The notes below the pieces were generated by a model. That model did not search any database, was not told where the DNA came from, and saw only the letters and a list, made by a program, of their open reading frames with translations. The position numbers were made by a program, and so were the translations under genes. A stretch of DNA of 64,000 nt, taken from positions 1-64,000 of the forward strand of contig JAIVFI010000036.1 of assembly GCA_025558095.1 (NCBI GenBank), given 5' to 3'. Positions 1 through 64,000 of the stretch are shown piece after piece. This DNA comes from Hyaloraphidium curvatum SAG 235-1 (taxonomy: Eukaryota; Fungi; Monoblepharomycota). The number at the start of each line of letters is the position of its first letter. Position 1 is the first letter of the stretch.

Positions 1-1346
1 TCGCCCTCCTCGACCGCCAAATCCACGTGCCTCAGCCCCTCCCTGGCCCTCCCCAGCTTTCTCGCCCCCCTTTCCTCCCCCTCCTCCCCGTCAGCCAGCC
101 TCCCCTCCCTCCGCATCACGTCCTGCTTCCGCCTCAGGCTCGCCAGCAGCATCTTGTTTGCCCCGCCCAGGTTGTTCAGCACCGTCCTGCCCCCCGGGAT
201 CGCCGGTGCGGTGGGGCGGTGGGAAGGGATCCGCTCGAGGTCCAGGGTGACGGCTTCCCGCCGCGGGGAGCCCCGCGGGGCCGGTGCGTCCGGCGACCGG
301 GCGGCGAGGGACGGGTCCCAATTGACCCCCGGCGGCGGGGACGCGGGACGGGTGGCGGCCGGGGAGGGCCGGGCAGAGAGCTGCGAGAGCTTGGCCGAGA
401 TGTCGTCGAGGAAGTCCAGCCCGTCGTCGTCTTCCGCGCCGGGCGCGGGGTCGTGGTACGGGGGGTCGACGGGGGAGGTAAAGGGCACGGGAAGGGACGG
501 CGGGGCGAGGTCGCCGAGCGGCGAGTCGGGGGAGAGGGTGCCCGCGGAGTCGGGCGGGCCCTCTGCGCCGGGCTTGAAGGACCACCCCGTGCCGTCCGTG
601 CCGGGGCTCCACACGTCGTCCGTCTGCGGGTAAGGCGGGTTGTCGTCCACGGGTGTTTCGACCGCCGGTTCCGGGGGGGGCTGTCCGCGAAGGTCCTCGG
701 CCGAGTTGGCGTTGGAGAGGGAAGAGTTGGACGAGTCGTCCTCGTCCGCGTCCAGGACCACGAGCACCTCGGCCGCGGCGGGTGCGACCACGCGCACGGT
801 GGCTTTGCGCAGCAGGCGGGCGGCGGGGGCGTCGGGTGCCGGCGGCCCGTTGCTGGGCATGCGGTCCAGGGGGCGGGGCGACCGCCGCCGCCGCAGGGTC
901 ACCGAGCGCACCGGCGGCCGCGGCTCGCCGTCGTCGAGCGAGTCGGCGTCTGCAAATGAGCTGCCCTCCATGGAAGCAAGGGAGGCGGCGTCTGCAAGGT
1001 CGACGTCGAGGGCACCGCCAGCTGGCCCGCCGTCGGGGTCCGGTCCGCCCTCCGCCTCTCCGATCGCGGCCTCCCCGACGCCCACGTGCGGTCCCGCTTC
1101 TCCCCGATCAAATTCAGGCGGGCCCGGCTCCACCGGTTTGGCCGGCGACCGCCTCCGCCTCGGCGAGCGCGGCGGCGGCGCGGGCCCACCGTCCTCCGCG
1201 GTCTCCTGCCCCAGCAGCGCCAGCAGCCCATCGAGCTCGGCGACCGCGGCTCTCAGCGTCTGCGGCGTCACCTGCCCCTTCTTGCGGCGGCGCCGCGGCG
1301 ACGGGCCGACGCCGACAACGTCCCACGCCGAACGCGGGTCCGCCAT
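1..1346 (-). CDS. Hypothetical low-complexity (Pro/Ala/Asp/Arg-rich) protein; 3' end runs off the window
   Basis: ATG at 1346 (MADPRSAWDVVGVGP...) opens a frame that appears open to the window edge, so it is absent from the ORF track; GC3-biased codons; no recognisable domain. Confidence 0.55.
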   Translation of the reverse strand, partial: MADPRSAWDVVGVGPSPRRRRKKGQVTPQTLRAAVAELDGLLALLGQETAEDGGPAPPPRSPRRRRSPAKPVEPGPPEFDRGEAGPHVGVGEAAIGEAEGGPDPDGGPAGGALDVDLADAASLASMEGSSFADADSLDDGEPRPPVRSVTLRRRRSPRPLDRMPSNGPPAPDAPAARLLRKATVRVVAPAAAEVLVVLDADEDDSSNSSLSNANSAEDLRGQPPPEPAVETPVDDNPPYPQTDDVWSPGTDGTGWSFKPGAEGPPDSAGTLSPDSPLGDLAPPSLPVPFTSPVDPPYHDPAPGAEDDDGLDFLDDISAKLSQLSARPSPAATRPASPPPGVNWDPSLAARSPDAPAPRGSPRREAVTLDLERIPSHRPTAPAIPGGRTVLNNLGGANKMLLASLRRKQDVMRREGRLADGEEGEERGARKLGRAREGLRHVDLAVEEG

Positions 1347-1939
1347 GCCGACTGCCGCCGGCTGCCCCTGGCGGCCCCGCCTAGCGCCCGGGACGGCACA
1401 CGCTAACCAAGATAACCATGAATGCGGGGGGCATGCGGCGCCCGGGTGGCCGGAAGCGGGGCGGCCGGCTGGCGTGTGCGCGGTGCTCGGCCCGTTCCGC
1501 ACGGTGGGCCCCGCCGGTCCCCCGAAGTGTCTGCAGGGCACAGCCAGCAGACACGAATGGTCGATCGGGGGCTCTCATCTCCGTGCCTATCGGTGCTGTA
1601 GATGGATGCCTTCACACGTTCGTCCCCGAGTTGCGCTATGCTTCGCGGCTAGTCAGTCACGCTAGCAATGCCCATCGCTTCCCCCCTCGGCCAACCCACT
1701 CACCATTCCCGCAACAACTCGTCGAAAGTAACTCTTGCGCTTGCCTTTAAAATCATACTGCCATCAACGACCGACGACCGCTGTCCCATATCGGGAAGGG
1801 GGTCGATTCAGCCAGGACGAGGACGGCTGCGGCGCTTTCCCGCCACCGCACAACAAGGCGCATTTCGAGGACCTGCCGCGGCCCCGGCGGCCACCGCAGC
1901 CCCTCAATCGCCCGCGGAAAAACCGCATCTCTCGGTGCC

Positions 1940-3136
1940 ATGGACGAGGCGGAGCGGGAACGGCTGGCGGACCCCGAGGCCGGCGGCGGCGACCATCTTG
2001 CCAACGGACACGCCATCGGGAACGGCAAGGACTCGCCGCCCGAATCGCCCTCCCCGCCGCCGCTGCCGACGTCGGCCGCCGCCGCCGAGAACGAGCTGGC
2101 CGCCTTCGTCCCCGCGGCGGCCGCGTGGGTCTTCATCTCCACCGGCCTGATCACCTCCAACAAGTTCCTCTTCTCGGGCTCCTTCTCGTACCCGCTCACG
2201 CTCGCATCGATCCACATGTCCTTTGCCGTGGTCGCCTGCACCCTCCTCGCACGCACCGGCCTGCTGAACGTGCCCCGCCCGCCCCCGGGCGGCTACCGCA
2301 AGGCCGTCGTGCCGCTGGGCGTCATGTACGCCGCCACCATCGCCCTTTCCAACTCGGCCGCCAAGCGGCTGTCGATCGGCGCCGTGCAGATGACCCGCTC
2401 GGCGTCGCCGGTGTTTGCCTACTTCCTCTCGGTGCTCTGGGGCACCGAGCCCTTTTCGGGCGCGCAGCTCGCCGTGGTCGCGGGCATCTCGCTGGGCGTC
2501 GCGCTGGCGACGTGGTCCGAGTTCCGCGCGGACAGGCTCGGCATGGCGTTCCAGCTCGCCGTGATGGTGGTCGGCAACGCCCGCACCGTCCTGGTCAGGC
2601 GGTTCCTCGAGAACGGGCTCCTGCCGACGGACGACGCGCTGCCCCTCCTCGCCCTCCTCGCCCCCGCGACGCTGGCATGCCTCGCTCCCACCGCATTGTA
2701 CTTCGAGCCCGGCGCCCTCTCGGCCCTGGCATCGGGCGCCGTCGGCCTCCCCGGGCTGGCCGCCAACACCCTCCTCTCCTTCGTCCTCAACCTCGCCATG
2801 GTCAACATGATCACCCGCCGCGGCGGCGCCCTCTACCTGGGCCTGACCATGATCGCGCGCGACTTTATCCTCATCCTCATCTCCGTGGCCGTGTTTGCCG
2901 GGCCGTTCAGGTACCTCCAGGCGCTCGGGTACACCATCGCGCTGGGGTTCGTCATGGTGCTTACGAACCTCCGCGGGATGGCCAAGCGGCGCGGGGCGGA
3001 CGGGGGGATGGTCACCCTGAAGGAGGCGGTGGCCGAGACGGTCAGGGGGAGGGAGATCATGTCGGTGCCGCTGACGGCGGCGGGGCTGGCGGTGATCGCG
3101 GCCTTCTCGGACGTGGCGGTGGCCAAGGCGGCGTAG
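1940..3136 (+). CDS. Triose-phosphate/nucleotide-sugar transporter family (TPT/SLC35-like) membrane protein
   Basis: 398 aa intronless ORF with ~9-10 hydrophobic helices; WVFISTGLITSNKFLF...FSYPLTLASIH, ALSN and VQMTRSASP motifs typical of the TPT family. Confidence 0.85.
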   Translation: MDEAERERLADPEAGGGDHLANGHAIGNGKDSPPESPSPPPLPTSAAAAENELAAFVPAAAAWVFISTGLITSNKFLFSGSFSYPLTLASIHMSFAVVACTLLARTGLLNVPRPPPGGYRKAVVPLGVMYAATIALSNSAAKRLSIGAVQMTRSASPVFAYFLSVLWGTEPFSGAQLAVVAGISLGVALATWSEFRADRLGMAFQLAVMVVGNARTVLVRRFLENGLLPTDDALPLLALLAPATLACLAPTALYFEPGALSALASGAVGLPGLAANTLLSFVLNLAMVNMITRRGGALYLGLTMIARDFILILISVAVFAGPFRYLQALGYTIALGFVMVLTNLRGMAKRRGADGGMVTLKEAVAETVRGREIMSVPLTAAGLAVIAAFSDVAVAKAA

Positions 3137-3395
3137 CGACGGCACGGGAGGGAAGAGGACCATGTATGTCGTGGAGCGGGGGTCGCTGGACGATCGGCCT
3201 CTATAGAGATGGTGGCGCCGGGCGCGCCCTGGTGGACTCGCGGGTCGTTGTCACAGGTCCCATCCTTGAGTCTCCGGCTGATGTCCCTGCGGGCATCGAC
3301 CAACACCCCTGCGATGAGCACTCCAGGCGCTCATCGCGGGCCGGCCGGGCACCCACCTCGATCCCCCTCTCCCCGCCGATCGACTCAACACCGCC

Positions 3396-4643
3396 TCATT
3401 TCCTCCCCGCCGCGAACTCGTACGGCGCCGCCAGCTTGCCCGCCCTCTCCTTCCACCCCTCCAGCTTCTCTGCCCGCTCGAGCAGCTTCCCCAACTCCCT
3501 CTTCCCCCACTCCGCCCCCCCGGGGATCGCCTCGATCTTGCCATCGTACGACACGCTGTTCCACCCCCCCGGCCCGGGCGCCTTGCCCCCCGAAACGACG
3601 AACCCCGCCGCCCTCTCGCAGAACACCTCGGACTGCGCGAGCTCGGGGAAAAACGGGAACACGTGCACCTGCTCCGCGTGCACGTCGACGGCCGCCCCGG
3701 GGCGCACGGAAAAGAACGCCAGGTCCTCGGCGTAGCACCTGTCCACGGTCCCCAGGGATGCAAACACCGGCGGCAAGGCTCGGGGGGGCAGGTCGAACAG
3801 CGGGGAGACGTACGGCTTCGGAAGCGCGCCGCGGGAGCCGCCGGTGTACGAGAGCGCGTACAGGTCGACCTCGCCGCCGCCGCCGAGCCAGTCCGCCGAG
3901 AACTCCTCGTCCAGGTGGATGGTGGGGGAGATGCCGGTGAGGTCGGTCCAGGGGGTGATCAGGGCCAGGCCGGCGGGGACGGGGGCCGGGCCGGGGTGAT
4001 CGCGGAGGTAGGCGGTGGTGGCGAGCGAGCAGTTGGCGCCGGCTGGACGCGAGGGGGGTGGGTCAGCGAGGAGGGAGGCGGGAAGGTGCACGCGAGCGAC
4101 CCACCCGAGTCGCCGCCGAGGAAGATGTTCTCGGCCTTGAGCCCCGTCCCGAGCAGGTACCTTATCGCCGAGATGGCGTCCACCAGCGGCGCCGGATGCC
4201 CGCTCTGCGGCGCGAGCCTGTAGTCGATCGCCAGCACCCTCACCCCGTGCCGGGCGATCCCGCCGGTGATCATCCTGTGCGTGTTGGGGTTGCACACGCA
4301 GTATGCGCCCCCGTGGATGTAGAGCAGGACGTTGTCCGTCGACGCCTTGGCGGGCTCGAGCCATTCCGCGGGGAAGCTGCCCGACGCGTCGTCTTCGAGG
4401 CCGGGCACGGGCAGCCGGGGAACATCCACCGGCGTGATCTTGACTCCATCGGGGACGGGGAGCGGCGGGAGCGCGTAGAGCGCCTGCCTGCGGTCGGGAG
4501 TTAGCGGGAGACAGTTGCGGCACACAGGGGGCGACGCACTGCCGGGCGACGAGGTCTTCCGCCGAAGCCGGGGGCGGGCCGCGGCGCGCTGCGACGGCGG
4601 CGGCGAATTCGGGCGTCCACGACGGCGGCGTGTGCGCGGCCAT
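3396..4643 (-). CDS. Alpha/beta hydrolase, hormone-sensitive-lipase-like (Abhydrolase_3) esterase; spliced
   Basis: LLYIHGGAY oxyanion motif, IDYRLAP, GDSGG nucleophile elbow, ITPWTD, VSPLF, acid Asp and QVHVF His spread over frames joined by short introns. Confidence 0.88.
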   Translation of the reverse strand: MAAHTPPSWTPEFAAAVAARRGPPPASAEDLVARQCVAPCVPQLSPANSRPQAGALRAPAAPRPRWSQDHAGGCSPAARARPRRRRVGQLPRGMARARQGVDGQRPALHPRGRILRVQPQHAQDDHRRDRPARGEGAGDRLQARAAERASGAAGGRHLGDKVPARDGAQGREHLPRRRLGWVARVHLPASLLADPPPSRPAGANCSLATTAYLRDHPGPAPVPAGLALITPWTDLTGISPTIHLDEEFSADWLGGGGEVDLYALSYTGGSRGALPKPYVSPLFDLPPRALPPVFASLGTVDRCYAEDLAFFSVRPGAAVDVHAEQVHVFPFFPELAQSEVFCERAAGFVVSGGKAPGPGGWNSVSYDGKIEAIPGGAEWGKRELGKLLERAEKLEGWKERAGKLAAPYEFAAGRK

Positions 4644-4722
4644 TTCGCGTCGATGTGCTGTGCGTCTGGCGGAGGGCGTCGATCGCCCCGCCGCCCCCCT
4701 CGGCCCCCCCCTACCGACAGCG

Positions 4723-6152
4723 ATGCCGCTCGCGTGGGGCATCATCGGCCCCGGCTCCATCGCGGACGAAATCGCGCCGTTCGTCTTTGGCCCGCCCGGC
4801 ACCCCGAACGTGCTCCGCGCCGTCGCCTCGCGCTCCCCCGGGCGCTCGCAGGCTTTCGCAGAAAAGCACGCGTACGGCGGGCAGGTCAAGGCGTACGGGT
4901 CGTACGCGGAGCTCATCGCGGACGAGGAAGTGGGCTTCGCCCCCCGCCCGGCGCGCGGGACGGGATGCTGAGCGTGCGTGCGGCAGGTCCAGGCGGTGTA
5001 CGTCGCGACGCCGCTCCGGGGCCGGAAGGAGCTCTGCCTCGCGTGCGCGGCGGCAGGGAAGCACGTGATCGCCGAGAAGCCGCTGTTCGCGACGGCCAAG
5101 GACGTGGAGGAGGTCATCGCCGGCTTCAGGTGGGGCCACCGGGCCGCGGACGGATGCCGGAGAGCCGACGGCCGAGCAGGTCCCGCAACCTCGCCTTCCT
5201 CGACGCCACGCACTGGGTGCACCACCCCCGCACCGCCCTCCTCCGCGCACGCTTGCAGGACCCGTCGTTCGGCCCCGTCTCGGACGTCGCCGCCGACTTC
5301 CGGATCGCGCTGCCGGTCAGGGAGGGGCAGGTCCGGTTCGACGCCGAGGCCGAGCCGCTGGGTGTGCTGGGGGACCTGGGGTGGTATCCGATCCGTGTGA
5401 TCCTGTTTGCTTTCGGGAACCTGGTACCGGAGAAGGTGGGGGCTGCCGGCACCTGCTCCATTCCACTTGACCCGATCCGGACCCCCGCGCCGTCCCATTC
5501 AGGTCATCGCCGTCGCCACCCCCATCACCGAGTCCAACCCCGCCCTGGCCTCCATCTCCGGCATCATCTCGTTTCCCGCGCTCCGCGCCCCGGACGGCAC
5601 CCTGACGGCGCGCACCGCCCGGTTCTCGGCATCCTTCACCTCGACCTTCGTCCAGAACTGCACCATCCTCTCGGACAGGGCGATCCTCGAGCTCGACGAT
5701 TTCGTGCAGTGGGTACATGCGGCGGGCACGTCCCCGCGCCGAACGCAGCTCACCCCGCCTCCCGACGGGGCAGCCCCTGGCCCTACATCACGCGCCGGGG
5801 CACGTCCCTGAACCGCGCCTTCCCGACCGCCTTCCGCCACGCCAAGCGGTTCGCCGCCGCCCGCGAGACCGTCGCACTCCCAGAAAAGGATGCCGCCGTC
5901 GTGGGCTCCGACGCGCTGTTCCGCAAGTTCGCCTCGCTGGTGGAACGGGGTGTCACCGCGGACGCCGAGACGGAGGAGTACCGTGGGTTCCCTTCGCGTT
6001 GCTCGCGCGGTCCGGTCGTGCTGACGTGCGTTTCGCGCGGGGAAGTGAGGGCGGACGTGCTCACCCACGCGGTCTTCGAGGCGTGTCTAGAGAGCGCGAG
6101 GAAGGGCGGGGCGGCGGTTTCGCTGAGGGACGCCACCAAGGCGTCGCTGTGA
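4723..6152 (+). CDS. Gfo/Idh/MocA family NAD(P)-dependent oxidoreductase; spliced
   Basis: WGIIGPGSIA Rossmann motif, AVYVATP, GKHVIAEKP, GVLGDLGWYP; several short introns; ends ...KASL*. Confidence 0.85.
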
Positions 6153-6904
6153 GCGGACGGGCACGGGGAGGCGCACGACGGCGGTCCTGCGGCAGCGGCG
6201 TGGCACGGATCTGTGGTCAGTAGACGCCTCGGCTGGAATGCAGCGTCCGATCCGGGGCCCGGAGCAGCGCCAAGGGGCAGGGAGCGGACCCTCGTCCCTC
6301 CTCCCCACGAATTGCATTCCCCCCATCGTCCGGCCCGTCCCGCCTTCCCCGTCCCCATCGTCGCTTCGCAGCACCGCCCCCGATCCGCGGGTCCCGGGAT
6401 CGCGCCGAGTCACGGACCAACGGCCGCCCTTGGCTGTGCCTCGGTTGGTCCGTGCTAAGGCGGCGCGCCGCAGCGGCTTCCCGGGCCTGCCGCCCGGGGA
6501 CGGTGAGGATCCCATGCTCCCGTGCGAATCGGGGGAAGGGACGGCGCGGGATGCGGGGGATGAAGTGCGGGATGCGTGCGGGAAGGCGGCCTCGGTACGA
6601 GGGGCGGCACGGAGCGGGACCCTGGCCACCCTGAAGCGGCGGCAGCGCCCCTGGTACGGCCACCAACCGCCCCCTCGGGCGAGGATAAGTGGGGCCCACC
6701 CCCGCGTTAACCCCGACACCGTATTCCCGCCCGATCCGTCGTGCTTTCGCTGCGGCCGGTGCGGCACCGGGCTGCGACGGCCACAGGGCGGTGTTAGTTT
6801 ACTGGCTGTGCCGAAAACGGGCGCGCGCGCCGCTCCCAAGCCACACGAAGAAACCCCTGCGTCGAGGACGCGGCTACCCCGGGACGCGCTCGGCAGCATT
6901 CACC

Positions 6905-7486
6905 ATGCCCGCCCTCTTCCCCTCCCGCCCCCGCGCGGCGACGCCCGCCGCCCCCCCCGGCCGCGCCGCGCCGCTCGCCTTTTCCGTCAAGGCCAACATG
7001 ACCATCCTCCCGCCCGTGCGCAACGGGGTCGACATCCGCCGCACCGAGTTTGCCTGCACCGTGCCCGCCGCGCACGCGAGGGCGCGGTGGCCCGCGCCGC
7101 CGGGGGAGTGCGGGCACCCCCGGCCCTCCCGCGCGCAGGGCGGTGCCGCCGCCAAAGGCCCGACGCGGGCCGAGGATGCCGCGGACTTTTGCGCAGAGTG
7201 CAACGCGCTGTTCATGCGCGGGCTGCCGTGCCTGGAGGACGGCGAATGCAGCGAGGAGGACGAGGTGGAGGCCCCGGGGTCGCCGGTCGCGGCGGTGTGG
7301 GACGGGCCGGCGCTGGCCGCGCTCCCCGGGCAGGGCAGGCGGGCGGCGGAGGAGGAGAGCCTGCTGCCGGCGTGCAAGGCCGATTCGGGCGTGGATCTGA
7401 GCTCGGACGGGGAGAGGGAGGCCTACGGCAGGGCGCTGGCGGCGGGCCACGCCGACGAGGCGCTGGCGTGCCGGCCCCTGCAGTGA
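6905..7486 (+). CDS. Hypothetical protein (~193 aa)
   Basis: ATG in CACCATG context, strong GC3 codon bias, CAEC motif and acidic tail; no family recognised. Confidence 0.5.
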   Translation: MPALFPSRPRAATPAAPPGRAAPLAFSVKANMTILPPVRNGVDIRRTEFACTVPAAHARARWPAPPGECGHPRPSRAQGGAAAKGPTRAEDAADFCAECNALFMRGLPCLEDGECSEEDEVEAPGSPVAAVWDGPALAALPGQGRRAAEEESLLPACKADSGVDLSSDGEREAYGRALAAGHADEALACRPLQ

Positions 7487-7793
7487 CTCGAACGACCCCC
7501 GACACGGACGCTTTTGGATTTCACGCGTGGGTTGGCGGCGCCCTCCCCCCGAGGGACGGGTGGCGCTGCGCGCGGTGTAGAAAACGGCCGCGCACTGAAG
7601 CCGGCCCCATATATCCGTGTAGATCCGGCCGGGCGATGTAGAATAGGGTCCGCGCCGCTCGTTTCGTTCTGCTCCCCCGGTAATACATCCGTCGCCTTGT
7701 ACTGTTGCCGATCCGCCGTCCTCCCGAGTGACAAGCCCCCGCGAGATTTTATCGTCCCTCCAAAACCCCACTGCCGGGCCACCTCAAAAAGCC

Positions 7794-8426
7794 CTACCCC
7801 GCCCCGATCCCCACCGTCGCGCCCCCAACGGGAACCCCGCGTGCCGCCTGCCCGGGGCACAGGCACACGATCGCCCCGAACACCCTCCTGCACACCGGGC
7901 AGACCCCGAACCCTCCCACCCTGCCTTGGCTCCCCCTCGCGTCCTCCATTTCGCGGCCGGCGGGGCGGTCGAACCCGGTGCCGGTCATCCACGCCTCGAT
8001 GCACGGCGGGTGGAACGCGTGCCCGCAGGGCAGCGACCTCCGCGGTCCCGCGACGGGCTCCAGGCAGACGGGGCAGTCCCCCAGCGCGGCGGAGGAAATG
8101 CCTGGGGAAACCACCGGGGCGATGCGGTCCAGTTCGGGCAGGGGAAGGGAGTTCATGACGTCCGGGGCGGGGCCGTGCGGCGAGGCGTCCGGAGGGGAGG
8201 TGGGCGGGGCGGTCCCGGCCTCCGTGTCCTCTTCGGACGCGTCGCGGCGGTGCCGACGGAGCCGGCAGAGGTGGCGCACCGCCGCGGCGACGATGAGCAG
8301 CAGCCCCAGGCAGCCGGCGGCGACGGTGGCGGGGAACGCGGGCGCGAAGGCGGACGCGTCCGGGCCGCGTTCCCCCGGCGCAGCGGGCGAAGTGGCCGCG
8401 GGGAGCGTGTCGTCGATGGCGGGCAT
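7794..8426 (-). CDS. Single-TM RING-H2 E3 ubiquitin ligase (ATL/RNF-like)
   Basis: Hydrophobic helix (VAAGCLGLLLIVAAAV) followed by a basic patch, then CPVC...CGHAFHPPC..W...CPVC RING-H2 ligands. Confidence 0.8.
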   Translation of the reverse strand: MPAIDDTLPAATSPAAPGERGPDASAFAPAFPATVAAGCLGLLLIVAAAVRHLCRLRRHRRDASEEDTEAGTAPPTSPPDASPHGPAPDVMNSLPLPELDRIAPVVSPGISSAALGDCPVCLEPVAGPRRSLPCGHAFHPPCIEAWMTGTGFDRPAGREMEDARGSQGRVGGFGVCPVCRRVFGAIVCLCPGQAARGVPVGGATVGIGAG

Positions 8427-9531
8427 GGCGTCGTCGGGCGTGGAGAGGGCACGGGAAGCGTTCGCCGGGGTCCGACGAGGTCCGCATGTGCACGGCGGCA
8501 TCGGGGCATCCGGACCTCCGATCCTCGCGAACCACACCGTCGCGCCGCAGCACCCGACGCACTCGGGGCCGGATCGTGGATGCGCGGATCGTCCCTTTGC
8601 TGATCTTGAGCCCCGCCCGATGCAAAGGGCTGCTCGCGGGCACGGAGGCAGGTGGGACGAAGGCCGCCGTTGACTCCGCCGAGCGGTCCCGACGCGATCC
8701 ACCCCGCCCCCGCCACACGCGACTCCTCGGCAGTCCAGACTGGGAAAAAGGCATCGACCACTACCAACCGACGTTTCTTCGACCGGGCACCTCCGGTCAT
8801 CGGCAGCGGCTTCTATTCGGTGATGTGGCGACGCGGCACAGCCCCACCGACAACTGTCGGTGATCGCCTTCCGGCGTGGCCTACGATCCCCGGTTGCAGC
8901 ACCTCGCTCGCCTGCAAGCGGAGAATATCGTTGTGGACAGGGCATGGCCGCGCAGCGCGGAAAGGGAGGTGGGAGCGGACCGGCGCGGCATGCGGCTTCC
9001 CCGCGCGGGGGGGGTCCGGAGTGGATTGCACGAGCGCCGCGGGGGAGCGCGAACACATCCGGCGAATTGCCGCCGCTAGTACGATACCGGCATCGGAAAC
9101 CCGATCCGAGATTGCCGGAACCGGATCACCGCTTGGTCGTCGCCGCCGAATGGCATCGGTGTGACGGCTTCCATGTGGACATATAACCCGCCCACAGCCC
9201 GACCAACGTGGGCGGCTCGTGTTCGACGTGGCCCGTCCGCCCCCCGACGCTGGTCGCCGCGGCTCGGCGTTGCAGAGCATGGTTTCCCGACTCGTGGTGC
9301 ACAACCGGGCGGGCCGGGCGGAGGTGTGGGAGCGCCCCGGGGTCTCTGGCGGACGGCGCGCCGGGGCTTTCCTTGCGGGCGGGGTCCGCGGTCGGAATGA
9401 AGGAGGCGGCGCCGTTTGGAAGAGCGACGGGACGACGGGCGCACGACTTCGATCTCTGTACTGCTTGGCCTGCCCCAGCTGCCGACCGCGACGGGATCGG
9501 GGCTCCGGGCCGGCCCGGCCCGCGGGCCCGC

Positions 9532-10387
9532 TCACCGCTTGCTCGTCGCCGCCGCCCTCCTCGTGCTCGTCCGCTTCCTCGCGCTCGTCTGCTTCTTCGC
9601 GCTCGTCCGCTTCCTGGTTGTCGTCCTCTTCCTGCTCGTCGTCCGCTTCCTGGTGCTCTTCTTTGGCGGGGCCGGGAGCCTGACCGGATGGTTGCCTGCC
9701 TTCCCCGGTCAGTCCTCCCCCGTGACGTCCCGCGCAGGGTGGGCCCCCAAACCCACCCACGGTCCCGCACCCCTGCATCCATGCCAGCTGTGTGCAGAAC
9801 GACGGCAGCCTGCCGGTGCAGTCGGCGGGCCCGAAGGAGGGATCGTAGAAGTAGAACAGCGCCCCCGTCAGGTTCGCCGCCGTGGGGCGCACGGGGTCGG
9901 CTGGGCAGACGAAGCCGGGCGGGTACTTGTAGTAGGCGTCCATGGTCAGCGATGCTGCGCGGGTGAGCACGGGCGGGCAGCATGACGGCGGGGGCGCCCA
10001 CCGTAGGCATCCACGGACGCCGACCAGGCCCAGCCGAGGATGTTGCCGACCACGGGCCACGCCGGCCGCTCGACGCACCACTTGACCATCCTGAACGTGC
10101 CGTACTCCGGGTCGTCGAAGACGGACCCGCAGGCGGCGGCGGCCTTGGAGCGGGCGACGCCGGCGGCAGAAGTCGAAGGCAAAGACCTCGATCTGGCTGC
10201 GCGCGATGGAGGCGACGGCTGCGCGGGCGGGTGAGCGGGCGCGGCGGCGGGCGGCGGCGCGCGCACAGTCGCCGCACGCGGCGCCCTCGTAGAACCGCGC
10301 GCTCGTGACGAGGGCGACGGCGCGTGCGCGCCCCGCGGCGGCGAGCAGCGCGGCGGCGACGAGGACGGCGGGCGGGAGGCGTTGCAT
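9532..10387 (-). CDS. Secreted Cys-containing protein with basic K/R/T-rich C-terminal tail, paralog A; spliced
   Basis: Signal peptide MQRLPPAVLVAAALLAAAGRARA; phase-1 last intron gives GNHPVRLPAPPKKSTRKRTTSRKRTTTRKRT...SKR*; aligns with 10639-11515. Confidence 0.7.
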
Positions 10388-10638
10388 CGTGCAGTGTCCG
10401 ATGCCCGTGTTGATTTTGGAGCGGTGGGGTATGAGTGGGTCCAGCATCATTCGGGGCCGCTCATTGAGCCGCGTCGTCAGCGGACGCCGCTAACATGCCC
10501 GATCGGTCGAGGATGTGCCGCAGTGGACTCGGAGGAAACCAGCTTCATATCCACCGCAATTTGTCCGCAGGCCCTGCCTCCCTTTCCCCGCCGTCCGAGG
10601 CGGCAACCTCGGCAAACCAGCGCAACGCCGCCCGCTCA

Positions 10639-11515
10639 TCACCGCCTGCTCGTCGCCGCAGCCTTCTTGGTCGTCGCGCGCTTCCTGGTGCTCGTCCGCT
10701 TCCTGGTGGTCGCCTTTTTCTTGGTCGTCGTCCTCCTTTTGCTCGTGGTCCGCTTCTTGGCGGGCGCCGGCAGGAGCAACGGATGGTTGGCTGCCGACGC
10801 ACTCCGTCAATGCCCGCAACCCGCGACTCCGCCCGACACGTCCGGCACCCACCGAGCTTCCCGCACCCGTAAAGCCTCGTCCCGCTGCCTGGCAGCTCCC
10901 CGCACACCGGCGGCGGCCTGGTCGCGCAGTCCACCGGGCCTGGGCCTCGGGGAGGTAGAACGCGAACCTCGCGCCGATCAGCCCGGCGGCGGTCGGCTTG
11001 AGCGGCGACATGCACCTGGTCCCGTCGGGGTAGTCGTACCTCGCCTCGACGTCCAGCGTCCCTTTGCCGCGGGATGGGTGGCAAGTCAGCTTGAACTTCC
11101 CCGCCGGCGCGCCGGCGGGAGGCCCACCGTAGTCCGCCAGCGGCAGCGGTATCGTCAGCCCCAGCACCCTCCCGTACACCGGCCACGACGAATAGCGCGA
11201 ACACCACGTCAGGCTGCGGTACGTTGTTCCGTTGACCACCACCTGGCGGCAGTCGGCCAGCAGGTTCGAGTCGGGGACGCCGGCGGGGCACGAGGGTACG
11301 CTGGCGACGGTCATGACGGAGTTTGAGACCGAGAGGACGTCTAGGGGGCGGCCGGTGAGCAGCGCCGGCGGGGAGGGAGGCGGGGAAGGGGTACCTTGCC
11401 TGCAAATGGCGCCGCCGTAGAATCGCACCTCCGTCTGGAGGAAGAGGGCGCTGGCGCCGTTTGCGGCGGAGAGCAGCGCCGCGAGGAGGGCGGCGAGGGG
11501 CAGGGCGGACGGCAT
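10639..11515 (-). CDS. Secreted Cys-containing protein with basic tail, paralog B; apparent 1-nt frameshift near 10940
   Basis: Signal peptide MPSALPLAALLAALLSAANGASA; shared RFYxGAxC, WC...WPVxGxxLG, YxYPxGxxC and GPxDC motifs; tail NHPLLLPAPAKKRTTSKRRTTTKKKATT...SRR*. Confidence 0.65.
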
Positions 11516-11883
11516 CGTGGCGGGGGCGCGGTTAGCCGTTTGCGGGCGAAATGGTCATCCAGTGGGGGTTCGACGGGTCCATGTCAGGCAGCTGCGCCTC
11601 ATACAACCCGCCCGACGACGTGCGGCCAGCTAAAGGGCCCTTCGGTGACCGCGGGTTCGGCTGCCATCCATCCGGGCAGATTTCCCCGCAAGCTCCGGGT
11701 CGGCTCCGGCTGAAAGGCAGCGGTTGGCTTTGGCACAGCTCCGAGGCACCAAGCCGGGGGAGGACGAACTATGATTTGCGGGAGCCCAAAGACCTGAAAC
11801 TCCTGCCCCGGTGGTGGCGAGAACCGACGCCATCCACCCTCCCCCGAGGCCGACGTCCGACCAACCACCCCCAGCCCGAGCCA

Positions 11884-12826
11884 TCACCACTTCTCCACGT
11901 ACGGCTGCCGCGGCACCGTCAGCCCCACATCCCACACCTCCCAAAAGCACTGCCACCCACCCTCAGATCGACCTCGAACGCCCACGCGGACCTGTGCTGC
12001 GCGTACGTGTCCGCGTACACCCGCGCGATGGCGTCCGGGTCCATCGCCGAGTCTTGCGGCTTGCCCTCGGTCCACTGCTTGGTGCGGGGGCCGTGGATGA
12101 TGCCGTCGATGATCTGCCGCGGGGGAACGCGGGTCAATGCCGGTCGGCGGGCGGGCGGACCGCGCAAGAGGCCAACAAAGTGCGCAACGTGGATGCCCTT
12201 GGGCCCAAACTCCCTCGCCAGGCTCTGGGTCACGGCCCTGCACGCGAACTTGGCGCTCGCAAAGGCCGAGAACTGCCCCCCCGCGCGCACGCTGGCCGTG
12301 GCCCCCGTTACGAGCACAGTGCCCTGCCCGCGGTCGACCATGCGGGGCAGGAGGAGCTGGGCAAAGTGCACGAGGCCGAGGACCTGGTTCTTGTAGCCGT
12401 TGAGGAACTCGGAGGGGGGCGTGGTGAGGAAGGAGCCCATGGCCCAGTAGGCGGGGTTGTAGACCTGGCGGCGCGGCGGGGAGGCAAGAGGGACGCGGCG
12501 GCGAGGAGAGAAAGGGATATCAGACGACCGTTGTCGCGGCGCGACCGCGACGGAAGGCCCACGAGCAGGTCCACCGGGTTCCCCGCCGCGTCCGCGTCCT
12601 TCAGGATCTCCCCCACGGCCTTCCCGATCTGCCCCTCGTCCGTCACGTCGCACAGGTACTCCTTCGCGCTCCCCCCGGATTCCTCGATCGACTTCCGCAC
12701 GCCGGCGAGGTACTCCCCGTTCCGCGCGACGAGCGCGACGTGCAGGCCCTTGGCGGCAAAGGCGCGCGCGATTGACTCGCCGAGGCCGCCGCCGACGCCG
12801 ACGACAATGCCGAGGGGTTTGGACAT
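11884..12826 (-). CDS. Short-chain dehydrogenase/reductase (atypical, bacterial-like subgroup); spliced
   Basis: IVVGVGGGLG, LVARN, CDVTD, VTGATAS, FASAKFA, LAREFGPKGIHVAH, IIDG; C-terminus AFEVDLRPYVEKW after the last intron. Confidence 0.88.
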
Positions 12827-13259
12827 GTTTGATGCGCCGGTGCGAGGGGAACGACGGGGGAAACGAGGGAGAGGAACGCGGGAAAGGGGCGGAGACGGTT
12901 TCGAGAGCGGGGGTTTTGGGTGGTGCTCCCGCGTGGCGTGCGGATTCGCGCACCCTGGCATCGACGTGAGCCGATCAAATGGCATATTCGGGCCTCTTTT
13001 CAGATGCTCGCCGACACAGGCTGACGAGATTTGCTCTATCGGCCAAGTCTTGAGAGCCAACGCACAATGCGGACGTCCCCCAAGTCATGCCGGCAAACTC
13101 CGATGTTCGCATATGCGATCGCACGGGGGGCTCCATATTGCATCACCCTCCATCTACTCCGTCTGCAGTTGTCCTGCTCCGCCGGGCCGAACGAGCCAGA
13201 GAGACTGGCGTGGGGTGACAAAAGCAGACAGCATCCATACTCACCAGCCCCTCCGGGAC

Positions 13260-14335
13260 CTACAACCTCGCCTCCGGGCCCATCTCTGCATTCTCCCTCC
13301 TTCTCCTTTCCTCCAACGCCCTCCTGTACGGCCCCATGTCCATCTTCGGGTACCGCAGGCCGACGTCCGCAACGGTCTGCTCGTCCCAGTAGTCCGAATC
13401 GACCTTGGGAAACCCAAACAGGTCCCGCGTCCGGATGTCCGTCTTTCCGAACCACGAGCTCCAACGCGGGTTGGTGGCAAAGTCGGGCCACGCGTGCTTG
13501 CCGCCCCAGGGCGTGCCGCGGGGCTTGAAGTCCGCGGCGATGACGAAACGAGAGCGGGGGTGGCCCTTGAACGAGGATCCGCGGTGCAGGACGTCGGTTC
13601 GGTACTGGAACAAGGCGACGGGTGAGTCCGGACTGCCGAGAACCGTGCGGGGACGACCCACGATGAGCAGCGACCCCGCTTTGCCCGTCACCGCGATCTC
13701 CTTCGGCGTGTATCTGTTCTCCCTGTAGTCCAAAAACGTATTCGGCCCTTTTGGCCCGACAACCGTGGGCCACAGCGGCAGGTCCTCGTACTCCTCCGCC
13801 GGGACGATCATCGTCGGCGCGTCGTCCTCCGTGACGTCGGAGAGCAGCGTCCAGGTGGTGTAGTGCCGGTACTTGCCGTCCCGCCTGGGCACCACGAGGG
13901 TGTGGTTGGCGTAGTCCCGGTGCAGGTTCTGGTCGTAGTTGGCCCCGCCCGAGTCTGCGGCCGCGGGGTCAGACGGGGCCCTGTGCCGGCCCGGAAAGGA
14001 GACGCACATTTTGCCCACAGCACGACCTTGTACAGCTCCACCTCCGCGGTTCCCATCAGCCTCTCCATCGCGTCCACCAGGTCGCGGTGCACCGCGACCG
14101 CGTTGACCGCGTCCGACGCGTACGGGAAGCCCCTGTCGTTCCCCGCGAACTGCCCCTCCCGGTACTTTGCGTGCTCCGGCGCGTCCGGATCCGCGTGGTA
14201 GTCTTCGGGGCGGGGGTACCGGAGCCACAGGCCTTCCTGTGCGGCGGCGACCTCGGCGGGGGTGAGGAAGCCGGGGACGACGCAGAAGCCCCGCGTGCGG
14301 ACGGTGTCGAGGTGCGCGTCGGAGATGCGCGTCAT
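13260..14335 (-). CDS. Phytanoyl-CoA dioxygenase (PhyH)-family Fe(II)/2OG oxygenase, copy 1; spliced
   Basis: GFCVVPGFLTPAEV N-terminus, LHRDY (HxD), APTMIVP, GSLLI..DVLHRG distal His, RSR; ends ARL. Confidence 0.85.
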
Positions 14336-14557
14336 TTGCGGTGCGGGATGGGGGAAGGTGGGATTGAACGGGGACGAAATGGCGGAGGATCGAACGACGA
14401 GGCGGTGCAGGACGCTCCCCACTCCCCACTCTCCCAAGCGCAGACCAACGAGGGTAGACCACTTGCAACATGCCAATCAGTGCATTTCCATCATCAGACA
14501 CAGACACACATGCACGATCCGGGGAACCCGTCCCCACCAGACCATCCCGCCCTCGGA

Positions 14558-15979
14558 CTAGATCGCCCCAGCCGGCAACACCTCCAGCTCCCCCGACGTC
14601 TCCCTGAAAAACACCTCCTGCCCCGACCCCCTCCTCGCGTGCCCCCCCTGCCGTAACCACGGATGCCGCAGCGCGTCGGCGGCGGTCGGCCTGTCCGCGG
14701 GGTCGGGCCGAAGAAGGTGCATGACGAAACCGGCGGCGAGCGGAGACACATCGGCGGCGCCCGGCCGTGGGAGGACGGCGGCCGCGATGTGGGAGTAGAG
14801 TTCGGTCATGGATGCCGCCGAGGCGAAGGGGGGCTCGCCGTGCAGGAGCTCGTGGGCGATGCAGCCGACGGACCAGACGTCGACGGCCGAGGTATAGGGC
14901 AGGCCGCGGACGATCTCGGGGGCCAGGTACTGGGGGGAACGAAACAATGTAAACAACGACTCATCAAGGCTGTCCAGCTGGGCGGAAACCCACGAAAGGA
15001 GTGCCCTTGATTGTGTGCATGGCCTGTTCCTGCGGCGGTTCCCGCGGGAGCTCCGGCAGCTCGGGGTTGCTCGAATCCGGGCTGGCCTCGGCGCTGTCCG
15101 ACGCCTCGTCTTCCTCCGAGTCCTCGGCGCCCAGCAGCGCCCGCGCGCGGTCCTCCCCGACGTGGGACCCGGCAAAGTCCGCGAAAGCGAGGGAGCCCAG
15201 GTCGCCTTCGCTCCTCAGCAACAGGTTCGTGGGCTTGATGTCGCGGTGCACGATGCCGTGGAGGTGCAGGTAGGCCACGGTGCCGAGGATGATGCCGCAC
15301 GCGCGGCGGGTCTCGGCCTCCGTCAGCCTGCCGCCCCTGGCCGCGGCGTGGGCCGCCAGCGTGCCCCCTGGGCAGTGCTCCATGACCTTGTAGAAGCGCG
15401 AGGGGGTCTCGAAGCACTCGATGTAGCGCAGCAGGTGCGGGTGGCCGGCGTGGGCGCGCACGGCGGCGAAGCGGGCGCGCATGCCGCGCTCGAAGGCGTC
15501 CAGCGGGTCTGGGATCCCGGGTGACGGGTGCACGCTGTCTCCCGCGGGGTTTCCGAACCGCAGGCCGGCGAAGCGCGGGCCGGGACGCGGCTTGGGCATG
15601 CACTTCACGGCCACGCGGTCGCCCCACGGGCTCACGCAGAGCCGCACGGTGGCCTCGGCGCCGGCGCCCAGCACTCCGACGTCCTTGAACTCCTGCCAAA
15701 CACGGAGTGGTGGGTTAAGACGAGGGAAATTGGTGAGGGGACGGGAGATACGAGTCGGGGGGCTGGTCAGCCGCCCTCCCTCCGACGGCCGGACGGCACT
15801 CCGCATCCCACCTTCCGTCTCCGCCGCCCTTTGCGGTACAGCTCCTCCCTCTCCGCCGGCGACAGCGGCACCTCGGCCGGTGCGGCCACCGACGCCCTCC
15901 TCCTCCCGGCGCCCGCGGGAGGCCCGCCCTCCGGTCTCGCCGGATCGCGCGCGGGGTCGCCCGTCGCGCACGGGGCCAT
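14558..15979 (-). CDS. Ser/Thr protein kinase, CAMK-like, copy 1; spliced
   Basis: LGAGAEATV, VAVK, HPHLL, HRDIKPTN, DFAG, GTP/YLAPE, VDVWSVG, DPADRPTAADALRHPW. Confidence 0.9.
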
Positions 15980-16940
15980 CGCGGGGGTGGAATGAGCCAC
16001 CGGTCGGCGGTGGTTCGCTATGGGGCGGGAGGTGAGGGAAGGGAAATCGGTCGGGGCTCCACTCGGCGGCTATCCGGCTGGACTTCCGACTACAGACGTT
16101 GGCTATGCGCCGCTTGTCTGCAGCTGCGGAGTTATTTGATGCGAAGCCGCCTTATCCAATGGGATGCCTTCCGGGCCGCGGGATGCATTCCCAAGCGAGA
16201 TGCTCGGGGCCGTGTGGTTTTCGGAAGGACACCGGTCCAATCCAAGGGTCCGATCCCGGACCCCGCCCGATCTCCAATAAACCCAAGGACGTCAGCAACG
16301 GGGTCCCATCCGAGGGCACAAAAGCTCTTTGTGTCGTCCTTCCGCGCATCCGCATGTCAGGCCTGCCCGCCCGCTTCCGCGATGAGCGTAAATGGCTCGC
16401 CACGTCCCGAACCAGCCCTCGCCACAACCGCACCGCGTCCCGAAGCTAGGTCCCCATACCCGCGGGCTCCCATCCACGGAACACGAAACACTCCCTAACG
16501 AAGCCAAACGGCCCGATCCCTCTGTGGCTTGCGCCCAGTCCCTCGACGTGATCCACGAGCCTCCGCGGCACGACTGCCCGGCGGTCCGGCAGGTAGGATG
16601 GGCGATGAGCAGCATGCCGTGAGACTGTCGGATGCCCCCCACGGAGCCGCACGCCCGAACGCGGACGAGGGACGGGGATCAAGCAAGGGGACGGATTCGG
16701 AAGGGTCCGGCGGGGATCGGGAAAGCCCGGGAAGCGTCGGGGATCCCCGCCTCCGTACTCAGAGGTACCCGCCGCCCATCCTGCCTCCCGAGCTCGCGCG
16801 ACGCACCACTCCGCAATCACGACGACCGACCGTGTTCGACAAAGGCGCCAACATCGCCGACTACAGCATCCACTATGTACACCGCCAAACCACAATCCGT
16901 ACCTCCAGCAATGGGCACGCAGCAGGCTCCACCCGTCCCC

Positions 16941-18572
16941 TCAATCCCCAAGGGACAGCTGCTCCAGCCCCACCCCCGAATCCGTCGGCAGCACCGGCTC
17001 CAGCACCCCCCCGTCCGCGCGCCAAAACACCTGCGCCCCCGAAAGCAGCCTCGCCTTCCTCCCCAGGGTGCTATTGCCGAGGATCCACGGGTGCTGCAGC
17101 GCCTGCACCGCCGTCAGCCTGCACGCCGGGTCCGTCTCGAGGAGCTCGCGGACAAAGTTGCCCGCGGCGTCCGAGACCCCCGCATCGGCCGGGATCTCGT
17201 ACGCGCCGCGGGAGATATTGCCGTAGAGCTCGGTGAAGGACGACGAGTGCTGGAACGGGGAGCGGCCGTAGAGCATCTCGTACGCGATGCAGCCCGCGGA
17301 CCAGACGTCCACGGCGGAGGTGTACCCGCGGCCGTCGACGATTTCGGGGGCCAGGTACTGCGAGGTGGATGCGGCGTGAGCATTCGCGGAACGGGATGCG
17401 CGCGCGAGGCAGGGTTCTCACGTAGGGGGTGCCGGTGAGGGTCTTCATGTTCCCGGCCTGCGAGAAATGCGGGGCCGCGCCGGCGCCGGCGCCCGACTGC
17501 GAGCCGAGCGACAGGACGGTCGACGCGCCGCCTGAGCCGCTCATAGACGAGCGCGCCGAGGACAGGGAGAGCGTCGAGCCGTCGTAGTCCTCTTCCTCGT
17601 CGTCGTCCTCGGCCGCCTGCTGGGGCGCGCGCTGGGACTGCCCGTCGACAAAAGCGCCGGCAAAGTCGGCGAGGGTCAGCGAGTCGAGCTTGCCCTTGTG
17701 GCGGAGGAAGATGTTGGAGGGCTTGATGTCGCTGGAACGGGAGCAATGTCAGCGCGCCAACAATATGCGCCAGGCCAGTCAGTCACACCGATGGGTGATG
17801 CCGTGCGAGTGTATGTAGGCCAGCGTGCGCAGCAGCAGCGTCGTGACGAACAGCGCGTCCGCCTCCTCGAGCACGCCCCCCTGCTCGTTGACGTAGTGCT
17901 CCAGCGTGCCGCCCTGGCAGATGGCCGAGACGATGTAGAACTTGCTCTCGGTCTCGAAGAGCTCGATGTACGTGGGCAGGTGCGGGTGCCCGCTGTGCGA
18001 GCGCATGACGAAGAAGCGCTTGCGGATGTCGCGCTCGAACTTGAGGCGGGCCTCGAGGGCGTCGTCGCGGGTGCCGGGGCGGCGGGGCTTGCCTGACATG
18101 GCGGAGGGGAGGGGAGGCTGTTCCGGGCAGGGGAGGAAGAATAGAATGGGAAGTGGTCGGGAGTGGGCAGTGCTGTTAGAGGCTGCCCGCGGGCTTGAGC
18201 GCCCCTGTGCGGTCAGCCCACCTTGGGCATCGACTTTAGCGCCACCTGCTCGCCGGTCTCGACGCAGGTGGCCAGCTTGACGGTGCCCTCGGAGCCGCGG
18301 CCGAGCACGCGCACGTCCTTGTACACCTTGCGCCGCGCCTTGCCGTGCGCGTACAGCGCGGGCAGCTCGGCGGCGGCGGGCTCGATTGGATAGGGCGCGG
18401 CGGGCGCGGCGGGCGACGAGGAGGAGCGGGCGAGGGCGGGCGCCGCGGCGCCGTTCCACGAGCGGTTGCGCGCGAGCGGCGCCGACACCGCGCGGCCGAC
18501 GTCCGCCGCCGGGGCCGCCTGCGGCAGACTGCGGGTCGCGGAGGGCGGCGCGAGGAGGGTGGGGGACTGCAT
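16941..18572 (-). CDS. Ser/Thr protein kinase, CAMK-like, copy 2; spliced
   Basis: LGRGSEGTV, VALK, HPHL, HRDIKPSN (across an intron), DFAG, TLTGTP/YLAPE, DVWSAG, ALQHPW. Confidence 0.9.
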
Positions 18573-19559
18573 TGCGGTGAGTGAGTTGGTGGAAGTTCCG
18601 AGCAGGGGTTCAGGGACAGCCGCACGACGTCACCCCAGCCACCAACAGAGGTGGGATCCCATCTGACGTCGGTTGCGGGGACCGCGGAGGCCGCAAAGGG
18701 CACCGATCGGCGCAGGAGCCATATGGCGAGTGCTGCAAAATGCCCCCGAGACGACCGCGGCCGCATTTACGGGGCGGAGGCAGCTGCCGCATGCGACCCG
18801 ATGGGGTCGCCTCTGAGCCATGCTGCCCCGCCCCGGATCGGCGGGCCCGTCAATCGAAGCACCGGCGCTCCACCTCGCATAGCTCCGCTTCTCGTCACTC
18901 TCCAAACGCCTCTCCGGAACCAGATGCTTCAGCTCCGGCGGCCCGGTATCCCAAATGGCGCCCCGCGCACGGTGCGCCTCGCCGCCGCCTTGCCGCCCAG
19001 CCGCCCGTGTGCCTTCGGCCCCCTCCAGCGGGGTCGCCGGGCAATCGTCCGGGGCGGAGCCGGCGCCAAACAACTCCGACCATCGCACCGGCACTCCGCG
19101 GCCGCCTTCCGACCCTCCGCGGGCGACACCGGACCCCGCGGCGGCCCCGCCGCAAGTCCACGAGGTGTTTCCGCCGCAAGCCGTTTCCTTGGGTTGCCAC
19201 GGCGATCGGATGGGCATCGGAGGACCACGCGACGCATCCACCGGTGGAAGCACATGCGGCAAGCGGCCGGACGGCTGTCGGTTGCCGGATGGCGCCGCCG
19301 GTGCGCGGAGTCGGGAGCGCGAGGGCAACACGGATCTCGCGCGCCGATCCGCGAATCCGCGGCGATCCCCCGACCCACGAACGCGGCGACCGCATCCCTG
19401 GCGTCCGTCTCGCATTATTCGGAACGTTGCGAGCCCAACCCGCGAGCCAGGGACGGCGGAAGCGATCGCGCGGCCGCCTTCCGCCGACCGCGGTGGTTCG
19501 GGCCCGGGTCCGAAACCGAAAGGAAAGGTCGGCCGACCGATCACCTGCGCGACACTTCC

Positions 19560-19930
19560 CGCGTCACGCACGTCCTCTGCGACCCCAGCACCGCCCAGCA
19601 CGTGGTTCAGGCGCTGGAAAAGCCGGAGGAGCGGTTCCTTTGTCGAAAAGCGGGCCAGCTTGATGTTCGCGAAGGCTTGCGACTGGGAACCAAAACGATC
19701 AGATTCAATTATTCAGTATCGATGCATACCGTCGAGGCTCCACTTTGAGTGTAACTAACAACCAAGGGTGGCGCCCACTTGTCTTCATCCCCGGATCGGT
19801 CGTCGCCATCGAAAAGCACTCCTGACCGGCCCGCTGGTTCGCCTCCCGAGGTGAGGTAGTTCTCGAGCGTACGTTGACCAAGATAGCTCGAAGCTGGAGT
19901 GTTCGAATGCATTCCGAGCTCGATTTGAGG
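19560..19930 (-). pseudogene. Decayed fragment of the 7-TM family gene at 22845-24396
   Basis: 19600-19790 aligns by eye with 23572-23770 (e.g. aaagccggaggagc, gactgggaaccaaa(a)cgatcagat, cgatgca), including the intron 3' end; frames are disrupted. Confidence 0.6.
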
Positions 19931-20035
19931 AAGGCGGACCTCACATCGCCGGGCGGGCTCGGCGCTGTGGTGGTGGCCGGTTTGTCAGCCATGTGCGGCA
20001 TCTTTGAGCCTGAAGGCCCAGGAAACCGCGCAACG

Positions 20036-22286
20036 ATGGGAGGCCGTGCAGCCCTGACGCGGACGCGCGGGATTGCGTTCGTCCTCCTGGTGCTTATCGC
20101 CGGGCATGCGGCCACCGCAGAACGCGCGGAGCGGCGCGCGGACGTTCCGGCAGGGCGCCTTGCGGACGGACCTCTCCCTCGCGCAAACCCACACGATCTC
20201 CTCCCGCGGAAGCACAATGAGCCACTTGGTGAGTGCCGGCTCCCTGTCGAACGCTCGGCACGTGGCCCGGAGTCCGCCTCCCGCGCCATCGGCGGCCGGC
20301 CGACACCTGAGATGGCGGTGTTGCCACCTAGGCCGGTGCCAAGCCGGCCGCCAATCAGCGCCAAGCCGGCCGCCAATCAGCGGTGCGAGCTTTTCATGCC
20401 GACGCAATGCTGACGCCAGATCCTCCCAGCCCCCATGCGACCGCAGCCGGGTCCCGGCCGCCTCGTCCCGCGGCAGTCGAAGGCAGTCTTCGTCACGGGC
20501 CTGGCGTTCACCGACACCAACCGCAACCGCAAGTTCGACCTCAAGACCAAGGAGCCGCTGCTCAAGTCCAGCTCCTTTTTCCTCGCGAGGGAGGTCGGCA
20601 AGAACGTCGAGAAGATCGGCACGGCCAAGACGGGCACAGACGGCCGCTTCAAGTTCACGATCAAGAGCCGGCCCGCCGCGAGCGCATTCCTGGTTTTGCG
20701 GCTGCTGTCCGCGCCCAAGGACAACGTGGCCCGCTTCAAGTACCCGTCCTCCGCAAAGGTGACGTCTTTCAACGTCGACGCGCCGGTCCAGCCGGTCGTC
20801 CGGAAGACCACCACACGGCGGCAGAACAAGGTCGTCCCCACGACGAGCAGGCGGCTCACGACCACCCCCGCGGCGGCGCCTCCTCCTCCGGTCAGTGGTG
20901 CACGTTTCCCTGGATGCCAGCAGCACGGTTATAGACCTTCACTTCCAACTTTCAGCCTCCGCCTCCGCCTCCGCCCCCGCCTCCTCCTCCGGTCAGTGGT
21001 GCATGCTTTCCTGGATGCCAGCAGCACGGTACTAGACCTCCACTTCCCACTTTCAGCCTCCGCCTCCGCCCCCGCCTCCGCCTCCTGTCAGTGGTGCAGG
21101 CTTCGCTGGATACTGGATCACCTGACGTTACTCACATCTCCTTTTCCCATTTTCTCAGCCTCCGCCGCCGCCCCCGCCACCTCCGTCTCCGCCAAAGGTC
21201 CTCCCGTTCGGCGTGAGCTATGCTCGTTGTCAGGACCGTCAATGTCCACTAACCTCGCCTCCAGCAACCCCTGCTGAGCGGCACGACGCGCACCTATTGC
21301 GCCTCCGGTATGCCCAGCATCATGAGTTCCGCCGGGCCCCTCGCCACTGCCACCGACTTCGACTACACCGTCGACATTCTCGCGTTCGGCAACCCTTCGC
21401 GGATCAGCGCCGTCCTGGACATTGCGACCAGCTTGCCGGATTCCCGCACGTTCCTCATGTCGATGCAGCGCGTGTTCGACAACCGCACCGTGGGCCTGTA
21501 CAACGGCACCACCGTCAATTGCGGCGGGCTGCGGGTCAATATGACCTTCCAGGACAACCCGGCGCTCCCCGCGGCATCGCTCTGCACCGACGGGACGTTC
21601 AAAGTCCCATTGTCGTCGCTGGGTTTGAAGGATTCGTTCAAGGACGACTTCTACGGCGACTTCAAGTTTACAATCGAGATCGGGCCTGGGTCGGGGGCCT
21701 TTTCGATGACCGCTCACAGCCTGTGCCTCGTTGTGGACTACGAGACCCTGGTAAGCTGTTCCGGTCGGCAGCGGCGAGGGGAGCTCGCCCCTGATATCCG
21801 CGGCAGACGATCCCAACCACCGCGGACCCTGCCACGGTCTGCTACTCCGGCACCGCGGCCCTGCAGGACGCCACGGGATCGCAAAACTACGGCCTGACCC
21901 GCCTCCAAGTCACGGGCCCCTACGCCAGGGTGGACAGCCTCAGTCTGGTGCTCAACGTCACGCACGGCCGCCTCTCGGACCTGGACATCCGCCTGGGCCC
22001 CGCGAGCATTCCCAACCTGTACGTGGCTCTGATGCAGAACCCCGGAGCGCCGGACGGATGCGCCGCGGGGGGCGGCGGCGCAGGATGGTGGATCAAGGAC
22101 AACGGCGACACCGAGCTCCAAAAACCCTGCGATGGCTCGTCGATCAAGTACCCAAGGGAAGCGCTGGCGAACCTCTACGGGGCGCCGGCAATGGGAAACT
22201 GGACGCTGACGGTGTACGACCTGGTCAACGGCACTGCGGGGCAAATCTCGCGGTGGTGCCTCTACTTCAACGGCGCCAGCCCCTGA
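20036..22286 (+). CDS. Secreted modular protein: signal peptide, SdrD-B/prealbumin-like domain, poly-Pro linker and proprotein-convertase P-domain(s); spliced
   Basis: GIAFVLLVLIAGHAATA signal; VTGLAFTDTNRNRKFD...TGTDGRFKF; poly-Pro micro-exons; HGRLSDLDIRL...GNWTLTVYD..NGTAGQISRWCLYF. Confidence 0.7.
20891..21158 (+). repeat. Tandem triplication of an intron plus poly-Pro micro-exon unit (~95-100 bp)
   Basis: Three related introns GTCAGTGGTGCA...CAG (20891-20955, 20992-21056, 21087-21158) separated by CCTCCG-rich exons of 36 and 30 nt. Confidence 0.8.
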
Positions 22287-22844
22287 TGGAAGCCACTGGA
22301 CATCTCGACTTGTCGGTCAGCAGGCGCGCGGCGTAGTCGGGTGGCGCAGGGTGGCCCGAGAGGTCGTTGGGGACGTTTCCGGGAGGGAGTAGCGTGCGCC
22401 GTCAACGTCGTCGTAGTTGGACGTAACCGCCGTATAAATTTCCACTTTATGGCGCGTGAGGTCGGCCGCGAAGGTCCATTCTGCGAAACTTCTACCAAGT
22501 CCGAGGTGGGTGCAACAGCGCTCGAATGGGCGTGCCCGGAGCCTGGGAACCCGGAACAAGTGCGAAAAATCATGCGCTGCGGGTTCCGATCATATTGGAC
22601 CGCCTGTTGGCGCCGCAGCTGCGGCTCGGTCGCAGGGAACGGGGCCGGGATCTCGGGCGGCGCCGCGCTCCGCTTTCTGCGGCCGATTCCCCCTGCGGAA
22701 TCCGTCAGTGTGCCTATTGGTGGAGCTCGGGAAGCTCGGTCGGGGCTCGGCGAGCGCGGCTGGCCCCCGAAGAAAGCTTGCGCGGGGGTTCGGATCCGCG
22801 TCCGGAGCCAAACGCTCCGATTTGACTGACCGCCAAAACAGCGC

Positions 22845-24396
22845 TCAGCCGCACGACATTTCCAGCGTCACGTACGTCTCCTGGGCCCTCAGTACCGACC
22901 ACACCCCGATCAGCACCGTGCACACGGTCGCGAACGCCGTCCGTAGCACGGAGTACGTCACAACGAATCCCAGCAAGCGCGCGCGGTACCCGTCCACCTC
23001 CCGGATGGATCCCAGCACGGCGTCGTGTGCGCGCAGAGATGCGGCAGCGGCGGCGCGCGGGCCCAGCGGGTCGGCAAGGAGCGGATCTGCGAGGATGCGA
23101 CGGATCTCGAGGCGCGCGCGGGAGTACAGGTCGCGCACGGATTCGACGGAGCCGTTGGCGGCCGCAAAGTTGACGAGGTCGATGGAGAGGATGAGGGCGA
23201 CGTAGCCGAGGTAGTAGAGGAAGAACCACGGGATGCAGTTGCCCGCAATCTGGCGCAAAAGGCTGGTCGTTAGAGGGGCACGGGAGCTTGGCGAGCGGCG
23301 CAGGGCCCACGACGTTTGCGACCGCGCAGATCGCCATCGCGGACGAAACGAAGAGCGGCGAGCTGACGTTGGCGCTGGAGATCCGGTCACGCCATGCGGC
23401 TGCCAGATGCTGGTGCAGTCTATGTAGAGCTGTCCAGATGTGGAGCAAGTTGAGGAAACCGCGCCTGTCCCGGCATCTGGGTCGTCTTGGCCGTCACTGA
23501 CGACGGGAGCCCCTTCGAGAGCTTCGCGGCGGAGGTCGGCGAGGAGCAATGAGAGCGCCGTGCGCACGGAACGGTGGTGCAGGCGTTGGGAAAGCCGGAG
23601 GAGCGCCACGTTGGTCGAGAAGCGGCCCAGCTGGATGATGGGTATGATGGCGAAGACCTGCACCACGACTGGGAACCAAACGATCAGATCCATCGATTCA
23701 GTTTTCGATGCACTACCTTAGCCATCACTTACTTTGGACAACAACCACCAATGTGGCCCACCAGGTGGACCATGTCTCGGCGCCGACAAGCACTGTCCAG
23801 GTGGCCGCCAGAACCAAGCCAAAGTGAGCCACGGATTTGACGACCATCTCCAGGACGCGTATCGCGGCGGCTCCGCGGGCGACTGTTCCCGCGCAGCCCC
23901 GGCAGCGGGCACGGGCCCGCAACACCATCCAGCTTCTTCCTGCGGGCTTCGTGGTTGATTGTGGACATGTAGGCCAGGAGCAGCGAGTTCCACATCGAGA
24001 TCCTGAACTGGAGCAGGACCGCGGTCGCCGTCGCCACGATGGCCTGCGTGCGCCCGAATCCGCCCGGCACGTAGAACAGCCAGAAAAGGACCCAGACGGC
24101 GACCAGGCACAGGAAGCCGGCGGTCATGGCTTGGAAGAGGAAGCGCGCGGCGGGCGCGGCTGCGCGGTGTAGGCGGAACAGCAGCGCCAGCGACGCGCTC
24201 GCGGCGCGGAGGTCCGAAGCCATCGCCTTGTCGGTCAGTGGACGCGTCCTCCGCAGCTCCGCGGCGCGGTCGGGGGGCGCCGGGTGGCCCGAGAGGTCGT
24301 CGGGGACGTTTCCGGGCGACGGGAAGAGCGCGAGCCATCGGCCTCGGAGAACGCGGGCGCGTCGGGGGGAACAGAGTCCTTGGACGCCGGTGTCAT
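22845..24396 (-). pseudogene. 7-TM family protein (GRL/7TM-ion-channel-like), copy 1; two introns and ~3 frameshifts
   Basis: WLALFPSP N-terminal motif; GNCIPW; DLVNFAAAN; RARLLGFVVTYSVLRTAFATVCTVLIGVWSVLRAQETYVTLEMSCG*; frame changes near 24338, 23910 and 23420. Confidence 0.7.
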
Positions 24397-24699
24397 ATTG
24401 AGGGCCACAAAGGAGAGTAAACGGAAGACTTGAAGAACGGGGTGCGTGGGAGGCTGGGCGACCATAAGCTTCCGCGGAAAGGGGATACCTGGGGGACACA
24501 ACACCGGACAGTCAGCGGCGTATAGAGGCCATCGTGCCAAAGAGTCCAAGGACTCTGTACGAAAGTCTACTCGAATCGAAATCAAGATGCCTGGAGAAAG
24601 ATACACCGCGTTCCCTCGTTCCCATCGATGCCGCGAACCAGAGTCGAAGATCCCTGTAGAAGACCACCCTCCCGCACATATCGCTCCCGCCCGTGCCGC

Positions 24700-27600
24700 C
24701 TAACGCCTCTCCACGAGCCTGAACCTGACCAGCAGCACGAACAGCACCGCCAGCCCGACGTTCCACCCGACCAGCGCAAAGGCGTTGGTCCAGTACGAAC
24801 CGAGGTCGAACCCGAACAGCTTGCCGAGGATCGTCGAGGCCGGGATGGAGATGGAGATGCCCTCGAGGTTGTCGACGATCTGGAAGGGGGTGGTTGAGCG
24901 GGGGGATCCCGGGGGTTCGGAAGGCAGCGGGGACCCACCATGCTGTCGGCCGCCTCGTTGACGGCCAGCGCCTCGGTCGCGTACCGGAAGATGCTCAGGT
25001 ACTGTATCCAGCTCAGCGCGGCGGGGATGGTGGCCAGGTTGATCAGGAACCCGCCAAAGAGCATCGAAAACAGCATGAAGATGCTGCAGGCCAGGTTGGC
25101 CGTGCCCGGGTCCTGGATGCCGGCGGCGGCGCACATGCACAGCAGCGCGGCGGCGCAGTCGAAGAGCACGAGGACGAGGAGGAACTTGAGGAAGGCGTCG
25201 GCGGTGGGGGTGAGGCCGACCATCCAGTAGGCCGTGGAGCCGACGATGAGCGCCGGCACGGCGCGGAGGGGCAGGAGGTCGAAGAGCATCTTGGCGAAGG
25301 AGAAGGCCGCGGGGCCGTAGTACCCCGCCGCGCGCTCGCGCACGAAGAGCAGGCGCTCCCCGGCGAGCACGCCCAGCGCCGAGAGGGCCGAGAAGCCGAG
25401 GAGGGCGAGGACGAAGAACATGCCGCCGAGCTTGTTCTGCAGGCCGCCGATGGTCTGGGGCGACTTGAAGTACAGCCCGCCGACGAGGAGGCCGAGGGCC
25501 ACGGCGACGGCGAGGTGGGCGACGAGCAGCGAGGGGTCGCGGAGGAGGGTGCGCAGCGAGCGCCCGCAGACGGCCGAGAGGCGCGTGAGCACCGAGACCT
25601 TGGGCTGCGAGGCCTGCGCGGCGAGGGTGGGGTAGTCGGCGCCCTCGGGCTCGGCCTCCTCCTCGGACGCGCCGGTGGAGCCGTCGGCCGACTTGCGGAG
25701 GTGGCGGACCGAAGAGTCCTCGATGGCGTAGCTGATTTCCGAAGCCGGCTTCTCGGGGTCGCCGCCGACAGAGTAGCTGCGCACGCCGGAGCGAGAGAGG
25801 GTATCGGCCTGCTCGACCGCGAGGTCGACTGGAGGAAAGCCAAAGGTAAGCGAACCATCGAGACACCGAACGTCGAGCAACCCACGGAGGTAGTCCGCCA
25901 CGTTGTAGTCCTCGGGACACTCGAACCCCCTCCCCGCAAAGTGCGCCTTGGCCGCCCTCGCCTTGCCCGCGTACATCACCTTGCCCTTACTCAGCAGCAC
26001 GAGGTCGTCCAGCAGCCTGAACGCGTCCGAGCTCGGCTGGTGGATCGACAGCACGACCGTCTTGCCCTCGGCCGCGAGGTCCTTGAGCGTCCTGAGCAGG
26101 CTCGCGGCGGTGTGGCTGTCCAGGCCCGAGGTGGGCTCGTCCAGGGCGATGATCCCCGACCCCGTGACGAGCTCGCATGCGATCGACACGCGGCGGCGCT
26201 CGCCGCCCGAGACGCCGCGCACGCCGCTGCCGCCGACGCGGGTGCCGGCGACGTGGGCGAGGCCGAGGGAGGCGATGACCGCGTCGACGCGGGCCTCGCG
26301 CGCGGCGTCGGGGAAGCCCTCGGGGAGCCGGCACCGCGCCGAGAAGGCGACGCACTCGCGCACCGTCATGTAGGGCAGGAAGTGGTCCTCCTGGTCGACA
26401 AAGGCGACGCGCTTGGCCAGCTTGCGCCGCGCGACGGGCTCGCCGCCCGCCGAGAAGGCGCCCGTCACCCGGCCGGCCTTGGCCTTGCCCGCCACCAGGT
26501 CCAGCAGGCTCGACTTGCCCGACCCCGAGGGGCCCATGATGGCCGTGATCCTCCCCGCCGCCGCGCGCCCCGAAACCCCCTCCAGAACGACCCTGTGCCC
26601 CTTCTTCCCGCGCTTGCCGACCTCGTACCCGACCCCCTCGAACGCCACGTCCGCCCCGCGCGTGCCCACGTCGTCAACGACCGCCTTGCGCGCCTTGACC
26701 TGCCCGGCCTTGGCGAACGCGAACGACCCGCAGCACACGAGCAGCAGCGCGCCCACCGCCGCCGCGCCGCCGGCCACCGCGGCCGTGTTGACCGTCCGCG
26801 TCTCGGCGGCGGCGGGCGCGGCGCCGGCCGCCTGGGAAGTCTGCTCCCGCGACGCGAGGCATTCCCCGTGCGCGCAACCGGAGAGTTTGATCCCCTGCGG
26901 CAGGATCCCCTTGAGCTGGTCCACGCGGAAGCGGCACTCGGTGCCGTTGCCGGCGGCGTCGAACGGGCAGTCGAGCGTGAACGGCCCCGTCACGGAGGAC
27001 AGCGGGCCCGTGAGGTCCACGAGGCTGCCGGGCTCGCCGCACATCTTTGCGCCCTTGACGCAGTCGCACCTCGCGTCCGCGCAGTCCCACACGTCCGCCC
27101 CGCCCGCGAGCCGGCGGGTGCACCGCGAGAAGGCGCACCGGAAGTTGAGCTGCGGGCCGTAGTAGATGCTCCCGACCGCGGTGCCCTGCGGCAGGTTGCG
27201 CGCCAGGGCGACGCGGATGGGCGCGCCGGGGAACAGGGTGGTGAGCATGGGCTCGTCAACCGCGCACTGCGAGTTGCTCTGCCCCGAAACCACCAGCGCC
27301 CCTTGCCCGCACGTGGGCCGGGAGGAGTTGACCGCGGCGCAGCCGGCGTCGGCGGTGCAGATGTTGCATTCCAGCCCTCCGAACCCGGCGGGGCAGGTGC
27401 CGTCGCTGGTCAGCGGCAGCGCCTGCGCGGGGGTGCTCCCGCCCAGGCCGGCGGGCAGGGTCATGGTTGCGTTGGGCTTGGGCCCGCCGTTCGGGTCGCA
27501 CGAGGCCACGACGAAGTTGACGATCAGCGAGACGTACTGCTTGTACGCCCCCACCACGCGCGAGGAGTAGGAAGCGCGGTCGAGCGCCGAGACGACCGAG

Positions 27601-28419
27601 ATGGTGCAGTTTGCGCAGAGGAAGTCCGGGTTGGTGAGCACCCCGAGGGCGCCTTGCAGCGCGCCGTCCGAGGACGAGTTGCCCAGCCCCGAGAGCACCG
27701 GACCGACGGTGCGGACGAGGTCGAACACGCACCAGTCGTTGGTGGAGTTGCTGCCGGGCTTGGGCTTCTGGCACCCGACGTCGAGCGCGGCCAGGGCGAG
27801 GTCGACGACGTCCTTGGCGGTGAACTGCGTGCCGAGCGGCTGCAGGAAGCCCTGCAGGGTGGGCGAGATCTCGTCCTTGTTCTTCTCCAGCACGGGGCCG
27901 ATGTCGATGATGACCTCGGTGCCGCACCTCGGCACCACCACGTCGCCCCACTCGCGGATCCGGTCGGCGCACGAGCCGCCGCACAGGCCGGGGAGCGCGT
28001 TCTGGAAGGCCACGGCGGCGTCGTAGTTGGCCTGCAGGTTGGGCGAGACGACGAGGGAGAGGCCGGAGAGGAGGGAGATGAGGTTGCAGTTGACCAGGAT
28101 CTGGACGAGCTGGTCAAGGGGGAGGGCGGTTAGACACTCTGTGCCAGAGTGTTCCGGGGCAGCAGCCCACCTTGGGGTCCAGCAGGCCGAAGAAGCAGCC
28201 GGGCGAGAGGCCCTTGCCGAACAGCGAGGTGAAGTCGCCAAAGTCGAAGCCGCGGGGGGCCAGGCTGTGGGCCGCGGCGGCCTCCAGCTCCGTGGTGAAC
28301 GCCGCGGCGTGCGCCTCGCGGGAGAGGGCGGGGGTGTCGGGGGCGGCCGCGGCGAGGGTCGCGGCGAGGAGGACGGCCGCGAGTGCGAGGAGCACCATGC
28401 GGGCTGCCATGCTGGCCAT
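24700..28419 (-). CDS. ABCG half-transporter with large Cys-rich/EGF-like lumenal N-terminus (ADP1-like); spliced
   Basis: Signal peptide; CPAGFGGLEC EGF-like motif; TM; Walker A GPSGSGKS, signature VSGGE, IIALDEPTSGLD, SIHQP; ABC2 membrane domain. Confidence 0.9.
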
Positions 28420-29068
28420 GGCGTCCGGCGGTGGGTGGTCGGAGAGGGAGAGGTGAATGTGATGGGCGTGGAGGCCGCCCCGGGGGACCTTATCCGCCCG
28501 TCGGGGGGCGGTCGGGCATCCGCCTCAGCAGGCGAGGCGGTGCGCGGCGGAGCAGGGCCGCAAACTCGGCCCATAAACAGCACACGATCGGGGCGATTCC
28601 CGCCCTCCGGCGCTCGGAGATTTATCTGCATGGGTCAAGGAAGCTACATGCGCGCTGCGGCGGCGGATGGAGCAGTGGGAGGCCGGCAAACGGGGGGGAG
28701 ACGGTTACAGCGCCTGCTCCGCCACGTCCGCCTCACTGGACCCCGGACCTCTCAACCGGCTGAACCGCCTTGCCCCCGCATAAACCCGGTGCGAGGAGAT
28801 TAAATTCAAGCGAGGGTGTTTAGGAGGAGGCCGTAGCGGTGCTGGACTGGCAGGCTGGATGGGAGGTCAAGGGGTGGGGACCCGGGCGCGGGCGCGTACC
28901 CTGGACCCCCCTCCCTCAACTGACAGTGCTCCGACATGTCCCCTTCAGCATCCATGAGCTACAATCTGCAGTGTTCATGGGTGTCTGGCTCCTAATCCCG
29001 CCTCCAGCGGGGGGGTCCCGTGACCCCCGAATAGGCTCGCCAGGCCGGTGTCCGCCACCTCCCACAAC

Positions 29069-29608
29069 ATGCCCGCGTCCTCCCCCCGCCGCCGCGCCTC
29101 CCCGCGCCGCCCCCGGCCGCGCTCCCGCTCCCCCGGCCGCATCTTCCCCGTCGCCACCCTGCGCATCCCCCTCCGCGCCGTGTGCGGCTACCTCCTCCTC
29201 CCCGGCCCGCGCCTCCTCACCGTGCTCTCCGCCTCCTCGGGCCGCGTGGGCGTGCCCGGCGGCTTCGTGGACAGGCGGGACCGCTGTCCCTTTGCCGCGC
29301 TGGAGCGCGAGTGGCGCGAGGAGGTCGGCACGCGGCTCCCGGAGTGCGAGGTGCTGGCGCGGTTCGTGGCGCCAGAGGACAGGGGCGAGACGGGGGTGTA
29401 CCTGCTCCGCCTGGCGCCGCGGGCGGACCCCGCCGAGGTCAGGTTCGACGGGGAGAGGAGCGACGGGGAGATGCGGGGGATCGCGCTGCGGACGCTGGAA
29501 GAGATGAGGGAGGGCGTGGAGGGCAGGGCGGGGTGGAGGATGAGGGGGTGCGCGGTGGAGAGCACGAGGGTGGTGCTGGACTGGCTCGAGGAGAGGGGCT
29601 GGCGGTGA
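29069..29608 (+). CDS. NUDIX hydrolase-like protein
   Basis: GVPGGFVDRRDRCPFAALEREWREEVG approximates the Nudix box GX5EX7REUXEEXG. Confidence 0.7.
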   Translation: MPASSPRRRASPRRPRPRSRSPGRIFPVATLRIPLRAVCGYLLLPGPRLLTVLSASSGRVGVPGGFVDRRDRCPFAALEREWREEVGTRLPECEVLARFVAPEDRGETGVYLLRLAPRADPAEVRFDGERSDGEMRGIALRTLEEMREGVEGRAGWRMRGCAVESTRVVLDWLEERGWR

Positions 29609-29887
29609 CTACCCCCAAAGGGGGTAGCTAATGGGTGGTGGGTGGACCTTGGAGTCGTTGTGTCAGGGGACGGCTCGAGCGCCGCGGTCGCGCTGGCAGG
29701 GGTGGAATCGGCGAGCTGGCGGGGTTCTTTCAGTCACGACACTGGGCAGCGTCGTTTTCGTGTGGTTCGGCCGGAGATCTGGGGTGGGAGCCGGCAATGG
29801 GGCCGTGGGGAGGAACTCGGAGGGAGGATGCTGGAGTCTCCGTCGCTGTAGCACGCACTTGCCATGAATCGCTTCGTTATCGCATGT

Positions 29888-30440
29888 CTACGAGGAAGCA
29901 TCCCTGCACGCAGCCCTGTGGGACGCCCGCGCTGCGCGCTGGCAGGCAACGGAGCAGTACCGCGCGACCTTGCAGCCCGAGCATCGGAGCAGGGAACCGC
30001 CGTCGCTGCCCCTGTCCCCGCAGCAGTTGCACGAGTCCGTGATGATGCCATCGTGGATCTCCGCGCGCATCGCACCGGGCACCTTCTGCCCCAGAACTGC
30101 TGCCCGCACCGTGAGTGTCCGCGGCGCGGACGAGCATGGTCAGCCTCTCCTCCGCCACGAGGTGCCAGCCCTCGCGCTTCGCGGGGAGGCCGGCCGATTC
30201 CATCTCTCGCACGGCTTTTGCAAAGGTCTCTGCCGGCGGGACTGCGCTGCTCTCGGCGAGTTTCCAGCTGCGCTTGGCCCATGGGGCCCAATATTCTCTT
30301 CGTTCATGCGCCAAGGGTATCGAGGCGCTCGTACGGGTTCATGGTTGCCCCGGAACCGGTCACCGTAAGTGGTGTCCCGGTAAGGACTTCCCGTAGAAGT
30401 CCAAGGGAGTGGTTGCTGGTAGAAAGCGTCGAGGAGCTCG
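29888..30440 (-). pseudogene. MYND zinc-finger protein remnant; frameshifted, no clear start
   Basis: C-terminal CNCC...LLRCSGCKVARYCSVACQRAARASHRAAC*; the upstream helical part is in another frame and resembles 52794-53951. Confidence 0.6.
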
Positions 30441-30528
30441 GCGTGTGATCACTCTACGACCACAAGGTCAGCCATGTGGCAATGCGGCCGCAGACCCACT
30501 CCCACTCCACTCGTCGCCGTCGGAGACA

Positions 30529-32571
30529 ATGGGGGCCCGGTCGGCGACGCCCGCGCTGCTGCGCACGCCGGGCGCTCTCTTATTGGCGCTCGCGGGGCTT
30601 ACCTTGGCGGTCGCGGCGGTCGTCGGAGCCGCGGCTGACGCGGGGGGAAGCGGGAAGCGGGCCCTCGAGCCGCGCGCGAACGGCGCCGCTGCGTTCGCAG
30701 CTGGGCCGCGGTGCTGCGCCGGCTGCAGCTACACCGCGCCGTGCTGCTGCGGGGCGCGAAAGACCGTCGGGAGCACCCGAACGAGGACCGTCGTGCGGAC
30801 GCGGACGGTGACCGCCTCCAACAGGGCGGCCGCGAGGTTGTTCCCCGAGCCGCTGTCTGTTGACAGCGAGGCCGAATGGGGCCCGATCGACGCCGATGCC
30901 GGGACTTCTGCCGCGGCTGCCCATCTTTTCGCCCGCCATCTTTGTCCTCTATGCCCAGCCGGGATTGTTCCGCGGCTCAACTCGGGGGCCAACTCCTACT
31001 GCTGCCCTCGGCCCCTTACCCGGCTCAAGACCGTCACTCGGACCCGCATATTGACCCGGACGGTCAAACGAGCACCCGGGCCGTCCACCACTACGAAAGC
31101 CAACCCGCTGGTGAGCAGATCACCCGGGCGGACACCCGCCATCCCGGCTCACCTGTTATCCAAATCCCGCGATCTAGCGAAACGTCACCGTCTACGGCGT
31201 CTTGTTCCTGGACGTGGACGGCTCCGGCACCTTCACCCAACCCCCCGACGTCCCCCTTTCCGGGGTCACCCTCGCCGTGGTGCCCGCCGCCCGCGCCGCC
31301 TCCGGGGGCACCAACGTCACCGGGCCGGACGGCCGCTTCTCCATCACCTTCGTGCCGCCCGCGGACGGCTCCCGAATGGGCATTTCGGACTCGAACGGGA
31401 CCCTGGCCACCTTTGTCATCCAAGGGGGGCAACCTGTGCCGTCGACGTTTGACCTGGCCATCAGGCCCGGGAACTCGACCACCCGGTCCGCGTCGTCGAC
31501 GTCGAACCTCACGCCTTCGACGTCCAGCTTTACGCCTTCGACTTCGAGCTTCACGCCTTCGACGTCAAGCTTCACGCCTTCGAGCTCAAGTTTCACGCCT
31601 TCGAGCTCAAGTTTCACGTCTTCGACGTCCAGCTTTACACCTTCGACTTCGAGCTTCACGCCTTCGACGTCCAGCTTTACACCTTCGACTTCGAGCTTCA
31701 CGCCTTCGACGTCAAGCTTCACGCCTTCCACCTCGAGCTTCACGCCTTCGAGCTCAAGTTTCACGCCTTCGACGTCCAGCTTCACGCCTTCGACCTCGAG
31801 CTTCACGCCTTCGACGTCCAGCTTTACGCCTTCGACCTCGAGCTTCACGCCTTCGACGTCAAGCTTCACGCCATCCACCTCGAGCTTCACGCCTTCGACG
31901 TCAAGCTTCACGCCTTCCACCTCGAGCTTCACGCCTTCGACGTCGAGCGACACCCAAACATCTTCGGTTCGTGTAGTTGCGAACCTGATGATTGTGCAAT
32001 CTCACAATTTGGGAACGACAGACCACATCGCTGTCGACGACGGAGTCTCTCACGACCACCCAAAGTTATTCAACGACCGCCACGACTGTTACGCCGTGAG
32101 TCCTTCCGGTTTAACTATCTCGCCCGCTGTGTGACGTTGGACAACCCAAAGCAGCACGTCGACGAAGCTAACAACGACGGCAACTCCGGCATGGTAAGAC
32201 AAGTCCCTGCCGCCAATCACCGCTTGCCAACATCGTTCACCGCCAGGTTTATCAAGTGCGGAGAAAGGGAGCCCTTGACCAGCAATATTCCTGGAGTCAC
32301 AATGACTGGAGTCTACGTCTGCAATAGCGCTGTACTTCCTCCTGCCGTAGTGGGCACCGCGCCTGGCGCCTCATTTGCTGACTGTGTCACGGCTTGCTAT
32401 AATAGCGCTTGTGACCAAGTGCACTACGATGGAACCACGTGAGTTTTGGCAAAATTCGGTGCACGGGTCCGTTGCTGACCGAGTTGTAACAGATGCACTT
32501 TTGGCAATGGAGCCATCATGATTGGATATGCCCCAGGCTTTGAAACATGGTACATTGATATATCGTTTTGA
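30529..32571 (+). CDS. Secreted mucin-like modular protein: Cys-rich N-terminus, SdrD-B-like domain, (TPSTSSF)n repeat and C-terminal Cys (PAN/apple-like) module; spliced
   Basis: Signal LLLALAGLTLAVAAVVGAAA; CCAGC..CCC, CPLCP..YCCP; GVLFLDVDGSGTF..TGPDGRFSI; S/T repeat; CVTACYNSAC. Confidence 0.7.
31508..31948 (+). repeat. Coding minisatellite, 21-bp unit, ~21 copies, encoding TPSTSSF
   Basis: Directly visible unit ttcacgccttcgacgtc(c/a)agc with mostly synonymous variation. Confidence 0.95.
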
Positions 32572-32822
32572 TGACACATGTAAGCCTAAGGCCCGGGTGT
32601 AGCATGTAGAGAAACCGTTCACTCCTCGTCTGCGGCGACTAGGGCGTTTAGTGCTCGCCGGCTCATTCGAATCTGCGGAATTACGAGATGCGGACGGCTC
32701 GAAACGCGCGATCGTGAGCATCTGCCACACAGCAAAGAGCGATATCGAGCGGCATACCTGCTCAGGCAGTGATGCAACGGTGAAAAAAACACTCTTCTAA
32801 AGCACTCTAGCGCGGCAGGCAG

Positions 32823-34324
32823 CTACAACCTCGCCCCCGTCGCGCCCCAGCCCTGCTCCGCCGCCACCTCCCCCTCGGTACCCGCGAAGCACTCGACGAT
32901 GCGCGCCAGGAGGCGCTGCACGTTCTTCTCCTTCTTGCTGGGTGTCTTGCCCAGCCTGACGACGACGAGGTCCAGCTTGGGCACGCAGACGACGTACTGC
33001 GCCTCGTGGCCGTTCATCGAGAAGGCTTCGCGGGGGTGCGGAATCAGCACTGGCTATCCTTCCCGGCCAACATGCGCGGGGCGACCACCCACCTCCCCAT
33101 TTTCCTCCGACCAGCGGGTCCATCCACACCCACCAATGCCACCCATAGCCAAAGTTCTCCCCCGCTGCCGCCGGATACCCCGCCTGCATCGTCCTCGCGG
33201 TGTCCGCCCACCCCTGTGGGAGCAGCCTCCTCCCCTCCCACACCCCATCGCGCATGTAAAGCAGCCCCATACGCGCGAACGAGAGCGCCGAGGCGTAGAG
33301 GAACGACGAGCCGACGAAGACGCCCTGCGCGTCGTACCGAGGGTCGGCGTCGCGCATGCCGATGGAATCGAGGAGGGAGCGGAAGAAGGATTGCAGGGAT
33401 TCGCCCGGGGGGAGCAGGCGGGAGATGCAGAGGCACAGGATGTTGGAGGTGCCGGAGGAGTAGTACCAGGCCGTGCCGGGCGGATGGACTTGCGGGCGGG
33501 CGAGGGCGAAGCCGGGGGGGTTGTCTTTGCCCTGCCGGAAGAGCTGTGGGTGCCAGACAAGCGGACAACGCGTCAGCCTGATGGGAGGTAGACGGAACCC
33601 GGTGTGTGCAACCCACCATCTGGATCACGTCGCTGTTGTCCCCATCCACGTAGTCCTCCGCGAACCCCCTCCCGCTCCGCATCTCCACCAGCTCCCTCAT
33701 CGCCACCCCCCGCTTCCCCTCCTCCTTCCACTCGGGCAGCGGCGCCTCCACCTCGAGGTCGAACGGCAGGATCCCGCGGAGCACCAGGGCGCCCAGCATC
33801 GCGTGGACGAACGACTTGGCCATGCTCCAGGAAACCAGCCGCGTGGTGGGGGAGGAGGAGGGGCCGTACTGGTGGTGCACGAGGCGACCGCGGTGGATCA
33901 CGGCGAGGGAAAAGGTGCGGCCCATGGCTTCCAGGGCCGCGGGCGACTCGAGGTCGCCGATGGCTTCGCCGAGTTTGGCCGCGGCGGACGGCGGGATATC
34001 GCCGGTCGGCCAGCCGCACGGGTCCAGGGAGCGCGGGGGATTACGGTTCTTCTGGTGCTCGGCGGTGGTGAGCGGCTCCGGGCCGGGGAAGGGCACGCCG
34101 GCCGGCTGCCGCGTCGGGAGGGCAGTCGGCACCCACGCCGGGTGCGTCACCGGCTCGCTCTTGGCGGCGGAAGAGAGGAGGGCCGAGGATCCGTCGAGGA
34201 GTGCGACTTCCGCGGGGCCCACGGCGGCATCCGAGGCCGCGTAGAAGTGGGAGACGCCATCGGGGAAGACGATGCGGCGCTGGCGCGGCTGCACGAACTG
34301 CCGCGCAGGTGGGTTCCCGGCCAT
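32823..34324 (-). CDS. Serine hydrolase, beta-lactamase/PBP family (class C / NylB-like); spliced
   Basis: SWSMAKS (SxxK), ELVEMRSG, WYYSSG, FARMGLLYMRDGVWEGRRLLP, YGWHWW, GHEAQ; ends ARL. Confidence 0.88.
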
Positions 34325-34498
34325 TGCGAGAAGAATACGTTGACGATTGAGCCGCGATTTAGGCCGCGATGCGGCGTGGGAGATGTCGATTGACAGTTGG
34401 TCGGGGCTGTCTCCCTCGCTCAGCCTTCACGCCTCGAGGCCGATGGATTCATTCGCATTGTAAATCAGGCAAGCTTATTGAGTACAAAGCGTGAAACA

Positions 34499-35572
34499 TC
34501 ACAGCCTCGCCTCTGCTCCGCGCTCCCTCATCCTTCTTTCCTCCAACGCCCTCCGGTACGGCCCCATGTCCATCTTAGGATACCGCAGGCCGACGTCCGC
34601 GACGGTCTGCTCGTCCCAGTACTCTGAATCCACCTTCGGGAACCCGAACAGGTCCCGCGTCCGCATGTCCGTCTTCCCGAACCACGGGCTCCACCGTGGG
34701 TTGGTCGCGAAATCCGGCCACGCGTGCTTGCCGCCCCAGGGCGTGCCGCGGGGTTTGAAGTCCGCGGCGATGACGAAGCGCGAGCGCGGGTGGCCCTTGA
34801 ACGAGGATCCGCGGTGCAGGACGTCGGTTCGGTACTGGAACAAGGCGAGGGGTGAGTCCGGACTGCCGAGAACCGTGCGGGGACGACCCACGATGAGCAG
34901 CGACCCCGCCTTGCCCGTCACCGCGATCTCCTTCGGCGTGTACTTGTTCTCCGAGTACTTGAGGAACCGCTGCAGCGGGTGGGTCCCCGGCGGCGCGACA
35001 GTGGTCGGCCACAGCGGCAGGTCCTCGTACTCCTGGGTCGGCACGATCTTGGTCGGCGCGTCGGTCTCGGTCACGTCCGAGAGGAGGATCCAGGTGGTGT
35101 AGTGCCGGTACTTGCCGTCCCGCCGGGGGACGACGAGGGTGTGGTTCGTGTAGTCCCGGTGCAGGTTCTGGTCGTAGTCGACACCGCCCGAGTCTGCGGC
35201 CGGGGGTCAGACGGGCCCAAAGCCGTCCCGGAAAGGAGACGCACATTTTGCCCACAGCTCGATCTTGTAGAGGTCGATTTCCTTTGTCCCCATGAGTCTC
35301 TCCATAGCGTCCACCAAATCCGGGTGCACCGGGATGCTGTTTATCGAGTCCGAAGCGTACGGGAAACCCCTGTCGTTCCCCGCAAACTGCGTCGCCATGA
35401 ACTTCTTGTGCTCCGGCCGCTCGGGGTCGGCATGGTAGTCCTCCGGCCGCGGGAAGGTGAGCCACAGGCCGTCCCGGGCCGCGGCGACCTCGGCGTCGGT
35501 GAGGAAGCCGGGGACGATGGTGAACCCGCGGTCCGCAACCTCGCGGAGTTGGGCGTCCGTGATCTTCACCAT
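34499..35572 (-). CDS. PhyH-family Fe(II)/2OG oxygenase, copy 2; spliced
   Basis: Paralog of 13260-14335 with the same intron positions; LHRDY and DVLHRG motifs; ends ARL. Confidence 0.85.
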
Positions 35573-35840
35573 TCTGCCGGCGGAAGAGTCGGAGGGAGGG
35601 CGAGAGAAGGGGGACGGGAGCGGCCAGGGGTGGTGCGGCGGAGCCGGTGGCGGGTCAACTCGAGTCGAGTCGGCAGAGCCACGTATTGCCGTACGGATTT
35701 CCGACTTCTAGGTCAGACGGCCGAATGATGTAACATTCTAGTATTAGCTTCTGCAGATTCTAGTGTCCATTCGTGCCCGACCCCAGGGCGAGATTGCAGC
35801 TCCCATCCCAACAGCGACCGGGACAACCCGCAGCAGTCCG

Positions 35841-37578
35841 TCACGCGTTCCCACCCGCGTACTTGCTCCTTGCGCGGATCCGCGCGCCGTAGCGGTAGAA
35901 CAAGATTGGCACGGGAAGCAGCAGGGCAGCCGCGAAGCCGAGTATGGTAAGCGACCAATGGTTGCCGAGGGCGTTGAACATGGACACCGAAAAGAGGGGA
36001 AAGGCGAAGCCGAGAACGGAGCGCGACACGGTCTGCGCTGCGAGGGCGGATGCGGCGTAGTAGCCGTAGGCGTCGACGGCCTGAATGGAGCGCAACGTCA
36101 ACTCACACAGCACGCCGAGTTGCAGCCTGCCAACCCACATAGGAAGACAGCGACATGAAGATGGTCAACACGCCGGCACCCAGCGGAATCCCCGCGAGGG
36201 CGGGAACGATCCAGTGGATCGAAGGGTAGCACGTCCAGGCCAGCCAGAACAGTCCCACGACAAAGATGGGTCCGCCGATCATGGACGCCCACAGGCGCGC
36301 CTCCGGGGAGAAGCGGCCCTCGGCGTCGCGCGAGGCAACGTACTTCTTGTTGGCAAAGGGCATGATGAGGAAGAGGGCGAGCACGGAGCCGACCCAGACG
36401 CCGAGGAAGGCGAGGCCCGTCTCGCCGGCGTTGAAGTGATAGATGCCGGTAAATATGAACGGGTAGGCCGTGAAGAGCAGGTAGAGCACGCCATAGACGA
36501 GGCCGCCGTAGATGGACGTGAACGCCACGATCAGCTCGGTGAAGAGGAACTTGAGCGGCCTCGTGAGCGAAACCAGGAGCAGCTGCGTGACCGTGCGGCC
36601 CTCATGCTCGACCGGGCTCCTGCATTCGACCAGGGTCTTGCCCGTGGCCTTGCGGATCTGCTTCGCCTTGCGCGTGAGGAGCACGGGATGGTATGTTTCG
36701 GGCACGAACCACGCCAGGCAGAGGCTGGCACCGGAGAACGCGGAGAGGAAGATGAAGACGGAGCGCCAGCCAAACGAGATCCCCATATAGCCCGAGATGA
36801 CGGGGCCGAGAACGGGTCCGAGGAAGGGCATGAGCGAAAAGACGGTCATGGGGTAGGCGCGCTGCGCGGGCAGGAATATGTCCCCGATGACACCGCCGGC
36901 GTTGGTGAGAGAAGCCGCGGCAAAGATGCCGGCGATCAGGCGCAAAGCCAGCATCTCGCCGATGTTGGTGACGAAGACGCAGCCGATGTTGAACGCCAGC
37001 AGGCCCACTCCCGAGATGATGTTGACGGGCCGCCTGCCGACGACTTCTGACGCCGGCGCCCAGACGAGCGGGCCGAGCACGTAGCCGAGCACGAACAGCG
37101 AAATCAGCATGGTGGCCTGCAGCTGGGTGGCGCCGAACTCCGCCATGATGGTCCGTGCGACGCCCGAGGGCGCCGAGGACGCCAGGGTGGCGTTGAGCAC
37201 CAGGAGGGAGTTCGCGATGGTGAAAGCCCAGCGCCTGCCGAGCGACCAGTGGTGGGGGTTCTGCGGGTCGTCCACGGCCCACTTGACGATGGTGGGGTCC
37301 TCGAGCTCGGCCTGGCGCCCCTTTGCGTCGCCGTCGTCGAGCGGGATGTCGTCGTGCGGCAGGACGTCCTCGGCGAACTCGCCCTCGGGGTCCAGGAAAC
37401 CGCTCTTGGCGCGGCGCGAGATGTCGAGGTCCGACGCCTCGGGGGCGTGCGGCGCCGTCGTCGCTTCGGAAATGACCGAGGCGTCGTCTGCGGCCGGGTC
37501 AACGGCGCGGGCCTCGGGGACGGCGAGCTCGAGCGCGGCGGGCGCCAGCGCGGTGGGCATGGGGTTCGCGGCGGCCAT
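35841..37578 (-). CDS. MFS multidrug transporter, DHA1 family; spliced near the 3' end
   Basis: W..DDPQNP.HWS, SLFVLGY.LGPLVWAPASEVVGRR, GPVLGP, WR, PETY, PEARL, YAASALA; ~12 TM. Confidence 0.92.
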
Positions 37579-38113
37579 GCTGGCGGGCCCTGTGGCGGCG
37601 ACCGAACGGGGCAATGGAGAAAGGGCGTTTCTGCCGTGGAATTGTGGACGTTCTGCCGTTGGGAGCCTAATCTACGCGGAACTTGCCACCAGGAGTTTGC
37701 ACAGCCCGACTGGGCGCTCCAAACCGCCGGCTTTTCCAACAAAGCCACCGCATACGAGGTTCGTCGAGCTCTCCAGATGCCGTGAAGGCCTCTTAGCACC
37801 ATGTTTGCCCAAAGCACGAGCTGCTGTCCACTCTAAACTGCCCGGTGCGAGTGTTGTCGGCCAAACTCAGTCCTGCCGGTCCCACCAAGATTTCAAAAAA
37901 CCGGCTAATTCAGTCGAAGGGCAACTCTTCATGAACGTTCTGGAGCTGTAAGTCGGACTTTGATGCGACTGGGACGTCATCGGTCCGACCCAATCACCCA
38001 CGTCAGGGGCCTCGCAGCCAGATTACAAACTGACCGAAAACAAGATGCAACATTGCGAATATGTTTTCCCCAATTGTCCGCGCTCACAGATCGACTTCCA
38101 CCTACCCTAACGA

Positions 38114-39255
38114 CTACTTCGCCGTGTAGCCGCCGTCCACGACAAACTCGGTGCCCGTCATCTGCCGATGAAGCGGTCAGCTTTCGAGCATCCCCGACAC
38201 CCGCATCACCCACGAAGCTGCTCTCATCACTGGCCAGGAACAGCGCCGCGTTCGCGATGTCCTGGGCCACCCCCAAACGGCCGAGCGGGTGCCGGCTCGT
38301 GATGTCGTCGTAGAGCGCCTTGCGCATCTGCCCGTCGGGGACCGCGTCAAACGCGTTGCGAACCATGGGAGTGTCGATGAACCCGGGGTGAATGCTGTTT
38401 ATCTGGAGCATGACAGGCATGAGATTGTTAAGCTAGACTGATCTGCAGCGGACAAAGGCACTGACCCTAATCCCCAGCTTCTGCTCGGCGCAATACAGCG
38501 CGGCCGATTTCGTCAGGATCCTGACCCCGCCTTTGGAGGCGCTGTAGGCAAAGATCATGGGGTCACCAATGATTCCTTCGATCGAAGAGAGGTTGATGAT
38601 GCTTTTGAGCTCCTTGGCCTTGTTCTCTCTCATTGAAACGATGCTGTGCTTGATCCCGAGAAACGTGCCGGTCCTGCAATGTGGATACACGCAATGACGG
38701 GGATCACGGTGGCGGATGAAAAGGGGGAGACAGGTGAACCAGTCAGAGGCCGGCCAGCCGTCGGCGACGGCCAGCGAGCCTACAAGTTAACATCGATGAC
38801 CTTGCTCCAGGTATCGACAGAAAGCGTCTCCAACGGCCCCTCCAGGAGCGCGACCCCGGCCGAGTTCACCGAGATGTCGATGGGCCCGAGCTCCTTGCCC
38901 ACGGAGGAGAACAGCTTCTCCCACTCGGATTCCTTGGTGACATCCTGGTCGTAGACGAGCACCTTGCAAGAGGGGGAGGTCTTGCTGATCTCGGCGGCGA
39001 TGGCCTCGGACGCCGCGCGCTGGCGTGGGAGGTCTGGCGGCACCAGCACGGCAACGCGGGCGCCGGGGCAGCATTTAGCATCCCATGTGGCTGCAAATGG
39101 CGTTTGTGTAGCCCACCGGTGATGACCACCGCTCCTGCGCCGTGCCGCGCGAACAGTTTGGCGGTCGCGGCACCCAACCCGGAGGCACCGCCAGTGATCA
39201 GCGCGATGCGTCCGCGGCCCGTGGACGCGTTCAGAAGGCGTGCAGCGACGGACAT
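38114..39255 (-). CDS. Classical short-chain dehydrogenase/reductase; spliced
   Basis: IALITGGASGLG, DVT, VNSAG, NLSS, YSASKGG, NSIHPGFIDTPM, FLASDESSF, TGTEFVVDGGYTAK*. Confidence 0.9.
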
Positions 39256-39643
39256 TTCGTGTCGGAGAACGCGGCGTCAAGTCTGCGGGTGGAGGTCGAG
39301 GAGCGGCGTGAGCGAGGAGGTCGCGGAGCGGAGTGAGCGAGCGTGGGGGACACCCGACTCGCGTCGGACGACAATGCCGCACCGCCCGCGGCGGTGACTT
39401 TGGCCTATGTCAATAAAGAATGCTCTCTTAAATGATTCATGGTGCTTCATCATGAATCTCTTCACTGAGACCCTCTTTTCTTGGACACTGGCCTGGGCAA
39501 GAGTTCCTAGCTCGTTTGCCCCGTCCGTCCTCCACATTCGATCACGGGAGGCCCGTTCTGCGAACCTGCGACCACGCGACGGAAAGTAGAGACCACGCGC
39601 AAAACGGAGTCTTCTCTTTTGGAGAAAAAGAGAAGGCTGCTCA

Positions 39644-41212
39644 ATGAAAGCCGACGGGGAGCCGTCGGACGGCGGACCGCCCCCGTGCGCGACCTTTACG
39701 ACCGCCGAGTTCTTGGCCCTTTTGCCTTCCCCCGCCCCGCGCCGCGCTGCGCTGCCGTGGAACGTGCCCGACCCTTCTTCTTTCGTGGACCCTGCCGCTT
39801 CCGCGCGCCGTGCTATCCGCTCACGGCGCCGGCCGCCGGCGATCCTCTCCGCGCTGTCTCCCTATCCGGGGTTGAGGCAGTACGTGTCTCTCGCTTTGGC
39901 CGCGCAGGCGTCAAAGTACACCTTCGTCCTATGGGCATCCAAACACGTGGCGGCGATACCGCCCGTCGTCGCGACTTGGATTTTCGGTCGCGACCGGTTC
40001 GGGACCCGGCAGCTGGCCACCGCGACCGCCGTGTTCGCATTGAACAGCCTCATTTGGCTCGCCATGTTCCTGCGCTCCGGATATATGGTAGAACGGCTCA
40101 GGAACTCGACGAGGGATCCCGAAGGGGACTCAAGGGCAAGGCGGATGACCAGATTCTGGACGACCACAGGCTGGCTCCCCTGGTACGATGGGTGCAGCTC
40201 GTATCATCGACACGTGAGATGGATTCCGTTGCTTGCGCCCCCGAGGAGTTGCGGTCGCAAGGCCCGGCGGCGCTCGTTGCCCACGTCGAAGGGGACCAGC
40301 TCTGCCACTGCGCAAAGACTTCTTGCCTCGGATCGCTGCCAAACCGGGTCTTGTTCATTCTCTCTGGAGTATACGCTCTCATTTTGGTGGTGACACTCTT
40401 GTGCTACGTTGCTTTCTTCAGGTACACGCCGCTGGTGACCCTCGGAGCGCAACCTGGAGCACTCCATGGAGCGCGGTCCTCGGCACGGTGTACCTCGTGC
40501 TTGGAATCTCCTTCTACCTCGGCGCGGTCGACGCTCCGCTCATCACGGCTGGCAGCTACCTGCTGGACCTCGACACAAGGCTGCGGGTTCGCGCTTTTCG
40601 GATCGCCCTCGGGTTCCAGGTGGATCGTTTCCGTTTCGCGGAGCTCAGCGGCGGCGACTGTCCCGTCCCGGAGGCGGCAGGTGGCCCGGACGCCGAGCTC
40701 TACATCACCTTGCACCACGCCATTGCTCTGACCTGGAAGTACCGCTTTGCGCAGTTCGCCATGTCGCGGTTCCTGGCCCTCGGCGGATTCTTCCTCGAGG
40801 TGTCCCTGGCCGTCGTGTACGTGGCCGCGAGCGGGTGCCTGCCGGCCTGGGCGCTCGTCGCCACGGTCCTCTGGATCGCCGTGTCCGTCGGCGAGCTGGT
40901 CGCCATCGCCGGGGCCAACGCGCAGCTCGACACCGTGGCCGGGCTGTTCTCCGCGACGCCTCAACGGGGCTCGAGCTGCTCATGCTCCGCGTCGGACCCG
41001 GCTCGGCGCTCCGTGTGCGAGCCGAGGACACGTGCAGGGTCATGGCTGCGATGTTGGCGGTGGACGTGAGGGCCAGGTTCCTGGGCGCGCACGTGTCGAT
41101 GGGCGTGGTCAGGACGGCGGCGGCGACGGCGCTGACGGTGGCCGTGGCTGCGTTCGGGCTGCTGAGGGGCGCCGGTGTGTTTGTGAGCCTCGACAACGTT
41201 TGTCCCGGGTAG
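39644..41212 (+). pseudogene. 7-TM family protein (GRL/7TM-ion-channel-like), copy 2; three frameshifts
   Basis: EFLALLPSP; LVRWVQLV; HVEGDQLCHCAKTSCLG; SGCLPAW; ELVAIAGAN; RARFLGAHVSMGVVRTAAATALTV...DNVCPG*; frame changes near 40170, 40450 and 40950. Confidence 0.7.
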
Positions 41213-41389
41213 CCTCTGTGAATGTTGAGGTTTCTGGACGACGGCGATCGGAAGGAAGGTACGCTGATGACGTCAGAAAGTCCAACCAATTGCAATCCGA
41301 ATAAACAAAACCTCTCGGTACATTACGGCCCCTTCCTCCATCTCTTTCCTTCCTCTTCCTCCCCGTCCATCCTCCCACCCAACCCGAGA

Positions 41390-44086
41390 TCAGTACCTCC
41401 CCGCCTGCTGCCCCGCCTGCAGCTGCTGCCCGTAGTACCCGCCCTGCATCCCCATCTGCATCTGCATCTGCGGGTACCCCTGCATCTGCTGCTGGTACGC
41501 CGCGTACTGCGGCTGCGGCTGCGCGTACCCCCCTGGCGGCTGTCCCTGTGCCTGCTGCGCCTGCTGCTGCGCTTGCTGCGCCTGCACCGCACCGACGTTG
41601 GGGCTCGGCATCCCCGGCAGCCCGATGCCCGGCGGGAGGGTCTTCATCCCCCCCGCGATCCCTCCCGACCTGCTCCCGGTGGGTACCGCGGCGCCGAACC
41701 CGGGGGGCAGCGTCGCCCCCGCGCGGTCCGAGAACCCCGTGCCGGAGGACTTCGCCCGCGCGATCGAGTCCCCGCTCTGGCTGTTTGCCCCCCTCGACTT
41801 TGGCCTTTCGGGCGCCGGGAGCGGCAGCGCGAACGCGGAGCCGCAGGCGAGGCAGCCGGGCACGCCGGCGGGGTTATGCGCGAGGCAGGCCGGGCAGACG
41901 AGGCCGGCGTCGGTGCTCCGGACCCCGCGGCCGACGACGGCGCCGTTGGTCGCGCTCGGCGGGAGCAGCGGCGCGGAGGAGGACACCAAGATCTGTGAGC
42001 TCTTGATCCGCGGCTTGAGCGGCGCGCCGCCGGCAAGCGCGCCCGACATCGTGCTTCCCCCCAGCGTGGCCATCGTCGCGCCCGCCAGCGAGGCAAAGCT
42101 CGGCCCGGGGCCGACGGCGCGGCTGCCCGTGGGGTACATTGTGCCCGGGGGCAGGTACCCGCTCCGCGCGAGCACGTTGCCGCTCTGCGCCTGCATCATC
42201 CCCGGGGTGTATGTCGAGCTGGCCTGTGCGGCAAAGGGGAGGATGCCGCTGGTCCCCGGCATCGCCGGGGGCAAGGCGAGCGGGGAAGGCTGCGGGATGC
42301 CGGCGGGGAGGAAGGGCGCGCCGAGCGGAGGCGGGGCGCCCGAAAACGCCGGGATCGAGGAAGCGGTCGGCCCGGCGGGGGCGGGCGCGCCCGAGTAGGC
42401 CGACAGGTTGGCGGTGCTCTGCGCCGCGAGCGGGAAGCCCTGACCACCAGGCGGCGGGACGGTGCCTGCGCGGGAGAGCTGCGGTGCGGATTGGGCAGAG
42501 GGGAGGGGCTGCGTGTTGAAGCGCTGCAGGGCCGGGGGCTGCGCGCCGTACCCCGCGGCCGCCATCGCGAGGGAGTAGGCCGAGGCCTGCGGAGCGGCCG
42601 GGGCGCCGGCCCATTGCGCGCCGGGGGCGTAAGCCGCGCCGGGCTGGTTGGCGAATGTGGGGTAGCCAGGGATCTGGGAGTAGGGCAGGCCGGCGGTATA
42701 GGTCGCGCTGGCTTGCCCGGCAAAGGGGGCCGCGGTGACGGGGAGGCCGGCGGTGTAGGTGGATGCCGCCTGGGAGGCGAACGCCGGCGGCGTGGCGGAT
42801 GCGGGGGGTGGTGCACCGGCGTAGTTCGAGGGGGCTTGGGGAGCGAACGACGGTGCGCCGTTCTGCGTGGAAGGGAAGCCGGCGGTATAGGTGCTGGCCG
42901 CCTGGCTTGCGAACGCAGCCCCGCCCCCTTGCGACATCGGCAAGCCCGCGGTGTAGGTGTTCGCCGCCTGGTTGGCAAACGCAGCGCCGCCCCCTCCCTG
43001 CGATACGGGGAGGCCCGCCGTGTACGTGCTCGCCGCCTGGTTCGCAAACGCCTGCCCCCCGGACGGCACGCCGTTGGGCACGGGCGACGGGTACGGCGGG
43101 GTCGCAAACAGCGCCGCCACTGCCGCATTGGGCAGCGCCGGTAACGGTGCCGGGTTCCTCAGCGGGGCCGTTGCGGCCGGCGGTGGCGCCGGCGCGGCCG
43201 GTGGGGGCGTCGCGGCCGCGGTCGGCATGTTCGGCGTGCCCGTCCACATGGTCGGCGTCGGCGTGCCAGAAGTGCCCGTCCCCGAGCGACCCCCGGTGCC
43301 GGCGGTGCCCGGCGTCGGTGTGGCGCTGCCCGAGCCCACCCCCGTGCCTGGCTGGCTGGCGGTGCCGGTGCCGAACTGGGCCCCCGGCGCCCATGCGGTC
43401 CGTTCTGCGTAGGGTACGGCCCGCGGGCGCTCGCCCGAGCGGGTGCCCATCATGTCGTTCGGGCCGTGGATGCCGATGGCGAGGTTGGAAAGGAGGGAGG
43501 AGAGCGAGAGCGGCGGCTTGGGCCGGTGCGTGAGGGTCAGCTGGCCGTCGGCGTTGTAGTCCGGGTCGGCCCCGTAGGCGCTCGATGCGGCGGAATAGTT
43601 TGCAGCGGAGCCGGGCCCCGATGGCGCCTTGATCGGGCCCGTCCTCTTTGGCGACGGGTACACGCGGTCCGACGACGCCGGGGCGTCCCAGCCGTCTGCG
43701 TAGTTTGTCGGGTACGGCATCGAGTCCTCCGAGTCCTTGCTCTCCGCCGGCGACGCCGAGTACGGGGCGTCGGGCATGCGAGCGGGCACGGCCAGGTGGT
43801 CCGCCGGCAGCTCGGGCACCGCGGCGGCCGGCAGCCGCTCGCCCCACGCGCCCTCGGGCATCCGCAGCTGCAGCCCGGGCGGCGGCTTCCGCGGCGGCGT
43901 CGGGCCCCGCGGCAGCCCGGTCGGCGCGACCGACGAGTCGTCCGACGGCCGCCGCGCCGTCGGCACCAGCAGCCCGCCCGCGCCCGCCGCCCCCGCGTCC
44001 GCCGGCGTCACGTGCGCGTAGTCGGCCCACGCCGCCGCCGCGCTGAGCGCCGGCGAGGCCGCCGGCACGCCCGGGTCGGCGGACAT
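41390..44086 (-). CDS. Large disordered Pro/Ala/Gln-rich protein with internal FAxQAxxTYTAGLP repeats and a RanBP2-like Zn finger
   Basis: 898 aa ORF; CPAC-x10-CLAC near the C-terminus; Q/Y/G/M-rich tail. Confidence 0.75.
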   Translation of the reverse strand: MSADPGVPAASPALSAAAAWADYAHVTPADAGAAGAGGLLVPTARRPSDDSSVAPTGLPRGPTPPRKPPPGLQLRMPEGAWGERLPAAAVPELPADHLAVPARMPDAPYSASPAESKDSEDSMPYPTNYADGWDAPASSDRVYPSPKRTGPIKAPSGPGSAANYSAASSAYGADPDYNADGQLTLTHRPKPPLSLSSLLSNLAIGIHGPNDMMGTRSGERPRAVPYAERTAWAPGAQFGTGTASQPGTGVGSGSATPTPGTAGTGGRSGTGTSGTPTPTMWTGTPNMPTAAATPPPAAPAPPPAATAPLRNPAPLPALPNAAVAALFATPPYPSPVPNGVPSGGQAFANQAASTYTAGLPVSQGGGGAAFANQAANTYTAGLPMSQGGGAAFASQAASTYTAGFPSTQNGAPSFAPQAPSNYAGAPPPASATPPAFASQAASTYTAGLPVTAAPFAGQASATYTAGLPYSQIPGYPTFANQPGAAYAPGAQWAGAPAAPQASAYSLAMAAAGYGAQPPALQRFNTQPLPSAQSAPQLSRAGTVPPPGGQGFPLAAQSTANLSAYSGAPAPAGPTASSIPAFSGAPPPLGAPFLPAGIPQPSPLALPPAMPGTSGILPFAAQASSTYTPGMMQAQSGNVLARSGYLPPGTMYPTGSRAVGPGPSFASLAGATMATLGGSTMSGALAGGAPLKPRIKSSQILVSSSAPLLPPSATNGAVVGRGVRSTDAGLVCPACLAHNPAGVPGCLACGSAFALPLPAPERPKSRGANSQSGDSIARAKSSGTGFSDRAGATLPPGFGAAVPTGSRSGGIAGGMKTLPPGIGLPGMPSPNVGAVQAQQAQQQAQQAQGQPPGGYAQPQPQYAAYQQQMQGYPQMQMQMGMQGGYYGQQLQAGQQAGRY

Positions 44087-44679
44087 TGCGCGGCCGAACG
44101 TCGCTCTCCGTTTACCTGCTGCGGGCGGCGGTCCCTTCGGCCCGCTCCCCAGATCCCCCTCGCAGGCTACCTAGCAAACAGGCGGCGGAAATCACCGCAA
44201 TGTGGTCTCCAGGTTGCGATTCGAGCTCATCGGGCGGTTGCGGCCGGGATTCGTCGTTTCCGCCCAGGGCATCCGGGGCGCCCCGACCGCGGATCCCCCG
44301 CCCCGCACGGGCAAGCCCCCCGCCTCGGGGCATGCCCTGCCCCCGGAAAACACTCCCATGCAGCGCATCGGATCACAATACATTCAGGAAAAATGGCCCG
44401 GGCTCGGAAGATGGCGGCATCGGACCTTGGGGTGCGTGGAACGGACCGTGCGGCCACCGCGGCTTCCTCCCCAGCAAGGGACGGAATGGCCTTCGGCGGA
44501 CCGCAGTACGGCGCGAGACAAAAGACAAAAGAGCTCTTCGATCCCATGGAAGCGGCGGCGGCCCCAAATTCCGTCGCCAGCGTCCCCGTCCCCGCTCCCT
44601 GGCCGTCCTTGCGTCCCTGTCAGCAGCGGTCCGGTCCCCTTATGCGGTCTCAGAGCGTGGGAGAACGGCGGAAGCATTC

Positions 44680-47000
44680 TATCGGCGCCGTCTCCCCGGG
44701 GTAACCGCCCCGCCCTGGTACGGTTGGGGCGCACAGGGAGGATTGACGGCGCCGTCCCTTCCGCTCGTGGTCGTACTCCGCCGCCACCGGCGCCAGCCCG
44801 TCGATCGAACCATGGTCCGGGCCACTGCTTCGGCGCCGTAGCCGGCCACTTGGAAACGGTCCCGCCGCGAAGCGGCGGGACGCGCCAGTGGATGCGGCGG
44901 CGCCGCCCTGCCCTTCGTCCCTGCCTGTCCCCTTCCGGCTCCGCACGAGGGCGACTCTCCCGGTGCATGCAACCTCGTCCCCGGCACCGCAGCTTCTCGT
45001 GCCTTTGCGCCCTGCTGGGAAACAAAGGCCGTGCGATCGGGCGGCGCCGTCCCAACCTCCCTTGCTGGTACCCACCCCTCGATCCGCCGGATCAGAAAGT
45101 AGAGCTACCGTACCGTGCGCTTCTTTTCCGGCGCCTCCCGCAGTTGCACGGATCGAAGCCCCGTCTTGGAACGGGCGGGGCGCTCCGGGGCATGCGGCGG
45201 CGCCGTCCTCATCCTTGCCCCCCAAGTGGTCCTCGTCCTCCAGGTTCGTGTGAAGTCGAACAGGCAGGCGTCCGGCGCAGCTCGGTCCCGGCGCTGCCGT
45301 TTACAAGAACGTGCCGGCCCGCCGCCGAGACGGCGGGCAATCCGAGGTGTGAGGCAGCGCCAGTCCGAATCCTCGCGCAGGCAAGCTCGTCCGGTCCGCC
45401 CATACATCGATCAGCTATTCGTCCCGAGCAGTCTCGTTCCGGCGCCGCCGATGTATCTCCTGGATCGTCGCCCCTCCGGCGAACGGCGGGGCGGGCCGGG
45501 CGATCCGGCGGCGCCTTCCTCAGACTTTGGTCCCCGTCCGCTCGGGCCGCCGATCTGCGCCACCATCCCGCCAGTTCGCTTCTGTTCCGGCGCAGCCGTC
45601 TTCGATGCGGAGAGGTGCCCCGTCTTGGAACGGGCGGGGCTCTCCGCGGCAACCGGCGGCGCCGTCGGTCGGTCCGCGTCCTTGTGCACCCGCAGCTTGC
45701 CTCGCGCCCGTCCGAAAGATCATCCGGCATGCGACAATTCCATCCGGCGCCGCCCAGGACACACGCTTGGCCCCGCCGCTGGAACGGCGAGGCGCCAAAG
45801 GCCCTGCGGTGGCGCCATCCGATCGTGCTCTTGCCCGTGATCCCCTCGCTGCGTCCTGTAGGCCCCGGCGGCGCCGCTGACTGCCAGACGGTTCGCCCCA
45901 CCTCGCTCGGGTGGGGCGAGCTGGGAGTCTGGCGGCGCCGTCCGTCCGCACCCATGCCCCGTCGCGGTGGGCCGCCCCTCGATCGCGTGTCTGTGAATGC
46001 GGCGCCGGCGCCACCGAAACGATCAAATGGGAAAGAGCCCCGCAGCCGTGACTGCGGGGCTCCCCGCTAGATTTGGCGGCGCCATCCTGCCCGATCGCGT
46101 ACCCGGATGCGAACGCACGGCGCCACTCTCCCACTCATTTGCTTGGGCAGCGTTTGTAAAGCGCAGCCCAGGTGCTGGGAAAGCGGCGCCATCCCTCCGT
46201 CCGCGCACTTCGTGTTCGCAGTCGATCCGCTCATCATCCGGCGCTGCCCCGACTTTCGGATTTCGGAGCTGGCCCGCAGCCAGGACTGCGTGCCCTCACG
46301 GCGAGCCACGGCGGCGCCGGCGCTGTCCCCGCTGGCAGATTCTGAAATAGGGCGCCGCCACCGGGCCCTATTGTCTCTCCTCGGCACGGCTGAGGACGCC
46401 AGGCCGGTCCAGAGAGCGGCGCCCATGTCCACAGCTCATGTCGATCCGGTCGCTCTTGGTCCCACCAGTCCGGCGCCGCCCATCATTCAATTGTGTCGTA
46501 CAGCCGAAGCTGCGCGACGCGTCCTTGTTGATCGCGGCGGCGCCATTGCTGGCGGGGTCGAGAAAGCATCCATCCAGAGCTGCCGACGATGTACTTCCAG
46601 CCGTAGCTTGCCCACCTGCATGCTCCCCTTCGCTTTGTCCCCCCAGGATGGTCCACAGGGCACAGACTGGTTCCAAGGCGGCGCCGATCCCGTCCGATCT
46701 GCTTTCGGATGCGCGCTGGCGCCGTGCGCGATGGGAAAGGCAAATTCCGCCGAGACTACACGTCCACCCGCCGCCTGCTTGAGCGGCCGATCATGCAAGC
46801 CGGTGCAGAGTCCCACGATTGATCTCGTCCAGCTCGTCTGTAGAGGGTCTTGCTTGTTCCCGCCGCGGAAAGCAAAAGTGCAACCGTGCCCTGCCCCTCC
46901 CGCGGTGGGGCACGTCGGGCCGGATCTCCGCGGCGGACCCCGGAAATCCCACGTCCGTCCGTGCAGCTCCACTCCCAACTTTTACGCACGACGTGAGGCG
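44680..47000 (-). pseudogene. Degenerate repeat region, possibly a decayed ankyrin-repeat gene
   Basis: Many GGCGGCGCC(G/A)TCC-like motifs; near-duplicate ~45 bp blocks at ~45158 and ~45617; minus-strand fragments HKDADRPTAPPVAA..GH, GSMQVGKLRLE, GTVALLLSAAG. Confidence 0.3.
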
Positions 47001-47623
47001 CTGGTGGTCCTCTCTCGCCGTATCCGGTGCCAGCCACCGCGAAGGAACCCCGCCGTCGGAGCGGAGGGGCTCTCCTCGGGCGAGCGCAGCAACGCCCCGG
47101 CTCCCGTGGTGATCTTCCGAGGGCCCTTCGGATGAGGCGTTCATGCGCGCTGCACTGAAACAGCGCAGCGCCAAGCAGACACCGAGGCGCCCTCCGGATC
47201 CGCGTCCGCCCCGTCGTCCCGGGAACGCAGCGCTCCGTGGGCCCTCGGGCGCCGCGACCAAGACCAAGAGTGAAGCGTTCGCAACTCCGAATGTCGTCCC
47301 AGGCAAGAGCTAAACAGGTCCGCGGTGTCACAGCTGCCGACTTTCACCACTCGCCGAAGCCGGCGGCGAAAGGGACCGCGCGCGACACCACACACCCGCG
47401 TCCATCTCATGATGTCCGAAATGCTATTCGTTGTCGTCGCCAGTGGGCGGGAGCAGCATGTTCATCAGGGGTTTGTGAGGTCGGACCGATGACGTGCGCG
47501 ATGTGCGCGAAAGCCCGCCAGACCACGCTCAAACTGATGCGGAGACTTCGACTCCAATCAACTTCAATAAGCAAATCATTCGAATAGATTACATATTTCA
47601 CCCCTCTCCACTGCCCTTCTCAA

Positions 47624-48993
47624 TCACGCCCAACCCGCGGTGCTGCAGTCCGGCCCGGTCCAGCCCGGCGAGCACACGCACACGCCGGATACGCACCGCC
47701 CGGTGGCCCAGTAGACGCCCTGTCCGCAGCCGGGCGGGCAGCCGGCGGCAGTGGAGGTGGTGGATGTGGTCCGGGAGGTGGTCTGCGTCGAGGAGGTGGT
47801 TCTGCGGGTCGTCGAGGATATGGCGGTCGTCGAGGTCGTCGGGGGCGAGGTGGTGGTGCTGGCCGGCTTGGTCGTCGTGGATGCGGAGGAGGTGGAGACA
47901 GAGGAGGTGGGGGAGGTGGAAATCGAAGAGGCGGTCGAAGAGGGCGAGGCGCTGGTTGTAGGGCACTGAGTCACGGTCGTAGTCTGCGGAAGACGCAACC
48001 GTCAGTCAAGCGGTCCTACAGGAGACCCGGTCGCACGCACCTTGGTGACGTAGACGGTGATCGGCGAGGCCGTCGCAGTCGCAGTGGTGCACGACGCCGA
48101 AGAGCTCGCGGTCGTGCTCGTCGCCGAGGCACTCGAGACCGTGCTCGTAGAAGCGCTTGCGGTCACGCTCGCCGAAGTCGTGCTGGTCGCGCTCGTCGAA
48201 GAGCTCCCGCCAAACATCGACCCTTCCTTGTACGCCTTGGCCCCCGTGCACTCCTCCATCGTCACCAGCGTGTACCCCTTCTTCCTGATCTCCGCAATGA
48301 CGTTCGCCGCGGCGTCCACCGTCCACGAGTTGATGTCGTGCATCAGAGCAATCGGCCCGCCCGCCGATCCGGGCGCCGGCAGCGCCTTGGCCCACGATAC
48401 CATCGCCGCGGCGGACTGGTCCCGCCAGTCGAACGAGTCCTGGCTCCAGACGGTGATCGAGAGGTTGAACTTGCGGACGGTGGCCCCCGTGGGGGCGTCG
48501 ATCTCGCCATAGGGCGGGCGCATGGTGGCGGGACGGCGGGAGATGGCGGAGAAGACGGCGGATTCGGTGCGGTTGAGCTCGGAGGTGACGGCGGAGGCGG
48601 AGATGGTGGGCAGGTAGGGGTGCGTGAACGTGTGCGAGGCGATCTGCGGGAAGGAAAGGTGAGCGGCGTGCCAGGAGACGTCGCCGCCAGCATGCGCACC
48701 TGGTGACCCTCGGCAAAAGCGCGCGCGACGACGGCGGGGTAGTCTTGCACGTTCTGGCCGATCACGAAGAAGGTGACGTGGGCCGCGGCGGCCTTGAGAG
48801 TGTCGAGCAGGCGCTCCGTGTGCTGGGCAGGCCCGTCGTCGAAGGTGAGGGCGAAATGCGCGGGGTTGATGCACTGCTTGAAGTCGAAGACGCCGGTGTC
48901 GGCCCAGTAGGCGCGCCGGGCGAGAGGGGCGGCGGCGGCGAGGGGCAGGGCGGCGAGGGCGGCGGCGGCGGCGGCGGCGGCGAAGAGCTTCAT
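47624..48993 (-). CDS. Secreted polysaccharide (chitin) deacetylase, CE4/NodB, with S/T-rich stalk and C-terminal EGF-like domain; spliced
   Basis: Signal peptide; CE4 motifs ALTFDDGP, HTFTHP, MRPPYG, DSFDW, IALMHD; CVSGVCVCSPGWTGPDC. Confidence 0.92.
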
Positions 48994-49844
48994 GGTCGCG
49001 GGTGGTGGTTCGTCTGAGTGTGAGTTGATGGCGATTGGACGTCGGGGAGGCCGTGCTTTATACCTCGATGTGCGGTCCGTGTGACGGTACACGAGCGCGG
49101 ACGAGCGGAGTTTGAGGCCCGTTACACCAGGGGTTGTGGTGCGCCCGACCGGCAATGTACCGGGCTCCGGCCCCACGCCGCTATCGTCGGACCTTCTTTC
49201 GTGATGACCGGAAGTGAAATGAGCTGAAACATTGGCCTTTGGGGGACGAGGATGAGAAAGGAAGCACGGGATGGACGGCGACGTCGTGCAACGAGATTGG
49301 GAGAGTCTCCGCCGGATCCCAATCCGGGCTCGCAGCGCAAAGAGCTCACGTAGCAGTCGTAACATCATTTAATCTTTGGAATCGAACGACAGATCGCCCC
49401 GGCCTTCCGGCTGCTGACTGGCGCCCGCCCGCCCCCTGTACTCCACCCCGTCCATTGGCCCCTCCTCGTCCTCGAGCTCGCTATCCTCCACCTCCTTCGC
49501 GATCTGCCGCGCAACCCGGCGCGTCCGGATTCCCCAGATTGCTGACGCGCCGCGGACGCTTCCAGCCGGTCTGCGGGAAATAGGTACAGGAATTCCAAGC
49601 ATGTCAGTGGCTCGCATCAGATGAACGACGTCCGGGCCCTGAGCCCTCCCGGGGCAATCCACGGCGCCTTGCATCAAGGCGTTGCGGATCGAGTGGCCAC
49701 AAAAGCTGCCCTTCTATTTCTTTTATTTCATTTTCTCGATCGTTCTTATCTGATTGGTTGCCGGAGCCTTCGGTGCCCGTGAGCGGCGGCAGCGGCGCGG
49801 GGGATTTGCCTCACCCCGCTCGTCGCTGCCTCCCGAAGTTCGCG

Positions 49845-51296
49845 ATGGCGCCGCCGGAGCCCGTGTCCTTCGCGCCGCGCGAGCTGCTCGCGCTCTTCCC
49901 CGAGCCGCCGCCGCCGACGCCGTTCCCGTCGGGCGCGGCGGGGCCGCCCGACCCGGCGGCGGACGCGCGCGCGCAGTCGCCCCTCACGAAGGCGGCGCTG
50001 CTGTCGGCGCTCGCCCGGTCGCCCGCCCTGCAATTTGCCACGCGCGTGCAGCTCGGGGACCCGTCGGCCGCGCACCTGTTTGCCCGCAGCGCGCTCCTGT
50101 TCGTCTCGACCGCCCTCGTCGCCGTCGTGCCACCGGCTTTAAGCGCCTCGGGCTCGCTGCAGCTGGCGATCGGCACCGCCGCTTTCCTACTGGCGGTTGC
50201 CGTGCCGCTCCTCGTGCTTCCTCTGGCGGCAAAGTTCCGCGCGTCCCTGGCCCCTCGGCACACCGCCGACCTCTCGGCGCACTGCACCGCAGGCCTCGCC
50301 CGGTGGCAGCAGCTGGTGGCCGGCGACGCCCCCTCGCCGCTCACGGCGCACGACCCGGCCGACGAATTGTGTCCCTGCCCCGCCGCCTCGTGCGCCGGCG
50401 GCTGCGTGGGCAAGGCAGACTGGCAATGCGCTGCAGAGTGGGCCGTCAAGTACTGCCTGTGGCTCTTCATCGGGCTGTGCACGTGCTGGTCCGCTTTCTT
50501 CGCCCCGGGGGCCCTCGATCGCGCCTGGAGCATCGTCGTGGTGGCGCAGTACCTCGCCGTCAGCATCCTCATCGGCTTCGCATTCACCGCCGCCAGGCTC
50601 TACACCAGCCCGCCATTGCTCGAGGTCACCGACCGCCTGCGCCGCCGCGCCGTGGACCTCGCCCTGGCCGGCATGCTCGCGCCTTTGCGCGCCGGCGCCG
50701 AATCCCTCGGCGCCTCCCCGTTCCCGTCTCCCCCCCCTCCGGGCACCCTCGAGCCCTTCCAGGAGCTGCACCTCCTCCTCACCTCCTTCTGGGCCCGCCG
50801 CGTGCGGCGCCATGCCACCTCGCTCCCCATCCTCCTCACCCTGGGCCCGTACCTCGCCTGGGCCGTCGCCAACGCCGCGGCGTGCGCGTGCATCCCCTCG
50901 TACTACCTCTCCTACTTTGCCTACATCGCCGCCGTCTCGCTGTACGACCTCGTCGCCGTGGCAGCGGAGAACAGGGCCGTGGACGGGCTGCGCGGGGCAT
51001 ACGGCGCCGCGCTGCGGGAGCTCCGGCTGCTCCGCGACCGGGTTGCGCTCTCCCCGGCCCCGGCGACCGGGGACCGGAACGACCTCCTCGCGGCCCTGGG
51101 CGCCCGCGCGGAGCTGCTCGGGTGCTTCGCGGCGGACCTGGACGCGTGCAGGGCGCGGCTGCTGGGTTTCGTCGTGGACGGGGGCGTGCTCCGCACGCTC
51201 GCGGCGACGGCGCTGACACTCCTGGTCGGCGTCTGGGGGATCCTGAGGGGGCTGGGGGTGGTGGTGGTCATGGGGACCATTTGTCCGGTAAGGTAG
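49845..51296 (+). CDS. 7-TM family protein (GRL/7TM-ion-channel-like), copy 3; intact and intronless (483 aa)
   Basis: Seven hydrophobic segments; LARWQQLV; HDPADELCPCPAASCAGG; DLVAVAAEN; RARLLGFVVDGGVLRTLAATALTLLVGVWGILRG..TICPVR*. Confidence 0.8.
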   Translation: MAPPEPVSFAPRELLALFPEPPPPTPFPSGAAGPPDPAADARAQSPLTKAALLSALARSPALQFATRVQLGDPSAAHLFARSALLFVSTALVAVVPPALSASGSLQLAIGTAAFLLAVAVPLLVLPLAAKFRASLAPRHTADLSAHCTAGLARWQQLVAGDAPSPLTAHDPADELCPCPAASCAGGCVGKADWQCAAEWAVKYCLWLFIGLCTCWSAFFAPGALDRAWSIVVVAQYLAVSILIGFAFTAARLYTSPPLLEVTDRLRRRAVDLALAGMLAPLRAGAESLGASPFPSPPPPGTLEPFQELHLLLTSFWARRVRRHATSLPILLTLGPYLAWAVANAAACACIPSYYLSYFAYIAAVSLYDLVAVAAENRAVDGLRGAYGAALRELRLLRDRVALSPAPATGDRNDLLAALGARAELLGCFAADLDACRARLLGFVVDGGVLRTLAATALTLLVGVWGILRGLGVVVVMGTICPVR

Positions 51297-51335
51297 AAGG
51301 AGCTCGGTTCTGGGGCGCCGATCCGTGGTGCGACT

Positions 51336-52576
51336 TCAGATCTTGGACACCTCGCCGCGCAGCCTCTTGCCCAGCCCGTCCCTCTCGTGCGTCCAGACAT
51401 CTGCGGCCCATCCTCAGCGCGCTTGCCCCCGCACCGACGGAGCACCTACCGATCTTCCCCTTGCCGTGGATGAACAGCCCCTGCCCCGCGAGGCTTTCGT
51501 CGTCAACGGCAAACATCATGGCGGCCACCACGTCCTCCACCGACAGCTTGGCCGCGCGCTCCTCCATCCGCTTCCAGGTGGCCTCGTCGGCGCCCACGGG
51601 GGGGATGTTCTTGAGGCTGCGCCAGAGGGGCGTGGCGACGGCCGAGGGGCAGATCGCTGCGTCGGGCGCGAGATCAGCCCGGGCCCCGACCGCGGCGGCG
51701 GGGCGAGGTAACCCCACCGTTGACCCGGATCCCCTTCGCCGCGAGGTGCCCCAGGCTCCTCGAGAAATGGTACACGGCGCTCTTTGTCGCCGCGTACACC
51801 TCGGCGTCCTGCACCGGCCGCAGCGCCGCTGCGCTGGCGGTGTTGACCACGCACCCGCCGCGCTTGCCCGACGCAAGCCACGAGCGAACGGCGAGCTGGG
51901 TGCCGTAGATGACCGCGTTGACGTTGACGGCGACCATTTTGGTCTAAGCGGGGCGGTCAGTGGGTGCAACGGGGGAGGAGGGCCCGGGACGGACCCAGGC
52001 GGTCGAGTCCAGCGAGTCGGGGTCGTGGAAGAACTTGTCGCCGTCGCCGATGCCTGCATTGTTAACAACAATCTAAATGGAGGTCAGACGGACCCCGGGA
52101 AACGGCGGCGGATGGGAAACCCACGTCGTACCCGCCAAACTTGTCCTCCGCGAACTGGAACAGCCGCCTGACCTGCGCGAGGTCCGACACGTCCGTCTTC
52201 AGGAAGTGGTAGAACCCGATGTCGAGCTCGCCCGCGCTGTCCGGGCCGCAGTCAGCTTCCAATGATAGTGAGGGCCGCAGGGCGACGCAAACTTCTCCTG
52301 CAGCTCGTCCGCGAGCTTCTGCCCGTTGGCCTCGTCCAGATCGCCCATGACCACGATGCAGCCCCGCTTCGCGAGGGCCCGGGAAATCCCGGCTCCGAAA
52401 CCCGAGGAAGCGCCCGTGACTCTGCGAATGGGGGAGACAAGCGTCCGTGGGAGACGGGAGCGTCAGGGGCGATTCGGGAGGCCAACGGCGCCGCAAGGGG
52501 CGGAAGCGTACATGGCGACCTTGCGAGAGAGGTTGCGCTGCCCGGCGGGCGCGCTGGAAGCCGCGGCGGGGGCCAT
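51336..52576 (-). CDS. SDR, 15-hydroxyprostaglandin-dehydrogenase-like; spliced
   Basis: VTGASSGFG, VVMGDLD, TDVSD, NNAGI, VNVNAVIYGT, VNTAS, YAATK, AICP; last exon ends ...EVSKI*. Confidence 0.85.
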
Positions 52577-52793
52577 GTCGACTGAGCTGAAGGAGGTCGC
52601 GCAGGAGTGGCAAAGCACGCTGCCTCGCGCTCGATCCCCGTCGTCGTTGGTTTCGGGGCGCCACCACGCGTGGATTGCAATTGGAACACGTTTATATCTT
52701 TGCATTTTGTCGGGCATTTGGTCGCCGGCGAACTTCCGTCGAGGGAGGACTCGGCTCGGGAGGCGGGGACAGTAAACAAAGCGCGACGGGGGC

Positions 52794-53951
52794 ATGCCGG
52801 GCAACGATGCGCCGTCCGGGTGGCGGCCCGACCTCGTGCAAATGATCGCTGACCGCACGAAGGAGCAGATCGCCGCGGCCGGCGCCGCGCTGGCCGTCAT
52901 GCGCAGGCCGTCATGCGCAGGCAGGCGCCCAAGCGGGGCCGCCCTCGGAGGATGCGAAGCACTCGGCCGACGTCGCGAAGCACCATTTCAGCCACGCGTA
53001 CGTGGTCATAAGTCTGCTTTCCTGGCCGGAAACGGATCTCGCCGGGTTCTGGGGGTCGCCCAGCGGCGGCTCCCCCGAGGAGCTCGCTTCCCGCGCCGCG
53101 CTGGACGTGTTCCGCTCCGGATGGCCCATTCTTCGGACGGCGCTCGCGGACCACGCGGGGCCCCGTTCGTCGGCCCGGCGGGCGGCGTGGGGGGCGGTCG
53201 ACGCCGCCGCCGGGGAACCCTGGATGGGCCCAAAGACACTCCAGGAGAAATGGGACGCCAGCAGATCCTACAACGCCCTGTTTGGCTATGCCTCCATGGA
53301 GGTCGTCTTCATCATCTCGATGCTGGTCAGGCTCTCGCGCCCCGTTCGGCGCAGGCTCGCCGAGGCCCCCGCCGTGCTGGACGACGTGCTCACTTCCCTG
53401 CTGCACCTCCCCATCTTCTGGGACGGCATCCTCTGCCGCCCGCTCGGCAAGGGTGGGAACCTCGGCAGCATCCCCGAACCCGAGCTCCTGCGCGTGCTGG
53501 AGTGCCTCGCGCCCACCGGCTCCTCGTCCTTCGTCCTGCCCATCATGGACAACGGGCGGCCGTGCCTGGCGCACTGGCGCGAGCTCGAGGCCCGCGAGAA
53601 GCATTGGCCGTTCGCGGTGTACACCAAGGCCGTCGGGGACGTGTGCTCCGACCTCGCCGCCGAGGGGAGCTGGTCCGAACCCACGCGGAAGCTCCTCGCG
53701 AGCATCCGGAGCGAGCTCGAGGTCGTCCACGGGCGATCGAGGATTCGGAGGACGCGGACAGCATGACGAGGATGATATCCCGGCGGATCAACCGCGGTAG
53801 GGCCGGGGACGCATGCGACCGGTGCGGCGGCGAAGGGGAGGAGGGCGGGCTGCTGAGGTGTTCGGGGTGCAAGGTGACGAGGCACTGCGGGGCGGCGTGC
53901 CAGAGGGCGGCGTGGGGGAAGCACAAGGCGACCTGCAGGGAGTGGTCGTGA
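52794..53951 (+). pseudogene. MYND zinc-finger protein, frameshifted
   Basis: C-terminal CDRC...LLRCSGCKVTRHCGAACQRAAWGKHKATC; 14-bp tandem duplication (gccgtcatgcgcag x2) near 52893-52920 and a second frame change near 53735. Confidence 0.65.
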
Positions 53952-54219
53952 TCCTGGTTTCGAGTCCGAAGTTCGACTCCCAAAGTGGCGTTGTTGGCCT
54001 TCGAAAGACAGCCGACTTGGCGATTCAGAATTCATGGCCGTAGTTACAATTTCCGCCGTCCATTTTCCTGGATCGGCTTGCCGTCGGCGCGACAGCTATC
54101 TGGGGGATCTGGACGCCGGGGTGCGCGGCAGATCGCACTTGCCGATCCGCCGATCCCGCGCGCCAAACACCGCCCCGCCCCGCTCGGCGCCCTTCGTCGG
54201 GCGCGCAAATCGCCGCGAT

Positions 54220-55572
54220 ATGGTTTCCGCCGACGCGCCGGCGGCGCAGGCCGGCCACGGCGGGCCCGCGGAGACGGCGTTCCACGTGCGCGGGACGTCG
54301 GACGCGGGGTGCTCGGCGGGGAGCTCCGCGGGGCAGGGGACCGCCGCGGATCCCTGTGCGGACGGCGATAAGGGTGTGAGGGCGTCGAGGGACTGCGAGG
54401 GGGCCGCGGAGGGGGCCGCAGCGCGCGTGCCGGAGGGGCCGGACGCGGGTCACGCGGGGCGGACACCCGACGGCGCGATGCCGACCTCCCCCGACAGGCC
54501 CCCGGGCCGGCTCTCCCGCAAGGAGAAGCTGCCATCCGAGGTGCTCGAGTGCATCGCCGGCTTCCTGCGCCCCGGCTCGCGCGCGCTGCTCAACATGTCG
54601 CTGATGTCGCGCGCCGCATTCCGCCTGCTGATGCCGCGCTTCCTCGCCACCGTCGAGGTGGTCCGCATGCGGCACGGCTGCCTGCTGGAGCAGTTCCTGG
54701 GGGACGCGCTGGTGTCGGGCAAGTTCGACTGCGTGCGCAGCCTCCGCATGACGGGCCACTGGCCGTCGGAGCTGGCCCTTTTAAGAAGGTGCCGCCGCCT
54801 GCGCAGGCTGGAATGCCACTACGGCAACCTCGCCGTGCTGGACGCCCTCCCCTGCGAGCACCTATCCTCCCTCGACGTCTCCCTCGGCGTGGGCTTCGAC
54901 CTCCCCCCCACCTTCTCCCTCTCGCTGCCCTCCCTCCGGCGGCTGGCCGTGCGCGGCCGCATCCTCCCCGAATTCCAGGCCGCCGTCGCCCGCGGCTGCC
55001 CGCACCTCGAGTCCGTGGACGCCGAGTTCGACGGCGACGACGGGTGGGAGCCGCACGCCTCGGACCTCGTCCCCGCCTTCCTCGCAAAGGTGGAGCACTT
55101 CCGCTTCCACGACGCGGAGCTGCTCGTCGCCGCGTGCAGGTGGCCCGCCTTCCGTCCCGCGTGCGTGTCGGACGCGTCGCACCCGGGCGCGTGCGACAGG
55201 ACGAGGCAGGGCGGGAGGCTCTGGGCCGCGCTGCTGGGGCTGGGATCGCTGAGGAGGGCGCAGCTCAACGGGATGCCGACGGACGTGTTCCTGCTCGGCT
55301 TCCCCGCGGGCGCCGAGGAGGTCTCGCTGTCGCGGGCCAAGTTCGCGCTGGGCAAGGCCGACCTCGCCGAGGCGGGGAAGGCGCTGAAGGCCGCCGACGG
55401 CAGGCTGGTGCCGCGGGCGATGCGGCAGGGGGAGCGGCCGGTGCTGCGGATCGGGGTGGAGCCGGGGTACCTGGTGGAGCCGCATGCGCAGGGCGGGGCG
55501 CTGGATTGGTTCGCGGAGCTTGAATTCTGGACGAGGATGGGCGGGGTCCAGGTCTACGCGCTGGGGGCGTGA
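54220..55572 (+). CDS. F-box-like / LRR-like protein
   Basis: KLPSEVLECIAGFL...LLNMSLMSR F-box-like motif followed by LxxL repeats (LRRLEC, LSSLDV, LPSLRRLAV, CPHLESV); start codon uncertain. Confidence 0.6.
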   Translation: MVSADAPAAQAGHGGPAETAFHVRGTSDAGCSAGSSAGQGTAADPCADGDKGVRASRDCEGAAEGAAARVPEGPDAGHAGRTPDGAMPTSPDRPPGRLSRKEKLPSEVLECIAGFLRPGSRALLNMSLMSRAAFRLLMPRFLATVEVVRMRHGCLLEQFLGDALVSGKFDCVRSLRMTGHWPSELALLRRCRRLRRLECHYGNLAVLDALPCEHLSSLDVSLGVGFDLPPTFSLSLPSLRRLAVRGRILPEFQAAVARGCPHLESVDAEFDGDDGWEPHASDLVPAFLAKVEHFRFHDAELLVAACRWPAFRPACVSDASHPGACDRTRQGGRLWAALLGLGSLRRAQLNGMPTDVFLLGFPAGAEEVSLSRAKFALGKADLAEAGKALKAADGRLVPRAMRQGERPVLRIGVEPGYLVEPHAQGGALDWFAELEFWTRMGGVQVYALGA

Positions 55573-55761
55573 TCCGCGGAAGAGGGGGCATTGGATGGGC
55601 TGGTGGCGAGGTTGGGTAACGTAACTTCTTGGCTTTCTCCTGTAATGCTGCTAGCATGGATAGACATGTATTGCCCGTCATTCGTGCGTTGATTCGGGGC
55701 GAGTGCACGAGTCGGGTCGACTTTGCCACCCTGTCTCCACTCAAGCTCCTTGTCGCCCGCG

Positions 55762-56808
55762 ATGGTGCCCAAAATCACCGACTCGGAGCTCCGCGACGGC
55801 AAGACCTCGGGCTTCCTGCCCGGGAACGCGTCGTCGTACCGCGGCCTCGTCGTCCTGATCAGTAGGTTCCGCAAGCGGGCGTTCAGTTCAAGCCGGCTGA
55901 CCCGCTGGTTGTCTCCCTCGTCATGTCGATCAGCCGGCGCCAGCTCTGGCATCGGCGAGGCCATTGCCCACGCGTACGCTGCCCAGGGCTGCACGCTGAT
56001 CCTCGCGGCACGTCGGGCCGACCGCCTGGAAGAAGTCGCGCGGCGCTGCCGGTCGCTGCACCCGGATGCCCGCGCCTCGATCGTCGCCGCCGACGTCGCC
56101 ACGCCCGCGGGGAGGGCGGCCCTGGCCGGTGCTCTGCCGGACCATGTTCACCGGGCCTTCCTCAACGCCGGCGTGTCGATGAACACGCGCTTCGCCGAGC
56201 TGCCCGAGGTGACCGCCCGCGAGATCTTCGAGATCAACCTCTTCGCCAACATGGAGCTCGCCCGCATCCTCCTCCCGATCATGGAGCGCACCCACGCCCG
56301 GGAAACGGACCCCGTGCGCGGCCCGCGGCTCGCCTACGTCGGCTCGGCCCTCGGCCGCCTCCCCGCCCCGTTCAACACGGCCTACTGCGCCAGCAAGGCC
56401 GCACTCTCCTCCTTCTTCGATTGCCTGCGGTACGAGACCCCCGTCGCCATCGCCGGCGTGCTGCCCGGCCCCGTGCGCACCGAGATGATCGGCAAGCTCC
56501 GCGGCCCGGGGGGCAAGATCGTAGGGATGGCCGTGGACGACCCGGCGGTGGTGGACAGGGCGGGCGGGAGCGCGGACGGGAAGCTGGCCGCGGGGGTGAT
56601 AATGAACCCCGCCGAGGCGGCGAGGCTGGCGGCGCTGGCGGTCGAGAGGGGCGTGAGGGAGGTGGTGTTCCCGCCGCTGGATCGGGCAACGGCGAGGATC
56701 AGGTACGGGAACAGGGAGGGGCAGGAGGTATGGGAGGGCCAGAGGAGCGTGGGGGATACGATGAGGCGGATGTACGACGTGCCCGTCGTGGGAAGCGCCA
56801 AGATTTGA
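55762..56808 (+). CDS. Short-chain dehydrogenase/reductase (DHRS7-like); one intron
   Basis: GASSGIG, LAARR, ADV, LNAG, EINLF, YCASK, PGPVRT; ends AKI. Confidence 0.88.
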   Translation: MVPKITDSELRDGKTSGFLPGNASSYRGLVVLISRFRKRAFSSSRLTRWLSPSSCRSAGASSGIGEAIAHAYAAQGCTLILAARRADRLEEVARRCRSLHPDARASIVAADVATPAGRAALAGALPDHVHRAFLNAGVSMNTRFAELPEVTAREIFEINLFANMELARILLPIMERTHARETDPVRGPRLAYVGSALGRLPAPFNTAYCASKAALSSFFDCLRYETPVAIAGVLPGPVRTEMIGKLRGPGGKIVGMAVDDPAVVDRAGGSADGKLAAGVIMNPAEAARLAALAVERGVREVVFPPLDRATARIRYGNREGQEVWEGQRSVGDTMRRMYDVPVVGSAKI

Positions 56809-57040
56809 GACGGCGATGACAACGCTCTGGTATCATTCTGCACATCCAGTCAGTCATCCTTGTGATTGCAACGACACGAACAGGAAGCGAGCTGCCGCAT
56901 GCTAGTGCAGCTTCCGGTGCTGGGAGGAAGGTGCTGAAGTCGCTGAAGGAAGCTTTTCGAACCAGTCGCGTCATCGATCACATCCAGTACTTCAAACACT
57001 AGCCTCTTCCGCGCGACCCCTCGCCATTTCGTTGCCCCTC

Positions 57041-57745
57041 ATGGAGGTCCCAGAGCTCCTTTCCGAAATCCTCCTCTTGATCATGGACGTGCTCGCTGCG
57101 CGCCGGTGGCGCCTGACGCTGCTGCGATTCTGCCTCGCGGACCACGCAACCTACGCGATGGGCCTTCCGGCGCTCCTTCGCCGCCTCGACGTCCACGCCG
57201 GAAATTGCCGAAAAGTTCTTGACAGGTTCGCTTTGAGGCTGCGGCAAGTAGGGACTGCCAACAAGAAGAAACTGGTGTCGGCGGTCGCCGTGCGACTCGC
57301 TGGAATCGCGGACAGGGACGCTGTACAGCTCGCCGTCACGTTTGCGGCGTCCTTAGTTCTCCACTCGATCGAAATCGACGTCGCCGGGACCGTGGGGCGT
57401 TCCACCGCGAACTCGTTCTTCAGCTGCAGTCTGGAAACGAGACCCCTCAGCGAAGCCGTCGTAACCGGTGCCGAAGCCGCACACGTGACGTCTTTGCTCG
57501 AGGAACTCGGCCTCTGGCGCGGCACAGGGCGGTTGGCCATTTACCCCGCCAATGCCCGTGCCCTGGGCGGCAGGGCTTTCGTGGAGGGCCCGTTGCTCTT
57601 TCCCGTGATGTTCGGCGGACGACGGGGAAACTGGAAGGCCGAGATCCGCGGGCTGGTCGACTGCAGCGCAGACGGAGGATGGACCCTGGAACAGCAGCGC
57701 GAGCACTGGGCCGCCTATGGCTACGGAGCGTCTGTGGTCCCTTGA
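57041..57745 (+). CDS. Hypothetical protein with a degenerate N-terminal F-box-like motif
   Basis: PELLSEILLLIMDVL...LLRFCLADHATYAMGLPALLRRLDV parallels the N-terminal motif of 54220-55572. Confidence 0.45.
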   Translation: MEVPELLSEILLLIMDVLAARRWRLTLLRFCLADHATYAMGLPALLRRLDVHAGNCRKVLDRFALRLRQVGTANKKKLVSAVAVRLAGIADRDAVQLAVTFAASLVLHSIEIDVAGTVGRSTANSFFSCSLETRPLSEAVVTGAEAAHVTSLLEELGLWRGTGRLAIYPANARALGGRAFVEGPLLFPVMFGGRRGNWKAEIRGLVDCSADGGWTLEQQREHWAAYGYGASVVP

Positions 57746-58242
57746 TGAGCACTCACAGATGGTAGCGCCCTGGACCGTGATTCGCAAACTGGACCTGTAC
57801 GGAAGTTGTAAATGTCTTAAATGCCATGCAACGCGGCCATCTGGAGGGCAGGATGTAGCTAGCAATCGATTCTGGAACCCGATCCTACCACCGTGGAGCC
57901 CCTCCTCGCGTCACGAACCCTCCTCGCATCTCATCCAGGCAGAGGGCACACGCTAGATCTTACCTCAAGAACACTAAACATAGCGAAGAAGAAGAAACCC
58001 GTGGGCAGGAGCAGAGCACTTTTGGAGTTTCCTCGGATCTTCATTCCAATTTACTCGCGGATTCGGATGAGTAGCTCGACGACACGGCGGTGAAACCGGG
58101 CTGTGTTCTTCCAGCAGTTCCAGCACGACACGTCGTGGTTGGTTGTCTCCCCCGTTCAACCTTCAGTTACTGGACGAGGACGCGCTCCCGTTCGCGTCGA
58201 GAATACCCGTCTCCAACGGACCAGGCGGCGAGAGCTCTCGCC

Positions 58243-59807
58243 ATGGATTCCGGCGGCGGTCCCGTCTCCCCTCCTCCTCTCCTCCAACCGAGCGCGTCTT
58301 CGCTGTCGCCGACCGCGTGGCTCTGTCTCTTCCCAAACGCGACGCCGGCCCCCTCCGTGCCGCCGCTCGACGCGGCCCCCGCGGACCCGGCCGCCGACGC
58401 GCGTCTCGCGTCGCCCCTCGACGCGGCCGCTGCCGCGGAACTCATGCGGTCGGGTGGCCGCCCGGCGATGGCCCGAATCATCCGTGCCGCGGGCGACCAG
58501 CGGCTGCTCTATCCGATCGCGTGCGCGCTGGAACTCCTGGCGATCGGGCTGGCCCTCGTCGCGTTCGCGTGGACGGGAACCAACGCGGGCGTCCCGCCGT
58601 TCGGGCCGCCCTCGTCGAGGGCCGCCGCGGGGGCCGCCGCCGCGGCAATCCTTGCGCTGGCGCCCGAGGTGTACATGTGCTGCGACCTGCTCTTGCGCGC
58701 GGCGGGGTTCACCACGTACGACCGCACTGCTTTCGGGGTCCTGTGCCGGTGGCGCCAGCTCGTTGAGGAAACTGAGGCAGCCACAAAGGACCTCAAACTG
58801 GAAGAGGCCGGGGCAGTAAGGGGCGAGACCCCGTCGCCGCTGATCCAGCATGATCCCGGCGACGCCCTCTGCCCGTGCCCGTCGGACTGTTGCGGTGGGG
58901 GCCTTTTCCTTCGCGGCGACGCCACGGAGCGGCTGATGAGCACCGTGCTGTTGCCCCTGCCGCTGATCTGCGTGTTCTTCTTTGCCCTCTGGACCCCTCT
59001 TGTGACGCTTGCCGGGCGGTTTTGGGGCTCCTGGGGCGCCGTCGGGGCGGCCGGCTGCATCCTGATGGTCCTTGTGCGGCTCGGGCTGTTCGCGCCTATC
59101 CGGAACCTGGTTTCGCACACGGTCAGCAGCGCCTCGCTGTCGCGGCGCCTGTACCGCAGGGCGCTGGCCATGTCCCTGCGGAGCTTCCTCCAGCGGTACC
59201 GCGCCCGCCTGGCCCCCGGACCCGGCGGCGCATCGGACGACCCCGGCGCAGCCGAATTCATGTGCAAGCCGCCGGCCTCGGAACTCCACGTGAGCCTCTG
59301 CCAGCTCTGGATCCGCGGCCTCGGCGCCTACAACGGCTTCTTCCAGCGCCTGATGGCCTGCACCCTCGCGTGCCTGGTCCTCTCCCTCCTGATCACCCTG
59401 GCCTCGGGGCCCTGCATCTCCGCCTACCAGATCCTCGGCGCCGCCGCGGTCCTGTCCAGGGTGACGTACGAGATGCTCGTCTACGCCGCGTACAACGGCC
59501 AGGCCGACGACGTCGTGTCCCTCTGCTCCGAGGCCCTCGAAGCCCTAGCCTCCATCGCCGGCGAAGCGGCGTGCGCCAGCGCACCGGACCACGCGGCGCT
59601 GGCCTCGATCCGCGCGCACGAGAAGCTACTTGCGCTGTTCGTCGCGCGGGCGGACCGGAGGAGGACAGGCTGTTCGGCAGGAGCATCGACGGGGCGTCGG
59701 TGAGGAGGTTCGCGGCGGGGGCGGCGACGGTGGGGCTGGCGGCGGTGGGCGCGCTGAGGGGGTTCGGGGCGGTGATCACGGTCGAGAACGTGTGTCCGCT
59801 GTCGTGA
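58243..59807 (+). CDS. 7-TM family protein (GRL/7TM-ion-channel-like), copy 4; one frameshift near 59663 just before TM7
   Basis: WLCLFP; DPAADAR; LCRWRQLV; HDPGDALCPCPSDCCGGG; GPCISAY; EMLVYAAYN; DRLFGRSIDGASVRRFAAGAATV...ENVCPLS*. Confidence 0.72.
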
Positions 59808-59948
59808 TGCGAGGGCGGTCCTCGGTGGTTCGAGCTGCAACAACTGATCTACTTGAACAACCACATTTGCCACCAGCACGAAACCAAAAGGTCTCCAACG
59901 CCACTGTTCAGCGATTCCTCTCTCCCTTTTCATCTCCTCCCCTCCTGC

Positions 59949-60902
59949 TCACCCGCTGTACGGCGGCGGGTCTTCGAACACGAACGGCGGCGGCCCCTCG
60001 AACGGCGGCGGCAGGCTGCCTCTCCTCGCCGCATCGGCCGCCTGCGCGGCGCCGTCCGCGGCCCCCGCAAAGGGCACCGTCTTGCGGACCGCCAGCCCGT
60101 TTGCGGCAGCCCAGCGGAACGGCGCCTCGCCAAAGTTGACGGCCACCACCGCGGAGCCGTCGCTCGCCACCACGGCGCACAGCGGCGGGTCGGCCGGCAG
60201 CCGCCCGACCGTCCCCGCGTCCGGGTTCGGCGCCATCCCGAATCCCGATGAGCCCATGATCCGCCCGTCGCGGGTGTAAAACACCGCGCGCTCGCCCCCG
60301 ACGAGCTTCGTGCCGCAGCCGATCACGGTGCCCTGGGCGAGCACGATCGGCGCGGCGAACTTGTGGCCCTGCCTCGAGCCGGCGTGCAGCGGGCCCGTGG
60401 TGGCGTAGCCGATGGAGCCGGCGTCCCAGCCGGGGAAGCGGAAGGGCGGCCAGGGGCCCGGGGCGACGCCGACGCCCACGCACCGGTCCGGCCGCAGCGC
60501 GAGGATTTCGACCTCGAAGTACGAGTACTCGGGTCCCCACGGCGAGGCGACGGCGAGCGACGTGTGCGCGGAGAAGGCCGACGCCGACGCCGGGGCCGGG
60601 AACCGCAGCACGTGGTACGGCAGGATGGCGGGCGCGGCAAAGTGCTCCGACGCGGCGGCGACGACGTCGGCCGCGGCGACGGCGTCCGAAATGCGCACGC
60701 CCTCGAAGGTAAACAGCGAGGGGTCGCTCGGCGGCGGCGCCGACAGCGCCGACGTCCACGGCGGGTGCGCGGCGCGCCACGCGGCCGCCTGCTTTGCGGG
60801 GCCGCTGTCGTCCGGGGCGTCCTCCGCGCGGTCGTAGCGCCGCTGGCCGCTCGGCCGCGTCGGCTTGCTGGCGCCGACCTGCGGCACCGTGCCCATCATC
60901 AT
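59949..60902 (-). CDS. SPRY-domain protein, Ssh4/Ear1-like, with C-terminal PPxY motif
   Basis: YFEVEI, VGVG, PPFRFPGW..SIGY, GTVIGCG, VFYTRDG, VNFGEAPF; ends DPPPYSG; start codon uncertain. Confidence 0.78.
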   Translation of the reverse strand: MMMGTVPQVGASKPTRPSGQRRYDRAEDAPDDSGPAKQAAAWRAAHPPWTSALSAPPPSDPSLFTFEGVRISDAVAAADVVAAASEHFAAPAILPYHVLRFPAPASASAFSAHTSLAVASPWGPEYSYFEVEILALRPDRCVGVGVAPGPWPPFRFPGWDAGSIGYATTGPLHAGSRQGHKFAAPIVLAQGTVIGCGTKLVGGERAVFYTRDGRIMGSSGFGMAPNPDAGTVGRLPADPPLCAVVASDGSAVVAVNFGEAPFRWAAANGLAVRKTVPFAGAADGAAQAADAARRGSLPPPFEGPPPFVFEDPPPYSG

Positions 60903-62071
60903 CGTGGCGGTCTTTGGGGGTGGACTGCGCGGGAGGGCGTGGGAGGCACAAAGCGGCGAGGCGAGTGAGGGATTGGGCGGCCGCGGGCCCCGATCGCCGA
61001 TGCGGCCCGCCAGAACTCCGGAACGGAAGGCAGGAAATGCCTCGCCGGGAAAGTCGGCGCGGATTCCGTATCCAACCCACTCTTGCGTCCTACATCCAGG
61101 CTGCGGCAGCGCTCGCACGAACACTATTTCAACGATCGCGGGCGTGGCGTTCGCGACTCCCTCACGAAGCTCTTGCGCCGCCATTTCCCGTCGTACGAGT
61201 CGTTGTTCTGCTCCACCAAATGGTTGGAAAATGCGTCGGCAAGCTTCGAACAGACCACGCGATACAGGATCTGGGCTAGCGATCCGGGCTTTGCCGAACG
61301 GGGGGCACACTCCGCGGAACCCTCACCACGGCGCCTCGGCCCGCCCTTCTCCCGCCCGCGGAGCTAGTAGTCCGAAGTCGGCGGTGGCGAAGTCGGCGGT
61401 GGCGGCTCCGCCGCGGGCTGCCACTGCACATTGACCCCGATCGCCGGAAGCTCCGGCAGCCCGCTGAGGGCCCGCCACGCGGCGTGCTCAGGGCCGCTGC
61501 CCTCGATGCCGACGATCGATACCTTTCCCACACGTTCCCTGACGGAGACAATCACGCGGACGAAGGCGGTGTCGGGGATGCAGGGGCGGAGGTCGCGGAG
61601 CTCCAGCAGTTCGGCGCTCGGGACGCCGCGGAGCAGAACCGCGGTGGGCAGGCGGCGGAGGGCCAACCTCCTGAAACGGGACCCGAGGAGCGCGTCCCAA
61701 AGATGGCCGGGCACCGTTTTCGCGGCGCCGCAGAAAAGCGTTTTCGCCGGACTCAGAACTTCCCCCGACAGCCGCGCTGAAGGCCTGAGCCCAAACCTCG
61801 ACCAGCGCATCGTCGGATCGGACCGTCAGAGGCCCGGGAAGTGAGCTCTAAGGGATGTCCGTCAGGCGCGGTTCGAAACCCGCCGACCTGACCGCTGCTC
61901 CGGGACTTGTTATCCAGATGGGCGCAGCGTCATCGTGGCTGGGGCTGGACCCGCCTTCCAAACGGAGAATCGCCCTGCGCAAAGCCGTGCCTCGCCCGTC
62001 AGCGTCCCCGTCGCCGACAGGCCGTCAACCGGCACCGACCCGCGCGGCCCCCCAGCGAAGTCCGCGCCGCC

Positions 62072-64000
62072 ATGGCCCGCCGCGCCGTCCTCACCGCCGC
62101 CGTCGCGCTCGCGGCCCTCGCCGTCCTCTGCACCGTCGGGCGGGCGACGGCCTCCCCCCGCCGCCCCCTTCCGCCCACCCACGTGGCCGATCAGGAGAGG
62201 CTCAACAAGCGCCGCGGCGCGGCCCTCGGGCCCCGCGCGCCCGCGCCCAGGCCCGACAGGGGTCAGGGCGGCGCCGGCGCCCCGCCGGCCATCTACGGCG
62301 GCACGAACGTAGACTCTGTCGACAAGTACCCGTTTTTTGTGTCGCTCTACGCGGACCTTGGCGAGGTCGACGATGGCGGGAATCCCGTGCTTCAATTGTT
62401 TTGCGGCGGCACGCTGATACAGCCCCGCGTCGCCCTGACGGCCGGTAGGGCTCGCAACGGCCCGGTGCACCGCATCGCGTCCTCATGCTTCGGCAGCCCA
62501 CTGTGTCGACTTCTGGGAATCCGCAGGTGTCATCCGTAGCGTCGTTCAAGTCGGCCGCGTCAATAGGACCAAGACCGTCCAAGAGGAGGGCGCTTGGGAG
62601 TTCAACGTCACCAGCGTCGACATCCATCCCGATTACGGCCAGGGGGGCTTTAAGACCAACGACGTCGCCCTCTTGTACCTTTCCGAACCCACCATCAGCG
62701 GCTCTGGGAGCCTCGCGACTGTCGCCATTAGCTATTCGGAAGACGACCCGGCACCCAACACGACCACCACGGCGATTGGCTTCGGTATGGCGAACACCAC
62801 CGCCAACGGCTTTTTCGAGTCCCCAGCAGTTGGGTTTCCCATGGTGCGTCGTCCCTGACCTGCAACGAACTGTCCCGAGTCAAAGATATCCGCTCGTCTA
62901 CAGATCCTGCAGGAGGTCAATTTGACGGCAAGATCGAACGATGACTGCATCACGAACTTCTTCCAGTTCTACATCCCACAAAACATGCTTTGGACAGCGG
63001 AAAATCACCACCCCAGCTACCTCTGCGCCGGTGATCCCCCCAAGGACACATGCCAGGGCGACTCGGGCGGCCCTTTGCTGCAGTACTCGGACAGCGGGGT
63101 GCTTGAACAGGTCGGAATCACGAGCTGGGGTCCCACGTGCGGCCTGACGTACACTGTCTACTCGCGGCTGTCCTACCTGCGGCCGTGGATCGAGTTTTCC
63201 CTGAGCGTCGCAAACGGCTCCGTGACCGCGACGACGCAGACCACCGCCACGACGACGTCCTCGGCATCCAGGACGCCCTCGGTGAGGCTGCTTCTTGTTC
63301 GCCATCCTGTCCCGCTGACCACGCTTCCGTCTCAAGGCCACCTCCACGACGTCGCCCACCGAAACCAGGACCTGGGTATGGCTGCTTCTTGTTCGCCGGC
63401 CTCCCCTGCTGACCCAGCTTCCGTCTCGAGGCCACCGCCACGCCAGACCCGGGAGTCGCGCGCTACTGCTCAGTCGTGGATGCGGATGTGTTCTCGTCCG
63501 AGCCCCGTTACTTCGTGCTTCTTGTTGAGAACACCGACCCGGTCGGCGGTGTGAGGAACGTGGAGCTCTACTTCGACACGCCTTCCCTGCCCTCGGCAGA
63601 CGTGGGGATATTCAGCAACCGCTCCATCGTCGCGGGGTTTCCCGAGGGGTTTCTCTTCCGGTCGGCACCGGCCAACGGCTGCGGAGCTCGCCCCGCCAGC
63701 GAGCCCCTGGTCTTTACCGACAGCGCGGTTCTCCCCTTCGTCACCGACATGGTCATTAACTTGGTCAATGACTTGGGCCTGACTGTCGATGAAGCATGTT
63801 TCGGCGACAGCTACCGTCCCACGAACCCTTTGGCGCTGCTCCTTCCTGACCGGGCGAGCGGTGCAGTCGGCACTTATGTCCTCAGCGTGACGATCAGAGA
63901 CGCCGAGGGTTTCCTGCATCTGAACTCGTGGTGCATCTCGTTCGGCCCGTTCGTGCCGGGAACCTCGGCTATGCTCCCCACCATCACGGAGACGGTCACG
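62072..64000 (+). CDS. Secreted trypsin-like serine protease (S1) with T-rich linker and C-terminal P-domain-like module; spliced, runs off the window
   Basis: Signal peptide; IYGG; FCGGTLI..ALTAAHC (across an intron); NDVALL; DTCQGDSGGPL; GITSWG; downstream YRPTNPL...GTYVLSVTIRD..LNSWCISF. Confidence 0.88.

Follow-up and report, generated by a model that had tools for sequence, protein, structure and literature searches.

The seven-transmembrane (7TM) ion channels (7TMICs) are best known as the smell and taste receptors of insects, and outside animals they have been described as single genes or small families without an assigned function (PMC7746228; PMC9998090). Animal GRLs, plant DUF3537, and PHTF are counted in the superfamily alongside the insect receptors. 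These receptors (ORs and GRs such as Orco, MhOR5, BmGr9, and Gr43a, belonging to 7tm_6 and 7tm_7) cross the membrane with seven TM helices, beginning inside and ending outside, and have short outer and long inner loops, a cytoplasmic anchor bundle into which TM4-6 extend, and a TM7 divided into the helices TM7a and TM7b. Conservation is highest in TM7b and the anchor, and the receptor families are large, very divergent, and contain pseudogenes.

In fungi, the chytrid GRLs (Spizellomyces punctatus and S. palustris GRL1) are single-copy 7TM proteins that were found by their similarity to GRL/DUF3537 and keep one of the four TM7 motif positions (Benton et al. 2020, PMC7746228). Plants encode 4-12 members of DUF3537 (PF12056) each (PMC7746228), proteins of about 400-500 aa with the 7TMIC architecture. 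In the PHTF-like 'Class-B' 7TMICs, the N-terminal and IL1 regions are very long, and the genes evolve slowly and occur in one or a few copies (Himmel et al. 2023 preprint, 10.1101/2023.08.30.555482); in that same preprint, the category 'Fungi' consists of Chytridiomycota and Blastocladiomycota only.

Here we focus on a gene in a 64-kb stretch of DNA (the window) from the early-diverging fungus Hyaloraphidium curvatum (Monoblepharidomycetes), a host that an earlier note on the bare sequence had correctly read as fungal. We consider it likely, and the best explanation overall, that this target is expressed and belongs to a very large H. curvatum family with the 7TMIC-superfamily fold, one that serves as a chemosensory channel repertoire. 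Structural modelling supports a predicted fold that matches the ion channels of insect smell and taste.

As predicted, the family shares with the insect receptors all of the features listed for them. It differs from them in its sequence (7-12% identity in structural alignments and no Pfam match), in lacking the TYhhhhhQF motif, in its short EL2 and long IL1 (57 aa) with an invariant His/Cys3 motif, and in its conserved outer cysteines, Cys349 and Cys480. Moreover, it belongs to a fungus that is unicellular and has no neurons, and its tetramer formation and ligand gating are putative. With the chytrid GRLs, compared by description only, it shares its occurrence in a zoosporic lineage of fungi, a GRL-like topology, and a TM7 motif that is little or not conserved (PMC7746228), but the single chytrid genes stand against at least about 200 genes in H. 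curvatum, which sequence searches do not connect with GRLs. DUF3537, whose proteins are similar in length and share the 7TMIC architecture, is its nearest named family by language-model features, although a few members per plant contrast with hundreds in H. curvatum. Compared with PHTF, finally, the family stands out by its hyper-expansion and by having a compact Cys/His module of 57 aa as its IL1.

The target gene and its relatives

The target appears in the ORF listing as one ATG-to-stop frame (Table 1) and matches the family HMM, which was built from 91 homologues, over its full length (49848-51290(+), E 8e-133). It is transcribed, as RNA-derived contigs from run X1 lie on it at 50021-50252 and 50382-50979. 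In a contig of the same run over the neighbouring gene, six introns have been spliced out that are bounded by CT..AC on the plus strand; these are the GT..AG ends of a minus-strand gene, which identifies run X1 as RNA.

Table 1. Features of the target gene and its paralogues (positions in the 64-kb window; inner and outer sides as predicted, helices as modelled)
Feature	Positions	Strand	Remarks
Target gene	49845-51296 (stop codon included; 49845-51293 without)	+	Intact single exon, 483 aa, 7TM
Cytoplasmic N-terminal region, residues 1-77	49845-50075	+	EWLALFP and DPA..R..PL motifs
TM1 (78-99) and TM2 (104-127), 4-residue outer loop	50076-50225	+	DSSP, hydropathy
Long cytoplasmic IL1, residues 128-184	50226-50396	+	RWxQL motif
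HxxxDxxCPCxxxxC motif (His169/Asp173/Cys176/Cys178/Cys183)	50349-50393	+	Column counts
TM3 (185-219) and TM4 (227-250), 7-residue outer loop	50397-50594	+	Hydropathy, DSSP
IL2, residues 251-331	50595-50837	+	Helices 256-286 and 304-331
TM5 (332-347), EL3 with GSC349IP, TM6 (352-372)	50838-50960	+	Cys349 invariant
TM6 cytoplasmic extension (to 401) and TM7a (409-434)	50961-51146	+	Helix 352-401 continuous; helix 409-434
Linker RARLLGFxV (435-445), TM7b (446-469), outer C-terminal tail with Cys480	51147-51293	+	Helix break between 434 and 446
Paralogue	22851-24346	-	Several frames, without His/Cys motif; multi-intron or pseudogene
Paralogue	39644-41212	+	Three abutting frame changes; CPC changed to CHC
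Paralogue	58243-59804	+	Full length except for a single frame change near 59660, immediately ahead of RxRLFG linker

Searching the window with the family HMM yields exactly four copies, the target included (22851-24346(-), 39677-41209(+), 49848-51290(+), and 58285-59801(+)), at coordinates that match the copies placed at 22845, 39644, 49845, and 58243 in the earlier note. They are as divergent as it had claimed, with only 28-32% identity to the target, which is also the only one of the four in a single intact frame. The frame-disrupted paralogues were searched piece by piece. For the copy on the minus strand, the HMM pieces correspond to profile positions 15-144, 194-253, 254-312, 322-361, and 328-491, and some of its several frame changes fall at gaps of 46-71 nt (possible introns). 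The copy at 39644-41212 is probably a pseudogene. A further relic suspected near 19600 had to be rejected, as its profile score of about -1 bit (E 23-26, with all HMMER filters off) equals the background level of the window.

Beyond the window, when 1.84 billion proteins are searched exhaustively with HMMER, 282 representatives of clusters at 50% identity match at E <= 1e-3. As had been anticipated, annotation knows them as hypothetical: 21 of the 25 representatives sampled are an H. curvatum "hypothetical protein." In the genome itself, tblastn gives at least 100 matches from 716 first-look candidates, and a profile search gives 901 first-look candidates, of which 86 were scored (86/86 at E <= 1e-35). 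These large counts bear out the proposed lineage expansion. The family comprises at least about 200 annotated genes in H. curvatum and probably several hundred loci. A literature search found no paper connecting Hyaloraphidium with gustatory or 7TMIC proteins.

The copies are spread over many contigs, several of them are broken, and the window (62-76% G+C) abounds in long overlapping ORFs. All of this could also be expected of cargo or parts of mobile elements, or of long ORFs arising by chance in DNA of 70% G+C. We find such an origin scarcely credible and consider it refuted by five observations. The flanks of 30 loci have no repeated DNA in common; six residues never vary in 91 sequences although the paralogues share only 25-47% identity; the AF2 model of the target is very confident (pLDDT 93.7, pTM 0.91); transcript contigs cover the gene; and homologues are present in a relative with 55% G+C.

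Architecture of the family

The family profile has seven hydrophobic segments that coincide with AF2 helices 78-99, 104-127, 185-219, 227-250, 332-347, 352-372, and 446-469. Both hydropathy and the AF2 model thereby agree with the seven segments and the long loops after TM4 and TM6 that had been noticed before. The loop between TM2 and TM3 is long as well.

Several motifs first seen in the window copies turn out to be family-wide. In the N-terminal region, (L/W)xLFP and DPAAxAR correspond to the consensus EWLALFP and DPA..R; LxRWxQLV corresponds to RWxQL, and (D/E)LVxxAxxN after TM6 to DLxxxAAxN at the membrane exit of that helix, with N376 in 91/91 sequences. The C-terminal motif extends to RAR(F/L)(L/F)GFxV..G..RT..VT..TV.VGLW..LRG.GV..T....CP. 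The N-terminal region contains short helices at 11-17, 39-44, 49-55, and 60-71 (AF2/DSSP), the first of which is the conserved hydrophobic EWLALFP helix, modelled at high confidence. The region may be the equivalent of the re-entrant 'TM0' of ORs.

Conservation is distributed unevenly. TM1 (1.21 bits), TM2 (1.35 bits), and TM4 are the most variable, EL3 is the segment of highest conservation (3.05 bits), and among the TM helices conservation peaks in TM7b (2.62 bits), which has a small-polar face made up of T451, T455, T458, G462, and S/T465. The cytoplasmic and C-terminal half of the model consists of helices 256-286, 304-347, 352-401, 409-434, and 446-469. In IL2, which carries the conserved motifs LxxRLxxRA..LAL and ExYxxLH..L...W..R, both helices are cytoplasmic extensions (of TM4 and TM5, respectively) and make up half of a four-helix 'anchor' bundle.

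The family's distinctive features are the conserved outer cysteines and the invariant His/Cys3 in the cytoplasmic TM2-TM3 loop. H169, C176, C178, and C183 occur in 91/91 sequences and D173 in 87/91; HxxxDxxCPCxxxxC is a candidate cytoplasmic metal (Zn) site. The literature searched makes no mention of a His/Cys3 module for other 7TMICs.

Probable placement among the 7TMICs

We compared the family with the criteria for 7TMICs given by Benton & Himmel 2023 (PMC9998090). Seven TM helices in 483 aa fall within the expected length (about 350-500 aa). Lysines and arginines, counted per sequence over 91 sequences, are abundant in the N-terminus (6.9), IL1 (5.2), IL2 (~9.7), and IL3 (~8) and scarce in EL1-3 and the C-terminus (0.4, 0.5, 0.1, and 0.4, respectively). 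By the positive-inside rule, the predicted topology is N-in/C-out, in agreement with the N-in 7TM arrangement proposed earlier. EL1, EL2, and EL3 measure 4, 7, and 4 residues, against 57, 81, and ~73 residues for IL1, IL2, and IL3. TM4-6 project into the cytoplasm as helices 227-250 plus 256-286 (with a kink in TM4 at 251-255), 304-347, and 352-401, and in a structure search residues 244-441 match four-helix bundles of the syntaxin type. TM7 is split into a hydrophilic helix (409-434) and a hydrophobic one (446-469), with a break at 435-445. The same pattern recurs in P0059 (helices 464-484 and 501-524); both structural models depend on one and the same paralogue alignment.

Seven TM helices in a large, divergent family might equally bring to mind GPCR-type proteins, which have an outer N-terminus and signal through G proteins. 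We judge this very improbable, and it is largely refuted by the predicted inside position of the N-terminus together with the structure and profile searches. Among the top 50 of 48,161 chains there is no GPCR or rhodopsin, despite the many in the PDB, and none of the 91 members has a match to 7tm_1/2/3 or to a fungal GPCR Pfam family. Nor do GPCRs have a split TM7 or such long cytoplasmic helices.

Fold comparisons, on the other hand, lead toward the 7TMICs. In the ESM Atlas, the model matches a cnidarian cluster (TM 0.59/0.70) and an arthropod GR cluster (TM 0.40/0.60), and Foldseek gives weak matches (E 0.035, TM-scores ~0.3). Among the language-model neighbours, DUF3537 accounts for 7/30 hits >= 0.9, accompanied by 7tm_7, GUR, and SRR clusters; the best single neighbour is TMEM39, which is not a 7TMIC.

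Sequence profiles do not reach this far. 7tm_7, 7tm_6, Trehalose_recp, and DUF3537 have no match at E <= 1 in the 91 members, and the PF08395 and PF12056 HMMs find nothing in the H. curvatum genome, a result of little weight since control genomes likewise give none. A profile search of PDB sequences returns no OR/GR chain, only a chance match to VMA21 (E 0.49), and the Pfam scan of the target and all 91 members gives scattered chance matches only (DUF6167 at E 0.009, FCD, and others). The GR motif TYhhhhhQF is not found in TM7b, where the consensus is RT..VT..TV.VGLW..LRG. The gustatory-receptor-like affiliation put forward in the earlier note therefore has its support in fold and superfamily features, from modelling, and not in the 7tm_7 or DUF3537 sequence profiles; profile searches assign the family to no rival known family either. 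The 7TMIC-like reading as such is supported, and each of the refuting tests proposed with it was run without contradicting it.

Possible functions of the repertoire

A 7TMIC-like fold, whether due to descent or to convergence, does not have to mean chemosensing. The family could encode ER/endomembrane proteins like PHTF, take part in self/non-self recognition, or provide structural or scaffold membrane proteins, having diversified for another cause. We regard this as unlikely, but it draws on several observations: PHTF and DUF3537, both accepted 7TMICs, have no assigned function themselves, PHTF1 is reported to reside mainly in the ER (PMC9998090), and the PHTF-like class B is characterised by a long IL1 (10.1101/2023.08.30.555482). 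In addition, the invariant cytoplasmic His/Cys3 suggests an intracellular partner or cofactor. For other new 7TMICs, a C4 tetramer held by anchor-domain contacts, with TM7b at its axis, is reported (10.1101/2023.08.30.555482); here, the complex prediction for four copies of residues 236-483 scored 0.00, with the fold of the partner uncertain and the alignment unused, and weighs on neither side. However, the language model places the family beside DUF3537 and 7tm_7 and not beside PHTF, and the pattern of a variable outer bundle, a conserved anchor, and a TM7b with a small-polar face is that of ORs and GRs. Hundreds of divergent paralogues accompanied by broken copies are, moreover, typical of receptor repertoires and not of housekeeping membrane proteins. 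The decay of many paralogues suggests birth-and-death evolution, as in chemoreceptor repertoires.

As a chemosensory repertoire, the family would act as a diversified set of ligand-gated channels for environmental or metabolic chemicals. In the model, the long helices of TM4, TM5, and TM6 and the separate cytoplasmic TM7a form the four-helix anchor bundle, through which four subunits would assemble by analogy with ORs and GRs. Judging from OR/GR structures, the Thr/Ser/Gly face of TM7b would line a central cation pore, while a small-molecule pocket that differs between paralogues would be formed by the outer half of the TM1-4/6 bundle, which is variable. H. curvatum is non-flagellate, and a role in chemotaxis is for that reason not obvious. 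A bolder version, which we offer tentatively as possible but short of probable, is that H. curvatum and at least one relative evolved what is possibly the largest 7TMIC repertoire so far seen outside animals. The 32-Mb genome would then encode several hundred ligand-gated channels as the chemical-sensing array of a non-motile planktonic fungus, each subunit with a cytoplasmic His/Cys3 metal or redox module, as an independent fungal 'olfactory-type' invention.

Already at least about 200 fungal genes of the OR/GR channel type would make up an unusually large repertoire outside animals, and they would demonstrate that this channel fold can diversify massively in organisms other than animals and without neurons. 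For structure-function work and de-orphanisation, the family would offer hundreds of natural sequences, most of them free of introns, and H. curvatum a unicellular system for asking what non-animal 7TMICs sense. Sequence annotation misses such families wholly ("hypothetical protein"), whereas they come to light when structures are predicted from nothing more than the paralogue alignment.

The His/Cys3 site in the TM2-TM3 loop would most likely bind Zn in a structural or regulatory role, and it presents a testable added regulatory element. On the outer side, Cys349 in EL3 and Cys480 in the tail may hold the tail and EL3 together, with a disulfide as one possibility.

The target gene and its copies in the window

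Because the G+C content of the window is high (62-76%) and long overlapping ORFs are abundant throughout, an ORF by itself is little evidence there. A family HMM was made from an alignment of 91 homologues and run on the six-frame translation of the window, where it found exactly four copies, in agreement with those located by the earlier note. The target, an ATG-to-stop ORF, is the only one of the four with a single intact frame (see table). The other copies are just 28-32% identical to it, and these frame-disrupted sequences were searched piecewise, with no joined or repaired protein. A relic that the note had placed near 19600 did not hold up: with all HMMER filters off, it scored about -1 bit against the profile (E 23-26), the same as dozens of window sites. 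The motifs that the note had read from the sequence are genuine family consensus, namely EWLALFP, DPA..R..PL, RWxQL, and DLxxxAAxN, together with the C-terminal RAR(F/L)(L/F)GFxV..G..RT..VT..TV.VGLW..LRG.GV..T....CP.

Sequencing run X1 has a contig on the neighboring minus-strand gene from which six introns of 49-90 nt have been spliced out. Their ends are CT..AC on the plus strand, i.e., GT..AG for that gene; X1 is thus RNA. Since its contigs also match the target with 100% identity over 50021-50252 and 50382-50979, the target is transcribed; the level seems modest, and contigs give no strand.

Relative to the window, low-depth DNA contigs of a further run, X2, carry two substitutions and a 1-nt deletion (at 48829, 48832, and 52466), which could be strain differences or errors.

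Window genes, predicted layout of the target protein (DSSP of the AlphaFold2 model plus family hydropathy), and loci elsewhere in the H. curvatum genome (G000)
Feature	Position	Strand	Description
Target gene	49845-51296	+	483 aa; single HMM piece, 49848-51290, E 8e-133
Paralogue	58243-59804	+	two abutting HMM pieces, 58285-59801; one frame change near 59660, too tight for an intron
Paralogue	39644-41212	+	four abutting HMM pieces in differing frames, 39677-41209; three frame changes; CHC replaces invariant CPC
Paralogue	22851-24346	-	five HMM pieces; several frame changes, some at 46-71-nt gaps (possible introns); without the His/Cys motif
ABCG-type half-transporter	24582-28631	-	1349 aa (ABC_tran + ABC2_membrane); unusual Cys-rich N-terminal extension, ~650 aa; adjoins the 22851-24346 paralogue
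ORF, NodB polysaccharide deacetylase-like by eye	48343-49368	-	TFDDGP-type motif; no contig in RNA run X1
Convergent neighbor of target	51076-52512	-	the six-intron RNA-contig gene; transcript 3' end overlaps final ~220 nt of target coding sequence; contig depth ~10x target's
ORF	52794-53948	+	C-terminal zf-MYND finger (E 2.7e-9)
N-terminal region	residues 1-77
TM1	residues 78-99
TM2	residues 104-127
TM2-TM3 loop	residues 128-184		57 residues
TM3	residues 185-219
TM4	residues 227-250		followed by helix 256-286
Helix	residues 304-347		final 16 residues are TM5
Turn	residues 348-351		four residues, GSC349IP
Helix	residues 352-401		single, 50 residues; first part is TM6
Helix	residues 409-434		separate, hydrophilic
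Break	residues 435-445		11 residues, RARLLGFVVDG
Last membrane helix	residues 446-469
C-terminal tail			14 residues, ending in C480-P
Paralogue L004	G000:C43:319801-324264		flanked by repeat units
Split paralogue	C38:104126-105652
Split paralogue	C37:35725-37344
Split paralogue	C12:731482-732948
Split paralogue	C20:564298-565905
Split paralogue	C1:1112476-1114119

Predicted fold and anatomy

Pfam holds no family match for the target, nor for any member of the 91-sequence alignment, and none of the PDB sequences matches the family profile. AlphaFold2, given the paralogue alignment, produced a model of very high confidence (pLDDT 93.7, pTM 0.91; every segment at least 50). The earlier note had proposed a channel fold of the seven-transmembrane ion-channel (7TMIC) superfamily, and matches to insect receptors or related clusters in Foldseek, VIA-align, and ESM Atlas support it at the level of the fold. 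A Foldseek search of the PDB placed insect gustatory and odorant receptors in 9 of its top 10 positions and in 12 of the first 13 rows listed, as weak matches (best E 0.035, probability 0.96-0.98, TM ~0.3). When 48,161 representative chains were searched independently and exhaustively with VIA-align, ranks 1-7 all went to the insect odorant/gustatory receptor family, each alignment covering model residues ~46-470 (score, then a second figure that has no heading: MhOR5, 13.5, 324; AaegOR10, 13.0, 340; ApisOR5, 12.6, 297; BmGr9, 12.0, 329; AgamOR28, 11.8, 338; 8z9a_A, the other chain of the OR5-Orco complex, 11.4, 334; Gr43a, 11.1, 328). Gr64a scored 9.1 and the best unrelated row 9.7; other high rows are four-helix bundles confined to residues 244-441. 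The ESM Atlas fold search returned a cnidarian cluster, aligned over 358 residues at TM 0.59/0.70, and, at TM 0.40/0.60, an arthropod cluster named "Gustatory receptor" (7tm_7, Trehalose_recp). Among named clusters found with sequence-only language-model features, DUF3537 accounts for 7 of the 30 hits at >= 0.9 and 7tm_7, GUR-5, and SRR clusters lie at 0.86-0.87, the top single named hit being TMEM39.

The following published structural hallmarks of 7TMICs are all present: seven TM helices, N-in orientation, loops that are short outside and long inside, long TM4-6 helices that build a cytoplasmic anchor bundle, and a TM7 split into TM7a and TM7b. Lys and Arg cluster in the N-terminus (6.9 per sequence) and the three long loops (5.2, ~9.7, and ~8), with 0.4, 0.5, and 0.1 in the three short loops and 0.4 in the tail. 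This distribution indicates a predicted N-in/C-out topology, in line with the N-in 7TM arrangement suggested earlier.

TM1, TM2, and TM4 are least conserved (1.2-1.4 bits); conservation peaks in the final helix (2.62 bits), in the linker preceding it, and in the TM5-TM6 turn. The last helix bears a small-polar face at i, i+4, i+7, i+11, and i+14 (T451, T455, T458, G462, and S/T/G465), bracketed by R450 and R468, T458 being conserved in 90 of 91 sequences. Invariant in all 91, including both other-species sequences, are H169, C176, C178, C183, C349, and N376; C480 is found in 88.

A proposed new family within the superfamily and its proposed mechanism

Judged on the model, the family is a 7TMIC at the level of the fold, but GR/GRL and DUF3537 profiles do not match it and the TYhhhhhQF motif of GRs was not found in it. 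For this reason, we place it inside the superfamily as a new family and do not call it a gustatory receptor. The long IL1 is reminiscent of PHTF-like "class B," whereas the family's language-model neighbors are class A families. Fungal 7TMICs in print are single genes in two Spizellomyces species (PMC7746228); in the evolutionary summary of a 2023 preprint (10.1101/2023.08.30.555482), whose screen missed the earlier chytrid GRLs, "Fungi" comprises Chytridiomycota and Blastocladiomycota only. No paper in our literature search mentions Hyaloraphidium alongside gustatory or 7TMIC terms.

By analogy with Orco, MhOR5, and BmGr9, four subunits would assemble via their anchor bundles, a central cation pore would be lined by the conserved Thr/Ser/Gly face of TM7b, and the variable outer half of the TM1-4/6 bundle would take different small molecules in each paralogue. 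Channel function and a chemosensory role are what we infer, with good motivation. The many very divergent genes, with copies in decay among them (in the window, three of four), fit a receptor-type birth-and-death pattern.

Two features are family-specific. The invariant HxxxDxxCPCxxxxC module sits in the cytoplasmic TM2-TM3 loop and is most simply read as a candidate Zn site that would serve a structural or regulatory role. Both Cys349 and Cys480 lie on the outer side; in the model, strands 349-351 and 473-475 are paired, so the tail could be fastened to EL3, perhaps through a disulfide.

Family size, relatives, and loci

Judging by the nearest database proteins, the host, correctly guessed to be fungal, is the monoblepharid Hyaloraphidium curvatum. 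In its own 31.9-Mb genome, tblastn with the target protein gave at least 100 matches (716 first-look candidates), and the family profile gave 901 candidates, of which all 86 scored were strong (E <= 1e-35). Family copies number well above 86 because the three other window copies fall outside those scored. In an exhaustive HMMER search, 282 of 1.84 billion cluster representatives passed E <= 1e-3 and 190 passed E <= 1e-10; these representatives and the tblastn matches substantiate the lineage expansion claimed before. Of 25 representatives looked up, 21 are from H. curvatum, every one named "hypothetical protein" as had been anticipated; a single Logan assembly (SRR26194948) supplied three others, and a JGI metagenome the last. 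The exact target product is absent from the protein collection searched.

The Logan contigs have 55% G+C and partial synteny with H. curvatum contig C1, and so come from a related species, which has two or more members of the family. These stand apart in a FastTree tree, each pairing with a different representative (local support 0.84-0.86), most likely from H. curvatum; this arrangement hints that part of the diversification is older than the species split. The two contigs (74 kb and 48 kb; 55% G+C vs 70% in H. curvatum) carry neighbor genes including a YVC1-type TRP channel and hamartin.

Carriage by a mobile element was considered and rejected, as the flanks of the 30 loci compared have no repeats in common. 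At one of them, L004, inverted and tandem repeat units of 90-96% identity surround the paralogue (several copies upstream, one downstream), a pattern missing at the other 29. Five paralogues share a split at one profile position, ~361, in the GSCIP outer turn, with gaps of ~25-55 nt, which suggests an intron common to one subfamily, most members being intron-less.
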